This document shows, piece by piece, positions 1-64,000 of a stretch of 64,000 nt of DNA. The DNA comes from Escherichia coli (GTDB lineage Bacteria > Pseudomonadota > Gammaproteobacteria > Enterobacterales > Enterobacteriaceae), in the NCBI RefSeq assembly GCF_030013595.1, contig NZ_CP122768.1; one strand, written 5' to 3'. The notes under the pieces were generated by a model. The model was not told where the DNA came from and did not search any database. It saw only the letters and a list, made by a program, of their open reading frames with translations. Each line of letters begins with the position of its first letter. Position 1 is the stretch's first letter. The position numbers and the translations under genes are program-made.

Positions 1-22720: not shown

Positions 22721-23482
22721 TCACCGCATGACCAGGCCGCCATCGATAACGATGGTCTGGCCGACAATGTAGCTGGACGCAGAGGAACTTAAGAAGACGA
22801 TGGTGTTCGCCACTTCTTCACATTTCCCCAGACGGCGTAACGGGATGGTACTGGTGACCGCACGGACCACTGCGCGGGATACTTTTTTCACCATTTTCGA
22901 TTCAATCATTCCCGGAGCGACCGCGTTGACGCGCACGCCCCAGGGTGCCATTTCTGCTGCCAGCGTGCGGGTGAAGCCGAGGATCGCCCCTTTTGACGCA
23001 CTGTAATTCGCCTGACCGACGCTGGGGATCAGCGCTGCAATAGAGGCAACGTTAATAATGGCGGGATTTTCTGCCGCACGAAGCAGCATCAACGCGTCTT
23101 TCGTCAGCCGGAAAATGCTGAACATGTTGGTTTCGATAACCTGGGTGAAATCCTCATAGCTCATCGAGGCAAACAGGCTGTCTTTAACGATGCCCGCGTT
23201 ATTCACCAGCACATCAATCTTGCCAGCTTCGCGCTCTATCTGTTCGCACAATGCGCTCACGCTCTGGGGGCAGGCGAGATCGCACTGCACAATATGCAGT
23301 TTATCGCCTGCTGGATGGCTTGCTTTCAGCGCCGTTAATTGCACGTCGTTGGATTTATAGAGCGCATAAACATCGCAGTTCTGCTCCAGATATTTTTCGC
23401 AAATACCCAGTCCAATATCACCACTGGCTCCTGTCACCAGTACGGTTTTTTCATTTAAATCATTATATTTGTACATATTCAT
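22721..23482 (-). CDS. Short-chain dehydrogenase/reductase, 3-oxoacyl-ACP reductase-like (FabG-like)
   Basis: Rossmann VLVTGASGDIGLGI, NNAG, catalytic YSASKGA (YxxxK); ORF extends to 23518 but internal Met avoids overlap with upstream PPTase gene. Confidence 0.75.
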   Translation of the reverse strand: MNMYKYNDLNEKTVLVTGASGDIGLGICEKYLEQNCDVYALYKSNDVQLTALKASHPAGDKLHIVQCDLACPQSVSALCEQIEREAGKIDVLVNNAGIVKDSLFASMSYEDFTQVIETNMFSIFRLTKDALMLLRAAENPAIINVASIAALIPSVGQANYSASKGAILGFTRTLAAEMAPWGVRVNAVAPGMIESKMVKKVSRAVVRAVTSTIPLRRLGKCEEVANTIVFLSSSASSYIVGQTIVIDGGLVMR

Positions 23483-23495
23483 CACATATGTTGAG

Positions 23496-23876
23496 TTAAT
23501 AAACGATGACAGTCGCAATGGCGTGGGTACGGCAATGCGAAATACTCAGGGAGTTATTTTGCAACCCCTGCCCGATAAAAATTTCTTGTAGTCTTCCGGA
23601 AATAACGAAATAAGGTGCTTTGGCCGCATCATGCTTTATTTCAATATCCTGGAAACGTACGCCATCACGAAAACCACAACCAATCGCTTTAACTAACGCT
23701 TCTTTCGCTGCCCAGAATCCAGAGGCCCGTTCATAATCAGGTTCTGCAGGGTTAATGAGTAAGCGCTCATGAGCAGTATAAACACGCTCATAAAAAGCCA
23801 TCTCTCCATTAATAATGGCTTTGGTTATTCTGGCAATTTCAACAATATCTGTCCCTATTCTCATTAATCTCGTCAT
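23496..23876 (-). CDS. 4'-phosphopantetheinyl transferase, AcpS-type holo-ACP synthase (126 aa)
   Basis: N-terminal [10 protein letters not shown] and [10 protein letters not shown] motifs characteristic of AcpS. Confidence 0.75.
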
Positions 23877-23879
23877 CCT

Positions 23880-25499
23880 TTACATTTGGTACGAAAAATT
23901 AAAATTCACATTCACCCGATCAATATCTAATGTCGCCGGATACTTTAATGGGGTAGAAACGGAAAAGTTATACTCAAGACTTTTAATGTTTCCATCAATA
24001 CCAACTGCCGCGCCCATCAGTGATTCATCGCCATAAGAAGCGTCCTGATACACTTGCCCAAAATCAAGACCGGCATAATAGTTAGCTTTCATTCCAGGCA
24101 AAGGAAATGCCAGCGTATTTTTTATATAAAAATCATCATTCCCTGACAAACCTACGCTATTTTCAAACCCGCGAATACTCCAACGATCGCCAACTGTAAT
24201 TTGATCTTGCAAAGTCAGTTCACGCGGTGCGTACTGGGCAAAAAAAGCAGTATTGTAATATCCATTCTTTATTTGTCGGGTATAGTTACCCTCAAAATTA
24301 AAGATATTGCTTACCGGGCTAACGTCGCCATATTGCATATCTGGCGTTTTTTCACCACCGAACCAGGTTAAAAAGCGTTGCCACGAGAGGGTTGAATCCC
24401 AGAACGCGTCGGGTAACTGTTGCTTATAATTTAGTCCCAGTTTGATATTTCCCATATCCCGCGCCTGTAATGTCAGCTCCTCACCATTAAGCGTGTAATT
24501 CGACTTTCGACGAATGAGTTCTGCACTACCGGCGAATTTTTTTGTTTTATCGCGATAAACGGTACGCGTCGCCTTTGCGCTCAAGTATTCGCTGGTGCCA
24601 ACATAATCCAGCGAGATGTACGAAAGCGGAATCACCTGCTGCGATTTACTTTTGCTATAGAAAAAGCCGTACTCCCAGTAACCCACCGGAATGGAATAAT
24701 AACTACTGACGTTTTCATACTGTCCTGTAGTACTACGCGTACCGGCGAGATAAAACAGATCCCCCATTTTCGCTGGATTAAACAGATAACCCACCGCGGT
24801 TGTCTGGTAACGGCCCGTTTCTTCATCGCCCCAATTGTTGTAACTTGCCCGAACGCTCCAGTTTTTCCCCCGGTGTGTATCAATATGAACGACGCTATAA
24901 CCATCCCGTGTTCCCGGTTCAATATTAATTTTCACATCAACGTCAGGTACTCGCTGAAGATTTTCCAGCCCCTGTTCAATATCGCGAATATTGAGAATAT
25001 CGTTACGCTGAAAAGGTAACATCCATTCACTGATGTCATTACCTTCCACAATCGTTTTTTCTATCTTCCCGGCATTAACCTGGAAACGTAGCTTGCCTTT
25101 AGAAATATCCTGCGAAGGGATACTAATTCGCGTTGTGATATATCCGGCATTAATATAATAATCCTGCAAGGCAGCAGCAATTTTTTGCACACCAGCACTA
25201 CCGACACAACGTCCGGCAATCGCTTTTTGCACTTCAGAAATCAACTGACCACCCAGAAAGTTATCTTCCAGTTCTACCCGATTAATGATAAAGCAATTCT
25301 TTTCCTGCGGCAGATCACCCAGAGTAAACGCATCACGTTGTGCATTTGAGTAAACATCTTTTTTTTCTAATTTATGCGCGCGTAACGTGCTTTCATCTGC
25401 ATTTTTTTGCTGCTTGATCAAATGATCAAGACTGTCTTTCGCTGCAACCTGAAAACAACAAAGAATGAGCAGCAAACCAAAATTAAATCGTAAGTGCAT
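23880..25499 (-). CDS. Two-partner secretion outer-membrane transporter TpsB (ShlB/FhaC family, 539 aa)
   Basis: Signal peptide, POTRA-like N-region, beta-barrel with C-terminal ...NFNFSYQM; gene adjacent to TpsA-like exoprotein. Confidence 0.75.
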   Translation of the reverse strand: MHLRFNFGLLLILCCFQVAAKDSLDHLIKQQKNADESTLRAHKLEKKDVYSNAQRDAFTLGDLPQEKNCFIINRVELEDNFLGGQLISEVQKAIAGRCVGSAGVQKIAAALQDYYINAGYITTRISIPSQDISKGKLRFQVNAGKIEKTIVEGNDISEWMLPFQRNDILNIRDIEQGLENLQRVPDVDVKINIEPGTRDGYSVVHIDTHRGKNWSVRASYNNWGDEETGRYQTTAVGYLFNPAKMGDLFYLAGTRSTTGQYENVSSYYSIPVGYWEYGFFYSKSKSQQVIPLSYISLDYVGTSEYLSAKATRTVYRDKTKKFAGSAELIRRKSNYTLNGEELTLQARDMGNIKLGLNYKQQLPDAFWDSTLSWQRFLTWFGGEKTPDMQYGDVSPVSNIFNFEGNYTRQIKNGYYNTAFFAQYAPRELTLQDQITVGDRWSIRGFENSVGLSGNDDFYIKNTLAFPLPGMKANYYAGLDFGQVYQDASYGDESLMGAAVGIDGNIKSLEYNFSVSTPLKYPATLDIDRVNVNFNFSYQM

Positions 25500-25587
25500 T
25501 ATCTTCTCAAACTAAATAAAGACAGCAGCAACCCCTGCGTGACATGACGCATTAATATTAAAAGCCACTGCTGTCTTTGGTTACATC

Positions 25588-28500
25588 TTACATGCCGACA
25601 ATAGTACCGGTGTTATCAGTTTCGTTTGCTTCTAACGCTAAACCGTAGAAGCCACCGAGAACAGCGTCTTTACCGCTATTCGTAACCTTATTTGCCGATA
25701 CGCCAGCGACACCATAACTCAGCATATTGAGGTAGTTATAAATATTACCGGTGGTCTTAACCCCCAGAGAATAATCACCCACAATATTTCCACGGTTATT
25801 AATGTCATTCACGGCATTGATCGCGATGGTTTGCCCCAACATATTACTGTTGCTGTTGTTGGTAACATACTTCTGCGTATCAATAGTCAGCGCAGTTCCC
25901 GCCACAATGTCTTTAAAGTTCTCAACACCGTTCAGGGCATTAATGGTCAGCGCGTTGTCCGCTGCGATGGCATTACGGTTATACAGCGTGCCTTTCAGAA
26001 CATTGAAATGCACATCCCCTTTACCGCTGATCCAACCATAGTTCGTGACGCTGTTATCCACGTTCAGATCCAGGTTTTTGTCAGACGCAATCACGCCCGT
26101 GGCGGTATTGTCTTCCAGGCGACCATCGCTGGCGTTGTTCAACGACGCCGCATAAACGTCGAGATTACCGGCGCTGTAAGTGGTGGCATAGTTGTTGTAG
26201 AACATACCAGCCGCACGGATGATGGCATCAGCCCCACTGCTAAGAAGCGCGCGGGTATTATCCAGCGTTCCCCTGGACAGCAGATTAAGCGGACCATTTT
26301 CAGCGATGATGCTGCTGTTATTGTTGTAGACGTTCTGAGCAGAAAGCGTGACACCTTCTTTACCTACGATGCCGCCAACGTTGTCGGTAATTCCAAACAG
26401 CGCGCCGTTATTACGCAGGAAGTTATTCCCGTCGCGGTTTTCGAGGTTGCCGCCAGCGTTAATAACCAGCTTTTTATTCGCCGCGATCAGCGCAGTGTTG
26501 TTATAAATCGTCGATTTAGCATCGACAGAAACATTCTCACCGGCAATCAGACCATAGGCGTTGTCTATGATGTTTGCTGTCAGAGTCACGTCGCCCGTTT
26601 CAGAGGTCAGCGAGCCCTTAAAGCTGTCGTAGTTGCCCGTCAGTGCCAGCGTGACATCGTCATAACCACGAATTTCACCGTAGTCGTTGTTCAGATTGCT
26701 GCCTTTTACAGACAACACGCCGTTCAACGCATGCAGATTACCGCGGTTGTTACCCACGTTGCCCTTCGAATCGATAATCAGATCGCCTGTCGCTTCGATG
26801 GTCGCGTTATTGTTCGCCACGCTATTTGCCGTTAATGCGACATCCCCATAACCCACCATATAGAGATAGTTATACAGGTTGCCTTTGGTCGTCACGTTCA
26901 AGTCAGCGTCACTGACAATGTTGCCACAGTTGTTGATATCGTTAACCGCGTTAATAACGATATTCTGCCCCACCATATTGCTGTTGGAGTTGTTGGTCAC
27001 ATGGCGATTGGTGTTCATCGTCAGGTCGCCGCCAGCAGAAATATCCTTCCAGTTTTCAATACCGTTCAACGCGGCAATATCCAGCCCCTTTTCAGCCGCA
27101 ATGGTATTGCGGTTATACAGGTTGCCGTTATTCACCGTGACATCAACATCGCCTTTACCGCTGATCCAGCCGTAGTTGGTAAGGCTATTCACCACTTCCA
27201 GTGACAGATTTTTATCAGATGCAATAAACCCGGTCGCATTGTTATCGATCATCGTACCGCTGCTGCTGTTTTGCAGCGTGGTCGCGTCGATATCCAGGTT
27301 GCCCGCACTCCAGGTGGTAGCGTAGTTGTTGTAATACGTTCCGCCAACTTGAATAGATGCATCCGCCCCGCTGGTGACCAGAGCACGCGTGTTGTCGAAC
27401 GTGTTCTGTGCCTGGAGAGTCAGAGGACCATCCTCAGCGATAAGACGACTGTTGTTGTTATAGATGTTCTGCCCGGAAAGCTCGATGCCTTCCTTGCCGA
27501 CCATTCCACCCGTTTGCTGAGGCATGCCGAAGTACAGACCATATGCATTACCGAAGCTATTGCCATCGCGGTTTTCAATATTACCGAACGCGTTTATCTT
27601 CAGTTTTTTGCTGGCCACGATCAGCGCTGTGTTGTTATTGACGCCAGACATCGACTCCATCGTGATGTTCTGCCCCATCATGAAGCCGCCGTGGTTGTCC
27701 ACTGAGTTGGCTAACAGGGAGATATCACCCTCTTCAGAGCTGATCACGCCAATGTTATTGGTCAGGCTGCCGCCAACGGCGACTTCAATACCCTGCTTAC
27801 CGCTGATCCCCCCGGTATCGTTACGCAGTGAGCTTCCCTTGATAATCACTTTGCTGTTGGACAGAATTTTGCCCGCATAATCGTCGACCGTGCTGTAACT
27901 TGACAGGGAGACGTTGCCATTAGACGCAATCTGTCCGCCATTGTTATTGATGTTGTTCGCACCAATTTCTACGCCGGTATCTGCAATAATGCCCAGAGAG
28001 TCAGAACTGCCGGTATCGGCGGTTTTGGTTGAACCATTATTTACGCTACCTGCCGCACCAATAACGATATGCCCGGTGGAGGAACGGATCAGACCTTTGT
28101 TGTTATCCACATTACCGTTACTGATAATGGCGATGTCGCCAGTGGTCTGAATATCACCGTTGTTGTTATTCAACGCGCCTGATTCAAGCCCCACATAACC
28201 GCCTCGAATCTGACCATTGCTGTTGTTGAGCGTCCCGGTTTTCAGCGCCACGATACCCGCTTCAATCCCGACAGAACTCCCTTTACCAGAGTTAATCAGC
28301 GTGGCGTTATTGGTATCGACCGCCAGCATACCTGCTGCCGCAAGCTTGCCGTTGGTATTGTCAATCGTACCGCTGTTAACGTAGATATCGCCCATCGTAG
28401 AGATGTTACCCGCACGGGTATTCACGATAGTATTCTTGTTGGTATTGAGCGAGATAGTGCCTACAGATGTCACCGTACCGGTGGTGTTATCCAGAGTACC

Positions 28501-29400
28501 ATTTGTCGTCAGGTTGATCGTGCTTGCAGACTGAATCTGGGCATTGCTATTTAACAGGTTACCTTTGGAATCGATGCTGACACCATTAACACCCCCAGCA
28601 ATAACGCCGAGGTTGCGAACCCCTACACCTTTCTCGGTGCTAACCAGACTGATTTTGTTCGCATACATTCCGCCCAGTTTGGCAACATCTACGCTGTAAC
28701 CGTTACGGGAACCCGTGGCGGATACGCTACCGGTCACCTGGCCTGCGGCGTTAACATAGTTATTGCCAGCAACAACGTTCAGCTCATCGGCAGACACTTT
28801 GCCGTTAACCACCACGTTACGGGAAAGAATTTCTGTCGGGCTGGCGTTATCCAGTTTACCGAGCGTAATGGTACCGCCGTTCACGGAATAACCGGCCAGC
28901 TTGTCATCCTGGATATCCGGCGTCCCGGTGGTTAAGGTCAGTTTACCTGTATTGATTGAACCACCACCGTTTACAGTAATACCATTCGGGTTGGCAATAA
29001 TCAGATCCGCTTTATCCCCTGCAACTTCCATCATCCCATTAATGGTTGAAGGATTTTTGGAAGTAACCTCATTCAGGATCACCTTCGCCGACCCGGAGGT
29101 CAGATTACTGTTTCCCTGAATATTTCCGGCAAGTGAAGTACTGGATTCATTAGCGCTGTTATTGAAAACGACACCATTTTTATCAACGTTTAGGTTATCC
29201 CAGATATTATGAGATAAACCGCTACCGTTAGGTTTGTTGATGTCTACGACTGGCACACCATTGGCGTTATATACCGTTCCATTTTTTATGACTAATCCCG
29301 CCGCTTGAGAAGCTACAGGAAAAGACAACATCATAAGTATAGCAATAGGGGTTAATGCTTTACCCACCGTTGCTTCCTTACTTAAATTTATCATCGCCAC
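25588..29400 (-). CDS. TpsA exoprotein, filamentous haemagglutinin/haemolysin-like (1270 aa)
   Basis: Extended signal peptide; N-terminal TPS domain with ANPNGITVNGG and NPNGI-type motifs; long Asn/Gly/Thr-rich beta-helical repeats with internal ~1.13-kb duplication. Confidence 0.8.
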   Translation of the reverse strand: MAMINLSKEATVGKALTPIAILMMLSFPVASQAAGLVIKNGTVYNANGVPVVDINKPNGSGLSHNIWDNLNVDKNGVVFNNSANESSTSLAGNIQGNSNLTSGSAKVILNEVTSKNPSTINGMMEVAGDKADLIIANPNGITVNGGGSINTGKLTLTTGTPDIQDDKLAGYSVNGGTITLGKLDNASPTEILSRNVVVNGKVSADELNVVAGNNYVNAAGQVTGSVSATGSRNGYSVDVAKLGGMYANKISLVSTEKGVGVRNLGVIAGGVNGVSIDSKGNLLNSNAQIQSASTINLTTNGTLDNTTGTVTSVGTISLNTNKNTIVNTRAGNISTMGDIYVNSGTIDNTNGKLAAAGMLAVDTNNATLINSGKGSSVGIEAGIVALKTGTLNNSNGQIRGGYVGLESGALNNNNGDIQTTGDIAIISNGNVDNNKGLIRSSTGHIVIGAAGSVNNGSTKTADTGSSDSLGIIADTGVEIGANNINNNGGQIASNGNVSLSSYSTVDDYAGKILSNSKVIIKGSSLRNDTGGISGKQGIEVAVGGSLTNNIGVISSEEGDISLLANSVDNHGGFMMGQNITMESMSGVNNNTALIVASKKLKINAFGNIENRDGNSFGNAYGLYFGMPQQTGGMVGKEGIELSGQNIYNNNSRLIAEDGPLTLQAQNTFDNTRALVTSGADASIQVGGTYYNNYATTWSAGNLDIDATTLQNSSSGTMIDNNATGFIASDKNLSLEVVNSLTNYGWISGKGDVDVTVNNGNLYNRNTIAAEKGLDIAALNGIENWKDISAGGDLTMNTNRHVTNNSNSNMVGQNIVINAVNDINNCGNIVSDADLNVTTKGNLYNYLYMVGYGDVALTANSVANNNATIEATGDLIIDSKGNVGNNRGNLHALNGVLSVKGSNLNNDYGEIRGYDDVTLALTGNYDSFKGSLTSETGDVTLTANIIDNAYGLIAGENVSVDAKSTIYNNTALIAANKKLVINAGGNLENRDGNNFLRNNGALFGITDNVGGIVGKEGVTLSAQNVYNNNSSIIAENGPLNLLSRGTLDNTRALLSSGADAIIRAAGMFYNNYATTYSAGNLDVYAASLNNASDGRLEDNTATGVIASDKNLDLNVDNSVTNYGWISGKGDVHFNVLKGTLYNRNAIAADNALTINALNGVENFKDIVAGTALTIDTQKYVTNNSNSNMLGQTIAINAVNDINNRGNIVGDYSLGVKTTGNIYNYLNMLSYGVAGVSANKVTNSGKDAVLGGFYGLALEANETDNTGTIVGM

Positions 29401-30790
29401 TAACGTTTTCCTTATTGATGCTATTCATTTTGGACATGCAGATCACTTTTGATGACTCACGGAATATCAGCAAAAATGATTGCGGCAAATCCTATCACCT
29501 GGCGCAATAAAAAATCATGAAAAATAAGCTGAAATAAGGACTCAAAAAAACAACTAAGAGTTATTGTTTTTTCATCGAACGGCGAAGTACCTAACTTACT
29601 AAAACACAATAATTTAAAAGTCCCCCATCCTTCCTCCTTGGGTGAAAAAAATCCATTTTAGAGGATGTCTGAAATGATATGTAGTTTTCTGTACGACATC
29701 ATTTCAGACATCCGAATAAAACAACAAATTTGATGAGTTACAATTAATTTAAATCTTGTTATTTGATTAACAAAGCATCATCATTACTGCATCTCATTCT
29801 CTATATCTTTTACGTCGGGGTAGATTCTTTATGGTCATTACGGGCAGGCGACATTTCATTATATTACCACTTTCATTCACACTTGTAACCCTTAAGAGTT
29901 ATATAAAAAGGAAATAGTTCTTGCTCATGGTATTACTGAGATCGGATTAACCATGAGGTTAGCTATATAGAGAACTTTGGCTTTGCGACAATTGGCTTAA
30001 GCAGCCACATTATGCCTGGCTTATCGTTGAAAGGGAGAAAGAAGAGCAAAACGGTTTGGCAAGCTTTCATTCCCATCTAATAGCAATCACCGCTATACAT
30101 CATCCCTTAACGTACTCTGGCCTTCATAAAAATGTTATTCTAAATTAAAGATTGTAATGATTTTAATAATATTGTTATTATTTTGCAACAAATCAATCTA
30201 ACACAATGATTATTAGCGATTTTTTATTAGTTAAGAGAAATTGTTTTTACAGATTGAGCTACAATTCCGCTCATTTTTCACCACAGGAAAAGCTGAAGTA
30301 ATCTTAAATGACTGTATTAACCCTTTTCTCCGCTGCCAGCACTCTTAAATATCGTTGTTCTATTGTTATAAAAACAGCTTTTTTGACATAAAAAGTAATA
30401 GCTAAAGCCATTATGTAGCACTTCCAACCTGAATAGACCGCAAAAAACAACCCTATACAGAATAAAACTCTGTTCATCATCTTTCGGTAAGAATTAAATT
30501 ACTATATTACCGTTCAACATCAGTATGAATGAAAATTCAATTGTTATACATGTGATGAATGTCATATATTGTGCTCATCGATTGCAGGACATCGCTATTC
30601 TTTTAGAGATACAGATATCACGCTGTTACTCTCTGTATAAAGCACACGCAAAGATTAGTTGTGTTACTGCAGTTGTTATGTCGCATATGGAAAGCCCATT
30701 GTTACATCTTTAGTAAAAAGTTTTATTCACTTTCAAAATTTTTACTCCATGAAGATGGGCTGTTTTGCTGCAAGCAATTGAGTTAGTGCA
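29401..30790. promoter_or_regulatory. 1.39-kb AT-rich divergent control region between the TpsA operon and the fimbrial operon
   Basis: No credible ORF; very AT-rich; contains a perfect 16-bp inverted repeat at 29663-29713. Confidence 0.5.
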
Positions 30791-31414
30791 ATGAACAAGA
30801 ACTTACTAACAAGGGTAATTATCATTTCGGATGATCTATATTACCTTCAGGGATTAAGTGCAAAACCAGGTAACCATTATCGTTTTTTTATTGAGTGTTT
30901 TTTTTGTTCTCAAAATGCATGTAATAATGACCTAAGTACACTTAGATTTGATAACCGCTTTACCAAAAACGTACTTCTTGTCGCAGTGGATGACGTAAGT
31001 ATACTTGCAAAACTGCCAGATTTGGCCAGGTTTTTAATGATTGTTTCACTCAGACAGATGAAAAACAGAAATATCTTCTTTTCACTTTCAGAGCAAACAT
31101 TCATTAGCCGATATATAAAATTGAATAAACTCATTACTTTGATTAAAAGTACTGATAAAGACCAGCAAGTCAGACAGGTGACTCTGACAAGGTATGAGTG
31201 GGATATCTATTACTTATATTTTAAGATAGATAACAAAAGAATATTGCACACCCTGCTAAAAAAGGATGTCAAGTACATTAGCCACTATAAAATATCGGTT
31301 TTCAACAAGTTTGAAATTGCTTGTGATAGTGATGGCTTTTACATTTTCAAGGCACTTATACAGTTAAGGAGATTTACCGGTTTTAAAAACGTCAGATTGT
31401 ATCAATTGCATTAA
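30791..31414 (+). CDS. Hypothetical protein upstream of fimbrial operon (207 aa), possible operon regulator
   Basis: AT-rich ORF with low-GC codon usage, no signal peptide; position immediately 5' of major pilin gene. Confidence 0.4.
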   Translation: MNKNLLTRVIIISDDLYYLQGLSAKPGNHYRFFIECFFCSQNACNNDLSTLRFDNRFTKNVLLVAVDDVSILAKLPDLARFLMIVSLRQMKNRNIFFSLSEQTFISRYIKLNKLITLIKSTDKDQQVRQVTLTRYEWDIYYLYFKIDNKRILHTLLKKDVKYISHYKISVFNKFEIACDSDGFYIFKALIQLRRFTGFKNVRLYQLH

Positions 31415-31456
31415 TTATCTCGTTCTATATTAACTCTAAATTTCAAGGATATTAAT

Positions 31457-32017
31457 ATGTTTTCTACTTTCAAAAAAGCAGCTCTGCTGGCAGCTATCGC
31501 ATTACCTTTTTCTACCATGGCTGCACCGACAGTCACTTTTCAGGGTGAAGTAACCGATCAGACCTGTTCCGTAAATATCAACGGTCAAACCAATTCAGTA
31601 GTATTGCTGCCGACCGTAGCCATGGCTGACTTCGGTGCAACTTTAGCTGATGGCCAGAGCGCAGGCCAGACGCCGTTTACGGTTTCTGTGTCTAACTGCC
31701 AGGCTCCGACTGGTGCAGATCAGGCAATCAACACCACTTTCCTGGGCTACGACGTGGACGCTAGCACGGGTGTTATGGGAAACCGTGATACCAGCAGCGA
31801 CGCGGCGAAAGGCTTTGGCATTCAGTTAATGGATTCCAGCACTTCTGGTAACCCAGTAACTCTGGCTGGCGCGACTAACGTACCGGGTTTGACCCTGAAA
31901 GTTGGCGATACTGAAGCCAGCTACGACTTCGGTGCGCGTTACTTCGTTATCGATAGCGCAGCTGCCACTGCCGGTAAAATTACCGCTGTCGCAGAATACA
32001 CCCTGAGCTACCTCTAA
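31457..32017 (+). CDS. Chaperone-usher fimbrial major subunit (186 aa)
   Basis: Signal peptide MFSTFKKAALLAAIALPFSTMAAPTVTFQGEVTDQTC, conserved pilin Cys pair, C-terminal ...AEYTLSYL donor-strand-type end. Confidence 0.8.
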   Translation: MFSTFKKAALLAAIALPFSTMAAPTVTFQGEVTDQTCSVNINGQTNSVVLLPTVAMADFGATLADGQSAGQTPFTVSVSNCQAPTGADQAINTTFLGYDVDASTGVMGNRDTSSDAAKGFGIQLMDSSTSGNPVTLAGATNVPGLTLKVGDTEASYDFGARYFVIDSAAATAGKITAVAEYTLSYL

Positions 32018-32081
32018 TTAATCTACTGGCTGGCAGTAAATGTCAGCCAGTATTTCTTCGCACAATTAATAGTGATTTTTC

Positions 32082-32804
32082 ATGGACATGGAAAAGATAA
32101 GAATGAACATTTTTGCATATTTACTGGTACTTGTATTTTCCATGAGCATGAGCAGCAGCGCGTTTGCCAGCGTGGTAATGACCGGAACCCGTATTATTTT
32201 CCCTGGTGACGCAAAGGAAAAAACCATCCAGTTGCGAAATACCAGCGATCAGCCCTATATCATTAATATCCATGTTGAGGATGAACGTGGTTCTGACAAG
32301 AATGTACCGTTTATGCCAACCCCGCAGACATTTCGCATGGAAGCTGCCGCAGGTCAGGCGTTACGCCTGCTCTACACTGGTGATAATTTACCGCAGGATC
32401 GCGAGTCTGTTTTCTGGTTTAGTTTCAGTCAACTACCTTATCTGAATAAGAACGATAAAAGTCAGAACCAGCTCATCCTGGCCCTGACTAATCGAGTCAA
32501 AATTTTCTATCGTCCCAGCTCGATTATCGGTAAATCCAGTGACGCGCCAAAAAACCTGACTTACCAGGTAAAACAGAACCGCATTGAAGTGACGAATCCC
32601 ACGGGCTATTACGTCGTGATTCGCGCCGCTGAACTGCTTAATAACGGTAAAAAAGTCCCCCTCGCGAATTCCGTCATGATTGCACCTCAAAGCACAACTG
32701 AATGGACACTACGCTCTGGCATCAGCGTCGCTCCCGGTGCGCAGATTCATTTAGTGACCGTCAATGACTATGGCGTAAATGTCACGTCTGAGCATGCCTT
32801 ATAA
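32082..32804 (+). CDS. Periplasmic fimbrial chaperone (PapD-like)
   Basis: Signal peptide then VVMTGTRIIFPGDAKEKTIQLRN (PapD-fold N-domain motif); start may be internal Met at 32103. Confidence 0.8.
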   Translation: MDMEKIRMNIFAYLLVLVFSMSMSSSAFASVVMTGTRIIFPGDAKEKTIQLRNTSDQPYIINIHVEDERGSDKNVPFMPTPQTFRMEAAAGQALRLLYTGDNLPQDRESVFWFSFSQLPYLNKNDKSQNQLILALTNRVKIFYRPSSIIGKSSDAPKNLTYQVKQNRIEVTNPTGYYVVIRAAELLNNGKKVPLANSVMIAPQSTTEWTLRSGISVAPGAQIHLVTVNDYGVNVTSEHAL

Positions 32805-32856
32805 GCTCTTTCCCCTTTTTTGAGCGGTATCCTTTTTCACGCACGAGTATGTCGAG

Positions 32857-64000: not shown

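Follow-up and report, generated by a model that had tools for sequence, protein, structure and literature searches.

An ancient internal tandem duplication in the predicted beta-helical shaft of the Escherichia coli exoprotein OtpA

Does a TpsA exoprotein gene found in a 64,000-nt stretch of Escherichia coli DNA (contig NZ_CP122768.1 of assembly GCF_030013595.1, hereafter the window) contain a true internal duplication, and if so, does this duplication make the exoprotein differ from strain to strain? A sequence-only reading of the window had proposed both: a tandem duplication of ~1.13 kb within the gene, at 25588-27900, and a repeat expansion that could vary the length or the antigenicity of the protein between strains. 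Here we address the two proposals together with the identity of the gene, the age of the repeat and the number of its origins. The features discussed are collected in Table 1.

Table 1. Features of the otpAB locus and of the internal repeat, in window coordinates
Feature	Position	Strand	Remarks
otpA, TpsA exoprotein gene	25588..29400	-	1270-aa ORF; GTG start; stop codon 25588-25590
otpB, TpsB outer-membrane transporter gene	23880..25499	-	539 aa; corresponds to ECs_1283; RefSeq: ShlB/FhaC/HecB family protein
TPS secretion domain	28555..29277	-	aa 42-282 of OtpA; outside the duplication
Repeat copy 1	26707..27840	-	aa 521-898; gapless offset-378 alignment; strong similarity aa 521-863 (window 26812-27840)
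Diverged junction/linker of copy 1	26707..26811	-	aa 864-898
Repeat copy 2	25591..26706	-	aa 899-1270; similar part aa 899-1241
Family-conserved C-terminal tail after copy 2	25591..25686	-	last ~32 aa, VTNSG...NTGTIVGM
Deletion junction of P0008 (892 aa), copy-1 side	27566..27579	-	copy-2 partner 26432-26445
Deletion junction of P0007 (892 aa), copy-1 side	27365..27370	-	copy-2 partner 26231-26236
Antisense shadow ORF in copy 2	25802..26041	+	79 aa; not a gene
Antisense shadow ORF in copy 1	26879..27175	+	98 aa; not a gene

Over its full length the gene is nearly identical to ECs_1282 of E. coli O157:H7 Sakai (97.5% nucleotide identity across 3813/3813 nt). Synteny is conserved as well: in Sakai ECs_1283 lies downstream of ECs_1282, and the flanking genes match those of the window: a fimbrial operon borders the pair on one side, while acpS and further genes of the lipid cluster lie on the opposite side. 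The window allele is a non-O157 one, separated from the Sakai allele by a dS of 0.09. The gene is carried by 381 of the 5426 complete E. coli genomes (7%). Its product has a TPS domain with an NPNGI-type motif (present in the translation as 'IIANPNGITV'), an extended passenger predicted to be a beta-helix and an adjoining cognate TpsB. The TPS domain is matched by Pfam PF05860 (E 3.1e-41, 142 bits against a cut-off of 33.5); further matches are to Pfam Fil_haemagg (haemagglutinin-type repeats) and to the NCBIfam models TIGR01901 adhes_NPXG (77 bits against a cut-off of 29.1) and TIGR01731 (20-aa repeat). The partner gene is directly downstream, 88 nt away, giving the order tpsA then tpsB, and its product matches Pfam ShlB (E 4.6e-68), POTRA_2 (E 3.8e-16) and POTRA_3 (E 1.1e-13). 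The earlier reading of the gene as a TpsA gene was right, and the TpsB behind it is of the ShlB/FhaC type. OtpA is among the few E. coli TpsA proteins that have been studied experimentally, and it has served as a model for secretion kinetics. The OtpA/OtpB system of E. coli O157:H7 was reportedly characterised by Choi, Dawson and Bernstein (2007, J Bacteriol 189:3452). A preprint (bioRxiv 10.1101/2020.04.13.038984) names ECs1282-1283 otpAB, the TPS system of Choi et al. 2007, and the summary in a review of such systems (PMC5422565) attributes TpsB-dependent secretion of O157:H7 OtpA to Choi et al. 2007 and Choi & Bernstein 2009. Judged by sequence and gene order, the window gene is otpA, which encodes the exoprotein of the OtpAB two-partner secretion system of E. 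coli, and the protein is an already known one.

We measured the duplication by an offset scan and by BLASTP between parts of the split sequence rather than by self-BLASTP of the whole protein, which returned only the trivial self-match. Tandem Repeats Finder missed the repeat because the longest period it considers is 500. In a scan of offsets from 5 to 899 aa, offset 378 gave 70 identities in the best 100-aa window and every other offset at most 27. The copies are thus offset by exactly 378 aa, or 1134 nt, and the two peptides quoted in the earlier reading (aa 692-715 and 1070-1093) lie exactly 378 residues apart. When aa 481-898 were compared with aa 899-1270 by BLASTP, aa 521-863 aligned with aa 899-1241 at 58.6% identity over 343 aa with 0 gaps (E 6.7e-131), whereas in a control comparison aa 100-480 of the same beta-helix reached at best 28.5 bits over 40 aa against copy 2. 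The DNA tells the same: five independent repeat families between 25680 and 27814 are all spaced by 1134 nt, and BLASTN aligns 827 nt of the copies at offset 1134 with 66.9% identity. The copies resemble each other least at the new internal junction (40% for aa 521-580 vs 899-958), and the offset scan found no significant similarity of the ~38 junction residues (aa 861-898) to either flank in E. coli. The range first given for the repeat was right to within about 60 nt. We conclude that the internal tandem duplication in OtpA is real, collinear and in-frame.

The period had also been read from two opposite-strand ORFs ending at 26041 and 27175. Both are present, visibly homologous, each ending in ...TSPLPLIQP, and their ends are indeed 1134 nt apart. 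As real genes on the opposite strand they were rejected: they are shadows of the duplicated coding sequence, whose sense frame is under purifying selection.

How the two copies are accommodated in the protein can be seen in an AlphaFold2 model of aa 441-1270, for which an alignment of 23 two-unit homologues served as input. The model (mean pLDDT 95.1, pTM 0.82) is one uninterrupted beta-solenoid with three short strands per coil, and copy 1 is a continuous predicted solenoid at pLDDT above 90. Each unit has its own short helix (aa 613-624 and 991-998, model residues 173-184 and 551-558) and its own non-strand loop (model residues 273-284 and 651-662), and in both cases the predicted starts are 378 residues apart. 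The autocorrelation of the sequence peaks at 21, 41 and 61 residues, corresponding to a coil period of 20-21 aa, so that the 378-aa unit amounts to about 18 coils of 21. A beta-helix rises by ~4.8 A per coil, and by this textbook geometry the extra unit (18 coils) would add roughly 9 nm of shaft. A Foldseek search of the model against PDB gave no significant match, as is typically the case with long solenoids; the best was EtpA (E 0.21, TM 0.28). What a longer OtpA shaft would bring about can only be inferred, since the function of OtpA is listed as unknown in the 2017 TPS review (PMC5422565).

The duplication is ancient and both copies are held by purifying selection. In the gapless core the copies retain 64.9% DNA identity, synonymous differences between them are saturated (pS 0.75; dN 0.28), and in register they share no exact match longer than 17 nt. 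A comparison of the window allele with that of Sakai gives a dN/dS of 0.09 for copy 1 and 0.11 for copy 2, with no sign of diversifying or antigenic selection in either copy. Family features are divided between the two copies. The motif YFGMPQQxGG, which follows the helix, is conserved in single-unit relatives and invariant in copy 1 of all two-unit proteins (aa 623-632 of OtpA, window 27505-27534), and copy 2 has FGITDNVGG or similar at this position. The C-terminal tail VTNSGxxAVLGG...NTGTIVGM is found family-wide in single- and two-copy homologues and sits after copy 2.

Among strains, the length of otpA hardly varies. Of the 381 complete E. coli genomes that carry it, 379 have matches covering at least 80% of otpA, and the 69 full-length matches listed (the 10 best and an even spread of 59 down the ranking) are all 3813 bp in span, bar one of 3812. 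Hundreds of finished genomes show this arrangement, so that long-read validation is unnecessary; for the same reason an assembly artefact was rejected. In draft assemblies we found three rare alleles that are shorter by exactly one period: P0007 and P0008 (both 892 aa) and P0035 (893 aa). They are chimeras of copy 1 followed by copy 2, switching at aa 670-685, 600-615 and 730-760, respectively. Given their different junctions and chimeric make-up, these short alleles would represent independent events and secondary losses, not ancestral forms. The best chimera breakpoint of P0008 is at gene nt 1822-1835, within the 13-nt in-register identity TCGAAAACCGCGA, and that of P0007 is at gene nt 2031-2036 in loci L003 and L004, with a junction identity of about 5 nt. 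The P0008 allele, 98.9% identical to the corresponding Sakai chimera, was found in two separate sequencing runs (L005 and L006); in both, otpB and an aminomethyltransferase gene are split as well, suggesting a decaying locus. In-register identities are so short (at most 17 nt) that a mis-join by a k=31 assembler is not feasible and recombination should be rare; junction-spanning probes detected no intact deletion-allele junctions in the 5426 complete genomes. One-period contraction of otpA, as read from these alleles, does appear to occur, but rarely.

Homologues carry either one or two units. Of the best 120, 37 have two units, 83 have one and none has three. A HMMER search with copy 2 against 1.84 billion representatives returned only 8 proteins at E<=1e-30, one of them two-unit, and nothing outscored this two-unit representative, as a three-unit form would. 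One-unit forms of about 814-935 aa are found in Klebsiella, Leclercia, Kosakonia, Mixta, Pantoea, Rahnella and others and make up most of the wider family. The two-unit forms include the E. coli-like one (1270 aa, period 378), those of Enterobacter (1290-1292 aa, period 399-401) and Aeromonas veronii (1288 aa, period 400), and two shorter derivatives, one of 1205 aa (period 314) and one of 1129 aa (period 238). Once a single gap of 85 or 163 aa is set aside, these shortened forms are 93-96% identical to relatives of 1268-1292 aa, which identifies the 314 and 238 periods as recent deletions. Compared with a 1291-aa relative, the E. coli form lacks one stretch of 21 aa, exactly at residue 898/899. 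Indels among close relatives (21, 41, 85 and 163 aa) are close to 1, 2, 4 and 8 coils.

Do all two-unit forms go back to one event? Copy 2 of E. coli shares 66-76% identity with the copy-2 units of other lineages (76% with that of Enterobacter), the most divergent being that of Aeromonas veronii at 56%; it is 63% identical to its own copy 1 and 43-59% identical to other copy-1 units. Across lineages, copy 1 and copy 2 of the same protein share 52-63%. In a neighbour-joining tree of units (200 bootstraps) copy-2 units form one clade with 49% bootstrap, and its lineage order is mirrored among copy-1 units, which form a grade, not a clade. The two-copy group lies inside a clade with 100% bootstrap, nested among single-copy outgroups. 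Five single-copy proteins (P0041, P0042, P0043, P0044 and P0045) nest within the two-copy clade and could be either pre-duplication forms or old secondary deletions: P0041 and P0043 have nearly equal segment-wise identities to copy 1 and copy 2, and a comparison of single-copy homologues with the copies at diagnostic columns had only 4 usable columns. Independent duplications in several lineages, each starting from a single-copy ancestor of ~890 aa, would give the periods of 378, 399-401, 314 and 238 aa separately, and the long forms do measure about 891 aa plus their own period (1270, 1290, 1205 and 1129 aa). Such a scenario would also fit the low bootstrap of the copy-2 clade and the non-monophyly of copy-1 units, E. 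coli copy 1 resembling some copy-2 units (67%) about as closely as it does its orthologous copy-1 units. We nevertheless regard it as improbable, as copy 2 is closer to its counterparts in other lineages than to its own copy 1, the 314- and 238-aa forms derive by recent deletion from relatives with the 399-aa period, and the 378 and 399 forms are set apart by a single coil-sized gap right at the junction. A single origin of the duplication is therefore favoured on sequence grounds, but not proven, since the support for the copy-2 clade is 49% and copy-1 units remain a grade.

The explanation that we prefer, and hold to be very probably correct, is that a block of beta-helix coils in the OtpA shaft was duplicated in tandem and in frame long ago, and that this duplication is now fixed and extends the solenoid. 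One might object that there is no true duplication at all but only the dispersed similarity of short coil motifs expected in any TpsA beta-helix, given that the shaft does show the 20-21-aa coil periodicity and weak 28-bit matches between its distant parts. A gapless alignment of 343 aa at one offset (E 7e-131), 70 identities in 100 residues where no other offset exceeds 27, and five DNA repeat families at 1134-nt spacing refute this view; comparing the gene with itself reveals a single collinear offset of 378, as expected from the sequence-only reading. Another view, in which the duplication is recent, unstable or an assembly artefact and generates length or antigenic variation between strains by frequent expansion and contraction, could draw on the three one-period contraction alleles and on the whole-coil indels common among homologues. 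Yet it is very improbable in the face of DNA identity of about 65-67%, synonymous saturation, in-register matches of 17 nt at the longest, the full length seen in 379 of 381 complete genomes with spans alike among the matches listed (bar the one of 3812 bp), 0 contraction alleles found by junction probes in 5426 complete genomes, no three-copy form either in the best 120 homologues or in the HMMER search of 1.84 billion representatives, and dN/dS of about 0.1. A hypervariable, contingency-type repeat was rejected on the same divergence between copies, saturated synonymous sites and near-invariant span. Of the strain variation initially proposed, then, rare contraction (three alleles) survives, whereas ongoing expansion (no three-copy form found) and antigenic variation (dN/dS 0.09-0.11) are not supported.

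Under the preferred explanation of an ancient, fixed duplication, the history of the protein can be reconstructed as follows. The ancestor was a single-copy protein of about 890 aa with a TPS domain, a solenoid and the conserved C-terminal tail, in which the C-proximal ~400 aa, equal to some 19 coils of 21 aa, then became doubled. In the 399-period form the similarity between copies extends over nearly the entire unit, including the last 12 residues of each copy, which suggests that some 400 codons at the end of the gene were copied in the original event. The E. coli lineage subsequently lost one 21-aa coil at the junction, arriving at the period of 378 aa (18 coils). The copies have diverged to about 59% protein and 65-67% DNA identity, and both are under purifying selection; the new internal junction would have changed fastest, with copy 1 retaining the ancestral YFGMPQQ motif and copy 2 the ancestral C-terminal tail. 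In the AlphaFold model both copies fold as one uninterrupted three-stranded beta-solenoid. The product would be a rigid secreted rod longer by roughly 9 nm, with the two surface excursions of each unit, the short helix and the loop, doubled. The length of otpA is probably stable because the copies are so diverged, and occasional illegitimate or short-homology in-register recombination may remove exactly one period, leaving 892-aa chimeric alleles.

The surroundings of otpAB deserve separate mention. In Escherichia coli, Enterobacter mori and Leclercia, otpA-otpB leads into one shared series of genes in constant order over the length of the loci compared: acpS, an SDR reductase, a FabZ-like dehydratase, ACP, a GcvT-like protein, a double ketosynthase and a further ketosynthase. 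Upstream neighbours of otpAB are unrelated across the three genera examined. Beyond these genes, the cluster of the E. coli window, which lies at about 9000-23900, also includes an ABC/FtsX/LolA-like export set and a FabD-like acyltransferase. The conserved linkage of otpAB with the lipid cluster may be the best available clue to OtpA function. It is tempting to speculate further that the doubled block is a slow length switch of a secreted rod tied to its neighbouring genes, in which the 892- and 1270-aa forms and whole-coil variants interconvert by in-register recombination and otpAB is linked in action to the lipid/polyketide-type genes, but we consider this unlikely. If OtpA handled, displayed or delivered the product of the cluster, the length of the shaft would set its distance from the outer membrane, and OtpAB would, if this were true, provide the first case of two-partner secretion with a functional link to a dedicated lipid pathway.

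Apart from this speculation, the duplication of OtpA is an ordinary kind of event for solenoid proteins and not an active mechanism of variation; it reveals no new mechanism and lends no support to frequent antigenic or phase-type variation. It does mean that the C-terminal 750 residues of OtpA are two diverged copies of one 18-coil module, which matters for truncations, antibodies and structural work. For the design of constructs it is useful that natural 892-aa alleles with one module exist, and that copy 1 holds the family motif and copy 2 the family tail. More generally, the OtpA family offers a clean natural case of length change in a beta-solenoid, with one large block doubling followed by whole-coil indels.

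We found no description of the internal duplication of OtpA in the literature covered, which did not extend to the original OtpA papers. Several known systems come close to OtpA. CdiA toxins share with OtpA the TPS domain, a beta-helical FHA-type shaft and a TpsB partner, and one homologue (P0061) is labelled 'tRNA nuclease CdiA-2' by its source. OtpA differs from CdiA in that the model (aa 441-1270) remains a solenoid up to its final residue, the C-terminal tail of ~32 aa is family-conserved rather than variable, and otpB is followed by acpS instead of an immunity gene, the gene order being A-B, not B-A-I. Pfam and NCBIfam searches found only the TPS domain and haemagglutinin repeats in OtpA, and no pretoxin or C-terminal toxin domain. 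A CdiA-type toxin was therefore rejected (no toxin domain, no immunity gene, conserved tail). Like OtpA, FHA/FhaB of Bordetella and EtpA of ETEC consist of an N-terminal TPS domain followed by a long right-handed beta-helix of ~20-aa coils. The FHA/FhaB shaft is composed of 19-20-residue R1/R2 coil repeats, and OtpA matches the NCBIfam model of the FHA-type 20-aa repeat; EtpA (solved structures 8vbb and 8cpk) is the top, though not significant, Foldseek match to the OtpA model. However, OtpA is much shorter than either protein, and its repeat unit is by sequence limited to a narrow family, unlike FHA/EtpA-type shafts. Finally, whereas the shafts of FHA/FhaB and EtpA are long arrays, the higher-order repeat of OtpA is one doubling of an 18-coil block.

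Three observations on otpA, which encodes the TpsA exoprotein, together suggest that it belongs to an accessory island exchanged horizontally: the window allele and that of O157:H7 Sakai differ by a dS of ~0.09, the gene is present in only 7% of complete E. coli genomes and one copy is plasmid-borne. A dS of this size is high between two E. coli strains. The non-coding region 5' of otpA has a GC content of only 32-34%, vs ~50% in otpA; such strong AT-richness typifies promoter regions that were acquired horizontally and may be silenced. The region stands between otpA and both a chaperone-usher fimbrial operon and a divergent 207-aa ORF, the latter having no Pfam or NCBIfam match.

The OtpA family seems usually to change length by whole-coil indels: what sets close relatives apart (homologues P0034, P0037-P0040 and P0006) is one clean gap, of 21, 41, 85 or 163 aa, which corresponds to approximately 1, 2, 4 or 8 coils of the beta-helix. 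The lineage with the 892-aa P0008 allele has its transporter gene otpB broken into ORFs of 378 and 152 aa and its GcvT-like gene likewise split, suggesting that the entire locus is decaying in these strains.

Coordinates of the features discussed (L002, Sakai; L005 and L006, P0008-allele loci from two sequencing runs; L007 and L008, Enterobacter mori and Leclercia)
Feature	Locus	Position	Remark
otpA	window	25588-29400	
otpA	L002	3001-6813	
Non-coding region 5' of otpA	window	29401-30790	~1.4 kb
207-aa ORF	window	30791-31414	divergent from otpA
Chaperone-usher fimbrial operon	window	31457-35379 and further	
otpB and lipid/polyketide-type cluster	window	9071-25499	(-); cluster comes after otpA-otpB
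Equivalent cluster	L007	11964-19873	
Equivalent cluster	L008	10719-18661	
Split otpB; split GcvT-like gene	L005	5466-7085; 9135-10294	
Split otpB; split GcvT-like gene	L006	4554-6173; 8223-9382	

The TPS pair and the adjacent lipid genes seem to be one module, moving together. After otpA-otpB come acpS, SDR/KR, a FabZ/ApeI-like dehydratase, ACP, a GcvT-like aminomethyltransferase, an 852-aa double ketosynthase and a further ketosynthase; most proteins of the cluster lack a specific NCBIfam family. Beyond the ketosynthases, described for the E. coli window only, lie an ABC ATPase, an FtsX/MacB permease, a LolA-like protein, a FabD-like acyltransferase and several unannotated ORFs. Up to the ketosynthases, the gene order adjoining the TpsA/TpsB pair is identical in Enterobacter mori and Leclercia, although the upstream neighbours of the pair are unrelated in the three genera.

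What the first reader, a model, noticed from the sequence alone, without database searches (positions are those of the whole stretch)
29401..30790. 1.39-kb AT-rich ORF-free divergent control region with a perfect 16-bp inverted repeat
The TpsA operon and the fimbrial operon diverge from an unusually long non-coding region. At 29663-29713 the sequence GGATGTCTGAAATGAT, a 19-nt spacer, then ATCATTTCAGACATCC forms a perfect inverted repeat, a candidate dimeric regulator operator or RNA hairpin. The AT-richness suggests nucleoid-protein silencing of both horizontally acquired operons. A less AT-rich stretch around 29930-30150 may hide a small RNA or gene remnant.
Basis: seen in the sequence. Interest (0 to 1): 0.45.

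Follow-up and report, generated by a model that had tools for sequence, protein, structure and literature searches.

The report
Hairpin palindrome in otpA–loc6 control region
The long AT-rich gap between a secreted-protein operon (otpAB) and a fimbrial operon (loc6) in E. coli O-island 47 is non-coding, and it holds a single-copy 51-base palindrome whose pairing has been kept in evolution plus a conserved promoter for a previously unrecognised regulator gene; this is a modestly interesting, untested control region, not a new kind of system.

Summary
Window 29401-30790 is a 1,390-bp, 33.6% GC gap between otpA (minus strand) and the first gene of the loc6 fimbrial operon (plus strand). This is O-island 47 of E. 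coli O157:H7, present once in 380 of 5,426 complete E. coli genomes and never annotated there.

The 16-19-16 inverted repeat is exact at 29663-29713. It is far beyond chance, single-copy, and not part of any repeat or Rfam family.

Across 31 alleles, two stem pairs changed on both sides (G-C to A-T). All four one-sided transitions give G·U on the otpA-sense strand but mismatches on the other strand. This favours a base-paired element, most likely an RNA stem-loop in an otpA leader, over a protein operator. Transcription is unproven, and templated palindrome correction is a serious rival.

otpA orthologues in other genera lack the hairpin.

On the loc6 side, a -35/-10 promoter (30541-30570) is conserved with a distant relative. 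The downstream "hypothetical" 207-aa gene folds as a NarL/FixJ-type regulator.

The less AT-rich stretch shows no gene remnant or structured RNA. H-NS silencing is plausible but untested.

The parts
29401..30790 (.). 1,390-bp non-coding, AT-rich (33.6% GC) region between divergent otpA and the loc6 operon. It corresponds to Sakai NC_002695.2 1348686-1350075, between ECs1281 and ECs1282.
29663..29678 (.). Left arm of the perfect inverted repeat, GGATGTCTGAAATGAT. The inner 11 nt are invariant in 31 alleles; the outer 5 vary.
29679..29697 (.). 19-nt spacer, which forms the loop and contains a 3-4 bp inner stem. It has the same orientation in all alleles, so there is no inversion.
29698..29713 (.). 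Right arm of the inverted repeat, ATCATTTCAGACATCC.
29656..29721 (-). Extended predicted stem-loop on the otpA-sense strand: an outer A-U stem, the 16-18 bp core, and an inner stem. Free energy is about -29 to -30 kcal/mol. It lies 263-313 nt upstream of the otpA start.
29645..29651 (-). T7 run on the otpA-sense strand. It begins 11 nt after the core stem, or 2-4 nt after the extended A-U stem depending on which predicted fold is used. It could act as a weak terminator or attenuator tail. It is T6-T8 in all alleles.
29401..29600 (-). otpA-proximal conserved block (13 variable columns in 200). It is the presumed otpA leader and/or promoter, but no TSS is known.
29442..29480 (-). Second predicted leader hairpin. 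The divergent-clade substitutions fall in the loop or bulge, or turn U·G into U-A.
30488..30500 (+). Box TAAGAATTAAATT, identical in a distant loc6-like locus (L013). It is a candidate activator site about 41 nt upstream of the -35 hexamer.
30541..30570 (+). Predicted sigma-70 promoter of the loc6 operon: TTGTTA, 18 nt, TATATT. Both hexamers are identical in L013 while the spacer diverged. It implies a 5' UTR of about 210-220 nt.
30791..31414 (+). 207-aa ORF (ECs1281 homologue), annotated 'hypothetical'. It is predicted to be an atypical NarL/FixJ-type regulator (REC-like domain plus LuxR-type HTH) that heads the fimbrial operon.
25588..29400 (-). otpA (TpsA exoprotein). otpB (TpsB) follows at 23880-25499.
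31457..32017 (+). loc6 major fimbrial subunit, followed by the chaperone, usher, tip subunit and a second chaperone.

Best explanation
The region is lineage-specific junction DNA between two horizontally acquired modules of E. coli O-island 47: otpAB plus fatty-acid/polyketide-like genes on one side, and loc6 fimbriae on the other. It carries no gene. On the loc6 side, a sigma-70 promoter at 30541-30570, with a conserved upstream box at 30488-30500, drives a ~215-nt leader and then a NarL/FixJ-type regulator gene that heads the fimbrial operon. This layout resembles ecpR-ecp or csgD. On the otpA side, the 51-nt palindrome sits 263-313 nt upstream of otpA and is kept base-paired in evolution. 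It most likely acts as an RNA stem-loop in an otpA-sense leader transcript. Its role there could be as a stabiliser, a processing site, or (with the nearby T7 run) a weak attenuator. It is unlikely to be a protein operator. What is shown: the anatomy, single-copy status, conservation, compensatory changes, strand asymmetry, the promoter footprint and the regulator fold. What is inferred: that the hairpin is transcribed, what it does, and that the region is silenced by H-NS.
For: Identity of the locus. Excess over chance. It is the only outstanding structure in the region. Pairing is kept: two pairs (29664/29712 and 29667/29709) changed G-C to A-T on both sides in a clade that is about 13% divergent locally, and the repeat remained perfect there. 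On the otpA-sense strand 127 of 128 cells pair (5 are G·U), against 122 of 128 on the other strand. All four distinct one-sided transitions (T29666C, G29667A which is recurrent, G29663A, and T29692C in the inner stem) are G·U on the minus strand and mismatches on the plus strand. A second leader hairpin tolerates its substitutions. Promoter: the scan hit coincides with hexamers conserved exactly in a locus whose regulator is only 54% identical. Regulator: the model has pLDDT 79, and the Foldseek top hits are EvgA, RcsB, StyR, VraR, VpsT, FixJ and NarL over their full length. A 32%-identical relative also heads a fimbrial subunit-chaperone-usher operon.
Against: No transcription start is known for otpA or anywhere in the gap. 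No TSS in the gap was listed in the held, truncated parts of an EDL933 TSS data set; only a start inside otpA appeared. No promoter upstream of the hairpin passes the scan. The strand asymmetry rests on four sites and could reflect a C-to-T mutation bias. One allele type (C29709A) breaks a pair on both strands and persists in three or more genomes. The O157:H7 allele itself is imperfect. otpA orthologues in Kosakonia, Enterobacter, Mixta, Rahnella and other genera have unrelated upstream DNA and no equivalent hairpin. The element is therefore young and dispensable for otpA as such.
Confidence: 0.4

Rival explanations
1. The palindrome has no selected function. It is a quasipalindrome in neutral AT-rich DNA that arose, and is repeatedly re-perfected, by intramolecular template switching during replication. 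This process copies one arm onto the other, so both-sided 'compensatory' changes arise mutationally.
For: The element is E. coli-specific and absent upstream of otpA orthologues. Site 29667/29709 appears resolved in different ways in different lineages: G-C, A-T, or left as a mismatch. Recombination occurs within the region, as the L004 allele shows. No transcript or binding protein is known. That template switching perfects quasipalindromes in E. coli is established knowledge (Ripley; Lovett laboratory), recalled from memory.
Against: Mismatched alleles persist in large lineages (all O157:H7), so correction is not fast. All four one-sided transitions are tolerated specifically on one strand, which template switching does not predict. 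The inner 11 bp of both arms and most of the loop are invariant.
Confidence: 0.3
2. The repeat is an operator. Two 16-bp half-sites would be bound by a dimeric or tetrameric regulator that controls otpA, loc6 or both. Candidates include the neighbouring NarL/FixJ-like ECs1281 protein, GrvA or RcsB.
For: The symmetry is perfect and the inner 11 bp of each arm are invariant. A DNA-binding-type regulator is encoded about 1.1 kb away.
Against: Half-site centres are 35 bp apart, about 3.3 helical turns. LuxR-type HTH dimers use contiguous or closely spaced repeats (from memory). Symmetric co-variation of both arms is not what selection on a protein site predicts. No further copy of the arm occurs in the 64-kb window at 2 or fewer mismatches and no second copy of the element occurs in any genome. 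The hairpin is absent from the distant loc6-like locus as far as its 507 bp of upstream sequence reach.
Confidence: 0.1
3. The hairpin plus the T7 run is the 3' end of a short otpA-sense transcript (about 90 nt) or a transcriptional attenuator. The transcript would start from a weak promoter just upstream: TTGTTA, 16 nt, TAAATT at 29773-29746, which matches 8 of 12 consensus positions.
For: The extended stem ends 2-4 nt before the T-run (T6-T8 in every allele), depending on the fold. Both hexamers of the candidate promoter are invariant while its spacer varies (read by eye).
Against: The terminator scan finds nothing. The stem base next to the T-run is A-U only, and the core stem ends 11 nt before the T-run. 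The promoter is below the scan threshold. No small RNA or small gene was reported here in the Sakai data that could be checked. There is no Rfam match.
Confidence: 0.1
4. The repeat is a scar or target of a mobile element or site-specific recombinase, such as MITE ends, an att-like core or an invertible switch.
For: It lies in horizontally acquired DNA, at what is probably the junction of two modules.
Against: It is single-copy in every genome. The metagenome scan found only this locus plus three unrelated chance matches. The spacer is never inverted in 31 alleles. No recombinase gene is adjacent. There is no similarity to plasmid records.
Confidence: 0.05

Closest known systems
ecpR(matA)-ecpABCDE control region of E. 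coli (from memory: Martinez-Santos et al. 2012)
   Same: The first gene of a fimbrial operon encodes a ~200-aa LuxR-type HTH regulator. An AT-rich upstream region and a long leader precede it. The operon is silent in the laboratory and reported as repressed by H-NS.
   Different: No sequence relationship was tested or found. ECs1281 is an orphan family with no Pfam hit. loc6 is a classical chaperone-usher operon. No hairpin of this kind is known at ecp.
csgDEFG/csgBAC divergent intergenic region (from memory)
   Same: It is an unusually long AT-rich region between divergent operons for surface structures. One operon starts with an atypical FixJ/NarL-family regulator.
   Different: That region is 754 bp, has many mapped regulator sites and belongs to the core genome. 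Here the region is 1,390 bp, accessory, unmapped, and paired with a two-partner secretion operon.
NarL/FixJ response regulators RcsB, EvgA, VpsT, FixJ and NarL (solved structures)
   Same: The ECs1281 model aligns over its full length with an REC-like alpha/beta domain and a four-helix LuxR-type HTH. It has an acidic pair D14/D15, an acidic residue at 67 and S86.
   Different: Identity is 10-16%. Pfam GerE is below threshold. Arg107 is invariant in the position where, by my own assignment from the alignment (not tested here), the REC lysine would be expected. No partner kinase gene is nearby, and phosphorylation is doubtful.
5'-leader stem-loops that stabilise or process mRNAs, such as the ompA 5' UTR hairpins and RNase III sites (from memory)
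   Same: A long stable stem-loop lies upstream of the coding region on the sense strand, and pairing is kept by compensatory change.
   Different: No transcript is mapped here. The hairpin lies about 260 nt from the start codon, is unusually long and perfect (16-18 bp), and is not conserved with the gene in other genera.
Quasipalindrome template-switch hotspots in E. coli (from memory)
   Same: A short inverted repeat with a small spacer, whose mismatches become 'corrected' to perfect complementarity.
   Different: Those are mutational phenomena measured in reporters. Here mismatched alleles persist and tolerated changes are strand-biased.
Rho-independent terminators
   Same: A stable hairpin with a T-run downstream on the same strand.
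   Different: The stem is only 6/16 G-C. The T-run is 11 nt from the core stem. The consensus scan finds none.

Membership tests
Dispersed repeat family (REP/BIME, ERIC, MITE) | Many related copies per genome | tested here: not met
   There is exactly one place per genome in 380 genomes, in blastn distant mode at E <= 1. The metagenome scan found only this locus plus 3 unrelated chance matches. No other arm copy occurs in the window at 2 or fewer mismatches.
Known RNA family (Rfam 15) | Covariance-model match at the gathering score | tested here: not met
   The only hits were animal miRNA models at 23-26 bits, against gathering scores of 53-54.
Structured cis-acting RNA | Base pairs kept through both-sided (compensatory) changes | tested here: met
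   Two of 16 pairs changed G-C to A-U. On the minus strand 99.2% of cells pair. In the shuffle control, 2 of 500 shuffles reached the observed covariation score. The alleles are few and related.
Structured cis-acting RNA | The element is transcribed on the proposed strand | not testable with these tools
   No TSS in the gap was found in the held, truncated supplements of an EDL933 TSS study. No novel small gene was reported there in Sakai.
Structured cis-acting RNA | Conservation with the regulated gene across species | tested here: not met
   Seventeen otpA orthologue loci (58-77% aa identity) show no similar upstream sequence and no comparable hairpin.
Rho-independent terminator | G+C-rich stem directly followed by a U-run | tested here: not met
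   The scan found 0 sites. The core stem has 6/16 G-C pairs and the T7 run starts 11 nt after it; only a weak A-U extension reaches it.
Palindromic operator of a dimeric regulator | Half-sites closely spaced on one face of the helix | tested here: not met
   The centre-to-centre distance is 35 bp, about 3.3 turns.
Palindromic operator of a dimeric regulator | Binding by a protein | not testable with these tools
   This needs EMSA, pulldown or ChIP.
Invertible phase-variation switch (fimS type) | Inverted repeats flank a promoter-bearing segment that is found in both orientations, with a recombinase nearby | tested here: not met
   The spacer is 19 nt and has the same orientation in 31 alleles. 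No recombinase gene is annotated in the island.
H-NS-silenced xenogeneic DNA | AT content well above that of the host genome, in horizontally acquired DNA | tested here: met
   GC is 33.6% against 47.2% for the window. The island is present in only 7% of complete E. coli genomes and is the described O-island 47.
H-NS-silenced xenogeneic DNA | H-NS high-affinity nucleation motif (TCGATAAATT-like) | tested here: not met
   There are 0 matches with 2 or fewer mismatches, against 3.8 +/- 1.9 in shuffles of the region.
H-NS-silenced xenogeneic DNA | H-NS occupancy and derepression in an hns mutant | not testable with these tools
   No data for this locus were found in the searchable literature.
Sigma-70 promoter (loc6 side, 30541-30570) | -35 and -10 hexamers at 16-18 nt spacing, conserved in relatives | tested here: met
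   The promoter is TTGTTA, 18 nt, TATATT, matching 9 of 12 consensus positions. Both hexamers and the spacing are identical in the distant locus L013 while the spacer sequence differs. Activity is untested.
NarL/FixJ (LuxR-type HTH) regulators, for the 207-aa protein | REC-like domain followed by a four-helix GerE-type HTH | tested here: met
   The AlphaFold2 model has pLDDT 79 and pTM 0.76. Foldseek against PDB gives top hits EvgA, RcsB, StyR, VraR, VpsT, FixJ and NarL, with full-length alignments and probability about 1.0.
NarL/FixJ (LuxR-type HTH) regulators, for the 207-aa protein | Sequence match to Pfam GerE (PF00196) at the curated threshold | tested here: not met
   The protein itself gives no hit. 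Three remote relatives score 14.6-17.5 bits against a cut-off of 23.5. A PDB profile search gives RcsB at E = 0.36-1.2 only.

The most novel reading that the evidence does not exclude
The palindrome is a newly evolved, strand-specific RNA switch in a long otpA leader. It could be a processing or attenuation element, possibly recognised through its invariant loop and inner stem. It would gate expression of the whole otpAB-fatty-acid/polyketide operon and couple it to the divergent loc6 regulator. That would make it an example of a cis-regulatory RNA born within junction DNA of a genomic island.
Probability: 0.15. Interest if true: 0.55.

Novelty: new member of a known kind. Interest (0 to 1): 0.3.

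Why it matters
O-island 47 is a hallmark island of the O157:H7/O55:H7 lineage. Its two surface-structure loci, OtpA and Loc6 fimbriae, have no known function or inducing condition. This work places the likely loc6 promoter and recognises ECs1281 as a probable NarL/FixJ-type regulator, which gives a direct handle for switching Loc6 on: overexpress ECs1281, or delete hns. The hairpin offers a clean test of whether compensatory change in a young palindrome reflects RNA-level selection or templated mutation. None of this changes a general principle. The value is local, to EHEC adhesin regulation and to genome annotation.

Tried and rejected
- **Rfam search of 28900-31300:** only sub-threshold animal miRNA models.
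- **Terminator and promoter scan:** no terminator, and the promoter count equalled the shuffle expectation.
- **Gene-remnant test:** six-frame stop-free segments gave no Pfam hit. No ORF was conserved or coding-like. A 4-codon mini-ORF with a perfect Shine-Dalgarno sequence just after the hairpin loses its ATG in the divergent clade.
- **Paralogue and IS-remnant test:** blastn in distant mode against 5,426 E. coli genomes and against plasmids found only the locus itself.
- **Small RNA in 29930-30150:** the sliding consensus-fold scan shows nothing.
- **Search for the 207-aa protein in 100,044 species genomes:** none found.
- **Profile search against PDB with 3 sequences:** none found.
- **First structure model from 3 sequences:** unusable, pLDDT 45.
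- **Literature:**
  - The original OtpAB paper is not held.
  - The Sakai small-gene supplements report nothing in the gap.
  - The Sy et al. supplements are not held.
  - No TSS in the gap appeared in the held, truncated EDL933 TSS tables.
  - No H-NS data for the locus were found.
- **Fur-box and CRP-like resemblance of the arms:** considered by eye and rejected. The spacing is wrong and only 6 of 9 positions match per half-site.
- **H-NS nucleation motif:** absent.

Full report
**What and where.** otpA-type TpsA (1,270 aa, TPS and haemagglutinin-repeat domains) runs leftwards from 29400, followed by a ShlB/FhaC-type TpsB. A 207-aa ORF starts at 30791 and is followed by a fimbrial subunit, chaperone, usher, a 400-aa fimbrial protein and a second chaperone.

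The 1,390-bp gap occurs once in each of 380 of 5,426 complete E. coli genomes, at 90-99.7% identity. No feature is annotated in it in any of them. Annotation and literature identify the locus as O-island 47 / S-loop 71 of O157:H7. The genes are otpAB (ECs1282-1283), the loc6 fimbrial cluster (ECs1276-1280) and ECs1281, with grvA and vmpA nearby. In Sakai the gap is NC_002695.2 1348686-1350075.

**Is it non-coding?** GC is 33.6% against 47.2% for the window. The AT-rich tract extends from about 29100 to 31600 and includes the 207-aa ORF. ORFs in the gap are 62 aa or shorter. Most are interrupted in some of 13 aligned alleles, and none shows an excess of third-position variation. The ten longest stop-free segments have no Pfam match.

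The middle 781 bp and the whole gap have no second copy in E. coli genomes or in plasmid records. A study of novel small genes in Sakai lists nothing here. The less AT-rich stretch at 29930-30150 has indels among alleles and no conserved or unusually stable structure on either strand. I therefore found no support for a hidden gene remnant or small RNA there.

**The inverted repeat.**
- The arms lie at 29663-29678 and 29698-29713, are perfectly complementary, and have a 19-nt spacer.
- In 400 dinucleotide-preserving shuffles of the gap, the longest perfect inverted repeat with a 3-60 nt spacer was 13 bp or less.
- It is the only such repeat in the 64-kb window.
- As RNA, either strand folds at -28 to -29 kcal/mol, with z = -6.5 and -8.8. 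The fold includes a 3-4 bp inner stem and an outer A-U extension.
- It is the only structure in the gap that stands out in a sliding consensus-fold scan.
- It is single-copy in every genome, even at E <= 1 with 11-nt words.
- A scan of 241 million metagenome records for the arm cores found eight copies of this same E. coli locus and three unrelated chance matches.
- Rfam gives only sub-threshold animal miRNA models.

**How the repeat evolves.** I read 31 alleles, which fall into 9 haplotypes.
- The inner 11 bp of both arms and nearly all of the loop are invariant. The outer five pairs vary.
- A clade that differs by about 13% in this neighbourhood carries G29664A with C29712T, and G29667A with C29709T. 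These are two both-sided changes that leave the repeat perfect.
- Formally, on the otpA-sense (minus) strand 127 of 128 cells form standard pairs, five of them G·U. On the plus strand 122 of 128 do.
- Every one-sided transition seen gives G·U on the minus strand and a C·A or A·C mismatch on the plus strand. These are T29666C (the O157:H7 allele), G29667A (which toggles in at least three lineages), G29663A, and T29692C in the inner stem.
- The single exception is the transversion C29709A. It breaks the pair on both strands and is present in three sampled genomes or contigs.
- A second predicted hairpin nearer otpA (29442-29480) takes its clade-specific substitutions in the loop or bulge, or as U·G to U-A.

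This pattern is what an RNA stem-loop on the otpA-sense strand predicts. It is not what a protein operator predicts, because symmetric co-variation is not expected there and the half-site centres are 35 bp apart.

The numbers are small: four sites gives one-sided p of about 0.06 under a 50:50 null. A C-to-T bias on one strand could mimic the asymmetry. Both-sided changes can also arise mutationally, by template switching within quasipalindromes. I therefore hold the RNA reading at about 0.4 and the 'functionless, self-correcting palindrome' at about 0.3.

**Context on the otpA side.** The hairpin lies 263-313 nt upstream of the otpA start. On the sense strand it is followed by a T-run (29651-29645) that is T6-T8 in every allele. 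The run starts 11 nt after the core stem, and 2-4 nt after the weak A-U extension depending on the fold. That is not a canonical terminator, and the scan finds none.

Next comes a purine-rich tract with a perfect Shine-Dalgarno sequence and a four-codon ORF, but its ATG is lost in the divergent clade. The 200 bp next to otpA are the best-conserved part of that side.

No transcription start in the gap appears in the held, truncated tables of an EDL933 TSS study; only a start inside otpA does. So transcription of the hairpin is inferred, not shown.

otpA orthologues at 58-77% identity exist in Kosakonia, Enterobacter, Mixta, Rahnella, Izhakiella, Buttiauxella and others. In the loci where I read the neighbouring genes they follow wza-wzb-wzc-type genes, and in one of them they precede fatty-acid/polyketide-like genes as in O-island 47. 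Their upstream regions are also AT-rich and often long. However, they share no similarity with the E. coli gap, have no comparable hairpin, and have no ECs1281-family neighbour. The juxtaposition of otp with loc6, the gap and the palindrome are thus specific to the E. coli island.

**Context on the loc6 side.** The 207-aa protein has no Pfam or NCBIfam match. It has close relatives only in E. coli, plus one 54%-identical protein on a metagenomic contig with the same gene order.

Comparing that contig with the window gives a clean footprint. A box, TAAGAATTAAATT (30488-30500), is identical in both. The hexamers TTGTTA (30541-30546) and TATATT (30565-30570) are also identical at the same 18-nt spacing, while the spacer has diverged. 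This is the same site the consensus scan had flagged. I take it as the loc6 promoter, which implies a leader of about 215 nt.

An exhaustive HMMER search found eight remote relatives of 195-223 aa. One of them again heads a fimbrial subunit-chaperone-usher operon. With these in the alignment, AlphaFold2 gives a confident model (pLDDT 79). Its best PDB matches, over the full length, are EvgA, RcsB, StyR, VraR, VpsT, FixJ and NarL.

GerE similarity is only sub-threshold. An acidic pair (D14/D15), an acidic residue at position 67 and Ser86 are conserved. Arg107 is invariant where I would expect the REC lysine, an assignment I made from the alignment and did not test. ECs1281 is therefore best described as an atypical NarL/FixJ-type regulator at the head of the operon. 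From memory, this arrangement is known from ecpR-ecp and csgD.

**H-NS.** The reported silence of these loci under laboratory conditions, which I recall from the OtpAB literature and could not re-read, would fit too. However, the high-affinity H-NS motif is absent (0 matches with 2 or fewer mismatches, against 3.8 expected). I also found no ChIP or hns-mutant data for the locus. The idea remains a reasonable but untested inference.

**Verdict.** The region is a real, lineage-specific control region of a known general kind. Its palindrome is a real, non-random element whose pairing has been conserved, most likely as an otpA-sense RNA hairpin, but its function is unknown and a mutational origin is not excluded. 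The most useful by-products are the placement of the loc6 promoter and the recognition of ECs1281 as a regulator. Interest is modest, at 0.3.

Noticed in passing
window 30791-31414: The 'hypothetical protein' that heads the loc6 operon (ECs1281 homologue) belongs to a small orphan family of ~200-aa proteins. The family is predicted to have a NarL/FixJ (RcsB/EvgA-like) fold. At least two distant members also sit directly upstream of fimbrial subunit-chaperone-usher genes.
   Followed up: yes
window 29614-29639, minus strand: A perfect Shine-Dalgarno sequence, AAGGAGG, is followed by a four-codon ORF (ATG GGG GAC TTT TAA) just downstream of the hairpin and T-run. The ATG is lost in the divergent allele clade, so it is probably not a gene. 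The purine-rich tract itself persists.
   Followed up: partly
window 30488-30500: The box TAAGAATTAAATT is identical in the distant locus L013. Its left half resembles the RcsB half-site TAAGAAT as I recall it. It could be the site of ECs1281 or RcsB. This was not tested.
   Followed up: no
L001 21628-22449 and 20161-20942 (strain 2012C-4221, 99.6-99.7% identical to the window in the gap): In this near-identical strain the virulence regulator gene grvA is annotated as a pseudogene (internal stop), and the neighbouring SDR oxidoreductase gene is frameshifted. The window's own copies were not checked.
   Followed up: no
L006 2391-3013 (strain YZMc3-1): The ECs1281 homologue is frameshifted in this strain.
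   Followed up: no
L026 5001-6938; L027 2740-3879: In contigs of unidentified origin (the close reference-genome orthologues are from Enterobacter and Kosakonia), the otpA homologue follows wza-wzb-wzc-type capsule export genes. On the two contigs where the N-terminus and its surroundings can be read it is truncated, at 315 aa next to a DDE transposase gene and at 379 aa. In L026 the fatty-acid/polyketide-like genes still follow; in L027 different genes follow.
   Followed up: partly
L004 (strain LR14), whole gap: The allele is recombinant. Its otpA-side flank groups with the main clade and its loc6-side flank with the divergent clade, so recombination breakpoints fall inside the gap.
   Followed up: partly
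window 1701-2800, 38001-41900, 42501-43900: Further AT-rich tracts (GC 0.31-0.38) lie in the window. Their gene content was not checked.
   Followed up: no
window 12051-12084: This is the only other short-range inverted repeat found in the window: a G+C-rich overlapping palindrome, 23 nt and 78% complementary.
   Followed up: no
window 29365-29400: The otpA start is ambiguous. RefSeq uses the GTG at 29400, another EDL933 annotation starts 6 nt downstream at an ATG, and a GTG 36 nt downstream has a better Shine-Dalgarno sequence and would give a classical signal peptide. This moves the gap boundary by 36 nt at most.
   Followed up: no
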